DNA of 64,000 nt. Origin: Escherichia coli. GTDB taxonomy: Bacteria > Pseudomonadota > Gammaproteobacteria > Enterobacterales > Enterobacteriaceae. The stretch lies in the NCBI RefSeq assembly GCF_003018235.1, contig NZ_CP027437.1. The stretch is one strand, 5' to 3'. Each line of letters opens with the position of its first letter. Positions within the stretch are counted from its first letter, which is position 1. Positions 1 through 64,000 of this stretch are shown here, one piece after another. The notes under the pieces were generated by a model. It saw nothing but the letters and a program-made list of their open reading frames with translations, made no database searches and was not told the DNA's origin. The position numbers and the translations under genes were made by a program.

Positions 1-158
1 ATTTGTTCTACAATACCATATGACGCCCGATATTACGCCATACATAGAATATGACTACCTTGACCGTCAGGGTGTTTACAACGGCAGAGATAATTTATCG
101 GAAAACAGTTATCGCATTGGTGTGTCATTTAAACTGTAGTAGACAGGAGACAGTCACA

Positions 159-1265
159 ATGAATAAAACAATAACGGCGCTTGCTATCATAATGGCTTCA
201 TTTGCCGCAAACGCGTCTGTATTACCGGAAACTCCTGTGCCATTTAAAAGTGGTACCGGAGCAATTGATAACGACACTGTCTACATTGGTTTAGGTAGCG
301 CAGGTACAGCATGGTACAAGCTGGATACACAGGCCAAAGATAAAAAATGGACAGCGTTAGCTGCATTCCCTGGTGGGCCGAGAGATCAAGCAACCTCTGC
401 ATTTATTGATGGTAATCTGTATGTGTTTGGCGGCATTGGCAAAAACAGCGAGGGCTTGACTCAGGTATTTAATGACGTACACAAATACAACCCCAAAACC
501 AATAGCTGGGTTAAATTGATGTCGCACGCGCCGATGGGCATGGCGGGCCATGTGACTTTTGTACACAACGGCAAGGCTTATGTTACTGGCGGTGTTAACC
601 AGAATATCTTCAATGGCTATTTTGAAGATCTCAACGAGGCTGGAAAAGATTCAACCGCTATAGATAAAATCAACGCCCACTATTTTGACAAAAAAGCAGA
701 AGATTATTTCTTCAATAAGTTTCTGTTGTCTTTTGATCCCTCAACACAGCAATGGAGTTACGCTGGCGAATCTCCCTGGTACGGAACGGCTGGTGCGGCG
801 GTTGTGAATAAAGGTGATAAAACCTGGCTTATTAATGGCGAAGCCAAACCAGGATTGCGAACGGATGCCGTATTTGAACTTGATTTCACCGGTAATAATT
901 TAAAATGGAATAAGCTTGCTCCCGTCTCATCACCAGATGGCGTCGCTGGCGGTTTTGCAGGCATGAGCAATGACTCACTGATATTTGCCGGAGGGGCCGG
1001 ATTCAAAGGGTCACGGGAAAATTACCAAAACGGTAAGAACTATGCGCATGAAGGCCTGAAAAAATCATATAGCACTGATATTCATCTTTGGCATAACGGG
1101 AAATGGGATAAATCTGGTGAATTATCGCAAGGTCGGGCCTACGGAGTATCATTGCCCTGGAATAATAGTTTATTAATTATTGGCGGTGAAACTGCAGGCG
1201 GCAAAGCGGTGACGGATTCAGTTTTAATTTCTGTGAAGGATAATAAAGTCACAGTACAAAACTAA
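159..1265 (+). CDS. nanM: N-acetylneuraminate epimerase (Kelch-repeat, YjhT/NanM)
   Basis: ORF translation from MNKTITALAIIMASFAANA (signal peptide) matches NanM along its length; SD aggaga about 9 nt upstream of ATG at 159; the ORF-track start at 51 is an upstream extension. Confidence 0.9.
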   Translation: MNKTITALAIIMASFAANASVLPETPVPFKSGTGAIDNDTVYIGLGSAGTAWYKLDTQAKDKKWTALAAFPGGPRDQATSAFIDGNLYVFGGIGKNSEGLTQVFNDVHKYNPKTNSWVKLMSHAPMGMAGHVTFVHNGKAYVTGGVNQNIFNGYFEDLNEAGKDSTAIDKINAHYFDKKAEDYFFNKFLLSFDPSTQQWSYAGESPWYGTAGAAVVNKGDKTWLINGEAKPGLRTDAVFELDFTGNNLKWNKLAPVSSPDGVAGGFAGMSNDSLIFAGGAGFKGSRENYQNGKNYAHEGLKKSYSTDIHLWHNGKWDKSGELSQGRAYGVSLPWNNSLLIIGGETAGGKAVTDSVLISVKDNKVTVQN

Positions 1266-1329
1266 CGCTTCAGGGTCCCAGTAAAGGGGCCCTGCTATCA
1301 ATTTGTCATTTGTATTACGCGAAAATTAT

Positions 1330-2310
1330 ATGAACGCAATAATATCGCCCGATTATTACTATGTTCTTACCGTTGCTGGTCAGTCTAATGCCATGGCGTA
1401 TGGCGAAGGACTGCCATTACCGGACAGGGAAGATGCGCCTCATCCCAGAATTAAACAATTAGCGAGATTTGCGCATACGCATCCCGGAGGCCCGTCATGT
1501 CACTTTAACGACATTATTCCACTGACTCACTGCCCACACGATGTTCAGGATATGCAGGGTTATCACCATCCTCTGGCAACGAATCATCAAACACAGTACG
1601 GCACCGTTGGCCAGGCACTGCATATTGCACGGAAATTACTGCCCTTTATTCCTGATAACGCAGGGGTTCTCATCGTTCCGTGTTGCCGTGGCGGATCGGC
1701 TTTTACCGCGGGCAGCGAAGGGAAATATTCAGAACGGCACGGAGCCAGCCATGATGCTTGTCGTTGGGGAACGGATACTCCGCTATACCAGGATTTAGTC
1801 AGCAGAACGCGAGCCGCACTGGCAAAAAATCCGCAGAACAAATTCCTCGGCGTATGCTGGATGCAAGGCGAATTTGACTTAATGACCAGTGACTACGCGT
1901 CACACCCTCAACACTTTAATCATATGGTTGAAGCCTTTCGTAGGGAGCTAAAACAATACCATTCTCAGCTTAATAATATTACTGACGCACCGTGGTTTTG
2001 CGGCGATACCACCTGGTACTGGAAAGAAAATTTCCCTCATGCGTATGAAGCTATTTATGGCAATTATCAAAATAATGTTTTAGCCAATATTATTTTCGTC
2101 GACTTCCAGCAACAAGGTGCAAGAGGACTGACGAACGCGCCTGATGAAGATCCAGACGATTTAAGCACGGGATATTACGGTTCAGCGTACCGGTCACCGG
2201 AGAACTGGACGACGGCACTGCGAAGCAGTCATTTCAGCGCGGCAGCCCGTCGGGGGATTATTTCTGACAGGTTTGTAGAAGCAATTTTGCAGTTTTGGCG
2301 CGAAAGGTGA
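1330..2310 (+). CDS. nanS: 9-O-acetyl-N-acetylneuraminate esterase
   Basis: Translation from MNAIISPDYYYVLTVAGQSNA matches NanS (YjhS); follows nanM in the same orientation as in the nanCMS operon. Confidence 0.88.
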   Translation: MNAIISPDYYYVLTVAGQSNAMAYGEGLPLPDREDAPHPRIKQLARFAHTHPGGPSCHFNDIIPLTHCPHDVQDMQGYHHPLATNHQTQYGTVGQALHIARKLLPFIPDNAGVLIVPCCRGGSAFTAGSEGKYSERHGASHDACRWGTDTPLYQDLVSRTRAALAKNPQNKFLGVCWMQGEFDLMTSDYASHPQHFNHMVEAFRRELKQYHSQLNNITDAPWFCGDTTWYWKENFPHAYEAIYGNYQNNVLANIIFVDFQQQGARGLTNAPDEDPDDLSTGYYGSAYRSPENWTTALRSSHFSAAARRGIISDRFVEAILQFWRER

Positions 2311-2317
2311 GCGTTCA

Positions 2318-2518
2318 TTAATTTGATTTATTTGCATCCATTAGCGCTTTTAACTGCTCCGGCGTAAACGGTGGTTTGCGTCGGTGCAACATCGCATGGC
2401 AATTAGGGCACACAGGAAGCAAATCATTAACTGGATCCAGCTGGTAATCCTCTTTAATGGCTGAAAGCGGCACCAGGTGATGCACATTAAGCAATTTCAG
2501 AACCGCATGCTCATACAT
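2318..2518 (-). pseudogene. Short HNH-endonuclease-like ORF (66 aa), probably a truncated remnant
   Basis: Translation carries HH..P....N....CPNCH..H spacing typical of HNH nuclease cores but is far shorter than standalone HNH enzymes. Confidence 0.35.
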
Positions 2519-2577
2519 ATTTCCCCCTAAGTTTGCTCACTGCCTTTAATTTATGTCACAGGCAATGTAATTCACCT

Positions 2578-2649
2578 GAAGCTCATCTTGAATCTGTCCT
2601 TCTACTTAGTCATTACCCTACTGGCACAACCGACCTCAAGATGAGCTTC
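2578..2649. repeat. 14-bp perfect inverted repeat (gaagctcatcttga / tcaagatgagcttc) with 44-bp spacer
   Basis: Read directly from sequence, arms at 2578-2591 and 2636-2649; lies just 3-prime of the minus-strand gene ending at 2656. Confidence 0.6.
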
Positions 2650-2655
2650 TTACTT

Positions 2656-3264
2656 TTAACGATGTATCAGAACAATCTTGCGCCGGGAGAATAGCGTTTC
2701 CGCAGACAGCTGGAATTTATATTCCGCGGCCTTCAGCTTTCGCGATTTAAGCATTTTCATCGTGATACCCCTTATTTTCCCTGACTCAACCTGTCTCTTG
2801 ATTTCGCCGGTGCTCAGCATGAGCTGCTTTTGCAAAATCGACAGCAGGCTGACCTGAAACGAACGGGAAATCCTGACGCTAACCTTGACCCATTTGCCGG
2901 GAGAAAGGCTGGCTAACCACTGCTCCTGAATGCGAAAATCAGGCCGACCCGATAGCTCTGCGTTGTTCCGCTTCAGCATCGCGATATCACAGGAAAAATG
3001 TTGAACCGTGGCTGCATCGTTGCTCATCAGCCGGTTATGAAGTTCGCGGTCAATTTTGCTGACGTGCAGGCGCGAAAATAGGGAGATATTCCAGGTGTAA
3101 TCACAGTGTGTGCATTTATAGATACTCCACACGTCCAGCACCTTCTTTTGCGAATTAATCCGAAATGCACCTGATGGCGTGAAGTCCCGTTTAATGTTGC
3201 ATGAAGGGCATCGCTTCGCAATGCGCTGATACCCCACGGGCGTGACGGTCCATGTAACTTTCAT
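2656..3264 (-). CDS. Hypothetical protein with N-terminal CxxC...CxxC zinc ribbon and basic C-terminal region (202 aa)
   Basis: Long ORF with two CxxC pairs (CPSC, CTHC) and a K/R-rich C-terminus; no confident family assignment. Confidence 0.5.
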   Translation of the reverse strand: MKVTWTVTPVGYQRIAKRCPSCNIKRDFTPSGAFRINSQKKVLDVWSIYKCTHCDYTWNISLFSRLHVSKIDRELHNRLMSNDAATVQHFSCDIAMLKRNNAELSGRPDFRIQEQWLASLSPGKWVKVSVRISRSFQVSLLSILQKQLMLSTGEIKRQVESGKIRGITMKMLKSRKLKAAEYKFQLSAETLFSRRKIVLIHR

Positions 3265-3559
3265 AACCTACCTTTTTTAACCCATACAAAACCGGATCCG
3301 TACTGAACGGACCATGGATGTTTATGTATGAAAAATATTTAAGAGATATTTTTCAGAGGGTTAAAAAAAGATTTCCAACTATGCAATCCTGTCGGTGAGC
3401 AAAGAGATATAGCGAGACTATCAAAACGGCAATTATTGGGTATATGAGTTCAATCAATATTCATGATGGTTATGGCTTGTTCTATTGATCTGACACATTA
3501 AACACGGCGCATTAATTTTGTATGTTTTATGAACAACCCAACAACAAAAGGAGCGCGAT

Positions 3560-3811
3560 ATGACACAGCACGAACGGTTTTGTCAGGCCTGCGGAATGCC
3601 GATGTCCGCACCTGATGCGCAGGGGAGTAGCGATAAATACTGTGCATACTGCAGCGATAGCAACGGCAATCTTAAACCCTGGGAAGAGGCGGTATCAGGC
3701 TTGGCCAGCTTCCTTGATTCCTGGCAAAAAGTCGGTCCAGAAGAAGCACAGAAGCGTGCAAAACGTTATCTGACGGCAATGCCTGCCTGGGCTCATAAAG
3801 CGGACGAGTGA
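3560..3811 (+). CDS. Small zinc-ribbon domain protein (83 aa)
   Basis: CQAC...CAYC motif; strong SD aaaggag 8 nt upstream of ATG. Confidence 0.5.
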   Translation: MTQHERFCQACGMPMSAPDAQGSSDKYCAYCSDSNGNLKPWEEAVSGLASFLDSWQKVGPEEAQKRAKRYLTAMPAWAHKADE

Positions 3812-3875
3812 ATAACAAAGTCAGGGTGATTTAGGCAGTCTATCTTCACTCCGCTGATTCCATTAAGGAGAGCCG

Positions 3876-4268
3876 ATGTTTTCTCACATTATGCTTGGAA
3901 CCAACAACCTGCCACGCGCCATTGCATTCTACGATCCGTTGATGGATATGCTGGGGTATCCCCGCGGCGGCAGGAAGAGGAGATCGCATGGTGGGGCGTT
4001 TTCAACGGTAATAACACTACGGCACTGGGTATCAGTAGGCCATTTGATAAACAGGTTGCCACGACCCGAAATGGAGTGATGGTCGCCCTGATTGCGCGTT
4101 CTGCCGAACACATCCAGCAAGTTTCATGTGCTAGCTTTAAATCACGGTGGCACTGACGAGGGAGCACCTGGCCAGCGTCCGCATTACGGCGAAGGGTTCT
4201 ACAGCGCTTACGTCAGAGACACCGATGGCAACAAGCTGGCTTACGTTTATTACACCGCACAATCCTGA
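3876..4268 (+). pseudogene. VOC/glyoxalase-family gene disrupted by frameshifts
   Basis: N-terminus MFSHIMLGTNNLPRAIAFYDPLMDMLGY in frame 1 (SD aaggaga upstream); the rest of a VOC-like protein (ALGISRPFDKQVATTRNGVMVAL... and GGTDEGAPGQRPHYGEGFYSAYVRDTDGNKLAYVYY) continues in the other two frames, implying at least two frameshifts. Confidence 0.5.
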
Positions 4269-4512
4269 GAACGATAAAGCGGGGGCCTCAGCGCCCCCAC
4301 CTGAAACTAAACCGATCCCGCAGATGTCAATGAGCGTTGAACGAGTTGATAAATGCCGAGATGTCTGACTGTTTTTACGCCAGAACTCCATGGTGTGACA
4401 ACCATACACATACTCCCTTCTTGACACCTTTAAACCATTTAACCGCATGCCTCTGTCTGCCCTGCAGGGACGGCTGATGCCTGTGTGTTGTCTGGCGGTA
4501 AGGAACAATACT

Positions 4513-4674
4513 ATGTACGCAAAATCCTTTATCGCTCTCGACGGGAATGGTCGTCTGACCGGTGCCCGTACTGCGCAGACCGCCCCTTACGATCGTTATA
4601 CCTGCCACCTCTGCGGTAGCGTGCTGCAATACCATCCTGAATACATCACCGAACGCCCGTGCTTTGAACAGTAA
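4513..4674 (+). CDS. Small hypothetical ORF (53 aa, MYAKSFIALDGNGRL...)
   Basis: ATG preceded by aagga-like SD; contains CHLCGS motif; function unknown, could be a remnant. Confidence 0.25.
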   Translation: MYAKSFIALDGNGRLTGARTAQTAPYDRYTCHLCGSVLQYHPEYITERPCFEQ

Positions 4675-5266
4675 CCAACACACTGACAGAGGGCGGCGAA
4701 AATGCTTTATGCAAATCTTGATGCAAAGGCAGCCAGACGAATTCGTAAGTTACGCTTTTACGTGGCAGATACTCAAAGCAGACTGGCATTGTAGCGACGA
4801 TTGCCACGGTGAACGCTATTGTATGGCATGTAGTACCTGAGACTTCAGCCGCCCAGTAGATATAGCATCATGAAAAAACTGAAATGCTTTCTTGCCAACA
4901 ACTCACTGAGCTAGTATGCCTCCACCGATGTAACAATTAGAGCAAGCGTCAAAGTGCGAAACTGCCCTCACGTAGCTGCAAGTTAACACCAGGAAATCCT
5001 GGTTCAAACACGACCAGCTCTATGTTAGCGGCAAGCAATCGTTGAACTAAACGCATATGCAGCCGGAGATGAAAGTTAGGAAAAAAGCAGAGGCTGATAA
5101 GAATTATGCACGTTGAGCTGGGATCGTAATACCCCACTTAAAATGTACAAGGGGAGTAGTCTAATGATGTTAAATACGAACCTTCAGTATTGTTCATTCA
5201 CCAATTTTCCCATATTCTCTCATCATTAATATTCTCTGCCGAATTTTATAGGGCTAACTCGCTGAA

Positions 5267-5470
5267 ATGAATGACAAAGCTTTAACCTTGAAAGATGTGG
5301 TGGCTTACTTAAAGTTGGCAGAAAAAACAGCGTATAGGTTGACTAGCGAAGGCAAATTGCCGGGATTTAAGGTTGAAGGCTCATGACGCTTCAAACGAGA
5401 GGATTTAGATATGTGGATTGAAGGTCAGAAGACTCAAAGCTACCCGAGTATCACAAAATCCAATCGTGGT
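5267..5470 (+). pseudogene. Excisionase/AlpA-like HTH DNA-binding protein interrupted by in-frame TGA
   Basis: Translation MNDKALTLKDVVAYLKLAEKTAYRLTSEGKLPGFKVEGS*RFKREDLDMWIEGQ; the stop at 5384-5386 sits where this family has the conserved Trp of the GSWRF motif. Confidence 0.5.
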
Positions 5471-5666
5471 TGATCAAGTGGATAAACATGAAAAGTCGGT
5501 AGCCCTCAAAGGCCACTTGCCACATGCAGTGAAGCAAGCCGTTGTGCAAGCTCTACTGAAAGAAGGTGATATCGCCCGAACGTTGCTCAAGGATCCACAA
5601 GTTATGGCAAGTTATGTTGAGCTGATTTTCGACATGATGAAGCAGAATAAAAATATGAATATCTAA
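5418..5666 (+). CDS. Small hypothetical ORF immediately upstream of the ATPase gene (non-ATG start in ORF track)
   Basis: ORF-track call only; start is TTG/GTG with no convincing SD; overlaps the 3-prime end of the HTH pseudogene. Confidence 0.2.
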   Translation: MKVRRLKATRVSQNPIVVDQVDKHEKSVALKGHLPHAVKQAVVQALLKEGDIARTLLKDPQVMASYVELIFDMMKQNKNMNI

Positions 5667-5708
5667 AAGATTTTGGGCTATCTATTACGTTTTAAAATGA
5701 GATAAATA

Positions 5709-8246
5709 ATGATAAATGACCATGAAGAACTAGAACTTGCTAAAGCTCAGGCAAAAGAAATATGGAAGATCCTTGATTATGTTCGAGGAGCATCACCTAT
5801 ATCTAATTATCGCTCATTAGCGTATTCAATCTTCTTCGTACGCTATCTTCAATCCAATACAGGTCAGCATTTTGAGGCAGAAAGGTTCGACTCTTTTAAT
5901 GTCATCGCCCAGTATTCCTACGATCTTGTAAACTATGCCGTTCAACTTGGATTGATTCATAGCGACGTATCTAAATTCTTAATTTATTATTTAGAAAACA
6001 CACTCCGTTCATTTGTCAATATTGATGAGTCTTTTGTTCGTTATGCAATTAGAGATGGTCTACTCAATAAAACCCCTGCAATAGCGTCGCTTTCTTTATC
6101 AGAACTGGATTTACTTTTTGCCGAGAATGAAGGTAAGTCAGGAGGTGAGTTTTATACCCCTAGAGACGTCAACTTATTGGTTAAAATATTAGGATTGAGT
6201 TATCAACCAAAGTCAATATGTGACCCATTTGCAGGTGCTGGAAACACAGCATTTCCTTTTGCCAATACTGGTATTGAAAAAGTTAGGATTGATACTCAAG
6301 AAATTAATAGAGATGCTTACTTTAAACTAGTAATAAGTAGAGTCATCAGGAAAATAGAAGGTCGAGACTATTTCGGCGATTCCCTATCACAACCATTATA
6401 TCAAGAAAATAAATATGATCTGATAGTTTCTTTCCCACCTTTTGGCATGAAAATTCCTAAAGCCACTCGAAATAATATTTACTATAAAACAAGTAATAAG
6501 TGGCTGGATATTACTGAAATCTTGCCAGAAAGTAGAAGTGATTGGTTTATAACATTATCAATGCTTCCAGCCCTTTCTGAGGGGGGTAAGATACTAGTAG
6601 GTATGTCACTTGGGGCTTTGACAAGAGCAGGCTCTGAGGCAAAGGTTCGTGAGTATTTAGTCTCTCGCGGAATTATCGAACAAGTAATTCTTTTACCTAA
6701 AAATATTTATTACTCTACGGCTATCTCAACTGTACTTCTTGTCCTCAACTCAGGAACAAGTAACATAAATAACAGAAGTATTAAATTTGTAGATGCTTCA
6801 CTGTTTTACGAGCCTGCCCGTGGTCGAAACACCCTCACAACAAAAAATATAAATGAGATCGTAGAGGCTTGTCATAAAGATGGCCGATTTAGTATTAGTT
6901 CATCTCATACCCAAATAGCAAACAGAGACTTTAATTTAGATCCGTCTCTTTATGTACGTAAAGATCTCAAAATCAGTGAGGTTTCTTTAAAAAATTTTAG
7001 AGGATACTCTGACTTTAAAGTTTCGATACATCCTTCTTTAAATGTATTGGTTGGTGAGAACGGCGTCGGGAAAACTTCGATATTAGAAGCATTAGCATGT
7101 GGCCTTGGTCCTTTCCTTACTGCTATGCCTGATGCTAAAGGAAAACTGATAAAAAAATCAGATATCCATATAAGTTCAAAAGGAATCGCAAATTATGCTC
7201 GAATATCGATTGAAACAACATCAAGTTTAAGTTGGGATCTTGTGGCAAAGGGGGTTGATGTTTCCGAGCCCCCTAAGATAGGAACATCAGCATTAACTAG
7301 CTACGCTACTCATCTTGTAGATAGTCAGTCTGAATATCCACTCATTGCTTATTATGGGACTAACCGTGCTCTTACTTCTACCAGTTCTAAAGTTGCAATA
7401 AATCCATTCGAGAAAGAAAATCGTGGGGAAGGTTATGACTTTGCTTTAGATGCTAAAGTTAACTACGGCATCTTAAAGAACTGGTTTTCAAAAATAGAGG
7501 TTGATGAGCTTCGAAAACGTGATGAACTAAAAGACCATAAATTCATTCATCCGGCTAAGAGACTTGTTTCAGAGGCTGTTTACCAGATTGTTGATCGAGC
7601 TACATGCTTGGAGTTCGACAAAAATAGTAACGATGTTATGGTTCATTGGAAAAATGAGCAGGGAGAGTGCGTAAAGCTTACATTGGAACAACTAAGTGAA
7701 GGGTATAGAAATATGGTATCCCTGACCATTGACCTAGTGAGGCGTGCTTATTTACTTAATCCTACCAAACCGAAACCGCTAACAGTTAATGGGATCGTTT
7801 TAATTGATGAAATTGAACTTCACTTGCACCCTAGATGGCAGCAAAAGATTTTAAATGATCTTACTAAGCTGTTTAAGAATATTCAGTTTATTGTCACGAC
7901 ACATAGTCCTCAAGTCTTAACAACAATCAAAGCCGATTGTATCCGTATTGTTTCCGTCAATGCTAACGAAGCAAAATTAGTGACAGGAACTACTACTTAC
8001 GGTTCTGAAAGCTCAAGAATGTTGGAAGATGTTTTAGGTGGTAACAATCGCGCCCAACATCTTGATATTGTTAAAAAACTAAACCGTTATACAGAGTTAG
8101 TAGAGGCCGACAAATGGGATACCGATGAGGCATTAGAACTCAAAAAAGAGTTATATAAATGGGGTGGTCAGACAGAAGACGAGCTTCAAAAATTAGAAAC
8201 TGATATTCGAATTCGCGAGTTCGAGCGTGGCAATGAAAAAGATTAA
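5709..8246 (+). CDS. Fusion protein: N-terminal gamma-class N6-adenine methyltransferase-like domain plus C-terminal ABC-type ATPase (Septu PtuA-like)
   Basis: MTase-like motifs in order X-I-IV: EFYTPRDV (about aa 147), DPFAGAGN (about aa 172), SFPPFG (about aa 240). ATPase motifs: Walker A GENGVGKTS (about aa 449), Walker B VLIDEIELHLHP (about aa 695), TTHSP (about aa 730). AT-rich coding sequence. Confidence 0.75.
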   Translation: MINDHEELELAKAQAKEIWKILDYVRGASPISNYRSLAYSIFFVRYLQSNTGQHFEAERFDSFNVIAQYSYDLVNYAVQLGLIHSDVSKFLIYYLENTLRSFVNIDESFVRYAIRDGLLNKTPAIASLSLSELDLLFAENEGKSGGEFYTPRDVNLLVKILGLSYQPKSICDPFAGAGNTAFPFANTGIEKVRIDTQEINRDAYFKLVISRVIRKIEGRDYFGDSLSQPLYQENKYDLIVSFPPFGMKIPKATRNNIYYKTSNKWLDITEILPESRSDWFITLSMLPALSEGGKILVGMSLGALTRAGSEAKVREYLVSRGIIEQVILLPKNIYYSTAISTVLLVLNSGTSNINNRSIKFVDASLFYEPARGRNTLTTKNINEIVEACHKDGRFSISSSHTQIANRDFNLDPSLYVRKDLKISEVSLKNFRGYSDFKVSIHPSLNVLVGENGVGKTSILEALACGLGPFLTAMPDAKGKLIKKSDIHISSKGIANYARISIETTSSLSWDLVAKGVDVSEPPKIGTSALTSYATHLVDSQSEYPLIAYYGTNRALTSTSSKVAINPFEKENRGEGYDFALDAKVNYGILKNWFSKIEVDELRKRDELKDHKFIHPAKRLVSEAVYQIVDRATCLEFDKNSNDVMVHWKNEQGECVKLTLEQLSEGYRNMVSLTIDLVRRAYLLNPTKPKPLTVNGIVLIDEIELHLHPRWQQKILNDLTKLFKNIQFIVTTHSPQVLTTIKADCIRIVSVNANEAKLVTGTTTYGSESSRMLEDVLGGNNRAQHLDIVKKLNRYTELVEADKWDTDEALELKKELYKWGGQTEDELQKLETDIRIREFERGNEKD

Positions 8247-9021
8247 TAAGCTAGATGAGCCAAATCGGCTTGGTGTGTTCAAGGCTACTCATCCTAATGC
8301 TTTGTGGGAGAGGGATAAAAACTCAATTGAAGAGGCTTTCCGTTGTTGCATTGCCAGATATCAAGAAACTCTACAACAATTACGTACGGACCAAGGTAAT
8401 TTATGTGCATATTGTGAACAGGATTTAATGTCTGGAACTAATGGGGCATTAGATGACTGCCGTATTGAGCATTTTCATCCGAAATCTAAACGTGAACAGG
8501 GAGAACCTAATTGGGCTTTGGAATGGAGCAATTTGTTAGTTGTTTGCTGTGGCGGAAATCAAAGTAAAGTTGTTAATCCTGGGCAAAGATTTGATGCTGA
8601 TCCCAAAAATTACTCTTGCGATGTACCAAAGAGTGACAAAATTTTAGATACCATTATATTAAATCCACTTAATTTACCTGAATTAAATATCTGGAAGTTT
8701 CATCGTTCTTCGGGGCAAATTTCCGTAAATGAAGATTCCTGTTTAGAATTTGGTATAAGTGTTGAAATGGCACACCAAACAATTAAAGAATTGAATTTAA
8801 ATTCCCCTCGATTAATTAGATTTCGAAAGGCTATTCTAAATAATCTCAACATTTTAATAACAGAAAGGCTGAAGAAGGGACAAACGGTAGAGCAAGCTGT
8901 TAGATTTATTGCCATATCACTCTTTAGAAAAAATGGAGCAGGTGATTGGCCCTCTTTTTTTAGTGCAACACGATATTATTTAGGTCAGCAGGCTGAGCTT
9001 GTTTTAGCCCAACCTATTTAA
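8227..9021 (+). CDS. HNH nuclease (Septu PtuB-like)
   Basis: Motif CAYCEQD...DDCRIEHFHPKS...WSNLLVVCCGGN; start (GTG 8227 or ATG 8233) overlaps the stop of the upstream ATPase gene, indicating an operon. Confidence 0.7.
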   Translation: MAMKKINKLDEPNRLGVFKATHPNALWERDKNSIEEAFRCCIARYQETLQQLRTDQGNLCAYCEQDLMSGTNGALDDCRIEHFHPKSKREQGEPNWALEWSNLLVVCCGGNQSKVVNPGQRFDADPKNYSCDVPKSDKILDTIILNPLNLPELNIWKFHRSSGQISVNEDSCLEFGISVEMAHQTIKELNLNSPRLIRFRKAILNNLNILITERLKKGQTVEQAVRFIAISLFRKNGAGDWPSFFSATRYYLGQQAELVLAQPI

Positions 9022-9040
9022 CATACTTTCAACTAGTTAG

Positions 9041-9063
9041 AGAGGCTGCTTTTGGCAGCCTCT
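9041..9063. terminator. Hairpin between convergent operons (agaggctgcttttggcagcctct)
   Basis: Perfect stem agaggctgc/gcagcctct with T-rich loop, located between the stop at 9021 (+) and the stop at 9082 (-). Confidence 0.4.
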
Positions 9064-9081
9064 TGCAGAGTGCAGAATCGA

Positions 9082-10515
9082 CTACAGGGGCGATGCTAGC
9101 TCAGAGAACCAAGCGTGAACTGATCTGTAAAATGTGCTGATTGACCAAAACTCACTGCATGCAGCAACTAACAGAATGACCACTAAGAGGATCACTACAG
9201 TAGAAGTCATTCTTTCCACACGGCAGTATGATCCCATCGCATCTTTTACAGGTTGTCTAGCCAGTTCCTGATAATCCAGCTCATCCAGAAATCCGTATAA
9301 TTTAGTTCTCCAGGTGGTTCTAACTCTTTCAAGTAATGAAATTGTTTGCCTATTAATATAGACAGACATTCCATAGGAAATAACTATATAAACCGCGATA
9401 GCACAAAAAACCAAAGCGTAAATATTTTGCAAACCAACTGATTTTACTGCATCCAGACTGTAGCGAATAACCAAGACACTAATTACAAGAGCCATATCTT
9501 TCCATAAGGAAGAGGACAAATCTCGGGATTGCTGAATGATCTTTTGTGTATCTTCAGCCAGCGTTTTCCGCAAATCACCCAAGGATTTCATAGTATCTTT
9601 ACCACCAGTCCTGATATGGGCCTTATACATTAACCGTGCAGACTCCAAAGCTGATGAGAGTCGAAGCATCACTCCCTCACAAAAGTTCAGGTCTGAAGGC
9701 CACTCTCTAGCCAGCTCGCTGGACAAAAACGTATGTTTCAGCTCAGTTTCATTCCCCTCTAGAAAAATCCACTTTGCCGCTTCCTGGATAATATCAAAAG
9801 CAGGTAACGCTGCCGTCTCATCGCCGAATGCTATTTTTCTGGGAGGCTTTCCCGCAAGCCCCACCATCATTTCGTCAGCAAAAAAAAGTTCATTTGCAAA
9901 ACATTTCAGCAACTCTCGGCATCCTAGCAATTTCCATATCTTGATTGCTTCATCAGTCTTCTCACTACAAGTTTCAAGTATCCAAGGGGCAATGGCATCT
10001 GGAGGAAGAAAAGTTGTTGAATAACATTTGATGATACTTTTTGTTACTGAAGGCTTAGTGATAGCTGTTGCATCACCAGCACTCACCGGCTGTATCTCCT
10101 TCCATGGATGCACATACCAACTTATTGTCTGAAAGCCTTCAGTAATAAACAGCCCATAAATATGTTTGTACCGACAGAGTTTGCTATCTTGAAGTAAAAA
10201 AGTGCGCCATCCTTCTAAGGTAAAAAGCCTCAGTATCCCCGGAATTTCATTATAAGTGATGGTAATGTAGTGCTTCTGCCCTGGGACCCCCTCTCTCGGA
10301 TGAATAACATCTCTGCTCTCATCGATAAAAACGATCTTGAGATCTTCCGCATGTACATCCACTATTTCTCCCCATAAATCAAGGGATTCACTATCCATTG
10401 TGGCGGAAATAAAAAGCTTATGGATAGACACCTGCTGGTCCTCTGTGATCACAAGGTCAGATAAATGTCGTGAGTGGCATATAGCCTTACCGATTTTTTC
10501 CAATATCGATATCAT
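9082..10515 (-). CDS. Hypothetical protein with C-terminal transmembrane helices (477 aa)
   Basis: Long ORF; C-terminal hydrophobic segments (IYALVFCAIAVYIVISYGMSVYI and STVVILLVVILLVAACSEFWSI); 29-nt overlap with the upstream gene; no recognisable catalytic motif. Confidence 0.55.
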   Translation of the reverse strand: MISILEKIGKAICHSRHLSDLVITEDQQVSIHKLFISATMDSESLDLWGEIVDVHAEDLKIVFIDESRDVIHPREGVPGQKHYITITYNEIPGILRLFTLEGWRTFLLQDSKLCRYKHIYGLFITEGFQTISWYVHPWKEIQPVSAGDATAITKPSVTKSIIKCYSTTFLPPDAIAPWILETCSEKTDEAIKIWKLLGCRELLKCFANELFFADEMMVGLAGKPPRKIAFGDETAALPAFDIIQEAAKWIFLEGNETELKHTFLSSELAREWPSDLNFCEGVMLRLSSALESARLMYKAHIRTGGKDTMKSLGDLRKTLAEDTQKIIQQSRDLSSSLWKDMALVISVLVIRYSLDAVKSVGLQNIYALVFCAIAVYIVISYGMSVYINRQTISLLERVRTTWRTKLYGFLDELDYQELARQPVKDAMGSYCRVERMTSTVVILLVVILLVAACSEFWSISTFYRSVHAWFSELASPL

Positions 10516-11548
10516 CTGTTACCAATCCTGCAGTCACAATTACAATTCGTTTTCGCCCGTCTTCCATATTTTCTACTTCTGGTGCATTGTCTTCATCGTA
10601 GATAATGATTACATCTTCCAATGTTTCCAGTTTTCTCTTCCGGGGCTTCTGAATGTTATCGGGAATGATGCGGAAAGATTCACCTGAAATTCCTAAATCC
10701 TTTATTTTACGAAAAAAATACTTAACCAGAGGGTGTTCTTCCTCCAAAGGACCAAAAATCTGGGTCAACAATGGCAGTGCTTCATCAGTATTAAAATCCT
10801 GTTCGCCATGGCGTAAAGTTTCATAAATTTTGTTTACTCCGCTGCGCTTGATCTCTTCAGGTAGTAAGTTTCGATGCTTTTTATATACATCTTTTAATAC
10901 AGTAACTAGCTTATCGCTGAGCTGAGTTGGGTCATTGACGCGCTTAACCTGTAGAAATCGTTCAAAATAGACAGAGATGTTAGTACGTTTGCTGCGATCT
11001 CGTACGACAACTAATCCGCCCGGCAAATCTTCATTCAGCCGTACCAGTGCGATTTTCTGCATGGCTTCGGCTTTTTTAACGAAACTTTCGCGAAAGCGTT
11101 CGAGTTTAGGTACCTGAAACTCATCTCCTTCAACATCCAGCACATAACGGACTACATCTTCATTGTCATACTTAATCAACGCATACAGTTTCTCATCGTT
11201 GAGTGTATGAAGTTCAAAAAGGAAAAAAACGCCCATACTGGCATTCTTGGTATGGTGGTGAGACTGAAAATCGCTTGCCAATAAGGAGGATTGCTCAGTA
11301 AAGCAGCCGATATCGGTGTCTGCATGTTCCCTGATGATCCTCAGGATTCGCTCTGTATTTGACAACTCCTTAAAATGAAACATATTGCCACTAACTGCAG
11401 ATTTGATACGTTCCAGAAAGAAATCAACATGCTCCGGAGGGGAAATTTCGCTGAGTAAAACAGGGACTTCCAACTCACCGCCAACCACATGAAAAATCAT
11501 CCTTTTTATTGATAATGCATTGATTTCTTCATCCGTTAAAAAACTCAT
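10487..11548 (-). CDS. Hypothetical protein (353 aa), weak resemblance to NdpA/YejK-type nucleoid-associated proteins
   Basis: Long ORF first in a two-gene operon; size and scattered sequence patterns recall YejK, but this is an unverified impression. Confidence 0.5.
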   Translation of the reverse strand: MSFLTDEEINALSIKRMIFHVVGGELEVPVLLSEISPPEHVDFFLERIKSAVSGNMFHFKELSNTERILRIIREHADTDIGCFTEQSSLLASDFQSHHHTKNASMGVFFLFELHTLNDEKLYALIKYDNEDVVRYVLDVEGDEFQVPKLERFRESFVKKAEAMQKIALVRLNEDLPGGLVVVRDRSKRTNISVYFERFLQVKRVNDPTQLSDKLVTVLKDVYKKHRNLLPEEIKRSGVNKIYETLRHGEQDFNTDEALPLLTQIFGPLEEEHPLVKYFFRKIKDLGISGESFRIIPDNIQKPRKRKLETLEDVIIIYDEDNAPEVENMEDGRKRIVIVTAGLVTDDIDIGKNR

Positions 11549-11744
11549 TTTTATTTCTCAATATAGTGTTTATATTTACTACCGTGAGCCATCTTACCTA
11601 AGCGTAGAACGTGGCGGAAAACACGATAACATTATTGCATAGCTTACGGCGTAACTTATCCTCGCCCCAGACAGAATAAACGTCAAAATAAAATAATGAA
11701 AATATGATCGAGACAGCATTAGCTGCCCCGCTTTCTTAGACTTT

Positions 11745-12998
11745 TTACATTATTAGGGCAAAATCAAACGGACTCACCCCCTTCTCCCGATTCGCATCCA
11801 GATAATTTGCCCACCACTGCAGCATCAACCTACGCTCCCCAAGATGTTCCGCCTTATGGATGTATGCCGCCCGCACAGAGCTACGCTCCTGATGGCTCAT
11901 CTGCCGCTCCACTGCATTCCTCGACCACAATCCTGATTCAATAAGTGAACTACAGGCCATCGTCCTGAAACCATGCCCACAGACTTCCGTTTTGGTGTCA
12001 TAGCCCATAACTCGCAAAGCCTTGTTCACCGTATTCTCACTCATCGGCTTATGCGGATCGTGATCGCCCACAAAAATCAGCTCTCGATTTCCATTCATGC
12101 TTTTGATCTTTTCCAAAATAGCTAAGGCCTGCCGCGATAAGGGTACAAGATGGGGAGTTCGCATCTTCGAACCACGCTGAGAATGTTTAACACCGTCCAA
12201 CGGTTCACGCTCACCGGGGATCGTCCACATGGCCGTTTCAAAATCCACTTCTGACCAACGGGCAAAGCGCAGTTCGCTTGAACGGATGAAAACTAACAAA
12301 GTGAGTTCGACAGCCAGTCGAGTTAACGGCCTGCCGGAGTAATGATCAATGCGGTGAAGTAATTCAGGTATGCGGTTAAGCTCCAGAGCCGCACGATGCT
12401 GTCTTTTAGCAGTAGCAACCGCACCGGTAATCTCTTGCGCGGGGTTGTAGTCGATTAAGCCGCTCTGAACGGCAAAGCGCATAATCGCGGTAGTTCGCTG
12501 CTGTAAACGGGCGGCGACTTCAAGACGTCCGGATGACTCCACCGCTTTAATGGGTACAAGAAGATCCCGAGTCTTAAGCTCTGCAATGTTCCGCTTACCG
12601 ATAGCAGCAAAGAGATTATCTTCTAGGCTTTTCAATACACGAGCACTATGCGATGCAGACCACTTCTGATTACTGGCATGCCAGTCTCTGACGACCACTT
12701 CAAACGTTATCGCCTCTTGCTCCTGTTCTACCTTAACCGCTTTCTTGTTTTCACTGGGATCGACGCCGTTCGCTAAAAGCTTACGCGCTTCGTCTCGCCG
12801 CGATCGAGCATCAGCTAACGAAACTTCAGGATACTTCCCTAGCGCCAGCATCTTCTCTTTACCACCGAAACGATAACGAAGCCGCCAGTATTTGGAGCCG
12901 TTAGGGTGAACCAGCAAAACCATGCCTTCACCATCAGTAAGTTTATAGGCTTTTGCTTCAGGCTTTGCCGAACGAACCTTCACATCACTCAGAGCCAT
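11745..12998 (-). CDS. P4-type tyrosine integrase (IntB-like), apparently intact
   Basis: Translation MALSDVKVRSAKPEAKAYKLTDGEGMVLLVHPNGSKYWRLRYRFGGKEK... matches P4/CP4-like integrases and ends with a tyrosine-recombinase C-terminus; adjacent to tRNA-Leu 3-prime end. Confidence 0.85.
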   Translation of the reverse strand: MALSDVKVRSAKPEAKAYKLTDGEGMVLLVHPNGSKYWRLRYRFGGKEKMLALGKYPEVSLADARSRRDEARKLLANGVDPSENKKAVKVEQEQEAITFEVVVRDWHASNQKWSASHSARVLKSLEDNLFAAIGKRNIAELKTRDLLVPIKAVESSGRLEVAARLQQRTTAIMRFAVQSGLIDYNPAQEITGAVATAKRQHRAALELNRIPELLHRIDHYSGRPLTRLAVELTLLVFIRSSELRFARWSEVDFETAMWTIPGEREPLDGVKHSQRGSKMRTPHLVPLSRQALAILEKIKSMNGNRELIFVGDHDPHKPMSENTVNKALRVMGYDTKTEVCGHGFRTMACSSLIESGLWSRNAVERQMSHQERSSVRAAYIHKAEHLGERRLMLQWWANYLDANREKGVSPFDFALIM

Positions 12999-13196
12999 GA
13001 TGAATATCCTTTCAAGGGTTCTGTGTGGGTACAAACATTATCGAACCGGGATATACCCGCAGTTGTACCCGCATCAGTAAGTTGATGTAGATTGAATCAG
13101 GTTGACTTAGGTTGAGTGAAAAAGCGAGGAAAGCCTTGCGGATACTGGATTTCAGGCATAAAAAAAGACCTCAGTTGAGGTCTATTTACATACTTA

Positions 13197-13281
13197 TGGT
13201 GCCGAAGGCCGGACTCGAACCGGCACGTATTTCTACGGTTGATTTTGAATCAACTGCGTCTACCGATTTCGCCACTTCGGC
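13197..13281 (-). tRNA. leuX: tRNA-Leu (CAA)
   Basis: Reverse complement reads GCCGAAGTGGCGAAATCGGTAGACGCAGTTGATTCAAAATCAACCGTAGAAATACGTGCCGGTTCGAGTCCGGCCTTCGGCACCA, with cloverleaf features and a long variable arm. Confidence 0.9.
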
Positions 13282-13476
13282 ACTGAAGAGGTATGCGGAA
13301 AACGTTGTGGATTATACCTGTCGCACGCCACCATGCAAGCGCCAGCTTGCTCGCACCTCGCTAAGTGCTGAAATTTTCAGCATTGCATACAGTGATGTGT
13401 AACCTTTGTCACACTCCAGGCACCCCGCCCTGCCATGCTCTACACTTCCCAGACAACACCAGAGAAGGACCAAAAA

Positions 13477-14496
13477 ATGTCGATGATAAAAAGCTATGCT
13501 GCAAAAGAAGCGGGCGGCGAACTGGAAGTTTATGAGTACGATCCCGGTGAACTGAAGCCACAAGATGTTGAAGTGCAGGTGGATTACTGCGGGATCTGTC
13601 ATTCCGATCTGTCAATGATCGATAACGAATGGGGATTTTCACAATATCCACTGGTTGCCGGGCATGAGGTGATTGGTCGCGTAGTGGCGCTCGGGAGTGC
13701 CGCGCAGGATAAAGGTTTGCAGGTCGGTCAGCGTGTCGGGATTGGCTGGACGGCACGCAGCTGCGGGCATTGCGATGCCTGTATTAGCGGTAATCAGATC
13801 AACTGCGAGCAAGGTGCGGTGCCGACGATTATGAATCGCGGTGGCTTTGCCGAGAAGTTGCGTGCGGACTGGCAATGGGTGATTCCACTGCCAGAAAATA
13901 TCGACATTGAATCTGCCGGACCGCTGTTGTGCGGCGGTATCACGGTCTTTAAACCGCTGTTGATGCACCATATCACTGCCACCAGCCGCGTTGGGGTAAT
14001 TGGTATTGGCGGGCTGGGGCATATAGCTATAAAACTTCTGCACGCAATGGGATGCGAGGTGACAGCCTTTAGTTCTAATCCGGCGAAAGAGCAGGAAGTG
14101 CTGGCGATGGGTGCCGATAAAGTGGTGAATAGCCGCGATCCACAGGCACTGAAAGCACTGGCGGGGCAGTTTGATCTCATTATCAACACCGTCAACGTCA
14201 GCCTCGACTGGCAGCCTTATTTTGAGGCGCTGACGTATGGCGGTAATTTCCACACCGTCGGTGCGGTTCTCACGCCGTTGCCGGTTCCGGCCTTTACGCT
14301 GATTGCGGGCGATCGCAGTGTCTCTGGCTCTGCTACCGGCACGCCCTATGAGTTGCGTAAGCTGATGCGCTTTGCCGCCCGCAGCAAGGTTGCGCCGACC
14401 ACCGAACTGTTCCCGATGTCGAAAATTAACGACGCCATCCAGCATGTGCGCGACGGTAAGGCGTGTTACCGCGTGGTTCTGAAAGCCGACTTCTGA
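13477..14496 (+). CDS. ahr: NADPH-dependent aldehyde reductase (YjgB)
   Basis: Translation from [22 protein letters not shown]... with zinc-ADH motif GHEVIGRV. Confidence 0.9.
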
Positions 14497-14625
14497 TCCC
14501 TTTGCCGGGTGCCTGTCGCCCGGCGTTTAAATCTCTTTGGAAGGCGTCTCGCAATCTGCTGAATTTAGCGGTGAAGAGTGCGCAGCCGTTGCCTATACTC
14601 CAGGCAGGAAACTGGAGGATATCTC

Positions 14626-16128
14626 ATGAGCGAACCCCTGTTAATTGCCCGCACGTCGGACACAGAACTGTTTTTATTGCCGGGAATGGCGAATCGTCAC
14701 GGGCTGATTACTGGCGCAACGGGGACGGGTAAAACCGTTACGCTGCAAAAGCTGGCGGAGTCATTGTCGGAAATCGGTGTTCCGGTGTTTATGGCCGATG
14801 TGAAAGGTGATTTAACGGGAGTTGCGGAGGAAGGTACATCTTCGGAAAAACTGCTCGCAAGGCTTAAAAATATCGGCGTAAATGACTGGCAACCTCATGC
14901 TAATCCGGTGGTGGTGTGGGATATCTTTGGCGAGAAAGGCCACCCAGTGCGGGCGACGGTTTCGGATTTGGGGCCTCTGTTGCTGGCGCGACTGTTGAAT
15001 CTCAACGATGTGCAATCTGGCGTGCTGAATATTATCTTCCGCATTGCGGACGATCAGGGATTGTTGCTGCTCGACTTTAAAGATTTGCGGGCGATTACCC
15101 AGTACATCGGCGATAACGCCAAATCCTTCCAGAATCAGTACGGTAATATCAGTAGCGCATCGGTTGGTGCCATCCAGCGCGGGCTGTTATCGCTGGAACA
15201 GCAAGGCGCGGCGCACTTTTTTGGTGAGCCGATGCTGGATATCAAAGACTGGATGCGTACCGATGCCAACGGTAAAGGCGTTATCAATATCCTCAGCGCC
15301 GAGAAGCTTTATCAGATGCCGAAACTGTACGCCGCCAGCCTGCTGTGGATGCTTTCAGAGTTATATGAACAATTGCCTGAAGCGGGCGATCTGGAGAAAC
15401 CAAAACTGGTGTTTTTCTTCGACGAAGCACATCTGCTGTTTAACGATGCGCCACAGGTACTGCTGGATAAGATTGAGCAGGTGATAAGGCTTATTCGCTC
15501 AAAAGGCGTGGGCGTCTGGTTCGTTTCGCAAAACCCGTCAGATATTCCGGATAATGTGCTCGGACAGCTAGGTAATCGCGTTCAACACGCTTTGCGGGCT
15601 TTTACGCCCAAAGATCAGAAAGCAGTAAAAGCTGCGGCGCAAACCATGCGGGCCAATCCGGCGTTTGATACCGAAAAGGCAATCCAGGAACTGGGGATCG
15701 GCGAGGCGTTAATCTCGTTTCTCGATGCGAAAGGAAGCCCTTCAGTGGTGGAACGGGCGATGGTGATTGCCCCCTGTTCACGAATGGGGCCGGTGACGGA
15801 AGATGAGCGTAATGGCTTGATTAATCACTCCCCGGTGTATGGCAAGTACGAGGATGACGTGGACCGGGAATCCGCCTATGAGATGTTGCAAAAAGGCTTT
15901 CAGGCCAGTACCGAGCAGCAAAATAATCCTCCCGCGAAAGGGAAAGAGGTGGCGGTGGATGACGGTATTCTTGGTGGATTGAAGGATATTTTGTTTGGCA
16001 CTACCGGACCACGCGGCGGGAAGAAAGATGGTGTGGTGCAAACAATGGCGAAAAGCGCCGCCCGCCAGGTGACGAATCAGATTGTGCGTGGGATGTTGGG
16101 GAGTTTGCTGGGGGGGAGAAAAAGGTAA
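14626..16128 (+). CDS. yjgR: DUF853-family P-loop NTPase YjgR
   Basis: Translation from [12 protein letters not shown]... with Walker A GATGTGKT. Confidence 0.88.
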
Positions 16129-16288
16129 GTCAGGTGCGATTTGTCTTTGCCTGATGCGACGCTGGCGCGCTTTATCATGCCTAAACTACTGCAATATATT
16201 GAATTTTCATGATTTTTCAGGCATGAACGAAGCACACTTTGCTAACAATAATAAAGGGAGCTTTCGCTCCCTTTATTCGTTCATCAGG

Positions 16289-17371
16289 TTACGATTTTCT
16301 CATTAACAGCCACAGGCTGATTAAGAAGAAGCTGGCGCTTGGCAACAGTGCGCCGATGATCGGCGGGATGCCATAAACCAACGTCAGCGGGCCGAAGATC
16401 TGGTCCAGTACGTAGAAGACAAAACCGAAGCTAATACCAGTGACCACACGCACGCCCATCGGTACGCTACGCAGTGGGCCAAAGATGAACGACAGCGCCA
16501 TCAGCATCATCACCGCCACGGATAGCGGCTGGAAGATTTTGCTCCACATGTTGAGCTGATAACGTCCGGCATCCTGACCGCTCGACTTCAGATACTTCAC
16601 ATAGTTGTGCAAACCGCTGATAGAGAGTGCATCCGGGTCCAGCGCCACCACGCCCAGTTTGTCTGGCGTGAGGTTGGTTTTCCAGGTGCCGCTCACCGTC
16701 TGCGAACCGGTGATCTGTTTCGGATTGGTCAAATCAGATTCATCAACCTGCGACAGACGCCAGACTTTATGTTCCGGGTCAAACTTCGCGGTAGCGGCAT
16801 AGCGTACGGATTGCAGACGACGATTCTCGTTAAAGGCATAAATACTGATGCCACCTAACTCTTCGTCACCTTTAACCCGCTCAATGTAGACGAAGTTGTT
16901 GCCATCTTTCGCCCATAAACCTTGCTGGGTAGAGAGCAACGAGCCGCCGTACATCGCCTGCGCACGGTAGTTACGCGCCATCTGCTCGCCCTGCGGCGCG
17001 ACCCATTCACCAATCGCCATCGTCAGCAAGACCAGCGGAATGGCGGTTTTCATCACCGACAGCGCAACCTGCATACGGGTAAAACCAGAAGCCTGCATCA
17101 CCACCAGTTCGCTGCGCTGCGCCAGCATCCCAAGACCAAGCAACGCCCCAAGCAGAGCCGCCATCGGGAAGAAGATTTGCACATCTTTCGGCACGCTCAG
17201 CAAGGTATACATTCCTGCGCCTAACGCGTCGTAACTCCCCTGCCCGGCTTTTTTCAGCTGATCGACAAATTTGATAATGCCCGACAGCGACACCAGCATG
17301 AACAGCGTCATCATGATGGTGGTGAAAATAGTTTTACCGATATAGCGGTCAAGTACGCCAAAAGGTTGCAT
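16289..17371 (-). CDS. lptG: LPS export ABC permease LptG
   Basis: Translation MQPFGVLDRYIGKTIF...; overlaps lptF stop. Confidence 0.92.
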   Translation of the reverse strand: MQPFGVLDRYIGKTIFTTIMMTLFMLVSLSGIIKFVDQLKKAGQGSYDALGAGMYTLLSVPKDVQIFFPMAALLGALLGLGMLAQRSELVVMQASGFTRMQVALSVMKTAIPLVLLTMAIGEWVAPQGEQMARNYRAQAMYGGSLLSTQQGLWAKDGNNFVYIERVKGDEELGGISIYAFNENRRLQSVRYAATAKFDPEHKVWRLSQVDESDLTNPKQITGSQTVSGTWKTNLTPDKLGVVALDPDALSISGLHNYVKYLKSSGQDAGRYQLNMWSKIFQPLSVAVMMLMALSFIFGPLRSVPMGVRVVTGISFGFVFYVLDQIFGPLTLVYGIPPIIGALLPSASFFLISLWLLMRKS

Positions 17372-18471
17372 CACACCGCTCCTTTACGCGAAAAACTGGC
17401 GCGCAGGCGGCGGACCGGCACGGTGTCCCAAAGGTTGAGAACAATCGCCAAAGCCAGATAAATCAGGTTAACGGTCCACATCCACAGCGTCGGGTCCAGC
17501 TTACCTTTACCACCGTTCGATTTCAGGGAGGTCTGGATCAGGAAGAAAAGTAGATACAGCAGCATGGCTGGCAGCATCGACAGTACGCGTCCCTGACGCG
17601 GGTTAACCACGCTCAGCGGTACGACCATAAGCGCCATCATAAACACGGTGAATACCAACGTGATACGCCAGTTCAGTTCTGCGCGGGCACGATCGGTGTC
17701 AGTGTTCCACAATGTGCGCATGTCCATCTGGTCGGTATCGTTCGGGTCGAGCGCCACCGCCTGGTGACCAATGATCGCCTGATAATCCTGGAAATCCGTA
17801 ATGCGGAAATCACGTAACAGTGCAGTGCCTTCGAAGCGCGTTCCCTGGTTGAGAGTGACGACCTGGGAGCCGTCGCGCAGCTGGGTTAAATGTCCGGAAT
17901 CGGCCACCACCACAGAAGGACGTGCATTACCTTTTGGTCGAATTTGCGCGAGGAACACATCTTTGAAATCGCTGCCGTCAACGCTTTCGATGAACAGCAC
18001 CGAGCTGCCATTAGTCGCTTGCTGGAATTGCCCTTGCGCCAGCGCCGCCATGCCAGGGTTCGCTTTCGCTTCTGCTAACACTTCATCCTGATGACGCGAT
18101 GACCACGGTCCCGCCCACATCACGTTAACCGCCGCGACGATTGCCGTGAATACCGCAAGGATCATTGCCGCTTTCACCAGAACCGCTTTGCTCAGGCCGC
18201 AGGCATGCATTACCGTAATTTCACTTTCGGTATACAGTTTGCCCAGCGTCATCAGCAGCCCGAGGAACAGGCTTAATGGCAGGATAAGCTGCGCCATTTC
18301 CGGCACGCCCAACCCGAGAAGGGAGAGCACCAGATTCGCCGGAATATCGCCGTCAACCGCTGCGCCGAGGATCCTCACTAACTTTTGACAGAAGAAGATC
18401 AAAAGCAAGATGAAGAGTATCGCCAGCTGGCTTTTGAGCGTCTCCCGCACCAGATATCTTATGATTATCAC
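17371..18471 (-). CDS. lptF: LPS export ABC permease LptF
   Basis: Translation MIIIRYLVRETLKSQLAILF... Confidence 0.92.
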   Translation of the reverse strand: MIIIRYLVRETLKSQLAILFILLLIFFCQKLVRILGAAVDGDIPANLVLSLLGLGVPEMAQLILPLSLFLGLLMTLGKLYTESEITVMHACGLSKAVLVKAAMILAVFTAIVAAVNVMWAGPWSSRHQDEVLAEAKANPGMAALAQGQFQQATNGSSVLFIESVDGSDFKDVFLAQIRPKGNARPSVVVADSGHLTQLRDGSQVVTLNQGTRFEGTALLRDFRITDFQDYQAIIGHQAVALDPNDTDQMDMRTLWNTDTDRARAELNWRITLVFTVFMMALMVVPLSVVNPRQGRVLSMLPAMLLYLLFFLIQTSLKSNGGKGKLDPTLWMWTVNLIYLALAIVLNLWDTVPVRRLRASFSRKGAV

Positions 18472-32023: not shown

Positions 32024-32959
32024 ATGGCTAATCCGCTATATCAGAAACATATCATTTCCATAAACGACCTTAGTCGCGATGACCTTAATCTGGTGCTGGC
32101 GACAGCGGCGAAACTGAAAGCAAACCCGCAACCAGAGCTGTTGAAGCACAAAGTCATTGCCAGCTGTTTCTTCGAAGCTTCTACCCGTACCCGCCTCTCT
32201 TTCGAAACTTCCATGCACCGCCTGGGTGCCAGCGTGGTGGGCTTCTCCGACAGCGCCAATACATCACTGGGTAAAAAGGGCGAAACGCTGGCCGATACCA
32301 TTTCGGTTATCAGCACTTACGTCGATGCGATAGTGATGCGTCATCCGCAGGAAGGTGCGGCGCGCCTGGCCACCGAATTTTCCGGCAATGTACCGGTACT
32401 GAATGCCGGTGATGGCTCCAACCAACATCCGACGCAAACCTTGCTGGACTTATTCACCATTCAGGAAACCCAGGGGCGTCTGGACAATCTCCACGTCGCA
32501 ATGGTTGGTGACCTGAAATATGGCCGCACCGTTCACTCCCTGACTCAGGCGTTAGCGAAGTTCGACGGCAACCGTTTTTACTTCATCGCGCCGGACGCGT
32601 TGGCAATGCCGCAATACATCCTTGATATGCTCGATGAAAAAGGGATCGCCTGGAGTCTGCACAGCTCTATTGAAGAAGTGATGGCGGAAGTAGACATCCT
32701 GTACATGACTCGCGTGCAAAAAGAGCGTCTGGACCCGTCCGAGTACGCCAACGTGAAAGCGCAGTTTGTTCTTCGCGCCAGCGATCTCCACAACGCCAAA
32801 GCCAATATGAAAGTGCTGCATCCGCTGCCGCGTGTTGATGAGATTGCCACCGATGTTGATAAAACGCCGCACGCCTGGTACTTCCAGCAGGCAGGCAACG
32901 GGATTTTCGCTCGCCAGGCGTTACTGGCACTGGTTCTGAATCGCGATCTGGTACTGTAA
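32024..32959 (+). CDS. pyrB: Aspartate carbamoyltransferase catalytic subunit
   Basis: Translation [21 protein letters not shown]...; STRTR and HPLP motifs. Confidence 0.95.
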
Positions 32960-32971
32960 GGGGAAATAGAG

Positions 32972-33433
32972 ATGACACACGATAATAAATTGCAGGTTGA
33001 AGCTATTAAACGCGGCACGGTAATTGACCATATCCCCGCCCAGATCGGTTTTAAGCTGTTGAGTTTGTTCAAGCTGACCGAAACGGATCAGCGCATCACC
33101 ATTGGTCTGAACCTGCCTTCTGGCGAGATGGGCCGCAAAGATCTGATCAAAATCGAAAATACCTTTTTGAGTGAAGATCAAGTAGACCAACTGGCATTGT
33201 ATGCACCGCAAGCCACGGTTAACCGTATCGACAACTATGAAGTGGTGGGTAAATCGCGCCCAAGTCTGCCGGAGCGCATCGACAATGTGCTGGTCTGCCC
33301 GAACAGCAACTGTATCAGCCATGCCGAACCGGTTTCATCCAGCTTTGCCGTGCGAAAACGCGCCAATGACATCGCGCTCAAATGCAAATACTGTGAAAAA
33401 GAGTTTTCTCATAATGTGGTGCTGGCCAATTAA
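32972..33433 (+). CDS. pyrI: Aspartate carbamoyltransferase regulatory subunit
   Basis: Translation [24 protein letters not shown]... with C-terminal zinc-binding cysteines. Confidence 0.95.
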
Positions 33434-33505
33434 TTGCGGTTGGTAATAAAAGTCTGGCTCCCTATAATGAGCCAGACTTTTTACCGCTGTAATAAAGGAG
33501 AAATC

Positions 33506-33892
33506 ATGAGCAAAACTATCGCGACGGAAAATGCACCGGCAGCTATCGGTCCTTACGTACAGGGCGTTGATCTGGGCAATATGATCATCACCTCCGGTCA
33601 GATCCCGGTAAATCCGAAAACGGGCGAAGTACCGGCAGACGTCGCTGCACAGGCACGTCAGTCGCTGGATAACGTAAAAGCGATCGTCGAAGCCGCAGGC
33701 CTGAAAGTGGGCGACATCGTTAAAACCACCGTGTTTGTGAAAGATCTGAACGACTTCGCAACCGTTAATGCTACCTACGAAGCCTTCTTCACCGAACACA
33801 ATGCCACCTTCCCGGCACGTTCTTGCGTTGAAGTTGCCCGTCTGCCGAAAGACGTGAAGATTGAGATCGAAGCGATCGCTGTTCGTCGCTAA
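33506..33892 (+). CDS. ridA: 2-iminobutanoate/2-iminopropanoate deaminase RidA (YjgF)
   Basis: Translation MSKTIATENAPAAIGPYVQGV... Confidence 0.92.
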   Translation: MSKTIATENAPAAIGPYVQGVDLGNMIITSGQIPVNPKTGEVPADVAAQARQSLDNVKAIVEAAGLKVGDIVKTTVFVKDLNDFATVNATYEAFFTEHNATFPARSCVEVARLPKDVKIEIEAIAVRR

Positions 33893-33946
33893 TCTTGACG
33901 GAAATCCGGGCTATCATGCCCGGATTAAGTCTGATGACAAAAGCAA

Positions 33947-35259
<1,313 letters not shown>

Positions 35260-35377
35260 GTGATTCCTGCAATTTATTGAATTTGTAGGCCGGATTGGGC
35301 GTTTACGCCGCATCCGGCATGAACAAAGCTCACTTTGTCTGCAATCTGAATCCGGGCCACCATGCCCAGTTTATTCT

Positions 35378-38074
35378 TTACTGCCAGCCGTAACGACGGC
35401 TATAGAACCCTTTCACCAACTGGGTTAACGTCATATACCCTGCCAGAATCGCAACCAGCCACGGGAAATAGCTTAACGGCAGCGCCTGCAGCTGCAGATA
35501 ACTGGCCAGCGGTGAAAACGGCAATGCGATCCCGACAATCATCACGATCACGGTCATGATCATTAACGGCCACGATGCACAGCTCTGAATAAACGGTACA
35601 CGACGGGTGCGGATCATATGCACAATCAGCGTTTGCGACAGTAAGCCCACCACAAACCAGCCCGACTGGAACAGCGTTTGCGTTTCCGGCGTGTTGGCAT
35701 GGAATACCCACCACATCAGGCAAAACGTCAGAATATCGAAGATCGAGCTGATCGGTCCGAAGAAGATCATAAAGCGCCCCAGATCCGCCGGATTCCAACG
35801 CTGCGGCTTTTGAATTTGCTCATCGTCGACGTTATCAAACGGGATCGCCACCTGTGACACATCGTACAGCAGGTTCTGAATAAGCAAGTGTAACGGCAAC
35901 ATCGGCAGGAAGGGCAAGAAAGCACTCGCCACCAGCACGCTGAACACATTACCGAAGTTAGAGCTCGCCGTCATTTTGATGTATTTCAGCATGTTGGCGA
36001 AAGTGCGACGTCCCTCAATAACCCCCTCTTCCAGCACCATCAGGCTTTTTTCCAGCAGGATGATATCAGCCGCTTCACGGGCAATATCTACCGCGCCGTC
36101 CACAGAAATGCCGATATCCGCAGCACGTAAGGCGGGCGCATCATTTATACCATCGCCCATAAAGCCAACCACATGCCCTTCGCGCTTCAGTAAGGTCACA
36201 ATGCGTTCTTTATGCATCGGCGTCAGGCGAGCAAACAGCGTGGTGCGCTGTGCGAGATTTGCCAGTTCATCGTCAGATAGCGTTTCAATATCACTACCAA
36301 TGACCACCTCTCCCGCGTCCAGCCCCACTTCATGGCACACTTTCGCTGCAACTAACTCACTGTCGCCAGTAAGGATTTTTACGGTAATGCCACTCGCTTT
36401 TAATGCCTTCAGTGCCGGAGCAGTTGTCTCTTTTGGCGGATCAAGGAAAGCAATATATCCTTCGAGGATCAGGTCGGATTCATCCGCTCGCTGGTAATCG
36501 CCTTCACGCGCTGGCAGGTATTTCGTCGCCACCGCAACCACGCGCAGCCCCTGACGATTCAGCGTATCGGTAACCCGCTTAATCTTACGCAGCATGATGT
36601 CATCGAGTGGTACAATCTCGCCATTGTGACGCACCTGCGAACACACATTGAGGATTTCCTGCAATGCACCTTTGCAAACCAGCTGATGGTGCTCGGTATT
36701 TTCTGCCACTACCACCGACATCCGGCGACGCTCGAAATCAAACGGAATCTCATCAATTTTTTGCCAACGGCTGGCCAGCGAGCGCGCTGACTCTTCATCC
36801 GTACGTTCGAGCACCGCGGTATCAAGCAGGTTTTTAAGTCCGGTCTGGTAATGACTGTTCAACCACGCGCTATGCAGCACGCGTTCGCTGGTTTTACCGG
36901 AGATATCGGTATGATTCTCCAGCACAATTTTGTCCTGCGTCAGGGTGCCGGTTTTATCAGTGCACAGAATATCCATTGCGCCAAAGTTCTGAATGGCATC
37001 CAGATGCTTGACGATCACTTTCTGTTTCGACAGCTTTACTGCGCCGCGCGCCAGCGTCGAGGTAACAATCATCGGCAACATTTCTGGCGTTAAGCCTACC
37101 GCGACCGAAAGCGCAAACAGTGCCGCTTCCCACCAGTCACCTTTGGTGTAACCGTTGATAAGCAACACCACCGGAGCCATCACCAGCATAAAGCGAATCA
37201 GCAGCATACTGACGCGGCTGATCCCTTGCTGAAAGGCATTCGGCTCGCTTTCCTGCTCACTAACACGCCCCGCCAGTTGACCAAACCAAGTGTTGGCTCC
37301 TGTAGCAATCACCATTGCTTGTGCCGTGCCGCTCACCACGGTGGTGCCCATAAAACACAGGGTGTCGCACTCCAGCGGATTGCTGTGCTCCGGCTGGCGA
37401 GTGGTTGCAGCTTTTTCTACGGGCAGAGACTCGCCGGTTAACGACGCCTGAGCGACGAACAGATCCCGCGCCTGCAAGATACGTAAATCTGCCGGGATCA
37501 TATCTCCCGCCGCCAGTTTTATAATATCGCCGGGCACCAGCTGGTCGATCGGGATCTCCAGCCAGCCATTTTCGCCTTTGTCGTTAATTACGCGCAGCAC
37601 CGTCGCGGTATTGCTGACCATCGCTTTCAGGGCATCTGCCGCTTTAGTGGAACGTGCTTCCTGAATAAAGTTCAGCAACGTAGAAATAGCGACCATTAGC
37701 GCGATAACACCCGCGGCAAATAAATCTTCCGTGGCGTAAGAAATAGCGCCGAGAATGGTGAGTAAAATATTAAAGGGGTTGCGATAGCAGACCCATAAAT
37801 GAACCCACCACGGCGACGGTTGTTGTGCGGGTAATTTATTTTCACCATGTTGTTCGCGGGCAGATTCCACTTCCGCCTGATTTAATCCTTCCGGATGGGT
37901 GTCGAACGTTTTCCACAATTCTTCTTCGGGCATCACCGCCATTTTCAGGCAATGCGCACTTAAGGACGGCGGGACCGCCGTATTCACTGTCTGCTGCGCG
38001 CCAGGCAATGGATCGCGATGAACCAGACGGGAAGGTAAATGGCGAATGAACCGGGTAAAAATTTCTTTAAACAT
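35378..38074 (-). CDS. mgtA: Magnesium-importing P-type ATPase
   Basis: 898-aa ORF with P-type ATPase motifs DKTGTLT and GDGINDAPAL. Confidence 0.95.
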   Translation of the reverse strand: MFKEIFTRFIRHLPSRLVHRDPLPGAQQTVNTAVPPSLSAHCLKMAVMPEEELWKTFDTHPEGLNQAEVESAREQHGENKLPAQQPSPWWVHLWVCYRNPFNILLTILGAISYATEDLFAAGVIALMVAISTLLNFIQEARSTKAADALKAMVSNTATVLRVINDKGENGWLEIPIDQLVPGDIIKLAAGDMIPADLRILQARDLFVAQASLTGESLPVEKAATTRQPEHSNPLECDTLCFMGTTVVSGTAQAMVIATGANTWFGQLAGRVSEQESEPNAFQQGISRVSMLLIRFMLVMAPVVLLINGYTKGDWWEAALFALSVAVGLTPEMLPMIVTSTLARGAVKLSKQKVIVKHLDAIQNFGAMDILCTDKTGTLTQDKIVLENHTDISGKTSERVLHSAWLNSHYQTGLKNLLDTAVLERTDEESARSLASRWQKIDEIPFDFERRRMSVVVAENTEHHQLVCKGALQEILNVCSQVRHNGEIVPLDDIMLRKIKRVTDTLNRQGLRVVAVATKYLPAREGDYQRADESDLILEGYIAFLDPPKETTAPALKALKASGITVKILTGDSELVAAKVCHEVGLDAGEVVIGSDIETLSDDELANLAQRTTLFARLTPMHKERIVTLLKREGHVVGFMGDGINDAPALRAADIGISVDGAVDIAREAADIILLEKSLMVLEEGVIEGRRTFANMLKYIKMTASSNFGNVFSVLVASAFLPFLPMLPLHLLIQNLLYDVSQVAIPFDNVDDEQIQKPQRWNPADLGRFMIFFGPISSIFDILTFCLMWWVFHANTPETQTLFQSGWFVVGLLSQTLIVHMIRTRRVPFIQSCASWPLMIMTVIVMIVGIALPFSPLASYLQLQALPLSYFPWLVAILAGYMTLTQLVKGFYSRRYGWQ

Positions 38075-38214
38075 AAGGAGTCCCTCCGCACTGTCTGAAA
38101 CAGTACAGAAATGTCTTCAGGCGTGGCGAAGCCTTACCTGAAGGTAATAAAGCTGAGCAGGGACGTTAAAACGTCACGGCCTTACGCATCCGGTAACGCC
38201 GTGAAAAGACGGGC
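38075..38214 (-). promoter_or_regulatory. mgtA leader (Mg2+/proline-responsive region downstream of mgtL)
   Basis: Position between mgtL and mgtA start; assignment from established knowledge of the mgtA leader. Confidence 0.5.
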
Positions 38215-38268
38215 TTACCGGAAAAGTTTTAATCTCCGTCGAGGGAGAGGCGTGGGATCAGGTTCCAT
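38215..38268 (-). CDS. mgtL: mgtA leader peptide
   Basis: 17-aa proline-rich translation [17 protein letters not shown] upstream of mgtA. Confidence 0.8.
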
Positions 38269-38452
38269 ATAACCTCCGGTAAGTGAAAAAAGCGCCGCAA
38301 ATAATAAGGAGAATCCAATAATATTCGTAGCATCTATGGCGATATAATACCTGCTGGCAACTAAACCAACGATAAACCAGACTTTACCCATTGCTGAATG
38401 CACGGGTAAAGTTAGGCTCAAATAATTAAACAACACGTTACGGGACAACAGG

Positions 38453-39400
38453 ATGCAAAATCGGCTGACCATCAAAGACATCGCGCGCTTAAGCGGCGTG
38501 GGGAAATCTACGGTTTCCCGGGTGCTGAATAACGAAAGCGGCGTGAGCCAGCGCACGCGCGAGCGTGTTGAAGCAGTGATGAATCAGCATGGATTTTCCC
38601 CTTCCCGCTCTGCGCGCGCTATGCGTGGGCAAAGCGATAAAGTGGTCGCCATCATTGTTACCCGTCTGGATTCGTTGTCAGAAAATCTCGCCGTTCAAAC
38701 CATGCTGCCAGCGTTCTATGAACAAGGTTACGATCCAATCATGATGGAAAGTCAGTTTTCCCCGCAATTAGTTGCCGAACATTTGGGGGTGCTGAAACGG
38801 CGTAATATCGACGGCGTAGTGCTGTTCGGTTTTACCGGCATAACAGAAGAAATGTTAGCCCACTGGCAGTCATCGCTGGTTCTGCTGGCGCGTGACGCAA
38901 AAGGCTTTGCTTCGGTCTGTTATGACGACGAAGGGGCAATCAAGATCCTGATGCAACGGCTGTATGACCAGGGACATCGTAATATCAGTTATCTCGGCGT
39001 GCCGCACAGTGACGTGACGACCGGTAAGCGACGTCACGAAGCCTACCTGGCGTTCTGCAAAGCGCATAAACTGCATCCCGTTGCCGCCCTGCCAGGCCTT
39101 GCTATGAAGCAAGGCTATGAGAACGTAGCAAAAGTGATTACGCCTGAAACTACCGCCTTACTGTGCGCAACCGACACGCTGGCACTTGGTGCAAGTAAAT
39201 ACCTGCAAGAGCAACGCATCGACACCTTGCAACTGGCGAGCGTCGGTAATACGCCGTTAATGAAATTCCTCCATCCGGAGATCGTCACCGTAGATCCTGG
39301 TTACGCCGAAGCTGGACGCCAGGCGGCCTGCCAGTTGATCGCGCAGGTAACCGGGCGCAGCGAACCGCAACAAATCATCATCCCCGCCACCCTGTCCTGA
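38453..39400 (+). CDS. treR: Trehalose operon repressor (LacI family)
   Basis: N-terminal HTH LTIKDIARLSGVGKSTVSRVLNN. Confidence 0.92.
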   Translation: MQNRLTIKDIARLSGVGKSTVSRVLNNESGVSQRTRERVEAVMNQHGFSPSRSARAMRGQSDKVVAIIVTRLDSLSENLAVQTMLPAFYEQGYDPIMMESQFSPQLVAEHLGVLKRRNIDGVVLFGFTGITEEMLAHWQSSLVLLARDAKGFASVCYDDEGAIKILMQRLYDQGHRNISYLGVPHSDVTTGKRRHEAYLAFCKAHKLHPVAALPGLAMKQGYENVAKVITPETTALLCATDTLALGASKYLQEQRIDTLQLASVGNTPLMKFLHPEIVTVDPGYAEAGRQAACQLIAQVTGRSEPQQIIIPATLS

Positions 39401-39518
39401 TCGTTTCCTGAACGATAAATTGTGATCTTCGCTGCGTTTCGGGAACGTTCCCGTTTTTAAATTTTTCCGCGCAATATATTCTGCAGCCAACCAAAAATGT
39501 CATCTGCCATGGGGCTTT

Positions 39519-40940
39519 ATGATGAGCAAAATAAACCAAACGGATATCGATCGGTTGATTGAACTGGTCGGCGGGCGCGGCAATATTGCGACGGTGAGCC
39601 ACTGTATTACTCGCCTGCGCTTTGTCCTCAACCAACCGGCCAATGCCAGACCGAAAGAAATTGAGCAACTCCCCATGGTGAAAGGCTGTTTCACCAATGC
39701 CGGGCAATTTCAGGTGGTGATTGGCACCAACGTGGGTGATTACTATCAAGCACTGATTGCGTCAACCGGACAGGCGCAGGTTGATAAAGAGCAGGTAAAA
39801 AAAGCCGCACGGCAGAATATGAAATGGCATGAGCAGTTGATCTCTCATTTCGCGGAGATCTTCTTCCCGTTGCTGCCCGCGCTGATTAGCGGCGGTTTGA
39901 TCCTCGGGTTTCGCAATGTGATCGGCGATTTGCCCATGAGCAACGGTCAAACGCTGGCGCAAATGTACCCTTCCCTGCAAACGATCTACGATTTTCTGTG
40001 GTTGATCGGTGAAGCGATCTTCTTCTACCTGCCGGTCGGGATTTGCTGGTCAGCGGTGAAAAAAATGGGCGGCACGCCGATCCTTGGTATCGTGCTTGGC
40101 GTAACGCTGGTTTCTCCACAGCTGATGAACGCTTATCTGCTCGGGCAGCAGCTGCCAGAAGTGTGGGACTTTGGCATGTTCAGCATCGCCAAAGTGGGCT
40201 ATCAGGCGCAGGTGATCCCGGCACTGTTAGCCGGGCTGGCGCTGGGCGTTATTGAAACTCGCCTTAAACGCATCGTGCCGGATTACCTCTATCTGGTGGT
40301 GGTGCCCGTCTGTTCGCTGATCCTCGCGGTGTTCCTCGCCCATGCGCTGATTGGTCCGTTTGGTCGCATGATTGGCGATGGCGTTGCCTTTGCGGTACGT
40401 CACCTGATGACCGGCAGCTTTGCTCCGATTGGCGCGGCATTGTTTGGCTTCCTGTACGCCCCACTGGTGATCACCGGCGTACACCAGACCACGCTTGCTA
40501 TTGATTTGCAGATGATTCAAAGCATGGGTGGCACGCCAGTGTGGCCGCTGATTGCACTGTCGAATATCGCTCAGGGCTCCGCCGTGATAGGTATTATCAT
40601 TTCCAGCCGCAAGCACAATGAACGCGAGATCTCCGTGCCTGCCGCTATCTCCGCCTGGCTTGGAGTCACTGAGCCTGCTATGTACGGCATCAACCTGAAA
40701 TATCGCTTCCCGATGCTGTGCGCGATGATTGGTTCTGGTCTGGCAGGATTGCTATGCGGCCTGAACGGCGTTATGGCGAATGGCATCGGCGTAGGCGGCC
40801 TGCCGGGAATTCTCTCGATTCAACCGAGCTACTGGCAGGTGTTTGCGCTGGCAATGGCTATCGCCATCATCATCCCGATTGTACTCACCTCGTTTATCTA
40901 TCAGCGGAAATACCGCCTGGGCACGCTGGACATTGTTTAA
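39519..40940 (+). CDS. treB: PTS trehalose-specific EIIBC component
   Basis: EIIB motif CITRLR followed by a polytopic EIIC domain. Confidence 0.92.
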   Translation: MMSKINQTDIDRLIELVGGRGNIATVSHCITRLRFVLNQPANARPKEIEQLPMVKGCFTNAGQFQVVIGTNVGDYYQALIASTGQAQVDKEQVKKAARQNMKWHEQLISHFAEIFFPLLPALISGGLILGFRNVIGDLPMSNGQTLAQMYPSLQTIYDFLWLIGEAIFFYLPVGICWSAVKKMGGTPILGIVLGVTLVSPQLMNAYLLGQQLPEVWDFGMFSIAKVGYQAQVIPALLAGLALGVIETRLKRIVPDYLYLVVVPVCSLILAVFLAHALIGPFGRMIGDGVAFAVRHLMTGSFAPIGAALFGFLYAPLVITGVHQTTLAIDLQMIQSMGGTPVWPLIALSNIAQGSAVIGIIISSRKHNEREISVPAAISAWLGVTEPAMYGINLKYRFPMLCAMIGSGLAGLLCGLNGVMANGIGVGGLPGILSIQPSYWQVFALAMAIAIIIPIVLTSFIYQRKYRLGTLDIV

Positions 40941-40989
40941 TTTTCTTCGGGGCGCAATTGCGCCCCCTCGCATTTGCAGGAATAACGTA

Positions 40990-42645
40990 ATGACTCATCT
41001 TCCCCACTGGTGGCAAAACGGCGTTATCTACCAGATTTATCCAAAAAGTTTTCAGGACACCACGGGTAGCGGCACCGGCGATTTACGTGGCGTTATCCAA
41101 CGCCTGGATTATCTGCATAAACTGGGCGTTGATGCCATCTGGCTAACCCCCTTTTATGTCTCTCCCCAGGTCGATAACGGTTACGACGTAGCGAATTATA
41201 CGGCGATTGATCCCACCTATGGCACGCTGGACGATTTTGACGAACTGGTGACACAGGCAAAATCGCGCGGGATTCGTATCATTCTCGATATGGTGTTTAA
41301 CCATACCTCTACCCAACATGCCTGGTTTCGCGAGGCGCTGAACAAAGCAAGCCCTTACCGCCAGTTTTATATCTGGCGCGATGGAGAACCAGAAACACCA
41401 CCGAACAACTGGCGTTCAAAATTTGGCGGTAGTGCGTGGCGCTGGCATGCGGAAAGCGAACAGTACTATTTGCATCTCTTTGCACCAGAACAGGCGGATC
41501 TCAACTGGGAGAATCCAGCGGTACGCGCAGAGCTGAAAAAAGTCTGTGAGTTCTGGGCCGATCGTGGGGTCGACGGGTTGCGCCTGGATGTGGTGAATCT
41601 GATCTCCAAAGATCCGCGTTACCCTGAAGACCAGGATGGCGACGGGCGTCGCTTCTACACCGACGGGCCACGAGCACACGAGTTTTTGCACGAGATGAAC
41701 CGCGATGTGTTTACGCCACGCGGGTTAATGACCGTAGGTGAAATGTCCTCCACCAGCCTTGAGCATTGCCAGCGATACGCGGCTCTGACAGGCAGTGAAT
41801 TGTCGATGACCTTTAATTTTCATCACCTGAAGGTCGATTATCCCGGTGGTGAGAAATGGACGCTGGCTAAACCTGACTTTGTGGCGTTGAAAACATTGTT
41901 CCGCCACTGGCAACAAGGAATGCACAACGTGGCATGGAATGCCTTGTTCTGGTGTAACCACGATCAGCCGCGCATTGTTTCTCGCTTTGGTGATGAAGGT
42001 GAATACCGCGTGCCTGCGGCAAAAATGCTGGCGATGGTGCTGCATGGCATGCAGGGAACGCCGTATATCTACCAGGGCGAAGAGATTGGCATGACCAACC
42101 CGCATTTCACGCGCATTACTGACTATCGCGACGTGGAGAGCCTCAATATGTTTGCCGAGCTGCGCAACGATGGGCGTGATGCCGACGAGTTATTGGCAAT
42201 CCTCGCCAGTAAATCCCGTGACAACAGTCGCACACCCATGCAATGGAGCAACGACGATAATGCCGGGTTTACGGCTGGCGAACCGTGGATTGGCCTGGGC
42301 GATAACTATCAACAAATCAACGTAGAAGCCGCGCTGGCCGATGAGTCCTCGGTGTTTTACACCTACCAAAAGTTAATCGCACTGCGTAAGCAAGAAGCCG
42401 TTCTGACATGGGGCGATTACCAGGATCTGCTGCCAAACAGCCCTGTATTGTGGTGCTATCGCCGTGAATGGAAGGGGCAAACCTTACTGGTCATTGCCAA
42501 CCTTAGCCGTGAGACCCAACCCTGGCAGCCAGGGAAAATGCTCGGCAACTGGCAGCTTGTGATGCATAACTACGAAGAAGCCTCACCACAACCCTGTGCC
42601 ATGACTTTACGGCCTTTTGAGGCTGTCTGGTGGTTACAGAAGTAA
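40990..42645 (+). CDS. treC: Trehalose-6-phosphate hydrolase
   Basis: Translation from MTHLPHWWQNGVIYQIYPKSF...; GH13 motifs. Confidence 0.92.
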   Translation: MTHLPHWWQNGVIYQIYPKSFQDTTGSGTGDLRGVIQRLDYLHKLGVDAIWLTPFYVSPQVDNGYDVANYTAIDPTYGTLDDFDELVTQAKSRGIRIILDMVFNHTSTQHAWFREALNKASPYRQFYIWRDGEPETPPNNWRSKFGGSAWRWHAESEQYYLHLFAPEQADLNWENPAVRAELKKVCEFWADRGVDGLRLDVVNLISKDPRYPEDQDGDGRRFYTDGPRAHEFLHEMNRDVFTPRGLMTVGEMSSTSLEHCQRYAALTGSELSMTFNFHHLKVDYPGGEKWTLAKPDFVALKTLFRHWQQGMHNVAWNALFWCNHDQPRIVSRFGDEGEYRVPAAKMLAMVLHGMQGTPYIYQGEEIGMTNPHFTRITDYRDVESLNMFAELRNDGRDADELLAILASKSRDNSRTPMQWSNDDNAGFTAGEPWIGLGDNYQQINVEAALADESSVFYTYQKLIALRKQEAVLTWGDYQDLLPNSPVLWCYRREWKGQTLLVIANLSRETQPWQPGKMLGNWQLVMHNYEEASPQPCAMTLRPFEAVWWLQK

Positions 42646-43038
42646 ATCTTCGCTAAGCCCCGGTAATGCCTGTCATTCCGGGGTTTTGCCTGTCAGTATG
42701 TTGTTTTTGTTGATTTTATAATCAAAAAATTCATTAAAAAATTTACATATCGCTGTAGCGCCCGTCATCCGTACGCTCTGCTTTTTACTTTGAGCTACAT
42801 CAAAAAAAGTTCAAACATCCTTGATGCAAAGCACTATATATAGACTTTAAAATGCGTCCCAACCCAATATGTTGTATTAATCGACTATAATTGCTACTAC
42901 AGCTCCCCACGAAAAAGGTGCGGCGTTGTGGATAAGCGGATGGCGATTGCGGAAAGCACCGGAAAACGAAACAAAAAAACCGGAAAACGTCTTTCCCAAT
43001 TTCTGTGGATAACCTGTTCTTAAAAATATGGAGCGATC

Positions 43039-45177
43039 ATGACACCGCATGTGATGAAACGAGACGGCTGCAAAGTGCCGTTTAAATCAGAGCGCATCAA
43101 AGAAGCGATTCTGCGTGCAGCTAAAGCAGCGGAAGTCGATGATGCCGATTATTGCGCCACTGTTGCTGCGGTTGTCAGCGAGCAGATGCAGGGCCGCAAC
43201 CAGGTGGATATCAATGAGATCCAGACCGCAGTTGAAAACCAGCTGATGTCGGGTCCATACAAACAACTGGCTCGTGCTTACATCGAGTACCGTCACGATC
43301 GCGACATTGAACGTGAAAAACGCGGTCGCCTGAACCAGGAGATCCGTGGTCTGGTCGAGCAGACCAACTCCTCGTTACTCAACGAAAACGCCAACAAAGA
43401 CAGCAAGGTGATTCCAACCCAGCGCGACCTGCTGGCCGGGATCGTGGCTAAACACTATGCACGCCAGCACCTGCTGCCGCGTGACGTGGTGCAGGCACAT
43501 GAACGTGGTGATATTCACTATCACGATCTCGATTACTCACCGTTCTTCCCGATGTTCAACTGCATGTTGATCGACCTGAAAGGCATGCTGACCCAGGGCT
43601 TTAAAATGGGGAACGCCGAGATTGAACCGCCGAAGTCGATCTCTACGGCAACCGCGGTAACTGCGCAGATTATTGCCCAGGTCGCCAGCCATATTTATGG
43701 CGGCACCACCATTAACCGTATCGATGAAGTGCTGGCACCGTTTGTCACCGCCAGCTACAACAAACATCGCAAGACCGCAGAAGAGTGGAACATCCCGGAC
43801 GCCGAAGGCTACGCTAACTCTCGTACCATCAAAGAGTGCTACGATGCCTTCCAGTCGCTGGAGTACGAAGTAAACACCCTGCATACCGCCAACGGTCAAA
43901 CGCCGTTTGTAACCTTTGGTTTTGGTCTGGGCACCAGCTGGGAGTCGCGCCTGATTCAGGAATCGATCCTGCGTAACCGTATCGCCGGCCTCGGTAAAAA
44001 CCGTAAAACGGCGGTGTTCCCGAAACTGGTGTTTGCGATTCGCGATGGCCTGAACCATAAAAAAGGCGATCCGAACTACGACATCAAACAGCTGGCGCTG
44101 GAGTGCGCAAGCAAGCGCATGTATCCGGATATCCTGAACTACGATCAGGTAGTGAAAGTCACCGGTTCGTTTAAAACCCCGATGGGCTGCCGCAGCTTCC
44201 TCGGCGTGTGGGAAAATGAAAACGGCGAGCAGATCCACGATGGTCGTAACAACCTCGGCGTGATCAGCCTGAACCTGCCGCGTATTGCGCTGGAAGCAAA
44301 AGGCGATGAAGCCACCTTCTGGAAGCTGCTGGATGAACGTCTGGTGCTGGCACGTAAGGCGCTGATGACCCGTATCGCCCGTCTGGAAGGCGTGAAGGCA
44401 CGCGTAGCTCCTATCCTCTATATGGAAGGTGCTTGTGGCGTGCGTCTGAATGCTGACGATGATGTTTCTGAAATCTTCAAAAACGGTCGTGCATCTATTT
44501 CGCTGGGTTACATCGGCATCCACGAAACCATTAACGCGCTGTTCGGCGGCGAGCATGTTTATGACAACGAGCAGCTTCGCGCGAAAGGTATCGCGATTGT
44601 TGAACGTCTGCGTCAGGCAGTGGATCAGTGGAAAGAAGAAACGGGTTATGGTTTCAGTCTCTACAGCACGCCGAGTGAAAACCTGTGCGACCGCTTCTGC
44701 CGTCTCGATACCGCTGAGTTTGGCGTGGTGCCGGGCGTGACCGATAAAGGTTACTACACCAACAGTTTCCACCTTGATGTGGAGAAAAAGGTGAACCCGT
44801 ATGACAAGATCGACTTTGAAGCGCCTTACCCGCCGCTGGCGAACGGTGGTTTCATTTGCTACGGCGAGTATCCAAACATTCAGCACAACCTGAAGGCGCT
44901 GGAAGATGTCTGGGATTACAGCTATCAGCATGTACCGTATTACGGCACCAATACGCCGATCGATGAGTGCTACGAGTGTGGCTTTACTGGCGAGTTCGAG
45001 TGCACCAGCAAAGGCTTCACTTGCCCGAAATGTGGTAACCATGACGCCTCCCGTGTGTCGGTAACTCGCCGCGTGTGCGGATATTTAGGTAGCCCGGATG
45101 CACGTCCATTTAACGCCGGTAAGCAGGAAGAAGTTAAGCGCCGCGTTAAACATTTGGGGAATGGGCAGATAGGTTAA
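43039..45177 (+). CDS. nrdD: Anaerobic ribonucleoside-triphosphate reductase
   Basis: 712-aa ORF with ATP-cone N-terminus and C-terminal glycyl-radical motif RVCGY. Confidence 0.95.
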   Translation: MTPHVMKRDGCKVPFKSERIKEAILRAAKAAEVDDADYCATVAAVVSEQMQGRNQVDINEIQTAVENQLMSGPYKQLARAYIEYRHDRDIEREKRGRLNQEIRGLVEQTNSSLLNENANKDSKVIPTQRDLLAGIVAKHYARQHLLPRDVVQAHERGDIHYHDLDYSPFFPMFNCMLIDLKGMLTQGFKMGNAEIEPPKSISTATAVTAQIIAQVASHIYGGTTINRIDEVLAPFVTASYNKHRKTAEEWNIPDAEGYANSRTIKECYDAFQSLEYEVNTLHTANGQTPFVTFGFGLGTSWESRLIQESILRNRIAGLGKNRKTAVFPKLVFAIRDGLNHKKGDPNYDIKQLALECASKRMYPDILNYDQVVKVTGSFKTPMGCRSFLGVWENENGEQIHDGRNNLGVISLNLPRIALEAKGDEATFWKLLDERLVLARKALMTRIARLEGVKARVAPILYMEGACGVRLNADDDVSEIFKNGRASISLGYIGIHETINALFGGEHVYDNEQLRAKGIAIVERLRQAVDQWKEETGYGFSLYSTPSENLCDRFCRLDTAEFGVVPGVTDKGYYTNSFHLDVEKKVNPYDKIDFEAPYPPLANGGFICYGEYPNIQHNLKALEDVWDYSYQHVPYYGTNTPIDECYECGFTGEFECTSKGFTCPKCGNHDASRVSVTRRVCGYLGSPDARPFNAGKQEEVKRRVKHLGNGQIG

Positions 45178-45184
45178 TCCTTCC

Positions 45185-45222
45185 CCCTCACCCTAACCCT
45201 CTCCCTCAAGGGAGAGGGTACC
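45185..45222. repeat. Second copy of the dispersed hairpin repeat (ccctcaccctaaccctctccctcaagggagagggtacc)
   Basis: Near-identical to the element at 20262-20298. Confidence 0.6.
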
Positions 45223-45361
45223 GTTCCGTGCCCCTTCCTGATTCCCGACATAATGAATTGCCTCTGGCCAGTTGGTGTCGTCGCAAGGTGGCAAATGCGT
45301 AGCATCGGGGGACTTCGCCCGTACGCACCAGAGCAGTCATGGCGTCAATTGAGAATCGAAA

Positions 45362-45826
45362 ATGAACTTTCATCAGTACTATCCTGTCGACATCGTCAAC
45401 GGCCCCGGCACTCGCTGCACCCTGTTTGTCTCCGGGTGTGTTCATGAATGCCCCGGTTGCTATAACAAAAGCACCTGGCGGGTAAATTCCGGTCAGCCAT
45501 TTACCAAAGCAATGGAAGACCAGATCATTAACGATCTAAATGACACTCGCATCAAACGCCAGGGGATTTCCCTCTCCGGCGGCGATCCGCTGCATCCGCA
45601 AAACGTGCCGGATATTCTGAAACTGGTACAACGAATCCGCGCCGAATGTCCGGGTAAAGACATTTGGGTGTGGACAGGCTATAAACTCGACGAACTCAAC
45701 GCTGCGCAAATGCAGGTTGTTGATTTGATTAACGTACTGGTCGACGGCAAATTTGTGCAGGATTTAAAAGACCCTTCCCTGATCTGGCGCGGCAGCAGCA
45801 ATCAGGTGGTGCATCATTTGCGTTAG
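45362..45826 (+). CDS. nrdG: Anaerobic ribonucleotide reductase activating protein (radical SAM)
   Basis: Translation MNFHQYYPVDIVNGPGTRCTLFVSGCVHECPGCYN. Confidence 0.93.
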   Translation: MNFHQYYPVDIVNGPGTRCTLFVSGCVHECPGCYNKSTWRVNSGQPFTKAMEDQIINDLNDTRIKRQGISLSGGDPLHPQNVPDILKLVQRIRAECPGKDIWVWTGYKLDELNAAQMQVVDLINVLVDGKFVQDLKDPSLIWRGSSNQVVHHLR

Positions 45827-46117
45827 TCACTCATCCAGCCGTTTAGTCGCGTCTTCATAAACGGCTGAGTTCTCTCTCTTACCAATAGCTATCACCAACA
45901 CGAGCAACTCTTTATCGTTAACCTGATAAACCAGGCGATATCCCTGTGTGCGCAGCTTAATTTTGTAGCAGTCCGGTAAATCCCGCAGTTTAGCCGATGG
46001 ATTGCGCGGCCTTTTCAGCACATCCTCAAGCTTTTTTTTAAATTGTTCCCGGACTGTCACGCCCAGTTTTTGCCACTCTTTCAGCGCCCGCGGATCAAAC
46101 GCCAGCTCATAGTTCAT
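45827..46117 (-). CDS. relE: RelE-family mRNA interferase toxin
   Basis: Translation MNYELAFDPRALKEWQKLG...DCYKIKLR..GYRLVYQV aligns by eye with E. coli RelE; stop codon directly abuts nrdG stop. Confidence 0.8.
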   Translation of the reverse strand: MNYELAFDPRALKEWQKLGVTVREQFKKKLEDVLKRPRNPSAKLRDLPDCYKIKLRTQGYRLVYQVNDKELLVLVIAIGKRENSAVYEDATKRLDE

Positions 46118-46349
46118 CCAGTCGGACCTTAATGGCCTCTTGTGGGTTGGCCAGTCGTTCCCTGACAGTGCGTAACAAGGCTTCTTCACTATCACTGACA
46201 GTGAGCGTTTTTACCGGCATTCGTCCATTTTCCGCAACGTACTGAAACAGCAGTCGCACTGCTTCAGTAGGCGTGATATTTAATTTTTCCAGCACCGCAT
46301 AAGCCTCATTTTTCAGTTTGTCATCCAGGCGGACGTTAAGTGTGGCCAT
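46107..46349 (-). CDS. relB: RelB-family antitoxin
   Basis: Translation MATLNVRLDDKLKNEAYAVLEKLNITPTEAVRLL... resembles RelB; overlaps the toxin start by 11 nt. Confidence 0.8.
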   Translation of the reverse strand: MATLNVRLDDKLKNEAYAVLEKLNITPTEAVRLLFQYVAENGRMPVKTLTVSDSEEALLRTVRERLANPQEAIKVRLDEL

Positions 46350-46540
46350 TATGCCTCCGGTAATTATGAAAAGTGTAATGCATTATAGCATTACATATGC
46401 ATTACATTCATTTCTGGAAAACGCCTCGCAAAAATGAGGACGACACGCAGGAATATGCCGTGGTGAAGATAGATATTGCGGTGATTTTACGAAGGGAGAA
46501 GAAAGCGTTGGGCGGTAACGTTTCACCGCCCAATAAGGAA

Positions 46541-46930
<390 letters not shown>

Positions 46931-46982
46931 TCACTTCCTTTTTTATTATGAAGATTTGGCGCGGCAGGTCGCGCCAGTTTTT

Positions 46983-48335
46983 TTACTGCCCGGCGATTTT
47001 CATCTCCGGCAACAGCACAGAACCACACTGTATATTACTGCGTGTTTCAATATCGTTACCGACGGTGACAATATTGCGCCACATATCTTTCAAATTACCT
47101 GCGATGGTGATTTCACTAACAGGATACTGAATTTCGCCATTCTCTACCCAGAAGCCCGCTGCACCACGGGAATAATCACCGGTAATGGCACTCACGCCCT
47201 GGCCCATCAGCTCCGTCACCACCAGCCCGGTGCCCATCTCTTTAAGCATTTGTTCGAAGCTTAGCCCTTGTCCGGCAATCCGCCAGTTGTGAATACCGCC
47301 CGCATGTCCGGTGCTTTTCAGCCCCAGTTTCCGCGCCGAGTAGCTGGTCAGCAGCCACTGAGTCAGGATGCCATCTTTGACGATATCGCGGCGCTCGGTG
47401 CGCACACCTTCGCTGTCGAATGGCGTCGACGCCAGCCCTTTCAGCAGATGCGGATGCTCTTCAATGGTCAGCCAGTCCGGCAGAATTTGTTTACCCAGCG
47501 AATCCAGCAGGAAGGTAGATTTACGGTAAACCGATCCACCCGCTATCGCCCCCACCAGATGGCCAAAAAGCCCGGTTGCCACTTCATTGGCAAAAATGAC
47601 CGGCGCTTTCATGGTGGAGAGTTTACGCGGTGACAGGCGCGATAAAGTACGGCGAGCACAGTCGGCCCCAACCCACTCTGGCGTTTGCAGATCGCTCATC
47701 GCACGACCAATGGTGTAGGCGTAATCACGCTCCATATCGCCATTTTCTTCAGCAATTACACAGCTGGAGAGCGAATGACGCGTAGAGCAGTAACCCTGCA
47801 ACATGCCGTGGCTGTTGCCAAAAACTTTGACACCGTAGTGGCTGTTAAAGCTGCCACCTTCGGTATTGGTGATGCGTTTGTCCGCCTGCAATGCTGCCTG
47901 TTCTGCGCGGGCCGCCAGTTCAATGGCTTCATCCGGGGAAACTTCCGCAGGGTGGAACAAGTCGAGATCCGGTGCGTCAAAGGCCAGCAGCTCTTTGTCT
48001 GCCACGCCGGCACAGGGATCTGGCGAGGTATAACGGGCAATATCCAGCGCCGCCTGTACGGTGCGGGCAATGGCCTGCGGGCTTAAATCGGTAGACGATG
48101 CGCTACCTTTACGGTTCTGGTGATAAACGGTGATCCCCAGCGCGCCATCGCTATTGAATTCAACATTCTCCACTTCACCATAACGCGTGCTTACGCTAAT
48201 GCCGGTGGTCTTGCTGACGGCAACTTCTGCACCGTCCGATTTGACTGAGGCCAACTCCAGCGCAGTGGAAACTGCTTCTTCCAGAATCTTGCGCTGCGCT
48301 TCAACTTGAGAGATTACTTTCATTGCAAGTGCCAT
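46983..48335 (-). CDS. pmbA: Metalloprotease PmbA (TldE)
   Basis: 450-aa [25 protein letters not shown]... Confidence 0.92.
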
Positions 48336-48428
48336 AATGTAGAGAGTTTCTCTGAAGTCTAACAGAGAACCGTTTTTCAGTGCGCATCTTAACTGGTAAC
48401 ATTAGCCTCTTTTTTTAAGGAGCCTGAG

Positions 48429-48980
48429 ATGACTAAGCAGCCCGAAGACTGGCTCGACGACGTTCCCGGTGATGACATCGAAGACGAAGACGATGAAATT
48501 ATCTGGGTCAGTAAAAGTGAAATTAAACGTGATGCCGAGGAGCTAAAACGCCTTGGCGCGGAAATTGTTGATCTGGGGAAAAACGCGCTGGATAAGATCC
48601 CGTTAGATGCGGATCTGCGCGCGGCTATTGAGCTCGCCCAGCGTATTAAGATGGAAGGTCGCCGCCGCCAGTTGCAGCTCATCGGTAAGATGCTGCGCCA
48701 GCGCGACGTAGAGCCTATTCGTCAGGCGCTGGATAAGCTGAAAAACCGTCACAACCAGCAGGTGGTGCTGTTCCATAAACTGGAAAACCTGCGCGATCGT
48801 CTGATCGACCAGGGTGATGACGCCATCGCTGAAGTATTGAATCTGTGGCCCGATGCCGATCGTCAGCAACTGCGTACTCTGATCCGTAACGCGAAGAAAG
48901 AGAAAGAAGGGAATAAGCCGCCGAAATCCGCACGCCAGATTTTCCAGTATCTGCGCGAGTTAGCGGAGAATGAAGGGTAA
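48429..48980 (+). CDS. yjgA: DUF615 ribosome-associated protein YjgA
   Basis: 183-aa [24 protein letters not shown]... Confidence 0.88.
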
Positions 48981-49006
48981 TTTTCGTTGTTGATGTGAGT
49001 ATGGTT

Positions 49007-49037
49007 TGCCGGATGCGGCGTAAACGCCTTATCCGGC
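49007..49037. repeat. REP element between yjgA and mpl
   Basis: tgccggatgcggcgtaaacgccttatccggca palindromic REP consensus. Confidence 0.65.
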
Positions 49038-49062
49038 AATGCTATATCATGCTGAAGCCGAA

Positions 49063-50436
49063 TTACTGCGCAGCTTCCGCCTTCTTCGCCAGTCCATCCA
49101 GCAGTTTCTGATGGATCCCACCAAAACCGCCGTTGCTCATCACCAGAATATGGTCGCCAGGCTGAGCGGTTTTCACCACCATATCTGCCAGCGTATCCAC
49201 ATCGCCACTCCAGTGTGCAGGCTGAACGCAGGCTTCTGCCACTTCTGCCACCTGCCATGGAATATGCGCCGGTTGCAGCAGGAAGACTTCATCGGCACGA
49301 CCTAATGAAGGTGCCAGATCGTCTTTGCAGATCCCCATTTTCATGGTATTCGAGCGCGGTTCCAGCACAGCAATAATGCGCGCCGTACCACCAACTTTGC
49401 CACGCAGCGCCGCCAGCGTTGCCAGAATCGCCGTCGGGTGATGGGCAAAATCGTCATATACCGTGACGCCATTCGCTTCACCACGCAACTCCAGACGGCG
49501 ACGAGCATTAATAAACGAACCCAGCGCGTTAGCGGCATCTGCCGGCGCTACACCAACATGGCGAGCCGCCGCAATCGCCATCAGGCCATTGTGCATATTA
49601 TGTTCGCCTACCAGCGACCATTTCACTTCGCCCACTTTTTCGCCATCCAGCAAGACTTCCCATTCGGAAGCATCGGTGGTCAGCTTTTTCGCCTGCCAGT
49701 GACCCTGCTCGCCCACCAGCTCCTGCTCGCTCCAGCAGCCCATCGCCATGGTCTGTTTCAGGTTGATGTCGTTTTCCGGCCAGATAATACGGCCCTGCCC
49801 CGGAACGATACGCACCAGATGGTGGAACTGTTTCTGGATCGCTTTCAGGTCGTCAAAGATATCGGCGTGATCGAACTCAAGGTTGTTGAGGATCAGCGTA
49901 CGCGGGCAGTAATGGACAAATTTAGAGCGTTTGTCGAAGAAGGCGCAGTCATACTCATCCGCTTCGATAACAAAGAAGTCGCTTTCGCCCAGACGCGCCG
50001 AGACCTCAAAGTTCCCCGGCACACCGCCGATCACAAATCCGGGTTTGTAACCGCACTGTTCCAGAATCCAGGTCGCCATTCCCGCTGTAGTCGTTTTACC
50101 GTGTGTACCGGCGACGGCCAGCACCCAACGGTCACGCAGTACAAAATCGTGCAGCCACTGCGGACCTGACATATAAGGGATGTTTTTTTCCAGTACCGCT
50201 TCCACACACGGATTTCCACGGGTCATGGCGTTGCCAATAATCACCAGATCCGGCTGCGGGTCGAGCTGGCTGGCATCGTAACCCTGAATCAGTTCAATGC
50301 CTTGCTTCTCAAGTAAGGTGCTCATCGGCGGATACACATTGGCGTCCGAACCCGTTACTTCATGGCCTAACTGGCGCGCCAGCATCGCCAGACCGCCCAT
50401 AAACGTGCCACAAATTCCTAAAATATGAATGCGCAT
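49063..50436 (-). CDS. mpl: UDP-N-acetylmuramate:L-alanyl-gamma-D-glutamyl-meso-DAP ligase
   Basis: 457-aa Mur-ligase family ORF MRIHILGICGTFMGGLA... Confidence 0.93.
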   Translation of the reverse strand: MRIHILGICGTFMGGLAMLARQLGHEVTGSDANVYPPMSTLLEKQGIELIQGYDASQLDPQPDLVIIGNAMTRGNPCVEAVLEKNIPYMSGPQWLHDFVLRDRWVLAVAGTHGKTTTAGMATWILEQCGYKPGFVIGGVPGNFEVSARLGESDFFVIEADEYDCAFFDKRSKFVHYCPRTLILNNLEFDHADIFDDLKAIQKQFHHLVRIVPGQGRIIWPENDINLKQTMAMGCWSEQELVGEQGHWQAKKLTTDASEWEVLLDGEKVGEVKWSLVGEHNMHNGLMAIAAARHVGVAPADAANALGSFINARRRLELRGEANGVTVYDDFAHHPTAILATLAALRGKVGGTARIIAVLEPRSNTMKMGICKDDLAPSLGRADEVFLLQPAHIPWQVAEVAEACVQPAHWSGDVDTLADMVVKTAQPGDHILVMSNGGFGGIHQKLLDGLAKKAEAAQ

Positions 50437-50611
50437 ACGTCACTATCCTTTTTTAATCTGCCGCTCATTTTACGCATATGTCGGGCAAGTGAGAAACGCA
50501 TTTCAGGATAATCCTTAATTTGCTGGCGCGATTCACCTGAGCGCAACATTGAGATTATTTGTTAAGATTGTTGCGGTCGCTTTACTCCATAAACATTGCA
50601 GGGAAAGTTTT

Positions 50612-51610
50612 ATGAAAACGTTAGGTGAATTTATTGTCGAAAAGCAGCACGAGTTTTCTCATGCTACCGGTGAGCTCACTGCTTTGCTGTCGGCAATAAA
50701 ACTGGGCGCCAAGATTATCCATCGCGATATCAACAAAGCAGGACTGGTTGATATCCTGGGTGCCAGCGGTGCTGAGAACGTGCAGGGCGAGGTTCAGCAG
50801 AAACTCGACTTGTTCGCTAATGAAAAACTGAAAGCCGCACTGAAAGCACGCGATATCGTTGCGGGCATTGCCTCTGAAGAAGAAGATGAGATTGTCGTCT
50901 TTGAAGGCTGTGAACACGCAAAATACGTGGTGCTGATGGACCCCCTGGATGGCTCGTCCAACATCGATGTTAACGTCTCTGTCGGTACCATTTTCTCCAT
51001 CTACCGCCGCGTTACGCCTGTCGGCACGCCGGTAACGGAAGAAGATTTCCTCCAGCCTGGTAACAAACAGGTTGCGGCAGGTTACGTGGTATACGGCTCC
51101 TCTACCATGCTGGTTTACACCACCGGATGCGGTGTTCACGCCTTTACTTACGATCCTTCGCTCGGCGTTTTCTGCCTGTGCCAGGAACGGATGCGCTTCC
51201 CGGAGAAAGGCAAAACCTACTCCATCAACGAAGGAAACTACATTAAGTTTCCGAACGGGGTGAAGAAGTACATTAAATTCTGCCAGGAAGAAGATAAGTC
51301 CACCAACCGCCCTTATACCTCACGTTATATCGGTTCACTGGTCGCGGATTTCCACCGTAACCTGCTGAAAGGCGGTATTTATCTCTACCCAAGCACCGCC
51401 AGCCACCCGGACGGTAAACTGCGTTTACTGTATGAGTGCAACCCGATGGCATTCCTGGCGGAACAAGCGGGCGGTAAAGCGAGCGATGGCAAAGAGCGTA
51501 TTCTGGATATCATCCCGGAAACCCTGCACCAGCGCCGTTCGTTCTTTGTCGGCAACGACCATATGGTTGAAGATGTCGAACGCTTTATCCGTGAGTTCCC
51601 GGACGCGTAA
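50612..51610 (+). CDS. fbp: Fructose-1,6-bisphosphatase class 1
   Basis: Translation from [23 protein letters not shown]... Confidence 0.93.
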
Positions 51611-51642
51611 TCTCCTGCGCCTCTCCACACGGAGAGGCGTTT

Positions 51643-52638
51643 TTATCGCTGCGCAATATTGACTCTTGTCACTGGCGAACTCTGGCGATTCTCCCACAGC
51701 ACCGTTAATCCACGCTGTAATGCTATAAAAATAAACAACAAAATACCGATGGCGATTTTCGTCCACCATGAGCTCAGCGTGCCATCAAAGTTTATGTAAG
51801 TCTGAATCAGTCCCTGAATCGCCACGCCAAAAAGCGTTCCCAGCACCGTTCCTACCCCACCACTTAACAACGTACCACCAATCACCACCGACGCGATGGC
51901 GTCCAGTTCCACACCTACGCCCGCCAGCGCATATCCTGCCTGGGTATAAATCGAGAAGACAATTCCTGCCAGTGTCGCCAGTCCGGTAGAGAGCATATAA
52001 ATGCGAATTGTAGTGCTGCGAGTGGAAATCCCCATCAGGTTTGCCGACGTCGCGTTGCCGCCAATGGCGTATACCTGATTACCAAAACGGGTACGATGCG
52101 CGAGGAAAATGCCGATAACCACCACCGCCAGCATCAGCAGTCCCATCGCACTTAAGCGACCGCCGCCAGGGATTTTCCATGCAAGGCTTGAGAGCGTGTC
52201 ATAAACAGGATGATTTATCGGGATCGACTCTTCCGAAACGAGATAGCTGACGCCACGCAAAAAGAACATTCCCGCCAGAGTAATAATAAACGCCGGGATC
52301 TTCAGGGCGTCGATCAAAAGCCCCATAAATGCGCCGAAGGCACAGCCCATCACCAGCACTAGCGGAAACGCCAGCAACGGCGAGAGGCCGAAATCGCCAA
52401 TCACTTTTGCCAGAAACACGCCGGTAAAGGCGATCACCGAACCGACGGAGAGATCGATCCCACCGGAGAGGATCACAAAGGTCATGCCAACAGCGATGAT
52501 CCCAAGGAAAGCATTATCGGTCAGGATATTGCAGATCACTCTTGTAGAAGCGAAACCGGGAAACTGCGTCAGGCAGTAGAGATAGCCCAGCACAAAGACG
52601 CCGATGGTGATCATAAGCGGTAGGTTACGTTTTATCAC
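51643..52638 (-). CDS. yjfF: Sugar ABC transporter permease YjfF
   Basis: 331-aa polytopic permease; operon with ytfT/ytfR/ytfQ. Confidence 0.88.
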   Translation of the reverse strand: MIKRNLPLMITIGVFVLGYLYCLTQFPGFASTRVICNILTDNAFLGIIAVGMTFVILSGGIDLSVGSVIAFTGVFLAKVIGDFGLSPLLAFPLVLVMGCAFGAFMGLLIDALKIPAFIITLAGMFFLRGVSYLVSEESIPINHPVYDTLSSLAWKIPGGGRLSAMGLLMLAVVVIGIFLAHRTRFGNQVYAIGGNATSANLMGISTRSTTIRIYMLSTGLATLAGIVFSIYTQAGYALAGVGVELDAIASVVIGGTLLSGGVGTVLGTLFGVAIQGLIQTYINFDGTLSSWWTKIAIGILLFIFIALQRGLTVLWENRQSSPVTRVNIAQR

Positions 52639-53647
52639 GGCTACGCACTCCTTTAATCAGACTGATAAAGCGTTGCGACTGAACAATCAGCACGCAAAGC
52701 ACCACTACCGCTTTCACCACCTGGTTCATCTCTGGCGGAAAGCCCGAAAGCAAAATTCCGGTGTTCATTCCCTGAATAATCAGCGCCCCTACCACTGAGA
52801 GCAGCAGGTTAAAACGCCCGCCCATCAGCGATCCGCCGCCAATCACCACCGCAAGAATGGCGTCCAGCTCCAGCCATAATCCGGCGTTGTTGGCATCGGC
52901 ACCGCGAATATCCGCCGCCACGATAATGCCCGCAATCGCCGCACACAGCCCGCTCAACACGTAGGTGAGCATGACGATGATTCGCGTGTTGACTCCGGCA
53001 TTTTTTGCCGCCCGAATGTTGATACCAACGGCTTCGATAAACATCCCCAGCGCCGTTTTGCGGGTCAACAGCCAGAACAGGAGAAGCGTCAGCACCGCGA
53101 TAATGACCGGCGTTGGCAGGAACAATAGCGATCCGCTGCCAAACCATGAGAGATCCGGCGAGTTAAACGTGACGATCTGTCCGGAGGTGATCAGTTGCGC
53201 CACGCCGCGCCCGGCGACCATCAGGATCAGGGTGGCAACAAACGGCTGAATTTTGAGGATCGCTACCAGTATGCCGTTCCACAATCCCGCCAGGATGCCA
53301 GTGCCCAGGGCGCTTAACAAAACAATCGGCAGGCTGAATCCCGCGACCGTCATCGCAGCCGTTGTGGCTCCGGCGATAGCCATCACCGCCCCTACGGAGA
53401 GATCGATACCACCAGTGGCGATCACCAGCGTCATGCCAATCGCCAGTAACGCAACGGGAGCTGCACGGTTAAGGATGTCGATAGGGCTACCGAACAAACG
53501 CCCATCCTGAAGCACAACCTGCCAGAAATGCGGGGCCACCAGACTGTCGACCAGCAGCACCAGCAATAGCGCTACCAGTTGCGGCATTCCTGTTGGCCAG
53601 CGAAAGCGCCTTTTCGGCGGCGTAGTGTCCGGGAGAGATTGAGGCAT
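52625..53647 (-). CDS. ytfT: Sugar ABC transporter permease YtfT
   Basis: Polytopic permease; overlaps yjfF start. Confidence 0.85.
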   Translation of the reverse strand: MPQSLPDTTPPKRRFRWPTGMPQLVALLLVLLVDSLVAPHFWQVVLQDGRLFGSPIDILNRAAPVALLAIGMTLVIATGGIDLSVGAVMAIAGATTAAMTVAGFSLPIVLLSALGTGILAGLWNGILVAILKIQPFVATLILMVAGRGVAQLITSGQIVTFNSPDLSWFGSGSLLFLPTPVIIAVLTLLLFWLLTRKTALGMFIEAVGINIRAAKNAGVNTRIIVMLTYVLSGLCAAIAGIIVAADIRGADANNAGLWLELDAILAVVIGGGSLMGGRFNLLLSVVGALIIQGMNTGILLSGFPPEMNQVVKAVVVLCVLIVQSQRFISLIKGVRSRDKT

Positions 53648-53660
53648 CACACTGTTCTCC

Positions 53661-64000: not shown

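What the first reader, a model, noticed from the sequence alone, without database searches (positions are those of the whole stretch)
5709..9021. Septu-like ATPase/HNH operon whose ATPase carries an N-terminal N6-adenine methyltransferase-like domain
The 845-aa protein joins two folds not normally found together. Residues about 140-250 carry the X-I-IV motif order of gamma-class amino-methyltransferases (EFYTPRDV, DPFAGAGN, SFPPFG). Residues about 440-740 carry an ABC/OLD-type ATPase core (Walker A GENGVGKTS, Walker B VLIDEIELHLHP, TTHSP). The next gene overlaps its stop and encodes an HNH nuclease with CxxC...HFHP...N...CCGGN spacing. ATPase plus HNH is the Septu (PtuA/PtuB) architecture from established knowledge; the methyltransferase-like extension and the absence of any HsdR/HsdS partner are what the sequence itself shows and are not part of canonical Septu as I know it. 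The operon sits in an AT-rich island beside a P4-type integrase, a typical defence-hotspot context.
Basis: partly seen in the sequence, partly recalled or inferred. Interest (0 to 1): 0.85.

Follow-up and report, generated by a model that had tools for sequence, protein, structure and literature searches.

The report
Phage-defence ATPase fused to dead methylase
This is a two-gene Septu phage-defence module (ATPase plus HNH nuclease) whose ATPase carries a restriction-methylase domain lacking its catalytic residue; because relatives sit at the end of type I restriction operons, it may detect phage attacks on restriction systems.

Summary
ORF 5709-8246 encodes 845 aa: an HsdM-type N6_Mtase fold (aa 137-418, Pfam E=7e-42) joined directly to a complete PtuA ABC ATPase (aa 420-843, PADLOC E=5e-106). 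ORF 8233-9021 overlaps its stop and encodes PtuB (E=2e-100).

- The methylase is almost certainly catalytically dead. The Asn of motif IV (NPPF/Y) is Phe242 here. It is hydrophobic or Cys in 62 of 63 full-length homologues, while the SAM-binding motifs X, I, II and III stay conserved and dN/dS is 0.09.
- "No HsdR/HsdS partner" holds only for this window. In 7 of 12 informative lineages the pair lies next to a complete type I R-M operon, usually directly after hsdR on the same strand. These operons belong to at least 5 unrelated R-M families. A sister family fuses PtuA to HsdS inside the operon.

The E. coli copy is an orphan 3.6-kb cassette in a leuX/P4-integrase island.

My favoured reading (about 0.45) is a Septu effector gated by an integrated pseudo-HsdM sensor or decoy that reports phage anti-restriction activity, in the manner of PrrC, Ronin and PARIS. 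I found no paper describing it. I rate it a new variant of a known kind.

The parts
5441..5708 (+). Conserved upstream leader of the cassette. It contains the decayed 3' remnant of an upstream gene (ORF 5418/5478-5666) and a conserved AATGAGATAAA element just before the ATG.
   Evidence: Homology to the Klebsiella locus starts at 5441 (95.5% identity over 5441-9087). The remnant equals the C-terminal 81 aa of a 146-aa Klebsiella ORF. Its frame is broken in Aeromonas, Serratia and Pantoea, while the last ~17 nt before the ATG stay conserved. It gives a weak hit to the C-terminus of PADLOC PDC-S15.
5709..8246 (+). The fusion gene, 845 aa: pseudo-HsdM joined to PtuA.
5709..6116 (+). aa 1-136: helical domain resembling the HsdM N-terminal domain. 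It is the most variable part of the protein.
   Evidence: The AF2 model is all-helical over residues 5-142. Foldseek alignment to HsdM 3lkd spans about 470 columns. Mean pairwise identity is 41% and dN/dS is 0.30.
6117..6962 (+). aa 137-418: N6_Mtase (HsdM catalytic) fold. Motifs X, I, II and III are intact. Motif IV is degenerate.
   Evidence: Pfam E=7.3e-42. EcoR124 HsdM matches at E=6e-30. D172, P173, G176, E198, P243 and P244 are invariant, and position 224 is D or N. dN/dS is 0.086.
6429..6446 (+). Motif IV, SFPPFG (aa 241-246). Phe242 occupies the position of the catalytic Asn.
   Evidence: Alignments to 7bst, 3lkd and 7vru place N of NPPY/NPPF opposite F242. The comparison with 141 ordinary HsdM-like proteins is.
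6966..8243 (+). aa 420-845: PtuA ABC-type ATPase. Walker A is at 7053-7079, Walker B at 7794-7817 and the H-loop TTHSP at 7896-7910.
   Evidence: PADLOC PtuA E=4.7e-106 with full profile coverage. PDB 9e8z and 8ee4 match at E about 1e-40. The Walker A and B residues are invariant in 63 homologues.
8233..9021 (+). ptuB, an HNH nuclease of 262 aa from the ATG at 8233. The core is C58-x2-C61 ... H80 ... N100 ... C105-C106-G-G-N, encoded at 8404-8559.
   Evidence: PADLOC PtuB E=1.9e-100. TIGR02646 scores above its cut-off. H80 aligns with the His that is mutated to Ala in the Ec83 PtuB mutant structure 9o4a. The CxxC, EH and N positions are conserved across 11 PtuB proteins from related loci.
11745..13034 (-). 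P4-type tyrosine integrase. This is context, not part of the system.
   Evidence: Pfam Arm-DNA-bind_3 + Phage_int_M + Phage_integrase.
13197..13281 (-). tRNA-Leu(CAA), the leuX-type island insertion site. This is context.
   Evidence: ARAGORN and Rfam tRNA.

Best explanation
The locus is a Septu-family abortive/nuclease module, a PtuA ABC ATPase plus a PtuB HNH nuclease. Its ATPase has acquired, as an N-terminal sensor, a type I restriction methylase subunit (HsdM) that can no longer methylate.

Proposed mechanism:
1. In the resting state the PtuA-PtuB complex is held inactive. ATP inhibits it, as in characterised Septu, and the SAM-loaded pseudo-HsdM module adds a second layer of restraint.
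2. PtuA oligomerisation brings two or more HsdM-like modules together. Their N-terminal domains could form an HsdM-HsdM-like clamp.
3. A phage then deploys a counter-measure aimed at type I R-M. This could be a DNA-mimic anti-restriction protein of the Ocr/ArdA kind, an Stp-like peptide, or SAM destruction.
4. The pseudo-HsdM module binds the inhibitor, or loses SAM. The conformational change releases or activates PtuB.
5. PtuB cleaves nucleic acid (tRNA-Tyr or DNA, as in other PtuAB pairs) and aborts the infection.

In effect it is an 'integrated decoy' that backs up restriction. This explains why the family sits at the 3' end of type I R-M operons.

What is shown: the domain architecture, loss of the catalytic residue with retained SAM motifs, purifying selection, and repeated linkage to unrelated type I R-M systems.

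What is inferred: SAM binding, the identity of the trigger, the coupling to PtuB, and the substrate.

The E. coli copy is an orphan cassette. It would act in trans alongside whatever type I system the host carries, or autonomously.
For: 1. Architecture: HsdM fold aa 137-418 is followed directly by a full-length PtuA from aa 420, with PtuB overlapping its stop.

2. Pseudo-enzyme signature: the motif IV Asn is Phe242. The position is F/L/I/C in 62 of 63 homologues, and only the deep-branching P0067 keeps N. Motif I (DPFAGxG), motif II (E198), motif III (D/N224) and motif X (FYTP) are invariant or nearly so. Of the 141 nearest ordinary HsdM-like proteins, 122 carry N, D or S there. Changing NPPF/NPPY to APPA abolishes methylation by type I M subunits (PMC5100572).

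3. The domain is under purifying selection: dN/dS is 0.086, against 0.076 for PtuA.

4. Linkage: 7 of 12 informative lineages have a complete type I R-M next to the pair. In 6 it lies on the same strand directly upstream. In Shewanella, Undibacterium and Moritella the hsdR stop overlaps the fusion's ATG.

5. These R-M systems belong to at least 5 unrelated families (HsdR 20-31% identical), while the fusions are 45-67% identical to one another. The association is therefore recurrent rather than inherited. All neighbouring HsdM proteins keep NPP[FY].

6. A sister family fuses PtuA to a complete HsdS, sitting in the hsdS slot of hsdM-[hsdS::ptuA]-ptuB-hsdR. An independent fusion joins an HsdM-like domain (IPPF) to the HEC-01A ABC ATPase, followed by DUF4276.

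7. Precedents for the logic:
- PrrC, an ABC-ATPase-linked anticodon nuclease, is embedded in EcoprrI and released by the T4 peptide Stp.
- Ronin uses an HsdMS decoy plus the toxin RonA. It is triggered by Ocr, ArdA and Aop1 and does not need methyltransferase activity (bioRxiv 10.1101/2023.04.06.535777).
- In PARIS, the AriA ABC ATPase senses Ocr (PMC11464382).

8. The closest PtuAB relatives are retron I-A effectors. These are kept off by a partner (RT-msDNA) and activated when a phage perturbs it (PMC12640716). This PtuAB branch therefore habitually works with a separate sensor or antitoxin module.
Against: - Nothing here is experimental. No trigger, SAM binding or toxicity has been shown.
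- Ocr and ArdA are enfolded by HsdS plus two HsdM subunits (PMC2647291). An HsdM-like domain without HsdS may not bind them.
- Five sampled lineages, including this window, carry the cassette with no adjacent R-M. The module can therefore function, or at least persist, on its own.
- Embedding of unrelated defence genes in R-M operons is common and may only reflect co-transfer (bioRxiv 10.1101/2024.01.29.577857).
- A hydrophobic residue at the first motif IV position has not been proven to abolish catalysis in this protein.
- My sample of contexts covers 12 lineages chosen for diversity. It is not an exhaustive count.
Confidence: 0.45

Rival explanations
1. The module is an autonomous Septu variant, and the pseudo-HsdM domain is a nucleic-acid sensor unrelated to anti-restriction. 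It would bind DNA, flip a base into the hydrophobic FPPF pocket, and report phage DNA, for example unusual or N6-methylated adenines or replication intermediates. Adjacency to R-M would then be defence-island embedding only.
For: The cassette moves as a compact 3.5-kb two-gene unit into non-defence contexts in Aeromonas, Serratia and P. damselae. HsdM residues that surround the flipped base are retained. In EcoKI the flipped adenine is sandwiched by aromatic residues (PMC2647291), and a second Phe could favour a methylated base. Stand-alone Septu needs no R-M.
Against: HsdM alone does not recognise DNA without HsdS, and no TRD is present in the fusion. This reading does not explain recurrent linkage to five unrelated type I families, nor the parallel HsdS::PtuA fusion.
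Confidence: 0.22
2. The fusion is an accessory subunit of the neighbouring type I enzyme. The HsdM-like domain would replace one HsdM on HsdS, or bind HsdR, and so bring the PtuB HNH nuclease to unmethylated target sites as a second, translocation-independent restriction nuclease.
For: In three lineages the hsdR stop overlaps the fusion's start codon. In the sister family, the HsdS::PtuA fusion is the only full-length S subunit of its operon.
Against: HsdM contacts the HsdS coiled coil through its C-terminal region (about aa 470-529 in EcoKI; PMC2647291). That region is absent here. The HsdM alignment ends at EcoR124 residue 475 of 520, and PtuA starts two residues later. One conserved fusion family would also have to dock onto at least 5 unrelated R-M families. 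Orphan copies are under equally strong purifying selection.
Confidence: 0.13
3. The N-terminal domain is an active N6-adenine methyltransferase, and the pair forms a compact R-M-like system. Methylation would protect host DNA from PtuB. This is essentially the first reader's implicit view.
For: The N6_Mtase fold is full length and the SAM motifs are conserved. One family member, P0067, retains SNPPFG.
Against: The catalytic Asn is missing in 62 of 63 members. There is no target-recognition domain. The TIGR00497 hsdM score is 122, against a cut-off of 243. Mutating NPPF to APPA abolishes activity in type I M subunits (PMC5100572).
Confidence: 0.05
4. In this E. coli window the cassette is a non-functional leftover of a larger R-M-linked island. 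It lost its partners and is merely not yet decayed.
For: The upstream gene is truncated at the homology breakpoint 5441. Only 2 of 5426 complete E. coli genomes carry the cassette. No terminator or above-chance promoter signal was found.
Against: Both ORFs are intact, and dN/dS against Klebsiella is 0.08-0.16 over the three conserved parts. The same orphan arrangement persists in four other genera.
Confidence: 0.1

Closest known systems
[quoted passage not shown]
   Same: It has the same two proteins in the same order: an ABC-type ATPase with Walker A and B motifs and an HNH nuclease with the conserved His and Asn. There is no reverse transcriptase.
   Different: PtuA carries about 420 extra N-terminal residues forming an HsdM-like module. 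Canonical PtuA is about 420-550 aa. The family is linked to type I R-M operons, which I did not find reported for Septu in the held papers.
Retron type I-A effectors PtuAB (Ec78/Eco7, Ec83/Eco4)
   Same: These are the closest sequence and structure relatives of both proteins. In them the effector is kept inactive by a dedicated sensor or antitoxin module (PMC12640716).
   Different: No RT and no msr/msd RNA are present. The NCBIfam equivalog scores fall below their cut-offs: PtuA 329 against 500, PtuB 127 against 150. The presumed sensor is a fused protein domain rather than RT-msDNA.
PrrC / EcoprrI
   Same: An ABC-ATPase-type NTPase coupled to a nuclease is encoded within or next to a type I hsd operon. 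It acts as a backup when a phage inhibits restriction (described in bioRxiv 10.1101/2024.01.29.577857 and 10.1101/2023.04.06.535777).
   Different: PrrC is a single polypeptide with its own anticodon-nuclease domain, and it binds the R-M enzyme non-covalently. Here the nuclease is a separate HNH protein and an HsdM copy is built into the ATPase. No sequence membership was found.
Ronin (HsdS-HsdM decoy plus RonA)
   Same: It is a type I R-M derivative used as bait for anti-restriction proteins. Methyltransferase catalysis is dispensable (bioRxiv 10.1101/2023.04.06.535777).
   Different: Ronin keeps separate HsdS and HsdM proteins with an intact NPPF, and it uses a 61-aa membrane toxin. Here only a degenerate HsdM module is present, it is fused to the effector ATPase, and the toxin is an HNH nuclease.
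PARIS (AriA/AriB) and HEC-01
   Same: These are ABC ATPase plus nuclease pairs. PARIS is triggered by the anti-restriction protein Ocr (PMC11464382). An HsdM-like::HEC-01A fusion exists.
   Different: Similarity to AriA is only local (E about 1e-6). The nuclease in these systems is Toprim or DUF4276 rather than HNH.
Type I R-M methylase subunit HsdM
   Same: The N-terminal helical domain plus gamma-class catalytic fold is present, with motifs X, I, II and III.
   Different: Motif IV is FPPF rather than NPPF/Y. The C-terminal HsdS-binding region is missing. The score is below the TIGR00497 cut-off. The nearest ordinary HsdM proteins are at most 34% identical.

Membership tests
Septu (PtuA/PtuB) | PtuA-family ABC/OLD-type ATPase with Walker A and B motifs | tested here: met
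   PADLOC PtuA E=4.7e-106, covering profile positions 1-435 of 436. PDB Septu PtuA 8ee4 matches at E=2.7e-40. The motifs are invariant in 63 homologues.
Septu (PtuA/PtuB) | Adjacent PtuB HNH nuclease in the same operon | tested here: met
   PADLOC PtuB E=1.9e-100. TIGR02646 scores 83.6, above its cut-off of 52.15. There is a 14-nt overlap with the ptuA stop. The catalytic His and Asn are conserved.
Septu (PtuA/PtuB) | Protects against phage, dependent on the ATPase and HNH motifs | not testable with these tools
   This needs cloning and plaque assays.
Retron type I-A (Ec78/Ec83) | Reverse transcriptase and msr/msd ncRNA next to ptuAB | tested here: not met
   RefSeq annotation of the near-identical locus shows no RT gene. 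Rfam finds nothing in the island.
Retron type I-A (Ec78/Ec83) | NCBIfam equivalog scores for PtuA (NF041760) and PtuB (NF041761) | tested here: not met
   PtuA scores 329.1 against a cut-off of 500. PtuB scores 127.4 against a cut-off of 150.
Type I R-M HsdM | N6_Mtase fold with SAM-binding motifs X, I, II and III | tested here: met
   Pfam E=7.3e-42. Conservation of the motifs is shown.
Type I R-M HsdM | Catalytic motif IV (N/D/S)PP(F/Y/W) | tested here: not met
   The motif is FPPF. F242 aligns with the Asn of three solved HsdM structures. The position is hydrophobic or Cys in 62 of 63 family members.
Type I R-M HsdM | C-terminal region that contacts the HsdS coiled coil | tested here: not met
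   The HsdM alignments end at residue 475 of 520 in EcoR124 HsdM (and at 475 of the 542-residue 3lkd chain). PtuA begins at aa 420.
Type I R-M HsdM | TIGR00497 equivalog cut-off | tested here: not met
   The score is 122.4 against a cut-off of 242.75.
Type I R-M HsdM | Cognate hsdS and hsdR in the same locus | tested here: not met
   None is present in the window. They are present next to homologues in 7 of 12 lineages. The near-identical E. coli genome has an EcoAI-family hsdRMS about 55 kb away.
PrrC-like or Ronin-like guard of type I R-M | Effector encoded within or next to a type I hsd operon | tested here: inconclusive
   Not met in the window. Met in 7 of 12 homologous contexts and in the HsdS::PtuA sister family.
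PrrC-like or Ronin-like guard of type I R-M | Activated by a phage anti-restriction factor | not testable with these tools
   This needs co-expression with Ocr, ArdA, Stp or a SAM lyase.
PARIS | AriA ATPase plus AriB Toprim nuclease | tested here: not met
   Only a local match to AriA, E about 9e-7 over 49 residues. The nuclease is HNH.
MADS | MAD3 ATPase equivalog | tested here: not met
   The score is 40.1 bits against a cut-off of 420.

The most novel reading that the evidence does not exclude
The fusion would be a bacterial 'integrated decoy'. A catalytically dead copy of the restriction methylase subunit is hard-wired to a Septu ATPase/HNH effector. Phage anti-restriction weapons (Ocr/ArdA-type DNA mimics, Stp-like peptides or SAM destruction) would then directly trip a suicide or nuclease response. 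HsdS::PtuA and HsdM-like::HEC-01A would be parallel inventions of the same principle.
Probability: 0.35. Interest if true: 0.8.

Novelty: new variant of a known kind. Interest (0 to 1): 0.62.

Why it matters
How Septu senses infection is still open. Characterised PtuAB pairs are regulated by ATP or by a retron partner, and their natural triggers are largely unknown. This family carries a recognisable sensor candidate in the same polypeptide, so the trigger question becomes directly testable with a small panel of known anti-restriction genes.

If the decoy reading holds, three things follow:
- It would extend the PrrC, Ronin and PARIS theme (immunity that watches over restriction) to Septu.
- It would be a fused-decoy architecture analogous to the integrated decoys of plant NLR receptors.
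- It would explain why such genes sit at the ends of type I R-M operons.

There is also a practical point. These genes are annotated 'N-6 DNA methylase' in RefSeq, which is probably wrong as a statement of function.

Tried and rejected
1. The one genome-contig scan was run with the single protein rather than the alignment. It returned only 2 loci.

2. I considered the small upstream ORF (5418-5666) as a third component. I rejected this because its frame is broken in Aeromonas, Serratia and Pantoea.

3. From the RefSeq relative I suspected an IS3-mediated deletion of hsdMSR. The window itself lacks that IS: window 3958-4630 differs from the ISEc31 segment of CFSAN018748. The breakpoint at 5441 lies next to a truncated 39-aa HTH gene instead.

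4. No att-type direct repeat of the tRNA 3' end was found within 1-13400, so the left island boundary is undetermined.

5. The promoter and terminator scan was uninformative: 11 promoter-like sites against 13.2 expected, and 0 terminators.

6. No full-length copy was found in the plasmid or phage collections.

7. The 477-aa neighbour at 9082-10515 has no Pfam or PADLOC hit. It is not conserved next to the cassette elsewhere, so I do not count it as part of the system.

8. Nine literature searches found no description of an HsdM::PtuA fusion. The held library lacks most subscription journals, so prior description cannot be excluded.

9. I considered whether FPPF marks an m4C-type subunit. I rejected this because the m4C type I subunits keep NPPY (PMC5100572).

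Full report
**1. Observation**

The two ORFs exist as described: 5709-8246 (+, 845 aa) and 8227/8233-9021 (+). RefSeq relatives start the second gene at the ATG at 8233, giving a 14-nt overlap with the first gene's stop.

Profile searches give the following:
- Pfam N6_Mtase matches aa 137-418, nearly the whole model, at E=7.3e-42. ABC-type ATPase families (AAA_23, SMC_N, AAA_15, AAA_21) cover aa 421-750.
- PADLOC PtuA models cover aa 420-843 end to end at E=4.7e-106. PtuB models cover the second protein at E=1.9e-100.
- NCBIfam TIGR02646 (retron-system HNH) scores above its cut-off.

Against PDB sequences, the N-terminal half matches EcoR124 HsdM at 6e-30. The C-terminal half matches retron Ec83 PtuA and Septu PtuA at about 1e-40. 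The second protein matches Ec83 PtuB at 2.5e-23.

An AlphaFold2 model built on 38 homologues (pLDDT 83, pTM 0.74) hits PtuA structures and HsdM 3lkd by Foldseek.

The context is also as described:
- GC falls to 0.36-0.39 across the operon.
- tRNA-Leu(CAA) lies at 13197-13281.
- The integrase at 11745-13034 has the P4-type architecture Arm-DNA-bind_3/Phage_int_M/Phage_integrase.

**2. The methylase domain is degenerate**

In all three HMMER alignments to solved HsdM proteins, the Asn of NPPY/NPPF lies opposite Phe242 of SFPPFG.

Across 63 full-length homologues, this position is F in 56, L in 4, I in 1, C in 1 and N in 1. Only P0067, a deep-branching member, keeps N. Among the 141 nearest proteins outside the family it is N in 114, D in 6 and S in 2.

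The residues that bind SAM are invariant or nearly so:
- motif X, FYTP
- motif I, D172-P-F-A-G176
- motif II, E198
- motif III, D/N224

dN/dS between the E. coli and Klebsiella copies is 0.086 for this domain, against 0.076 for PtuA and 0.16 for PtuB.

Replacing NPPF/NPPY by APPA abolishes methylation by type I M subunits (PMC5100572). The domain is therefore best read as a conserved, probably SAM-binding, pseudo-methyltransferase.

It also lacks the HsdM C-terminal region that reaches the HsdS coiled coil (aa about 470-529 in EcoKI; PMC2647291). The HsdM alignment stops at EcoR124 residue 475 of 520, and PtuA begins two residues later.

A search of 1.84 billion representatives with aa 1-419 shows the domain is an isolated clade. 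Scores drop from 283 bits (family members) to 128 bits (ordinary HsdM, at most 34% identity).

**3. The family and its genomic contexts**

The fusion is not unique. At least 68 clusters at 90% identity exist in Enterobacterales, Aeromonas, Vibrionaceae, Shewanella, Pseudoalteromonas, Plesiomonas and Undibacterium. Nearly all are annotated 'N-6 DNA methylase'. Only 2 of 5426 complete E. coli genomes carry it.

In every locus examined a ptuB follows the fusion.

The pair abuts a complete type I R-M operon in these lineages:
- Klebsiella: hsdM-hsdS-hsdR-orf146-fusion-ptuB.
- Shewanella, Undibacterium and Moritella: hsdM-gmrSD-hsdM-hsdS-hsdR-fusion-ptuB, with the hsdR stop overlapping the fusion's ATG.
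- V. parahaemolyticus: hsdMSR-mcrBC-fusion-ptuB.
- Pseudoalteromonas: mrr-hsdMSR-fusion-ptuB.
- Plesiomonas: the operon is convergent with the pair.

No hsd genes lie within 8-10 kb in E. coli, Pantoea, Aeromonas, Serratia or P. damselae. One metagenomic contig was too short to judge.

That makes 7 of 12 informative lineages linked to R-M. All six sampled lineages at 62% identity or less to the query are linked.

The neighbouring R-M systems fall into at least five unrelated families (HsdR 20-31% identical). The fusions are 45-67% identical to each other. Every neighbouring HsdM keeps NPP[FY]. The linkage is therefore recurrent rather than inherited as a block.

Two parallel architectures strengthen the point:
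- A small family in Photobacterium, Vibrio and Pseudoalteromonas fuses PtuA to a complete HsdS. It sits in the hsdS slot: half-hsdS - hsdM - hsdS::ptuA - ptuB - hsdR.
- An unrelated fusion joins an HsdM-like domain with IPPF to the HEC-01A ABC ATPase, followed by a DUF4276 gene.

**4. The copy in the window**

Homology to the Klebsiella locus runs from 5441 to 9087 at 95.5% identity. Homology to Pantoea, Aeromonas and Serratia begins between 5502 and 5596 and ends between 8997 and 9040.

The unit is thus a compact cassette of about 3.6 kb, with 110-270 bp of its own leader.

The leader contains the C-terminal remnant of a 146-aa Klebsiella ORF. That remnant is decayed in other genera, whereas the approximately 17 nt before the ATG are conserved.

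The window copy is therefore an orphan, derived from an arrangement like that of Klebsiella. A near-identical E. coli genome carries an EcoAI-family hsdRMS about 55 kb away. No retron RNA or RT is present.

**5. Mechanism**

What is known for relatives:
- Septu PtuAB forms an ATP-inhibited complex that nicks DNA.
- Retron Eco4 PtuAB cleaves ssDNA.
- In retron I-A systems, RT-msDNA holds PtuAB inactive until a phage nuclease destroys the msDNA.

These points come from PMC12640716, PMC11555353 and PMC13096335.

Guards of type I restriction are also established:
- PrrC in EcoprrI is released by the T4 peptide Stp.
- Ronin uses HsdMS as a decoy for Ocr, ArdA and Aop1, and works without methyltransferase activity.
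- PARIS senses Ocr with an ABC ATPase.

These points come from bioRxiv 10.1101/2023.04.06.535777, bioRxiv 10.1101/2024.01.29.577857 and PMC11464382.

The anatomy described here fits that logic best. It has a dead but conserved HsdM copy, fused where retron PtuA meets its regulator, and repeatedly placed at the end of unrelated type I operons. I therefore favour a fused decoy or sensor that reports anti-restriction activity, or SAM loss, to PtuA-PtuB (confidence about 0.45).

The rivals, with evidence and refuting tests given in the rival explanations, are:
- an autonomous nucleic-acid sensor (0.22)
- a docking subunit that gives the type I enzyme a second nuclease (0.13)
- a decaying remnant (0.10)
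- an active methylase (0.05)

**6. Comparison and novelty**

By sequence the pair belongs to Septu (PtuA/PtuB). It fails the defining tests for these families (and the membership table):
- retron I-A: no RT or ncRNA, and scores below the equivalog cut-offs
- a bona fide HsdM: motif IV, the C-terminal tail and the TIGR00497 cut-off are all not met
- PARIS and MADS

I found no paper describing an HsdM::PtuA fusion or its R-M linkage in nine searches of the held library. That library lacks most subscription journals, so this is not proof of absence.

I rate it a new variant of a known kind. Interest is moderate to high because it offers a concrete and cheap test of how a Septu-type system senses infection.

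Noticed in passing
window 9082-10515 (-) and 10487-11548 (-): Between ptuB and the integrase lie two overlapping genes. One is a 477-aa ORF with no Pfam and no PADLOC hit. The other is annotated in RefSeq as a nucleoid-associated protein. This is an uncharacterised pair in a defence-type island, and it is not conserved next to the cassette in other genera.
   Followed up: partly
L017 10001-12550 (Photobacterium carnosum); proteins P0069, P0231-P0234: A small family fuses PtuA to a complete HsdS specificity subunit. It is embedded inside a type I operon: half-hsdS - hsdM - hsdS::ptuA - ptuB - hsdR - YgjP-like protease. Its PtuB lacks the zinc-finger cysteines.
   Followed up: partly
L019 752-3639; protein P0090: This is an independent fusion of an HsdM-like domain with degenerate motif IV (IPPF) to the HEC-01A ABC ATPase. 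A DUF4276 gene follows it, and no R-M is adjacent on the short contig.
   Followed up: partly
protein P0075 (1160 aa): This protein joins a SIR2_2 domain to a PtuA-type ATPase. It is another N-terminal accessory domain on PtuA.
   Followed up: no
L007, L009 and L010, about 1-8000: The type I systems upstream of the fusion in Shewanella, Undibacterium and Moritella have two hsdM genes with a GmrSD gene between them. The S-proximal M carries NPPY. This is the organisation reported for m4C/m6A type I systems (PMC5100572). HsdR is 80-86% identical across a gamma/beta-proteobacterial divide.
   Followed up: no
window 5418-5666 (+): This ORF is the remnant of an upstream gene (the C-terminal 81 aa of a 146-aa Klebsiella ORF). 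It has weak similarity to the C-terminus of the PADLOC candidate PDC-S15 (E=4e-6). It is conserved as protein in E. coli, Klebsiella and P. damselae, and decayed elsewhere.
   Followed up: yes
window 5267-5386 (+): A truncated 39-aa helix-turn-helix gene (AlpA/excisionase-like by eye) lies just left of the cassette breakpoint. A frameshifted VOC-family gene lies at 3876-4268. The related genome CFSAN018748 has an ISEc31 in the segment corresponding to window 3958-4630; the window does not.
   Followed up: partly
window 19296-19490 (-), 38168-38283 (-), 55187-55263 (-): Rfam hits above gathering score elsewhere in the window: Ysr276 sRNA, the Mg riboswitch (Magnesium-II) and naRNA4.
   Followed up: no
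window 8548-8563 and 10399-10414: This 16-nt direct repeat (TGTGGCGGAAATCAAA / ...ATAAAA) lies in ptuB, within the codons of the CCGGN motif, and in the 477-aa ORF on the other strand. It is probably a chance match.
   Followed up: no

Follow-up and report, generated by a model that had tools for sequence, protein, structure and literature searches.

Septu defence systems share an effector pair made up of PtuA, an ABC ATPase, and PtuB, an HNH nuclease. In retron-type Septu the sensor is an RT-msDNA complex, whereas type I Septu has no defined sensor. The locus described here encodes the same pair as type I Septu (E. coli PtuAB, 8EEA/8EE4), with overlapping genes and a modelled fold that matches. 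It differs in that its PtuA carries at the N-terminus an HsdM-like module of 418 residues, and in that this two-gene cassette is habitually found at the 3' end of Type I restriction-modification (R-M) operons. The closest solved relatives of its PtuA and PtuB belong to retron-Eco7/Ec78 and Ec83 (9nnb, 9kjx, 9e8z), in which the PtuAB toxin is restrained by an added sensor module, as may also be true of the fusion. In those systems the sensor is the RT-msDNA complex encoded upstream, whereas here a pseudo-methyltransferase is fused to the ATPase itself.

The added module resembles HsdM (EcoR124I, 7BST; EcoKI, 2AR0/2Y7C) in its helical N-terminal domain, its gamma-class Rossmann domain, its motifs X, I, II, III and VIII, and the Pro-Pro-Phe of motif IV. 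Unlike HsdM, it has Phe in place of the catalytic Asn and PtuA in place of the region that contacts HsdS, and it has no cognate HsdS or HsdR in the window, by which we mean the whole stretch of 64,000 nucleotides of E. coli DNA (contig NZ_CP027437.1) that was analysed. METTL14 is another pseudo-methyltransferase, with EPPL for DPPW, in which the class I fold has been kept for binding and scaffolding. It is a eukaryotic, RNA-directed protein that forms a heterodimer with an active partner, reportedly does not bind SAM and has no link to immunity.

Two further systems offer comparisons that involve Type I restriction. PrrC, encoded in the Type I R-M operon of EcoprrI, is an ABC-ATPase-controlled nuclease (an anticodon nuclease) that is unleashed by the T4 protein Stp. 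It differs, however, in being a distinct polypeptide that docks onto the R-M complex and carries a nuclease domain itself, whereas the putative link in the present case is a fused HsdM paralogue with a separate HNH partner. In Ronin (RonA with HsdM and HsdS; "decoy immunity", Silas et al.), parts of a Type I methyltransferase sense anti-restriction proteins, as may happen here. Ronin pairs HsdS with an HsdM that is canonical and potentially active, and its toxin is a 61-aa membrane protein, whereas the HsdM-like part of the fusion is naturally degenerate, is without HsdS and is joined to an ATPase-nuclease effector. Although the effector pair is already known, we found no description in the searchable literature of its fusion to an HsdM module or of its placement in Type I operons; searches combining Septu or PtuA with methyltransferase or HsdM did not return the fusion. 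RefSeq and UniRef call these proteins "N-6 DNA methylase" or "site-specific DNA-methyltransferase", so that they are liable to be miscounted as orphan methyltransferases in methylome and R-M surveys. The features of the locus are collected in Table 1.

Table 1. Features of the cassette, the encoded proteins and the surrounding island, in window coordinates.
Feature	Position	Strand	Remarks
Truncated remnant of a 146-aa ORF	5418..5666	+	full ORF lies between hsdR and the cassette in Klebsiella
Mobile 3.65-kb cassette (3' remnant of small ORF, pseudo-HsdM::PtuA gene, ptuB)	5441..9087	+	sharp boundaries
Pseudo-HsdM::PtuA fusion gene	5709..8246	+	845 aa ORF; RefSeq label "N-6 DNA methylase"
N-terminal all-helical domain, residues 1-136	5709..6116	+	counterpart of the HsdM N-terminal domain
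Rossmann-fold methyltransferase domain, residues 137-418	6117..6962	+	Pfam and HsdM alignments
Motif X, EFYTP	6147-6161	+	translation
Motif I, DPFAGAGN (SAM binding)	6222-6245	+	translation; D172-P-F-A-G176 invariant in the family
Motif II, T196-Q197-E198	6294-6302	+	acidic residue binds the SAM ribose in HsdM-type enzymes; invariant
Motif III, GDSL	6375-6386	+	translation
Motif IV, F242-P-P-F245 in place of N-P-P-F/Y	6432-6443	+	Phe242 codon TTC
PtuA ABC-ATPase, residues 420-845	6966..8243	+	PADLOC, Pfam, Foldseek
Walker A, GENGVGKT	7053-7076	+	intact; invariant in the family
ABC signature, LSEGYR	7692-7709	+	intact; invariant in the family
Walker B, VLIDEIE	7797-7817	+	intact; invariant in the family
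H-loop, TTHSP	7896-7910	+	intact; invariant in the family
ptuB, HNH nuclease, 264 aa from GTG start	8227..9021	+	overlaps 3' end of the fusion gene; RefSeq start 6 nt later
Tyrosine integrase	11745..13034	-	context; marks the island integration site
tRNA-Leu(CAA)	13197..13281	-	context; marks the island integration site

The HsdM-like module and its motif IV

The fusion protein consists of an HsdM-like N6-adenine methyltransferase module (residues 1-418) followed by a PtuA ABC-ATPase (420-845). Pfam N6_Mtase (PF02384) matches residues 137-418 with E 7e-42, and AAA_23, SMC_N, AAA_15 and AAA_21 are matched as well. When the AF2 model of the protein (mean pLDDT 83) was submitted to Foldseek, it matched PtuA (9nnb, 8eea, 8ee4; prob 1.00) and the HsdM chain 3lkd, the latter over about 480 alignment columns compared with a chain of 468-472 residues. 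In residues 1-136 only helices are predicted (AF2), and residues 15-58 give a weak local alignment to residues 13-56 of EcoR124 HsdM. Conservation is at its lowest in this N-terminal domain, where mean pairwise identity is 48%. The HsdM-like module is thus nearly complete, the N-terminal helical domain and the catalytic domain both being retained. Its C-terminal limit can be placed as follows: the alignment with EcoR124 HsdM (520 aa) stops at residue 475-478 of that protein, position 1 of the PtuA profile falls on fusion residue 420, and the AF2 model has no helix across residues 405-421. In EcoKI HsdM the C-terminal region that contacts HsdS occupies approximately residues 470-529 (domain map, PMC2647291). 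Because the methyltransferase domain ends where PtuA starts, the HsdM region that binds the HsdS coiled coil is absent from the fusion and PtuA is found in its place.

The first-pass annotation had flagged positions 6140-6440, which lie inside the fusion ORF (motif IV extends 3 nt beyond 6440), and had proposed that FPPF replaces the catalytic NPPF/DPPY while the SAM-binding motif I remains intact. Both proposals are borne out. The best PDB sequence match of the methyltransferase domain is EcoR124 HsdM (7bst_D, E 6e-30), and phmmer places the query "LIVSFPPFG" opposite "..SNPPY/ANPPF/MNPPY" in 7bst_D, 3lkd, 7vru_A and 7vru_B. These four independent alignments to solved chains agree with one another, Phe242 is aligned in them with the catalytic Asn, and none of them offers a canonical N, D or S at this position of the fusion. 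The placement of F242 in the active-site pocket is based on this sequence alignment and not on the AF2 model. The integrity of motif I is evident both from the HsdM alignments and from the alignment of the family. A different register, in which Ser241 would act as the catalytic S of an S-x-PPF variant, had been raised as an alternative to the FPPF assignment. EcoR124 HsdM reads "IVSNPPY", with the same Ser before its Asn, so Ser241 is an ordinary flanking residue; moreover, the family member P0067 reads "LIVSNPPFG", with Asn in the alignment column of Phe242. The four HsdM alignments and this in-family NPPF sequence rule the alternative register out.

Comparison of the homologues of the fusion revealed that the substitution is family-wide, and neither peculiar to this strain nor an accident. 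Among 66 family clusters, the first position of motif IV is F in 59, L in four, and I, C and N in one each, so that 65 of the 66 are without N, D or S. The corresponding figures for the 140 nearest HsdM-like representatives outside the family are 114 N, six D and two S, with 18 others. The residue replacing Asn in the family is always hydrophobic, the exception being the one deep lineage (P0067) that has kept NPPF, and in an Undibacterium clade the fourth residue of the motif has been lost too (FPPI/FPPM). Little or no variation is seen in the motifs that contact SAM (X, I, II and III), even in sequences down to about 42% identity, and conservation extends to the Pro-Pro-Phe of motif IV and to an aromatic residue at motif VIII. 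For the methyltransferase domain dN/dS is 0.086 relative to Klebsiella and 0.130 relative to Serratia, and for the PtuA part it is 0.076 and 0.082, respectively. The values of 0.09-0.13 led us to reject the idea that the domain is a decaying pseudogene. Purifying selection on it is approximately as strong as on the ATPase, and it is therefore a maintained, putative pseudo-enzyme, not a relic.

Conservation of the SAM motifs, loss of the Asn throughout the family and purifying selection together argue for a fold that has been kept for binding over catalysis. Of the attributes of an active HsdM, the fusion has the gamma-class fold, motif I and motifs X, II and III, but it does not have a polar first residue in motif IV, an HsdS-binding C-terminus or a cognate hsdS and hsdR in its operon. 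In EcoKI, M.TaqI and other gamma-class enzymes, substitution of this Asn/Asp abolishes or severely cuts methylation. The pattern of motifs suggests that the domain lacks methylation activity while still binding SAM, and the proteins of the family very probably methylate nothing.

The Septu pair and its linkage to Type I restriction operons

PADLOC PtuA (PDLC00278) matches fusion residues 420-843 over profile positions 1-435 of 436 (E 4.7e-106). The product of ptuB is matched by PADLOC PtuB (E 1.9e-100) and by TIGR02646, with a score of 83.6 against a cutoff of 52.15. By alignment to the PtuB of retron Ec83, the catalytic His of its "EHF" (codon at about 8470) is kept; in the mutant structure 9o4a the corresponding residue is Ala. 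The locus therefore has both a PtuA-type ABC ATPase and an adjacent PtuB with its catalytic His, and since the gene that contains PtuA is followed by that of the HNH nuclease, a Septu system is predicted. We considered whether this might be a Septu system of the retron-associated type and rejected the idea: there is no RT ORF in 3000-14000, an Rfam scan of 1-14000 at the gathering threshold detected tRNA only and no msr/msd ncRNA, and the NCBIfam equivalog cutoffs for Ec78 are missed by PtuA (329 < 500) and by PtuB (127 < 150).

The cassette is 95.5% identical in DNA sequence to positions 9733-13379 of a Klebsiella pneumoniae locus (L020), and the homology ends abruptly on both sides. The Klebsiella copy sits after hsdM-hsdS-hsdR. 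In the window no hsdS or hsdR was found beside the cassette, which is an orphan here. A simple deletion of hsdMSR was rejected as an explanation, because upstream of 5441 there is no homology to the Klebsiella locus. This absence of upstream homology, together with the sharp ends on both sides, points instead to cassette exchange. Being apart from an R-M operon in this genome, the cassette would act alone or with a Type I system encoded elsewhere. The 146-aa ORF of Klebsiella is not conserved in other lineages and is missing where hsdR overlaps the fusion gene, and its remnant in the window is probably not functional. A scan of 5200-9300 for promoters and terminators gave nothing above the shuffled background.

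Of 22 informative contexts from relatives, 17 have hsdR immediately upstream of the two-gene cassette and in the same orientation; the contexts include related contigs, so that these counts are not phylogenetically independent. In four lineages the stop codon of hsdR and the start codon of the fusion gene overlap by one base (TGATG, TAATG). Six of the upstream HsdR proteins were compared pairwise and fall into four families that are 21-28% identical to one another, and cassettes of two different clades are found behind a single HsdR type whose members are 80-87% identical between hosts. The Type I R-M operons that precede the cassette thus come from at least four unrelated families. All of the neighbouring HsdM proteins retain NPPF or NPPY, and they are 22-28% identical to the fused domain. 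This low identity to every co-encoded HsdM excludes a recent duplication of the neighbouring hsdM, and since those proteins are canonical, the fused domain is not needed for modification either. Common as it is, the linkage to Type I R-M is not a requirement: no R-M operon adjoins the cassette in this window, in Serratia L023, or in L003, L043 and L061. Type I R-M systems are common in defence islands and the architecture of these islands could explain part of the association; the tight, overlapping, same-strand junctions with hsdR argue against this. The first-pass annotation had suggested a sensor role and had missed that the cassette usually stands at the end of Type I R-M operons, a setting that narrows the suggestion to a sensor or decoy tied to Type I systems.

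A possible sensor of attacks on Type I restriction

The fusion variant has a recognisable input domain, for which SAM, DNA or a flipped base, and DNA-mimic anti-restriction proteins are candidate ligands. The genomic association points to Type I restriction as the watched target, and the question of what is sensed is directly testable. The reading that we favour, tentatively and at somewhat under an even chance, is that the module is a sensor or decoy of HsdM type, devoid of catalysis, through which attacks on Type I restriction bring the PtuAB nuclease into play. The pseudo-HsdM would then be the input domain of the PtuA-PtuB effector, in the role taken by the RT-msDNA complex in retron-type Septu, and the signal that it reads would be a phage attack on Type I restriction. 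Two versions may be envisaged. The domain may be an integrated HsdM decoy that captures DNA-mimic or peptide anti-restriction proteins (of the Ocr, ArdA or Stp type), or it may report that SAM has been depleted by phage enzymes that degrade it. If a PtuA dimer holds two pseudo-HsdM modules by their C-terminal ends, the assembly might resemble the M2S1 clamp, PtuA standing in for HsdS. Capture or loss of the ligand would alter the nucleotide state or the assembly of PtuA and so license PtuB to cut host or phage nucleic acid, the outcome being a backup layer of abortive infection. In this detailed form, with a PtuA-mounted M2S1-like pair as integrated decoy or cofactor sentinel and PtuB activated by anti-restriction capture or SAM loss, the proposal is possible but rather doubtful. 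If true, the integrated-decoy reading would give Septu a defined trigger and would make the domain a bacterial equivalent of the "integrated decoys" found in plant NLR receptors.

The favoured reading follows a logic like that of PrrC and Ronin, PrrC being the model for a backup that anti-restriction factors set off, and the literature offers precedents. In Ronin, HsdMS senses ArdA/Ocr independently of methyltransferase activity (F287G in NPPF) (bioRxiv 10.1101/2023.04.06.535777). PrrC is released from EcoprrI by Stp, PARIS senses Ocr, and the T3 SAMase is a counter-defence against R-M (PMC7877911).

Some features of the family fit these versions less readily. A pure protein-binding decoy would have no obvious need for conservation of every SAM-contact motif, and a pure SAM sensor would have none for the conserved Pro-Pro-Phe and the N-terminal domain. 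It may also be observed that, for a sensor or decoy, 22-28% is a low identity to the HsdM that is supposedly imitated.

A different possibility is that the module is a DNA reader or targeting module, which docks on DNA and flips a base into a pocket that has become fully hydrophobic (F242, F245, Y334/Y335), leaving the base unmodified. In this way it would directly detect phage DNA, or how that DNA is methylated, and bring PtuB to it, and PtuAB would then be a second nuclease arm and no guard against anti-restriction. The conserved Pro-Pro-Phe and motif VIII aromatic residues would suit such a pocket, the HsdM N-terminal domain, which bridges over the DNA in M.EcoKI, is still present, and the literature reports that standalone Septu PtuAB nicks DNA and that the PtuAB of retron-Eco4 cuts ssDNA. 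In several genomes, moreover, the cassette works, or has at least been kept, with no R-M operon beside it. However, HsdM without HsdS has no sequence-specific DNA binding, the cassette neither fuses nor encodes a TRD or HsdS, the tail that would bind HsdS is gone, and the frequent translational coupling to hsdR is left unexplained. We consider a DNA reader unlikely.

The degenerate catalytic residues and the weak conservation of the N-terminal domain would also be expected of a mere structural scaffold, one that shapes PtuA oligomers or keeps PtuB autoinhibited and senses nothing itself, while the real trigger, for instance the fall in ATP that has been proposed for Septu, acts on PtuA or PtuB; inhibition of PtuAB by ATP has been reported for other Septu systems. 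Such a scaffold would not predict that D-P-F-A-G, T-Q-E, FYTP and G-D-S remain invariant down to about 42% identity, nor a dN/dS of about 0.1, an exclusively hydrophobic replacement of the Asn or the linkage to R-M, and we judge it quite improbable. Finally, we give very little credence to an active methyltransferase with an unusual motif IV or another substrate, which would shield host DNA or RNA from PtuB as in an R-M pair: the SAM-binding motifs are all intact, RefSeq applies its methylase label and one lineage (P0067) keeps NPPF, but the residue that contacts the amino group is Phe, Leu, Ile or Cys in 65 of 66 clusters, one clade has lost the aromatic fourth residue as well, there is no specificity subunit or TRD, and a canonical HsdM with NPPF or NPPY is encoded upstream in most contexts.

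Relatives and parallel architectures

A phage-borne origin was rejected, the pattern D-L-x-x-S-F-P-P-F-G having no match in the IMG/VR viral contigs. A scan of metagenomes with the pattern gave 51 loci, 17 of which are members of the family; most of the remaining loci encode a protein of some 400 aa that is unrelated and happens to have "DLVATFPPFG" close to its C-terminal end, so that the pattern was matched by chance. A scan of genome contigs with the family alignment, in which generic P-loop patterns were used, gave only distant ATPases and HsdMs among the matches listed.

About 13% of the nearest HsdM-like representatives are without a polar residue at the start of motif IV, and some of these are fused to other defence effectors. 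Taken together, these two observations suggest that HsdM domains devoid of catalytic activity may serve repeatedly as sensor modules. One HsdM-like domain, with IPPF, is fused to a HEC-01A-type ABC ATPase; fusions of this type and a possible TIR-like C-terminal region would hint at a wider class of dead-methyltransferase sensors. There is also a sister architecture, in which a full HsdS is fused to PtuA in the arrangement hsdM-[hsdS::ptuA]-ptuB-hsdR.

Domain composition of the fusion protein

The stretch flagged by the first-pass annotation lies within an ORF at 5709..8246 (+) that encodes 845 aa. Residues 137-418 match N6_Mtase (PF02384, E 7e-42), and from residue 421 Pfam recognizes the ABC/SMC-type ATPase families AAA_23, SMC_N, AAA_15 and AAA_21. 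In PADLOC, residues 420-843 match the complete PtuA profile (E 4.7e-106) and the overlapping gene that follows (8227..9021) is PtuB (E 1.9e-100). NCBIfam concurs, with matches to PtuA, hsdM, PtuB and TIGR02646; its retron-Ec78 equivalog cutoffs are reached by neither PtuA nor PtuB of the window. An AlphaFold2 model of the fusion protein (mean pLDDT 83, pTM 0.78) resembles the solved PtuA chains 9nnb, 9kjx, 8eea and 8ee4 and the HsdM structure 3lkd. These matches therefore identify a Septu system in which PtuA carries an N-terminal HsdM-like module, and it is by its effector pair, PtuA and PtuB, that the locus belongs to Septu. The Walker A, Walker B, signature and H-loop motifs of PtuA are intact and invariant among proteins of this architecture (hereafter the family), and PtuB retains the His that is Ala in the Ec83 PtuAB mutant structure; the PtuAB effector thus looks functional. 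In E. coli the two genes are annotated as 'N-6 DNA methylase' and 'retron system putative HNH endonuclease'.

In retron-type Septu (Eco7/Ec78, Ec83), RT-msDNA restrains the PtuAB toxin, for which tRNA-Tyr, ssDNA and plasmid nicking are the reported substrates and ATP a reported inhibitor (PMC12640716); the type II Septu of PADLOC is defined by its RT (PMC8565338). Unlike the retron-type systems, the cassette in the window has no RT and no retron RNA, judging from ORFs, annotation and an Rfam scan of window 1-14000. No description of an HsdM-PtuA fusion or of its degenerate motif was found in the searchable literature.

In M.EcoKI two HsdM subunits are bridged over DNA or Ocr by their N-terminal domain (residues 1-153), residues 154-469 are the catalytic domain, and residues 470-529 touch the coiled coil of HsdS (PMC2647291). 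The fusion protein retains both the N-terminal and the catalytic domains, but its similarity to HsdM stops at the equivalent of residue 475-478 of the 520 in EcoR124, and PtuA starts at residue 420 of the fusion protein. The canonical HsdS anchor is therefore gone, and PtuA occupies the place where HsdS would attach. Neither a TRD nor an HsdS is encoded in the cassette, according to its ORFs and PADLOC. Because two defining features fail, the fusion protein falls outside the active HsdM family.

Motif IV and its conservation

The first-pass annotation had read FPPF in place of the catalytic NPPF. In phmmer alignments to four solved HsdM chains, of which EcoR124 HsdM is the best match (E 6e-30), 'YDLIVSFPPFG' lies opposite '(F)D.IV(S/A/M)NPP(Y/F)' in all four cases, so that Phe242 is at the position of the catalytic Asn. 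The alignments pair each residue of motifs X, I, II and III with its HsdM equivalent, and motif I, the SAM-binding motif, is intact as had been claimed. The other register that had been entertained, in which the preceding Ser completes an S-x-PPF variant, can be discarded, since Ser241 pairs with the Ser before the Asn in EcoR124 HsdM. The earlier interpretation, a fold kept for SAM or DNA binding rather than for methylation, is supported as far as sequence can reach.

Methyltransferase motifs of the fusion gene, in window positions
Motif	Position	Strand	Basis
X, EFYTP	6147-6161	+	translation
I, DPFAGAGN	6222-6245	+	translation
II, TQE	6294-6302	+	translation
III, GDSL	6375-6386	+	translation
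IV, FPPF	6432-6443	+	translation

A search of 5.8 billion proteins recovered the same fusion architecture in 68 clusters, down to 42% identity, with hosts in Enterobacterales, Vibrionaceae, Shewanella, Pseudoalteromonas, Aeromonas, Plesiomonas and Undibacterium. Comparison of the 66 clusters that cover motif IV bears out the substitution: the motif begins with F59/L4/I1/C1/N1 and has F62/I2/L1/M1 at its fourth position. No substitutions occur in D172-P-F-A-G176, T196-Q-E198 or P151 of FYTP, and conservation of most other motif residues is 90% or more. In an NJ tree built on the PtuA domain and rooted with an HsdS-PtuA protein, the large crown clade is FPPF and the sole NPPF sequence, P0067, falls in a deep-branching clade beside CPPF, LPPF and FPPI/FPPM members. 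This topology fits the loss of an ancestral NPPF with only hydrophobic replacements, a reading supported by the first-position codons, which are AAT in P0067, TGC in P0068 and TTY in the others. P0067 (L003:1734-5020, a Logan SRR26673773 contig) is also among the few members without hsdR upstream, where unrelated LprI and peptidase genes are found instead; from this single case one may at most suspect that an active-looking version serves outside R-M operons.

A second, exhaustive search of 1.84 billion representatives at 50% identity yielded only four full-length family representatives, after which the score fell from 266 to 128 bits. In the 140 HsdM-like representatives that rank next, motif IV opens with N114/D6/S2, with 18 others. 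The dN/dS of the methyltransferase domain is 0.086 between E. coli and Klebsiella and 0.130 between E. coli and Serratia; the PtuA domain gives 0.076 and 0.082, respectively. By these values the methyltransferase domain is not in decay. Mean pairwise identity falls from 68% in PtuA to 60% in the methyltransferase domain and 48% in the N-terminal helical domain.

Association with Type I R-M operons

Only 2 of 5,426 complete E. coli genomes carry the cassette, on an island that adjoins a tyrosine integrase and tRNA-Leu(CAA). Its 3.65 kb (window 5441-9087) share 95.5% DNA identity with a Klebsiella pneumoniae locus, and homology stops sharply at both ends. The Klebsiella cassette follows hsdM-hsdS-hsdR; that of Shewanella sp. 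KX20019 follows hsdR and a YgjP-like gene. Cassettes are likewise downstream of Type I R-M genes in Undibacterium, Pseudoalteromonas, Shewanella gelidii, Vibrio crassostreae and 10 metagenomic contigs, and in one further contig an IS fragment separates the cassette from an hsdR remnant. This placement holds in 17 of the 22 contexts with usable upstream sequence, which are not phylogenetically independent; the exceptions are this window, Serratia L023, the NPPF member at L003, L043 (IS upstream) and L061. The start codon of the fusion gene shares a base with the stop codon of the gene before it (hsdR or ygjP) in four lineages. Six upstream HsdR proteins, compared pairwise, form four families with a mutual identity of only 21-28%, and cassettes of two clades accompany one and the same HsdR type, found in Undibacterium, S. 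gelidii and V. crassostreae with 80-87% identity. The co-encoded HsdM proteins are all NPPF or NPPY and only 22-28% identical to the fused domain. Judged by sequence, the finding is a Septu variant whose PtuA bears a probably dead HsdM domain and whose genes mostly stand at the end of Type I R-M operons.

Several smaller features of these loci were recorded. The cassette-bearing Type I operons of S. gelidii (L017:941-10001) and V. crassostreae (L024:995-10001) are composite, in the order HTH_17, hsdM, GmrSD_N protein, second hsdM, hsdS and hsdR, with two different canonical HsdM genes (NPPF and NPPY) in each. Type I operons of the relatives L015, L017 and L024 begin with intact HTH_17 genes; in the window a short AlpA/HTH_17-like ORF (5270-5445) ends prematurely ('...GFKVEGS*') just upstream of the breakpoint at 5441. 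Window 3958-4630 is unlike the closest complete E. coli genome, where the IS3-family ISEc31 stands instead. Between the cassette and the integrase are two overlapping genes (9082..11548, -), one for a 353-aa NA37/NdpA-family nucleoid-associated protein (Pfam E 1.5e-12) and one for a 477-aa protein whose C-terminus is hydrophobic and which has no match in Pfam, PADLOC or NCBIfam; since both are on the island, they could be an uncharacterised pair that works in defence or in maintaining the island.

Possible roles and parallel architectures

There is good support for the view that the fused domain, an HsdM paralogue, is non-catalytic but kept in working order for the PtuAB effector. As to mechanism, we tentatively favor, at somewhat under even odds, a backup layer for Type I restriction, in which the pseudo-HsdM would either lure anti-restriction proteins as an integrated decoy or report that SAM has been lost. 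Two such modules might be clamped on a PtuA dimer, imitating M2S1, and their occupancy would gate PtuA and hence PtuB. This mechanism is favored because of the R-M linkage, the HsdS-PtuA sister architecture and the precedents of PrrC, Ronin and PARIS. PrrC, the ABC-ATPase nuclease within EcoprrI, is freed by T4 Stp; in Ronin, HsdMS senses ArdA, Ocr and Aop1, whereupon the toxin is released with no need for methyltransferase catalysis, which its authors term 'decoy immunity' (bioRxiv 10.1101/2023.04.06.535777). Caution is warranted because the SAM motifs are fully conserved, because identity to the neighboring HsdM proteins is low and because orphan cassettes exist, as in this window. That the domain instead reads DNA or a base directly is unlikely, and a pure scaffold is improbable. 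A still-active or retargeted methyltransferase, with Phe at the catalytic Asn position, is very unlikely. The fusion offers a concrete, testable candidate sensor for a defence system with a poorly understood trigger, in genes currently annotated as DNA methylases.

Comparable fusions were found elsewhere. Photobacterium carnosum encodes a complete HsdS fused to PtuA within hsdM-[hsdS::ptuA]-ptuB-hsdR, an arrangement that builds Septu physically into a Type I R-M operon, in a manner close to that of PrrC in EcoprrI; the 849-aa protein (L002:8001-10550, WMDK01000020.1) has an HsdS with two TRDs (residues 1-390) followed by the PtuA ATPase. In P0090 (774 aa, L025:752-3639, JGI Ga0256828_1004236) the HsdM-like domain has IPPF as its motif IV and is fused to a HEC-01A-type ABC ATPase (PADLOC E 5e-118), with an overlapping DUF4276 gene after it; it is a second dead-HsdM::ABC-ATPase architecture with a different effector. 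P0147 reads QPPW, and its C-terminal region has weak PADLOC matches to TIR-containing models. Parts of Type I methyltransferases thus turn up repeatedly at the N-termini of defence effectors, and often their motif IV is degenerate.

Of the 140 nearest HsdM-like representatives at 50% identity, 18 (about 13%) have Q, C, V, T, H, A, I or F at motif IV in place of N/D/S. P0109, P0201 and P0189 have a single TRD-like C-terminus, the gene for P0171 (FPPFGMR) is downstream of a half-size HsdS gene, and the group also includes the locus L027:1320-3285. An ORF of ~756 aa in L041 (JGI24023J19991_10008302; containing 3182-3210) reads 'FDFIVSFPPFG', with a degenerate motif I ('ILDPWTTKES', no G-x-G) and nothing significant in Pfam. 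Its long C-terminal region has an R-x5-H pattern ('RNKWKGH') reminiscent of HEPN. Possibly the protein represents a further dead methyltransferase-like module, attached to a different effector.

Follow-up and report, generated by a model that had tools for sequence, protein, structure and literature searches.

YejK (NdpA) is a housekeeping nucleoid-associated protein (NAP) of 37 kDa in Escherichia coli. Proteins of the NA37/YejK family are bona fide nucleoid proteins, and in PANGU, which senses destruction of the host chromosome, a principle proposed only in 2026, such a protein is paired with an effector (Li et al., April 2026 preprint, bioRxiv 10.64898/2026.04.06.716658). Type I PANGU consists of the NAP Pag1A, whose DNA-contact residues are K200/R203/K204, and Pag1B, a GRel toxSAS (PDB 9UFP). 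Type II consists of the NAP sensor Pag2A and the transmembrane effector Pag2B, with a DMK domain described only as a mimic of a long DNA helix (bioRxiv 10.64898/2026.04.06.716658). The Type II logic is that phage nucleases degrade the host DNA, the NAP comes off the nucleoid and binds the N-terminal domain of the effector, and abortive infection follows. For example, in PANGU-Ecu both genes are required for protection and neither is toxic alone; the system acts by abortive infection, and T4 denA mutants escape it. Its NAP is nucleoid-bound in uninfected cells and turns diffuse on infection; its KD for the effector N-domain is 19 nM (bioRxiv 10.64898/2026.04.06.716658). PANGU-like operons were defined in the same preprint by a match to a YejK/NdpA (IPR007358/NA37) HMM at E < 1e-10 in a protein of at least 300 aa, a non-NAP partner at an intergenic distance below 40 bp, and a known defence system within 10 kb. 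Another validated two-gene defence unit of E. coli, DS-1 (DefensePredictor working ID D390), is formed by the NA37 protein DS-1A (WP_000355468.1) and DS-1B (WP_000150292.1) (DeWeirdt et al., Science 2026, PMC13092281).

The locus described here, two minus-strand genes designated A and B, lies in a window of 64,000 nucleotides of E. coli DNA (the whole stretch analysed). It belongs to an island that we take to be a classic leuX defence island. The genes and their neighbours are as follows.

10487..11548, minus strand: gene A, 353 aa, putative Pag2A-like sensor; a nucleoid-associated protein and divergent member of the NA37/YejK family
9082..10515, minus strand: gene B, 477 aa, putative Pag2B-like effector; a membrane protein from an uncharacterised family
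10487..10529, minus strand: A/B junction, where the last 29 nt of A overlap B, whose ATG is at 10515-10513
5709..9021, plus strand: Septu operon, convergent with A/B (PADLOC, NCBIfam)
5709-8246, plus strand: PtuA, fused to an N6-methyltransferase (PADLOC PtuA, E 4.7e-106)
8227-9021, plus strand: PtuB HNH nuclease (PADLOC PtuB, E 1.9e-100)
11745..13034, minus strand: P4-type tyrosine integrase of the island (NCBIfam PRK09692, E 2.5e-76; RefSeq annotation)
13197..13281, minus strand: tRNA-Leu(CAA), integration site of the island (ARAGORN; Rfam tRNA)

A sequence-only reading of this DNA had described two minus-strand ORFs of 353 and 477 aa overlapping by 29 nt, beside an integrase and convergent with a Septu-like operon. 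The coordinates proved exact, the integrase is of the PRK09692 type and adjoins tRNA-Leu(CAA), and the Septu assignment is borne out by the PtuA and PtuB matches; MTase_I matches PtuA over residues 137-418 (E 1.2e-30). Inspection of the junction finds a Shine-Dalgarno-like AGGA at 10529-10526, ahead of the B ATG, and the two genes are likely translationally coupled there. In RefSeq (PGAP) B is 28 residues shorter, with a GTG start and no overlap with A. Residues A11, S15, R16 and E25, which the shorter form lacks because they lie upstream of that GTG, vary little or not at all among 41 homologues, and overlaps of 4-38 nt also occur in homologous pairs elsewhere. Because of these conserved residues and recurring overlaps, the ATG start and the overlap, as the sequence-only reading had them, are to be preferred, and the RefSeq start codon of B is, on this sequence evidence, mis-annotated.

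Protein A carries the RefSeq product name 'nucleoid-associated protein'. The faint resemblance to NdpA/YejK that had been suspected is real: Pfam NA37 (PF04245) matches residues 20-337 of 353, near full length, with E 1.5e-12, though the score is weak (48 bits). Basic residues R47, K126, K165 and R203 are invariant across the A family, and K159, R185 and K213 are at least 90% conserved, which lends indirect support to a role of A on chromosomal DNA. No NCBIfam family matched A at E <= 0.01, so that A is not a YejK equivalog. PADLOC v2.0.0 (2023) likewise gave no family for A at E <= 0.01, and PDB sequence searches with A and with an A-family profile found no relative. A shares Pfam family NA37 with YejK; in contrast to YejK it is a weak member of that family, island-borne, rare and always paired with B. 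The candidate identity of A as the housekeeping YejK was rejected on the lack of an NCBIfam equivalog, its scarcity in E. coli (2 of 5426 genomes), its place on an integrase island and its pairing with B.

Protein B is more of an orphan. Its sequence matched nothing in Pfam, PADLOC (v2.0.0, 2023, E <= 0.01), NCBIfam, PHROG or the PDB, and a PDB sequence search with a B-family profile found no relative. Remote-homology searches, which the sequence-only reading had proposed for both proteins, thus place A in NA37 and leave B outside Pfam, NCBIfam and PDB families; the same reading had seen no nucleotidyltransferase, nuclease, ATPase or TIR/SIR2 motif in either protein, and no enzyme family in PADLOC, NCBIfam or Pfam matched A or B. 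The PANGU class was published after most databases were built. The B family is large, with at least 638 clusters (representatives) at 50% identity, yet has no Pfam, PADLOC or NCBIfam model. The label 'DUF2868' on one AFDB match does not generalise to 30 distant members, for which a profile scan matched no Pfam family. Two parts of the protein can be distinguished.

9511..10515, minus strand: B residues 1-335, cytoplasmic soluble part, candidate NAP-binding ('DMK'-like) domain (AF2 secondary structure)
9145..9495, minus strand: B residues 341-457, membrane region, as read from hydropathy of B itself and of its family alignment

The AF2 model of B (mean pLDDT 84.5) has long helices in the C-terminal part, and its soluble part is predicted to be a mixed alpha/beta domain (residues ~1-270) followed by a conserved helical stalk (~278-340). 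The hydrophobic segments, conserved across the family, are TM1 (~341-358, weak), TM2 (~364-386) and TM3 (~438-457), in agreement with the earlier description of two to three hydrophobic helices after a soluble domain of ~330 aa (~335 aa here); the topology check proposed with that description gives two strong segments and one weaker. Between TM2 and TM3, residues 387-437 form a conserved cytoplasmic segment. Conservation is highest at the stalk (251-340) and is also high at 401-425 of the cytoplasmic segment, where W402, R403, K405, L406, Y407, D411, D414 and Y415 are conserved. The module of long helices and three TM segments recalls ClyA or CorA distantly, and only as generic helical bundles.

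Residues 1-335 of B have a net charge of -9 (family mean -9.0, range -4 to -14); acidic patches lie at 51-75 and 251-275. Calculated over the whole 335 aa this acidity is mild, and by that measure the domain is far from classic DNA mimics. Compared with the DMK domain of Pag2B, the B N-domain is a mixed alpha/beta fold with a helical stalk, modest acidity and no PDB relative; a search of the PDB with the N-domain fold gave no significant match. The idea of a modular NAP-binding domain common to other effectors (e.g., toxSAS) was not supported: the best 50 of 163 AFDB50 matches of the N-domain are full-length proteins with the same architecture as B, and among these 50 no relative is fused to a toxSAS-type enzyme.

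The DS-1 unit resembles A/B in several respects. In both the NA37/YejK-domain protein is encoded first, and DS-1B (~400 aa), like B, has a soluble N-terminal part, also with net charge -9, and a hydrophobic C-terminus. In contrast, DS-1A has 391 aa with an N-terminal zinc ribbon, whereas the 353-aa protein A has no Cys-rich N-terminal extension, its NA37 match beginning at residue 20. A/B as DS-1 was ruled out, since hhalign of the B-family profile against DS-1B gave a probability of 0.3% and BLASTP found no significant alignment of A with DS-1A.

The closest counterpart is Type II PANGU. In each, two genes form an operon that begins with a YejK/NA37-like NAP, both occur in E. coli, beside known defence systems, and across lineages on mobile elements, and B, like Pag2B as described, combines a soluble net-acidic N-domain with a C-terminal TM region, here seen by hydropathy, family alignment and AF2. 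Set against the published operon definition, A has an E value of 1.5e-12 and 353 aa (with Pfam NA37, the preprint having used its own HMM), the genes overlap by 29 nt where the limit is 40 bp, and Septu, well inside 10 kb, ends (9021) 61 bp from the B stop. With Type I PANGU the pair shares the sensor family and the presumed logic, a NAP freed from degraded DNA that binds an effector; it differs in that Pag1B is a soluble nucleotide pyrophosphokinase and B a membrane protein with no toxSAS or enzymatic domain. A and B are therefore most likely one more example of Type II PANGU, given the match in architecture (a YejK-like protein and a membrane protein from overlapping genes), the likeness to Pag2A/Pag2B being one of described architecture. 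Put more fully, the pair is probably a two-gene abortive-infection system against phage, with a NAP sensor and a TM effector. The sequence-only reading had proposed an abortive-infection-type module with a membrane-anchored effector, which the constant pairing, the mobile and defence contexts and the Type II architecture support; its statement that the pair matches no known two-gene defence system no longer holds, since that architecture fits.

The gene pair is conserved as a unit, a point on which the sequence-only reading had asked for a check of co-occurrence. All 21 loci examined (~17 distinct), which span E. coli, Alphaproteobacteria, metagenomes and viral contigs, have an A-family gene directly upstream of B; the two genes usually overlap, and the pairing holds even at ~25% B identity. 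At one locus beside a Dnd cluster (L010) the A-family ORF, found by six-frame HMM search, is cut by the contig end, and at another (L015) a split A gene adjoins an intact B. In these loci, on prophages as well as across Proteobacteria, the NA37 protein, the putative sensor, is never parted from its membrane partner. The two also co-diverge (mirror-tree r = 0.89, 28 pairs), which is compatible with binding of A to B and no proof of it; A is the more conserved, with a mean distance of 0.45 vs 0.60.

Within E. coli the pair is rare and patchy; the variant described here is present in only those two of 5426 genomes and a prophage variant in 30. Homologous pairs are found in tRNA/integrase islands, in lambdoid prophages beside the Q antiterminator, and near CBASS+AbiJ, Dnd, Mrr-like nucleases and TA modules (CcdAB/TacAT), contexts that are typical of defence cargo. 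DefensePredictor lists the prophage-variant A, 61% identical to A, as a predicted defence gene. A role outside defence, in which a membrane partner tethers a paralogous nucleoid protein so that chromosomal or island DNA is anchored or organised at the membrane, or island genes are regulated, would suit a family of bona fide nucleoid proteins, and in three sampled contexts (L007/8, L015, L017) no obvious defence genes were seen. Such a role is very unlikely given the patchy, horizontally transferred distribution, the prophages and viral contigs that carry the pair, the adjoining Septu, CBASS, Dnd and Mrr-like systems, and the DefensePredictor call. We infer that phage defence is the function of the A/B pair itself.

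By analogy with PANGU-Ecu, the YejK-like protein A would sit on chromosomal DNA in the uninfected cell, with B idle in the inner membrane and its N-domain of ~335 aa in the cytoplasm. Once an infecting phage, T4 for instance, breaks down the host chromosome, A would lose its DNA substrate and diffuse into the cytoplasm. Freed A would then bind the cytoplasmic N-domain or stalk of B and activate the helical/TM module at its C-terminus. A change of conformation or of oligomeric state is the likeliest means; it would permeabilise or depolarise the membrane, and growth of the infected cell would halt before progeny phage come out. DNA binding and relocation of A, binding of A to B, membrane damage and protection from phage are all presumed here by analogy.

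The order of events could also be reversed or otherwise different, with B as a sensor, for instance of phage DNA entry or of a perturbed membrane, and A as an effector that compacts or blocks DNA, or with B holding A at the membrane and freeing it on infection. The preprint first raises the idea that PagB might sense and license PagA, and it leaves the route from Pag2A to Pag2B activation open (bioRxiv 10.64898/2026.04.06.716658). A reversed order would agree with A being the more conserved partner and with the lack of a confident docking (pTM 0.46) in a linker-fused AF2 model of A and B(1-335), built 1:1 on a shallow paired MSA of 21 rows, in which each half is confident. It is unlikely, however, since the NAP of the tested Type II system is nucleoid-bound before infection and diffuse after it, and escape maps to the phage nuclease denA. 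We know of no enzymatic or toxic activity in NA37 proteins, and TM proteins are common abortive-infection effectors, which again argues for A as sensor and B as effector.

A module for maintenance or exclusion by the mobile element itself would be either a TA-like addiction pair, with B the membrane toxin and A its neutraliser, or a superinfection-exclusion device that stops incoming DNA at the membrane. Mobile or variable DNA is the constant setting of the pair, be it an integrase island, a prophage (beside Q) or a site near CcdAB/TacAT, and its tight overlapping layout recalls TA operons. Such a module is nonetheless improbable: the genes of the tested Type II PANGU are singly non-toxic and both are required for protection, and the 353 aa of A far exceed the usual size of an antitoxin. 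If the frameshift in L015 is real, the persistence there of a split A beside an intact B also speaks against lethality of B in the absence of A.

If the Type II reading is right, an island defence detects the destruction of the cell's own chromosome rather than phage molecules, and A/B adds a natural E. coli example, on a leuX island and beside Septu. The pair is possibly a new effector variant within the PANGU class. It is conceivable, if rather doubtful, that the B family differs from the tested Pag2B and constitutes a distinct class of membrane effector, recruited by a co-evolving NA37 clade of its own; the long-helix/3-TM module would then form pores or depolarise the membrane by a new mechanism, with loss of chromosomal DNA as the gate. 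In that event A/B would be the third case in E. coli, beside DS-1 and PANGU-Ecu, in which a nucleoid-protein sensor and a membrane effector have independently been paired. As DS-1 shows, at least one further and unrelated pair of a NAP and a protein with a hydrophobic C-terminus exists in E. coli, and PANGU-Ecu could belong to that family instead. The B stalk (251-340) and the cytoplasmic segment (401-425) are concrete mutagenesis targets for the question of activation and killing, and profile models from the A- and B-family alignments could extend defence-annotation tools.

Two intergenic features flank the operon.

9041..9063, strand unassigned: GC-rich hairpin at the point where the Septu and A/B operons converge (dG -19.9 kcal/mol, z -2.85)
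11549..11744, minus strand: region upstream of A, with a terminator-like hairpin at 11730-11709, then an AT-rich stretch

No distal att repeat of the island was found in the window (tRNA 3' end with <= 3 mismatches; direct repeats >= 16 nt). A sigma-70 consensus scan of the minus strand upstream of A gave no match, so the A/B promoter is placed by inference only, presumably in the AT-rich stretch. The hairpin at 9041-9063, earlier taken as a terminator shared by the two operons, is real, with a 9-bp GC-rich stem. It has no T-tract on either strand and is absent from the calls of a consensus terminator scan; it is therefore terminator-like and not a canonical intrinsic terminator. The hairpin at 11730-11709 was called by the terminator scan and lies directly after the integrase stop.

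Genes A and B are flanked by an integrase and a tRNA gene on one side and by a convergent Septu operon on the other. These features are:

10487..11548, minus strand: A, an ATG-start ORF of 353 aa
9082..10515, minus strand: B, an ATG-start ORF of 477 aa
11745..13034: tyrosine integrase, PRK09692-type (E 2.5e-76)
13197..13281: tRNA-Leu(CAA), on the same flank as the integrase
5709..8246, plus strand: PtuA of Septu (PADLOC E 4.7e-106); its N-terminal part is a type-I-like N6-methyltransferase region
8227..9021, plus strand: PtuB of Septu (E 1.9e-100)

The A and B ORFs share 29 nt, and the GC content of the stretch that they occupy is 0.36-0.44 vs ~0.52 in the flanks. Of 5426 complete E. coli genomes, just 2 carry the identical A/B DNA, and there it lies between nan genes and leuX/ahr. 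The hairpin at 9041-9063, described earlier as a terminator, is present (9-bp stem, dG -19.9 kcal/mol, z -2.85); with no T-tract and no call in a terminator scan, it is better regarded as terminator-like than as a canonical intrinsic terminator.

The RefSeq/PGAP version of B (WP_158709056.1, NZ_CP028192.1) is a 449-aa protein with an internal GTG start and no overlap. This start removes 28 N-terminal residues, family-invariant positions among them, and conceals the 29-nt overlap with A. Because residues A11, S15, R16 and E25 vary little or not at all among 41 homologues, and because homologous pairs at other loci overlap by 4-38 nt, the longer ATG ORF and the overlap, as given in the sequence-only reading, are correct. 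An AGGA motif is found inside A, 10 nt 5' of the ATG of B.

The faint NdpA/YejK resemblance that had been suspected for A proved real, and A is a member of the NA37/YejK family of nucleoid-associated proteins (Pfam NA37, PF04245, E 1.5e-12 over residues 20-337). A search of NCBIfam with A gave no match at all, so A is considered a divergent paralogue, not the housekeeping YejK. Neither A nor the family profile picked up an NA37 structure in the set of PDB sequences searched. A also matches phrog_1974 (function unknown) weakly over nearly its full length (E 1.2e-4); NA37-like proteins are thus also found in a phage protein family.

B has no match in Pfam, PADLOC, NCBIfam, PHROGs or PDB sequences. 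Its AF2 model is confident (mean pLDDT 84.5), with a mixed alpha/beta N-domain (residues ~1-270), a helical stalk (278-340) and very long helices that pass through the hydrophobic stretches. Hydropathy profiles of B and of its aligned family bear out the hydrophobic C-terminal helices noted before: predicted TM2 (364-386) and TM3 (438-457) are clear, TM1 (~341-358) weaker. Conservation in the family is highest in the stalk (251-340) and the TM2-TM3 loop (401-425); TM3 and the tail vary. The N-domain is slightly acidic, with a net charge of -9 (family mean -9.0). A structure-based search with Foldseek gave no informative fold relative: there was no PDB match at E <= 1e-3, and of the 163 significant matches in AFDB50, those listed are all uncharacterised proteins that match B in length and architecture and come from Alpha-, Beta- and Gammaproteobacteria. 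A whole-library profile search put the family at no fewer than 638 representatives (50% clustering), with 372 at E <= 1e-30, and no Pfam match was obtained for 30 distant members. B belongs to a large, unannotated family of putative effectors.

Pairing was examined by scanning six-frame translations of the contexts of diverse B homologues with the A- and B-family HMMs. At all 13 distinct loci from genomes or metagenomes, and at all 8 from viral contigs, B is immediately preceded by an A-family ORF in the same orientation, and the pair is clearly conserved as a unit. The pairing persists where B is only ~25-30% identical; upstream proteins there match the A profile with hhalign probability 100% (E 9e-44 and 2e-62). 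In 28 same-contig pairs the A and B distances are correlated (r = 0.89), A being the better conserved partner. An apparent solo B, L010, results from faulty gene calling where the contig ends; an A-family ORF is present. In this locus (2-2429) the B-family member has 611 aa with a ~150-aa C-terminal extension, the A-family gene is truncated by the contig end, and the opposite-strand gene call at 2-502 is probably spurious. In a Methylocaldum-like metagenome contig (L015, 7970-9032) the A-family gene 5' of an intact B is broken over two reading frames, covering positions 1-154 and 148-348 of the profile. The split reflects either a frameshifted pseudogene or misassembly; in the former case, B would be tolerated even where A is not intact.

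YejK-like proteins have recently been placed at the centre of two-gene anti-phage operons termed PANGU, with a striking sensing principle (bioRxiv 10.64898/2026.04.06.716658, April 2026). In Type I the NAP is paired with a GRel toxSAS; in Type II the NAP (Pag2A) is paired with Pag2B, a transmembrane effector whose acidic 'DNA-mimicking' (DMK) domain is N-terminal and whose TM domain is C-terminal. An E. coli Type II system is reported to lower T4 or Bas34 infection by 3-4 logs with an abortive-infection phenotype, to need both genes, neither of which is toxic alone, and to be evaded by T4 denA (EndoII) mutations. Its Pag2A, nucleoid-bound before infection, turns diffuse when phage infects, and it binds the DMK domain with a KD of 19 nM; how it activates Pag2B is unknown according to the authors (same preprint).

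The A/B pair falls within the bioinformatic definition of PANGU in that preprint, and its architecture is as described for Pag2A/Pag2B, the likeness being one of described architecture; the bulk acidity of the B N-domain is modest. Independently, DefensePredictor (PMC13092281) lists among its predicted defence genes the prophage-borne A homologue of E. coli, whose identity to A is 61%. Taken together, these points argue for the PANGU mechanism as the best explanation, and a fairly probable one, with every functional step drawn by analogy. The two-gene abortive-infection-type module proposed from sequence is supported. The kind of system is one already described, and nothing in the A/B analysis contradicts the published framework. 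The same parts could work in reverse, B sensing and A acting, but this fits less well with what is published on the tested Type II system and with a patchy distribution on mobile elements. Binding of A to B was examined in an AF2 model of A joined by a 30-residue GS linker to B(1-335), which had both halves confident but a pTM of 0.46 (shallow 21-row paired MSA, without PAE), hence no confident docking; its stoichiometry was 1:1, that of the Type I complex being 2:1.

The pair is found in integrase islands in the window and at L002-4. Divergent pairs adjoin the Q antiterminator gene in lambdoid prophages of E. coli 13E0767 (L009, 3880-6343; 30 of the 5426 complete E. coli genomes have this version) and, at L014 (7971-10467), Serratia fonticola. 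With the IMG/VR loci L020-L023, these form a group of divergent pairs, B ~39-48% identical, carried as a moron beside Q in lambdoid/Rac-like prophages. Elsewhere the pair is near CBASS and AbiJ (Bosea, L006), directly adjoins a Dnd cluster (DndB/C/D/E-like; L010), or is near Mrr-like and YhcG nucleases and an integrase (L011/12) or CcdAB, TacAT and IS3 (Dickeya, L016); three sampled loci had no obvious defence genes nearby. Such patchy carriage by mobile elements, with the tested Type II data, agrees less well with a mobile-element addiction or exclusion module, or with a non-defence role in tethering DNA to the membrane, than with PANGU.

DS-1, an experimentally validated anti-phage pair (DefensePredictor, PMC13092281; WP_000355468.1 + WP_000150292.1, NZ_RRVY01000002.1 220602-222994), is like A/B in joining an NA37 protein to a ~400-aa protein with a hydrophobic C-terminus in E. 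coli. Unlike B, DS-1B has no homology to the B family (hhalign probability 0.3%); unlike A, DS-1A has a zinc ribbon, and it lacks BLASTP similarity to A. A/B is therefore not DS-1. NA37 sensors seem to have acquired membrane partners on at least two occasions. Because E. coli has at least one such unrelated pair, homology to Pag2B matters to the assignment of A/B. That the B family is an effector class distinct from the tested Pag2B, hence a new variant, is less likely than not.

The window showed no further copy of the tRNA 3' end (att). The distal leuX island side (~2400-5300) is degraded, with gene fragments and an IS3-family element, ISEc31 by annotation of the identical RefSeq locus. In PtuA (5709-8246, plus strand), MTase_I matches residues 137-418 (PADLOC E 1.2e-30; hsdM E 2.1e-35) and the PtuA part starts at residue ~420; in RefSeq the full 845-aa product is labelled 'N-6 DNA methylase'. 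The fusion may be a methylation-coupled Septu variant. A 16-nt direct repeat with one mismatch, TGTGGCGGAAAT[C/A]AAA, at 8548-8563 in ptuB and 10399-10414 in B, is probably a chance match. Rfam matches outside A/B are:

19296-19490, minus strand: Ysr276 antisense sRNA (gathering-score match, 185.8 bits)
38168-38283, minus strand: Mg2+ riboswitch, Magnesium-II (gathering-score match, 125.8 bits)
55187-55263, minus strand: naRNA4/CssrE (61.6 bits, barely over the gathering threshold)

Follow-up and report, generated by a model that had tools for sequence, protein, structure and literature searches.

In Escherichia coli K-12, the genes of the GntII, or L-idonate, system (idnK and idnDOTR) form a locus for which a passage of PMC3251573 cites Bausch et al. 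(1998, J Bacteriol 180:3704). That the locus can be present or absent is already known, idnK and idnDOTR being listed as accessory in pangenome studies. The accessory set idnODRKT occurs in 83% of genomes with pks and in about 31% of those without it, and is missing from one ST95 clade (PMC8545132), while idnK is missing from ST131 JJ1886 and S250 and present in SE15 (PMC5369007). L-idonate degradation genes are enriched among HUS-associated STEC (PMC4216125), and the idn pathway has been discussed as a possible advantage in gut colonisation (PMC8545132, PMC4216125). In the MG1655 record the order is yjgR-idnR-idnT-idnO-idnD-idnK-ahr-leuX-intB, as the preliminary description of the DNA studied here had stated; five idn genes thus lie between ahr and yjgR in K-12. 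We analysed the corresponding site in a 64,000-nt stretch of E. coli DNA (NZ_CP027437.1), referred to as the window. Very probably, in our reading, the ahr-yjgR intergenic slot is the site of an old presence/absence polymorphism, and the window has its empty allele.

ahr and yjgR are direct neighbours in the window

The junction and its surroundings comprise the following features:

11745-13034: tyrosine integrase, near leuX
13197..13281, minus strand: tRNA-Leu(CAA) gene leuX (ARAGORN; Rfam tRNA, 59.4 bits)
13477..14496, plus strand: ahr (yjgB), NADPH-dependent aldehyde reductase, intact, 339 aa, stop codon TGA at 14494-14496
14497..14586, plus strand: 90 bp found only in the empty (idn-less) allele, delimited by blastn breakpoints and alignments
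14503..14525, plus strand: hairpin (9-pair stem, 5-nt loop) with a T-rich tail behind it (strand folding)
14587..14625, plus strand: yjgR leader common to both alleles, CGTTGCCTATACTCCAGGCAGGAAACTGGAGGATATCTC, with a TATACT -10-like hexamer and a GGAGGA ribosome-binding site
14626..16128, plus strand: yjgR, DUF853/HerA-like P-loop ATPase, intact 500-aa ORF with an ATG start

The gap between the two genes, put at about 130 bp in the preliminary description, measures 129 bp (14497-14625) in the sequence and the ORF list. Both genes that flank the empty junction are intact. The ahr product scores 552 bits against the NCBIfam equivalog NF047908 (cut-off 470), and tblastn aligned it from position 13477 with K-12 Ahr over 339/339 residues at 99.1% amino acid identity. 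The ahr ORF is also open in the 5' direction to an ATG at 13435 (353 aa, with 13435-13476 as the extra part), which is probably not the true start, with both the NCBIfam profile and K-12 Ahr aligning from 13477 only. YjgR is 98.8% identical in amino acids to its K-12 counterpart across residues 1-487 (tblastn), and yjgR is annotated in all E. coli matches to the junction region. The adjacency of ahr and yjgR is a statement of gene order, so that chance is not at issue.

Compared with the K-12 locus, the window has the same flanks in the same orientation and the same neighbourhood, leuX-ahr ... yjgR-lptG-lptF-pepA-holC-valS, with leuX upstream of ahr and lptG, lptF and pepA downstream of yjgR; the 39-bp yjgR leader is present as well. 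It differs in lacking all five idn genes and in having a 90-bp spacer with a hairpin that is absent from K-12. Alignment with K-12 thus bore out the proposed absence of the idn cluster between ahr and yjgR. A tblastn search of the whole 64-kb window with the five K-12 Idn proteins returned only distant paralogues, at 21-33% identity. IdnD and IdnO reached only 33% and 27% identity, to paralogues (ahr itself and an SDR gene at 30372-31064); IdnR matched another LacI-family gene (38456-39349) at only 21% identity, and IdnT and IdnK had no match in the window.

In the window, leuX marks the edge of an integrase-bearing island. Here this is a compact element (~2500-13034) between nanC/nanM remnants and leuX, and its K-12 counterpart position is occupied by a cryptic prophage (PR-Y) region. 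At least 80% of the length of positions 1-13100 is present in only 2/5426 complete E. coli genomes, the best being CFSAN018748 (99.4%). The island encodes a Septu-like defence pair (5709-9021, plus strand). In its 845-aa protein, an N6 DNA methylase domain (residues 137-418, Pfam PF02384) is joined to a PtuA ATPase (residues 420-843; PADLOC PDLC00278, E 5e-106), and an overlapping gene for a 264-aa PtuB HNH nuclease comes next (PDLC00349, E 2e-100). The methylase-PtuA fusion may be a non-standard Septu arrangement. Other island genes include one for an NA37 nucleoid-associated-like protein (10487-11548, minus strand) and a 477-aa ORF (9082-10515, minus strand) with no Pfam, NCBIfam or PADLOC match.

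Breakpoints relative to K-12 and elements of the spacer

The first blastn breakpoint is at window position 14496, where the ahr stop codon ends, and corresponds to position 15191 of the K-12 stretch (L001); the second is at window position 14587 and corresponds to L001 10103. Between them lie 5087 bp in K-12 and 90 bp in the window. The GC content of the K-12 insert is 47.3%, against 52-55% in the flanks. The last 13 nt of the insert (TCTCTTTGCCGGA) and the first 13 nt of the spacer (TCCCTTTGCCGGG) agree at 11/13 positions, a match that is only suggestive and could be due to chance. In the arrangement that we propose, ahr in the empty allele would be followed by a terminator hairpin of its own (14503-14525), and a conserved upstream stretch of about 60 bp would link this hairpin to the shared yjgR leader. 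In the K-12-type allele a 5.1-kb segment of lower GC takes the place of the 90 bp of spacer, encoding the GntII/L-idonate pathway as idnK plus, on the opposite strand, idnDOTR. Because the last 13 nt of the insert resemble the first 13 nt of the spacer, the segment may have been inserted directly after the ahr stop codon, with loss of the remaining 77 nt.

The hairpin at 14503-14525 is predicted to be the intrinsic terminator of ahr, a likely assignment that draws on the 9-bp stem present 3' of the stop codon. The U tract that follows the stem is interrupted (GTTTAAATCTCTTT), and a pattern scan for terminators gave one site in the spacer where 0.6 are expected by chance. Citrobacter werkmanii has a different hairpin at the matching position. 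On the yjgR side, the 14587-14625 leader matches K-12 exactly and Citrobacter and Enterobacter almost exactly, and we infer for it a putative promoter role. A TATACT -10 element was recognised by eye, and a sigma-70 consensus scan found no plus-strand site in the spacer. Upstream of the -10 element, the idn and empty alleles differ in sequence. Since neither allele has a convincing -35 element, we make no claim on differential expression or regulation of yjgR.

Three further candidates were considered and rejected for the junction. An idn remnant in the spacer was sought by comparing the 90 bp with both strands of the insert, and the best score of 12 compares with a mean of 11.5 and a maximum of 15 for shuffled sequence. 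Flanking repeats that would point to a mobile element or a site-specific event amounted to short ones at chance level. For a structured RNA in the spacer, an Rfam search at E<=1 over 13000-16500 returned only leuX and, downstream of yjgR, a sub-threshold match to ES036. The latter, an ES036 (CssrF) sRNA match at 16177-16216 on the minus strand, scores 29.9 bits (E 0.004), below the gathering score of 37.6. Close by, between the convergent yjgR and lptG genes, a perfect 12-nt inverted repeat (16250-16277) is probably a terminator shared by both.

The empty junction is the majority state in E. coli

A 321-bp junction probe found full-length matches in 3211/5426 complete E. coli genomes (~59%), at identities of up to 99.1%, while the K-12 idn interval was present at a coverage of at least 80% in 2039/5426. 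The empty junction is thus the majority state and the K-12 type the minority, which substantiates the earlier suggestion of a lineage-variable trait. O157:H7, O111 and O103:H2 genomes and AMSHJX01 are among those with the empty junction, and they share the architecture and spacer of the window. E. albertii NBRC 107761 also has an empty junction of the same architecture, with a spacer ~95% identical to that of the window. Relative to the empty junctions of other E. coli and of E. albertii, the window shows point differences only. These observations bear directly on the notion that the adjacency is an artefact of assembly, such as a collapsed or mis-joined contig. We found no point in its favour, and the same junction recurs in 3211 complete, independently assembled E. 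coli genomes as well as in E. albertii and C. werkmanii; an artefact can practically be dismissed.

The same collection bears on whether the idn cluster might reside elsewhere in this genome, at a chromosomal or plasmid site outside the window. Such a relocation could go unseen in a window that covers ~1.3% of the genome, and plasmids account for two of the 5042 idn matches in the collection. These 5042 places are spread over 5026 genomes; no genome has more than 2 of them, and the median is 1. The genomes that match the K-12 interval below the coverage threshold do so only with its last 39 bp, the yjgR leader. In LR-64-2, for instance, the leader match (2338981-2339019) lies inside the strain's own empty junction (2338794-2339114). 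The match of idn-less genomes to 39 bp of the K-12 interval alone argues that the cluster has not simply moved, and the empty and idn counts together account for 5250/5426 genomes. Across the collection, the idn cluster is either at the ahr-yjgR site or absent and has essentially not relocated, which makes another location in the present strain very improbable.

Rarer configurations of the locus were also seen. In E. coli 20KM2228 (L083 8746-9079), a third allele has a deletion of the left part of the spacer and the bulk of ahr; what survives of ahr is a 236-bp pseudogene fragment beside yjgR. In CFSAN018748, the closest relative, ahr is annotated as frameshifted. On NZ_CP172870.1, a 120-kb plasmid of E. 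coli strain 35, a 399-bp segment (83522-83920) corresponds at 93.5% identity to the 3' part of ahr. The segment, whose annotation reads zinc-binding dehydrogenase, is a piece of chromosomal ahr mobilised onto a plasmid.

Outgroup loci suggest the polarity and age of the alleles

Species-representative genomes were scanned for YjgR relatives. Eight enterobacterial loci were among the matches listed, most of which belong to Betaproteobacteria, and these eight were typed by tblastn for the content between ahr and yjgR:

E. albertii: nothing between, 132-bp gap
Citrobacter werkmanii: nothing between, 139-bp gap
Citrobacter sp. FP75: idnK-idnD-idnO-idnT-idnR
Enterobacter cloacae, Enterobacter sp. 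Ag1 and Leclercia: ~1.9 kb
Two Yersinia loci: no ahr found within the locus

E. albertii shares the 90-bp allele-specific spacer at ~95% identity, C. werkmanii retains most of it, and the yjgR-proximal part of the spacer is still partly present in Enterobacter and Leclercia. The K-12-type allele is without 77-90 nt of this conserved sequence, so the empty allele is not derivable from it by simple deletion. From the eight outgroup loci among the matches listed we infer that K-12 has the derived state at this locus and the window the outgroup-type state, a polarity that rests mainly on the absence of 77 nt from the idn allele and on the low GC content of the insert.

In Citrobacter sp. FP75 the idn cluster has both breakpoints identical to those in K-12. 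Between K-12 and FP75 the idn genes are 77-83% identical in nucleotides, and the flanking genes ahr, yjgR and lptG 82-85%. As the idn genes are as diverged as their flanks, the idn allele would be about as old as the empty one, which counts against the proposed polarity and also speaks against a recent transfer between the genera. The eight outgroup loci among the matches listed thus lend modest support to the view that both alleles either predate the divergence of Escherichia and Citrobacter or were exchanged across it.

Like the window, Enterobacter cloacae, Enterobacter sp. Ag1 and Leclercia have ahr and yjgR as co-oriented neighbours with variable content between them. The slot is empty in the window, whereas that of E. 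cloacae holds, within ~1.9 kb, a single gene for a 548-aa Dak1/Dak2 dihydroxyacetone kinase-type protein. This gene (L005 8217-9863) runs in the opposite orientation, and gaps of similar size (~1.9 kb) are found in Enterobacter sp. Ag1 and Leclercia (L006, L007). The slot therefore holds different cargo in different genera.

Divergence around the junction and the question of secondary loss

Nucleotide identity to K-12 varies from gene to gene:

ahr: 95.6%
yjgR: 94.3%
lptG: 98.6%
lptF: 99.3%
pepA (18738-20249): 95.8%

At 13477-16128 and 18738-20249, ahr, yjgR and pepA are thus 4-6% diverged from K-12 in nucleotides, with the Ahr and YjgR proteins at least 98.8% identical. The ahr-yjgR haplotype of the window is rare: its best 2.7-kb match reaches 98.0%, and most genomes are at 90-95%. 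Over 23 kb the best identity is ~97.4%. An origin of the window outside E. coli was rejected, because the 38-62 kb part is 99.0-99.1% identical to several E. coli genomes and the divergence lies mainly in ahr, yjgR and pepA. The region is a mosaic of deep haplotypes beside the leuX hotspot, and its high local divergence fits a recombining region that adjoins this hotspot.

This divergence is also what would be expected of recombined flanks, and it has to be weighed in favour of a different history, in which an ancestor carried the K-12-type idn allele and lost it secondarily, either by clean deletion or by allelic replacement, in which homologous recombination in ahr and yjgR introduced the empty allele of another E. 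coli. On this account the unusual divergence of ahr and yjgR beside lptG and lptF would mark the exchanged tract. The best match shifts along the window, from CFSAN018748 on the left to ST410-like strains on the right, and the occurrence of both alleles within E. coli, even within ST131 and ST95, implies frequent switching. Simple deletion is excluded, because 77-90 nt of the empty allele have no counterpart in the idn allele and are conserved in E. albertii and C. werkmanii. Allelic replacement is the form of secondary loss that then comes into question, and in the present data it looks the same as vertical inheritance of the empty allele. Taking both sides together, we consider a secondary loss in this lineage unlikely, if far from negligible, and prefer the window as a carrier of the old empty allele.

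Discussion

An E. coli junction without idn, correctly recognised in the preliminary description, is an ordinary finding that matters little beyond the description of the strain. The comparison adds only a mildly new angle, namely that the idn alleles of Escherichia and Citrobacter have identical breakpoints and a divergence that matches that of their flanks. On this basis the ahr-yjgR spacer could be a long-lived cargo slot with an idn+/idn- polymorphism common to both genera, whose two haplotypes would have persisted since before the genera split, maintained by balancing or niche-dependent selection or by exchange through recombination in the flanks; we put this forward tentatively, as a possibility to which we give somewhat less than even weight.

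If the window carries the empty allele and the rest of the genome has no idn genes either, the strain should have no catabolism of L-idonate or 5-ketogluconate by the GntII route through IdnD, IdnO and IdnT, and it would lack the thermosensitive gluconokinase IdnK. Gluconate use by the main GntI system would be unaffected. For annotators, the absence of idn is not to be read as a deletion, the K-12 arrangement being the minority and apparently derived state. The breakpoints shared by Escherichia and Citrobacter would make this locus a small, tidy case of an old presence/absence polymorphism beside the leuX integration hotspot.

Follow-up and report, generated by a model that had tools for sequence, protein, structure and literature searches.

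Why does one strain of Escherichia coli carry a toxin-antitoxin pair between nrdG and cybC when K-12 has none there? Either the pair was inserted at this site or it has been lost from other strains. The question arises from a window of 64,000 nucleotides of E. coli DNA (contig NZ_CP027437.1, assembly GCF_003018235.1), in which a preliminary description had noticed a RelB/RelE-like pair on the minus strand with an 11-nt overlap. The open reading frames and the Pfam, equivalog and phmmer matches bear this observation out. We consider it highly probable that the pair forms a chromosomal type II toxin-antitoxin operon of the relBE type, the vertically inherited ortholog of Salmonella STM4449-STM4450. 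It is a known kind of system and the ortholog of an already characterised module; because RefSeq annotation already names the pair RelE/RelB and the Salmonella ortholog has been catalogued and tested, it carries little weight as a discovery. It does provide an example of a non-mobile chromosomal toxin-antitoxin pair, apparently vertically inherited at one core-genome site in at least seven enterobacterial genera.

Organization of the nrdG-cybC interval

The features of the locus are collected in Table 1. The antitoxin gene lies upstream of the toxin gene, and the 11-nt overlap (46107-46117) is common to all nrdG-linked orthologs. The relE start was placed at the ATG at 46117, since the protein then aligns with K-12 RelE from residue 1; the mechanical open reading frame runs further, to a GTG at 46195. 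The nrdG gene ends in CGT TAG, and its stop codon (45824-45826) is followed with no intergenic base by TCA (45827-45829), the plus-strand form of the relE stop TGA, so that the two stop codons abut as had been described. The Shine-Dalgarno block GGAGGCATAATGGC is nearly invariant across 12 orthologous loci.

In Escherichia, relB is flanked by cybC. The terminator hairpin of cybC, with a folding energy of -18 kcal/mol (z-score -4.4), separates cybC from the relBE promoter region. An Rfam search of the locus and of its K-12 counterpart returned nothing relevant; the only matches, to the REP-like naRNA4, fell below threshold and lay in the spacer between nrdD and nrdG of K-12.

Table 1. Features of the nrdG-relE-relB-cybC locus, in coordinates of the window.
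Feature	Coordinates	Strand	Basis or remark
nrdG (anaerobic ribonucleotide reductase activase)	45362..45826	+	NF008335 equivalog 6.6e-94; convergent neighbour of relE
relE-type toxin gene, 96 aa	45827..46117	-	PF05016, TIGR02385, K-12 RelE alignment
Direct repeat TCATCCAG, copy 1, 3' end of relE	45831..45838	+	Alignment A1, annotation of locus L003
10-bp hairpin and T-rich run	45836..45880	+	Inverted repeat I3; candidate intrinsic terminator of nrdDG
relB-type antitoxin and autorepressor gene, 80 aa	46107..46349	-	PF04221, NF008412, 4FXE alignment
Direct repeat TCATCCAG, copy 2, 3' end of relB / start of relE	46114..46121	+	Alignment, repeat family D1
relB Shine-Dalgarno GGAGG	46354..46358	-	Sequence; 5 nt before relB ATG
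Putative RelB operator, three TGTAATGC units	46374..46406	-	Repeats D8, I7, I19
cybC terminator hairpin, 11 pairs and T-rich tail	46508..46533	-	Terminator scan
cybC, intact cytochrome b562 with signal peptide, 128 aa	46541..46927	-	NF011632 2.5e-57, profile positions 1-127 of 127

The Salmonella ortholog

By both position and sequence, the Escherichia pair is orthologous to Salmonella STM4449-STM4450. The two loci share the tail-to-tail arrangement with nrdG, the 11-nt overlap and the operator pattern TGTAAT-N5-ATGTAATGCTA-N3-TGCATTAC, and their products are 84% (RelB, 67/80) and 69% (RelE, 65/94) identical. They differ in the gene on the relB side, which is a dga-cluster PRD-domain regulator in Salmonella and cybC in Escherichia, in the spacing of the stop codons (3 nt apart in Salmonella, 0 in the window), and in the length of RelE, the Escherichia protein being longer by two residues (…RLDE). 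Experimental tests exist for the Salmonella copy, whereas the E. coli copy is known here from its sequence.

A cross-reference to STM4449 in a Salmonella record ties the locus to the literature. The pair is listed as SL1344 4379-4380, equivalent to LT2 4449-4450, under the name ‘relBE’ (Table 3, row 13, in PMC4669091, Silva-Herzog et al. 2015), and the primers of that study match the nrdG-adjacent Salmonella locus exactly. Induction of the Salmonella relE arrested or delayed growth, an effect relieved by co-expression of relB, and also increased ciprofloxacin tolerance (PMC4669091). The same genes, SL4379-SL4380, were designated relBE2ST in another study, with RelE2ST functional in the authors' assay (PMC4366850, Lobato-Marquez et al. 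2015). According to a retracted paper (PMC3868539), STM4450 overexpression slowed the growth of E. coli BL21 only slightly. For the E. coli locus itself, no description was found in literature searches on nrdG, cybC and toxin-antitoxin or on the RefSeq protein accessions, nor in the E. coli toxin-antitoxin surveys PMC7167474 and PMC10790755.

Presence, absence and decay in Escherichia

The nrdG-cybC interval was compared across complete E. coli genomes. The complete pair occurs in about 390 of 5426 (~7%, the strain of the window included), and the toxin gene is absent from ~93%, K-12 among them. All 456 places at which the locus was found in E. coli are chromosomal, and none is on a plasmid. 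In K-12, nrdG and cybC are 44 nt apart, with a hairpin spacer in place of the pair, and the same 44-nt spacer is carried by the remaining E. coli that lack the pair. The absence of the pair from K-12, stated in the preliminary description, is thus real, and the pair is not universal at this site. That description had also left open an old insertion or a loss in the K-12 lineage; loss is favoured by the comparison among genera given below, but its restriction to K-12 does not hold, given the share of E. coli without the toxin gene.

As had been stated, cybC is intact in the window and a pseudogene in K-12, where a 26-nt deletion truncates the gene at its 5' end and takes out the ATG and the ribosome-binding site; the MG1655 record flags it as pseudogene b4236. 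In E. coli C the pair is likewise missing from the site although cybC is intact, so that the relBE loss and the cybC truncation of K-12 were independent events.

Intermediate states were also observed. About 61 genomes (O145 and ~60 others) carry relB only, owing to a 283-nt deletion between 8-bp repeats, the two copies of TCATCCAG that bound it. The toxin is frameshifted in a poly-A run in E. albertii and an SCPM strain and by AG slippage in E69, and IS100 is inserted at the locus in O158:H23. The toxin has been knocked out independently in several lineages, and the pair is an old presence/absence polymorphism within E. coli. A full decay series is found in one species, from the intact pair through toxins broken by a frameshift or by an IS element and an antitoxin left on its own to the empty site, and the state of the locus can serve as a convenient polymorphic marker of E. 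coli lineages. As to phylogroup, the designations ST38, O166:H15 and O145 in the strain names are no more than hints.

The 44-nt spacer was considered as a relic of relB. In shuffle-tested local alignments it did not match the full cassette (p = 0.27) or the O145 form (p = 0.20); the match to the E. albertii-type remnant (GTTCCCTG…ACAGGGAAATG) reached p = 0.03 in one of the three tests, which is too weak for a claim of a relic.

Under such circumstances the pair of the window might be intact in sequence yet functionally spent, with an attenuated toxin and an active antitoxin, heading to loss and serving only its own persistence. The repeated independent knock-outs of the toxin, the disappearance of the whole pair from most strains and the likeness to the reported decay of ccdO157 would all fit. 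The toxin also diverges faster than the antitoxin: identities among orthologs are 61-74% for the toxin and 80-91% for the antitoxin, an approximately twofold difference in rate. Because of this faster evolution and the repeated inactivation, selection on toxin activity in Escherichia may be weak, and the relE allele of the window could be attenuated. However, both reading frames are intact in the ~390 genomes with the complete pair, the catalytic residues are retained, and the ratio of nonsynonymous to synonymous substitution is well below 1, both for relE within E. coli (dN/dS 0.016/0.103) and between genera (~0.05-0.2, with dS saturated). These ratios indicate that both proteins are under purifying selection, and the Salmonella ortholog is toxic on induction (PMC4669091). 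A spent pair is thus regarded as unlikely, and an orthologous, vertically inherited operon remains the preferred reading. The locus offers a clean natural system in which chromosomal toxin-antitoxin pairs held by selection can be set against mere persistence.

Descent of the pair with nrdDG

The nrdG/relE-relB arrangement was also found in E. albertii, Salmonella, Klebsiella, Citrobacter, Enterobacter and Kosakonia, including Salmonella Infantis and K. pneumoniae. In seven enterobacterial genera the pair lies tail to tail with nrdG in the same place and orientation, and each genus has a diverged copy of its own. Of the best 80 species-representative loci, 11 have nrdG next to the pair. Outside Escherichia, the relB side is occupied by the same PRD-domain (dgaR-like) gene. 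The nrdG-linked toxins form one clade, and so do the antitoxins (10/10, no outsiders), and the divergence of the pair follows that of NrdD/NrdG (Mantel p <= 0.002). Given the shared position beside nrdG in seven genera and the co-divergence with nrdDG, loss is favoured over insertion. The pair appears, from these comparisons, to have stood next to nrdG since before the split of Escherichia, Salmonella, Klebsiella, Citrobacter, Enterobacter and Kosakonia and to have been inherited vertically with nrdDG.

The rarity of the pair in E. coli could instead suggest an islet that the lineage of this strain acquired horizontally between nrdG and cybC, with K-12 representing the ancestral empty site. 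The GC content of the pair (0.46-0.49) dips slightly below that of its flanks (0.52-0.55), conjugative plasmids commonly carry related RelE/RelB pairs (60-70% DNA identity), and alignment of the empty with the occupied site shows a replacement and no clean deletion scar. A recent arrival is nevertheless contradicted by the constant position and orientation in seven genera and by the monophyly and co-divergence of both proteins. Within E. coli, the synonymous divergence of relE (0.10) is close to that of nrdG (0.094), and at the same site in E. albertii the divergence of the decayed copy (94.2%) resembles that of nrdG (92.9%). Furthermore, no integrase or IS element was present at the locus in the list of open reading frames of the window, no target-site duplication was found by site alignment and repeat search, and every E. 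coli place is chromosomal. Plasmid and phage collections yielded no true copy of the nrdG-linked lineage, their sole matches being misfiled chromosomes. Acquisition as an islet is accordingly judged highly improbable.

Identity of the two proteins

The antitoxin matches the Pfam RelB family (PF04221) at 6e-16 and the NF008412 equivalog at 2.5e-38 (130 bits, cut-off 96), aligns end to end with the RelB chain of 4FXE (1e-20) and is ~47% identical to K-12 RelB over its full length. On these matches it is of RelB/DinJ type, with a predicted ribbon-helix-helix fold and a predicted C-terminal toxin-binding tail. The toxin passes the TIGR02385 RelE_StbE model (29.9 bits, cut-off 27.9) and aligns gaplessly with the RelE chain of 4V7K over residues 1-94 (phmmer 2e-35); 61 of 94 residues (65%) are identical to K-12 RelE. 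All five catalytic residues (K52, K54, R61, R81 and Y87 in K-12 numbering) are identical in the toxin of the window and, on a reading of the printed sequences, are kept in all intact nrdG-linked orthologs. Judging from these matches, neither relE nor relB is a chance open reading frame, and the identity to K-12 RelE together with the conserved active site suggests that the toxin would be a ribosome-dependent endonuclease that cuts mRNA in the A site.

A gyrase poison of the ParE type, instead of a RelE-type mRNA endonuclease, is scarcely credible for this toxin. Its best Pfam match is to a model named ParE_toxin (PF05016, 6.6e-15), PF15781 (ParE-like) also matches and some RefSeq records call it ‘RelE/ParE family toxin’, but PF05016 spans the whole RelE/ParE superfamily. 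The K-12 RelE to which the toxin aligns, and whose five catalytic residues it keeps, was resolved in structures on the ribosome (4V7K/4V7J). Its partner passes as a RelB equivalog, whereas on the RelB/ParD subfamily model NF050811 it scores 30.2 bits, under the cut-off of 60. ParDE systems (RK2 parDE; paaR-paaA-parE of O157:H7) share with the pair the RelE/ParE structural superfamily and a ribbon-helix-helix antitoxin; the pair is set apart by its RelE-specific catalytic residues, its RelB equivalog and the low score of that antitoxin on the RelB/ParD model.

Among the PADLOC defence-system models, the antitoxin had no match and the toxin had a single weak match (E = 0.0027), which fell on the RelE domain in a model of a CARF-RelE fusion; the pair was not matched to any known anti-phage system in that collection.

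Putative operator and promoter, and predicted mechanism

Three TGTAATGC units lie upstream of relB, those at 46399-46406 and 46388-46395 in direct orientation and the third, at 46374-46381, inverted, and they enclose an extended -10 element, TGCTATAAT, at 46382-46390. The pattern seen in Salmonella is invariant across 12 loci in 7 genera, and TGTAAT/ATTACA units are also present upstream of K-12 relB. RelB would probably bind at the TGTAATGC units. A consensus sigma-70 scan of positions 45150-47000 found no promoter, because there is no good -35 element, and the putative promoter was assigned from the conserved TGnTAnnnT extended -10. A TTGCGA/TTGAGA block is conserved upstream of the operator; it lies 19 nt away from the first TGTAAT unit and was not called as a -35.

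Following the K-12 RelBE paradigm, the operon would be transcribed from the extended -10 promoter set within the three repeats, and a RelB ribbon-helix-helix dimer, alone or with RelE, would bind these repeats and repress its own operon. Translation of relE may be coupled to that of relB through the 11-nt overlap, and the C-terminal tail of RelB would wrap RelE and keep it off the ribosome. Upon depletion of RelB, free RelE would enter the ribosomal A site and cut the mRNA codon by means of the five catalytic residues, resulting in arrest of translation and growth. For this E. coli allele, we infer operator binding, mRNA cleavage and activity by analogy.

The junction between nrdG and relE

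A hairpin on the nrdG-sense strand, with arms at 45836-45845 and 45858-45867, sits inside relE codons 80-94. Its U-rich run and stem are antisense to the codons for the catalytic C-terminus of RelE (K80-R81 … Y87 … K92-R93-L94). The folding energy is -14.6 kcal/mol (z-score -3.4). Across 10 genus-level orthologs, eight core pairs are conserved, with compensatory changes at 2 pairs; the covariation is modest, its score being equalled or exceeded by 30 of 500 shuffles, and the hairpin was therefore ranked as a candidate terminator only. It may terminate nrdDG transcription.

The end of relE lies 0-8 nt from the nrdG stop in all seven genera and overlaps nrdG in one species. A more elaborate role of the junction was also considered and is held to be very unlikely: FNR-driven anaerobic transcription of nrdDG would run into relE and, through antisense RNA or transcriptional interference, set the RelE:RelB ratio by oxygen, while relBE read-through could damp nrdG. 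If true, this would make the pair an oxygen-coupled toxin-antitoxin module and would account for a linkage to nrdG that has lasted across seven genera.

Comparison with other chromosomal systems

K-12 relBE (b1564-b1563; 4FXE, 4V7J/4V7K, 2KC8) resembles the nrdG-side pair in family, architecture, catalytic residues and TGTAAT/ATTACA operator units. It is a paralog and not an ortholog, located ahead of hokD in the cryptic Qin prophage, and its genes overlap by 1 nt, whereas the nrdG-side pair has a conserved core-genome position, an 11-nt overlap and no mobile-element context.

The ccdO157 system of E. coli, described by Mine and colleagues in Genetics in 2009 (reference 34 of PMC7167474), is a chromosomal toxin-antitoxin system located between folA and apaH. 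It is reportedly present in some E. coli only, with a short spacer in K-12, and its toxin has reportedly been inactivated repeatedly while the antitoxin was kept. Both systems are type II, chromosomal, at a fixed intergenic site and patchy in E. coli, with a spacer in K-12. They belong to different families, CcdB being a gyrase poison, and the synteny of relBE with nrdG spans at least seven genera.

Identity of the gene pair between nrdG and cybC

The preliminary description had placed a RelB-like antitoxin and a RelE-like toxin on the minus strand between nrdG and cybC, and profile searches agree. The toxin matches Pfam ParE_toxin (6.6e-15) and, above its cut-off, TIGR02385 RelE_StbE, the antitoxin matches Pfam RelB (6e-16) and the NCBIfam RelB equivalog NF008412 (2.5e-38), and cybC matches NF011632 (2.5e-57, profile positions 1-127 of 127). 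These three family assignments are far beyond what chance can account for. RefSeq annotates the E. coli pair as a RelE-family toxin and a RelB/DinJ antitoxin. Among solved structures, the toxin matches K-12 RelE (4V7K, 4FXE, 2KC8, and 4V7J) at 1e-34 to 2e-35, in a gapless alignment over residues 1-94 with 61 of the 94 identical. Residues K52, K54, R61, R81, and Y87, which perform A-site mRNA cleavage in RelE, are all unchanged. The antitoxin and K-12 RelB (4FXE chain A, 1e-20) align over their full lengths. The relE open reading frame was listed mechanically from a GTG at 46195; the ATG at 46117 was used instead, because the product then matches K-12 RelE from residue 1. The relB/relE overlap of 11 nt was described correctly, as was the abutment of the relE and nrdG stop codons: TCA, the reverse complement of the relE TGA, begins at the base right after the nrdG TAG.

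Features of the nrdG-cybC region (window coordinates)
Feature	Position	Strand	Details	Basis
nrdG	45362-45826	+	ends CGT TAG	sequence of 45000-47400 and ORF list
relE, toxin gene	45827-46117	-	96 aa; ATG start at 46117	
TCATCCAG copies bounding the 283-nt deletion	45831-45838 and 46114-46121			alignment and repeat analysis
10-bp hairpin in relE, then AGTTCTCTCTCTT	45836-45867	nrdG-sense	-14.6 kcal/mol, z-score -3.4	
relB, antitoxin gene	46107-46349	-	80 aa	ORF list
Shine-Dalgarno GGAGG	upstream of relB	-		sequence
Three TGTAATGC units, putative operator	46374-46406	two direct, one inverted		repeat analysis
cybC terminator hairpin, occupied site	46508-46533			terminator scan and folding
cybC	46541-46927	-	full-length 128-aa cytochrome b562	

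The pair belongs to a well-known toxin-antitoxin family and is an ortholog of an experimentally tested Salmonella module. The antitoxin in the Salmonella record is cross-referenced to STM4449. STM4449-STM4450 was described as a relBE homolog whose toxin, STM4450, only slightly slowed growth when overexpressed in BL21 (De la Cruz et al. 2013, PMC3868539, retracted). The “RelBE” of Silva-Herzog et al. (2015, PMC4669091) is SL1344 4379-4380, equal to LT2 4449-4450, and is missing from S. bongori; in S. Typhimurium, relE induction arrested or delayed growth, which relB co-expression relieved, and raised ciprofloxacin tolerance. The cloning and qPCR primers of that study match the nrdG-adjacent Salmonella locus exactly. 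The same genes were named relBE2ST (SL4379-SL4380), with RelE2ST among the toxins functional in the assay (Lobato-Marquez et al. 2015, PMC4366850). Literature searches returned no description of the E. coli nrdG-linked copy or of its synteny. The present analysis adds synteny and co-divergence across seven genera, a conserved putative operator, a survey of how the locus has decayed in E. coli, a repeat-mediated origin of orphan relB, and a candidate embedded terminator.

Conserved synteny and probable vertical descent

The toxin protein was scanned against one genome per bacterial species, and flanking proteins were located by tblastn. A convergent nrdG directly adjoins relE in 11 of the best 80 loci, namely E. 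coli E69, E. albertii, Citrobacter amalonaticus, three Enterobacter genomes, Enterobacter sp. Bisph1, a soil metagenome-assembled genome, Kosakonia pseudosacchari, K. sacchari, and K. cowanii. Records of K. pneumoniae and Salmonella have the order nrdD-nrdG, then relE-relB. Outside Escherichia, a PRD-domain regulator gene takes the place next to relB; it is the same one in Salmonella, Klebsiella, Enterobacter, Kosakonia, and Citrobacter, and in C. amalonaticus (locus L006, 750-2690) this dgaR-like gene is split over several frames, which makes it a probable pseudogene.

The plasmid and phage collections yielded no true mobile copy of the nrdG-linked lineage. Every match there above 70% DNA identity proved to be chromosomal DNA filed in the wrong place: an E. 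coli 4.9-Mb record, two K. pneumoniae records, and a 501-kb Salmonella Infantis contig. The plasmid-collection records (CP125156.1, NZ_CP134663.1, and NZ_CP129856.1) include whole chromosomes of 4.9 and 5.37 Mb and a 550-kb linear K. pneumoniae “plasmid” carrying nrdDG, and the phage-collection record AFYI01000007.1 is the Salmonella whole-genome shotgun contig. Matches in such collections alone are no proof of mobility.

The region upstream of relB is also conserved. The three TGTAATGC units enclose an extended -10 motif, TGCTATAAT, and the MG1655 relB upstream region, CTTGTAATGACATTTGTAATTACAAG, has the same TGTAAT/ATTACA units. For lack of a good -35, a consensus promoter scan of the locus gave no hit, and the promoter is assigned on the basis of conservation. 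Across 12 loci from seven genera, the putative operator/promoter block TGTAAT-N5-ATGTAATGCTA-N3-TGCATTAC and the translation start GGAGGCATAATGGC are essentially invariant, and the -10 hexamer keeps TAnnnT after TGC in every locus.

The nrdG-linked toxins form a single clade (10/10, no outsiders) among 76 homologs, and so do the antitoxins among 59. Pairwise distances among the toxins and among the antitoxins track the NrdD and NrdG distances (Mantel p 0.0002-0.002). Between genera, synonymous sites are saturated and dN/dS is about 0.05-0.2 for relE and relB alike; between the two main E. coli relE alleles, dS is 0.10, equal to that of nrdG (0.094), with a dN/dS of 0.16. In E. albertii this site is occupied by a decayed pair; relE is 94.2% and nrdG 92.9% identical to the window there. 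Taken together with the synteny and the conserved putative operator, these sequence comparisons support descent from the common ancestor of the genera, followed by loss from most E. coli strains. The toxin has been changing at about twice the rate of the antitoxin, identity to the window being 61-74% and 80-91%, respectively, among the nrdG-linked orthologs (L006-L027, L090, and L091).

Loss and decay in Escherichia coli

The 523-nt pair, whole or in part, occurs in 454 of 5426 complete E. coli genomes, in every case on the chromosome; at least 80% of it is present in 389, and a toxin-internal segment in 393. Thus relE is present in about 7% and relB without relE in about 61 genomes. The flanks were found in 5425 of the 5426, most aligning as two pieces that bypass the pair, which is not universal. 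As the preliminary description stated, K-12 lacks it: nrdG and cybC are 44 nt apart there and in E. coli C. Alignment of occupied and empty sites indicates replacement and no clean excision. At empty sites nrdG ends in CGA TGA rather than CGT TAG, and the 44-nt spacer folds into a strong hairpin (TTCCCTGTT…AACAGGGAA, -19.6 kcal/mol) that bears no relation to the cybC terminator hairpin at occupied sites. The preliminary description was also right that cybC is a pseudogene in K-12 and intact in the window. A separate 26-nt deletion removed its ATG and ribosome-binding site in K-12, and the MG1655 record flags it as pseudogene b4236. E. coli C has an intact cybC beside its empty site, so loss of the pair and truncation of cybC were separate events in K-12.

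Besides the empty allele, at least four independent toxin knock-outs were observed. In O145 strains and others, relB abuts nrdG, with exactly 283 nt missing between the TCATCCAG copies, leaving a 79-aa RelB with the C-terminus …VRLDE. In E. albertii and a strain labelled E. coli SCPM-O-B-9504, relE is frameshifted at its poly-A run, and most of relB has been deleted along with its promoter. A 2-nt slip in a AGAGAGAG run truncates RelE before Y87 in E. coli E69, and IS100 (istA/istB) lies within relE, beside an intact relB, in E. coli O158:H23 CFIAFB20140388 (L086, 402-2702). The population pattern resembles the reported decay of ccdO157. The preliminary description had offered an old insertion or a loss in the K-12 lineage; given the common synteny and co-divergence, loss is preferred over insertion, and it extends well beyond K-12.

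Two side observations concern these alleles. A 19-nt direct repeat (46114-46132 and 46321-46339, 89% identical) encodes both RelB termini, N-terminal LNVRLDD and C-terminal IKVRLDE, and the Escherichia RelE C-terminus is likewise …RLDE; the 283-nt deletion was mediated by a third copy of the core of this repeat, TCATCCAG. SCPM-O-B-9504 (L004, NZ_CP144930.1) and E. albertii NBRC 107761 (L016) are equally diverged from the window; L004, like the E. albertii type strain, has identities of 92.7% in nrdG, 94.2% in the relE remnant, and 89.7% in cybC, which leaves either a doubtful species label or import of the segment as the explanation.

The nrdG-relE junction and neighboring spacers

The nrdG and relE stops are 3-8 nt apart in other genera; in Escherichia they touch and RelE is two residues longer. 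In Enterobacter sp. Bisph1 (L027, ~3001-3360), the stop codon of relE is lost and its frame continues antisense for 23 more codons into the nrdG 3′ end, so the convergent genes overlap. Because there is no space between nrdG and relE, a terminator was sought within relE. Eight core pairs of the hairpin found there are kept in 10 orthologs, two via compensatory changes, as is its T-rich tail, the reverse complement of the relE K-R-E-K codons. The covariation is modest, the observed score being reached by 30 of 500 shuffles, and the hairpin is therefore offered only as a candidate nrdDG terminator. Its location within relE raises the speculative idea that anaerobic nrdDG transcription into relE might set the RelE:RelB ratio by oxygen supply.

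The neighboring spacers also vary. Between cybC and pmbA (46928-46982), the window is without a ~128-nt segment present in K-12, E. coli C, and O145 (compare L001, 2377-2554). This segment is single-copy, occurs in 3886 of the 5426 genomes independently of relBE, and had no match in an Rfam search. The nrdD-nrdG spacer (45178-45361), which includes a CCCTCTCCCTCAAGGGAGAGGG hairpin, is unlike its K-12 counterpart, where sub-threshold matches to REP-like naRNA4 occur; the window part at 45300-45361 is matched by close relatives of the window only.
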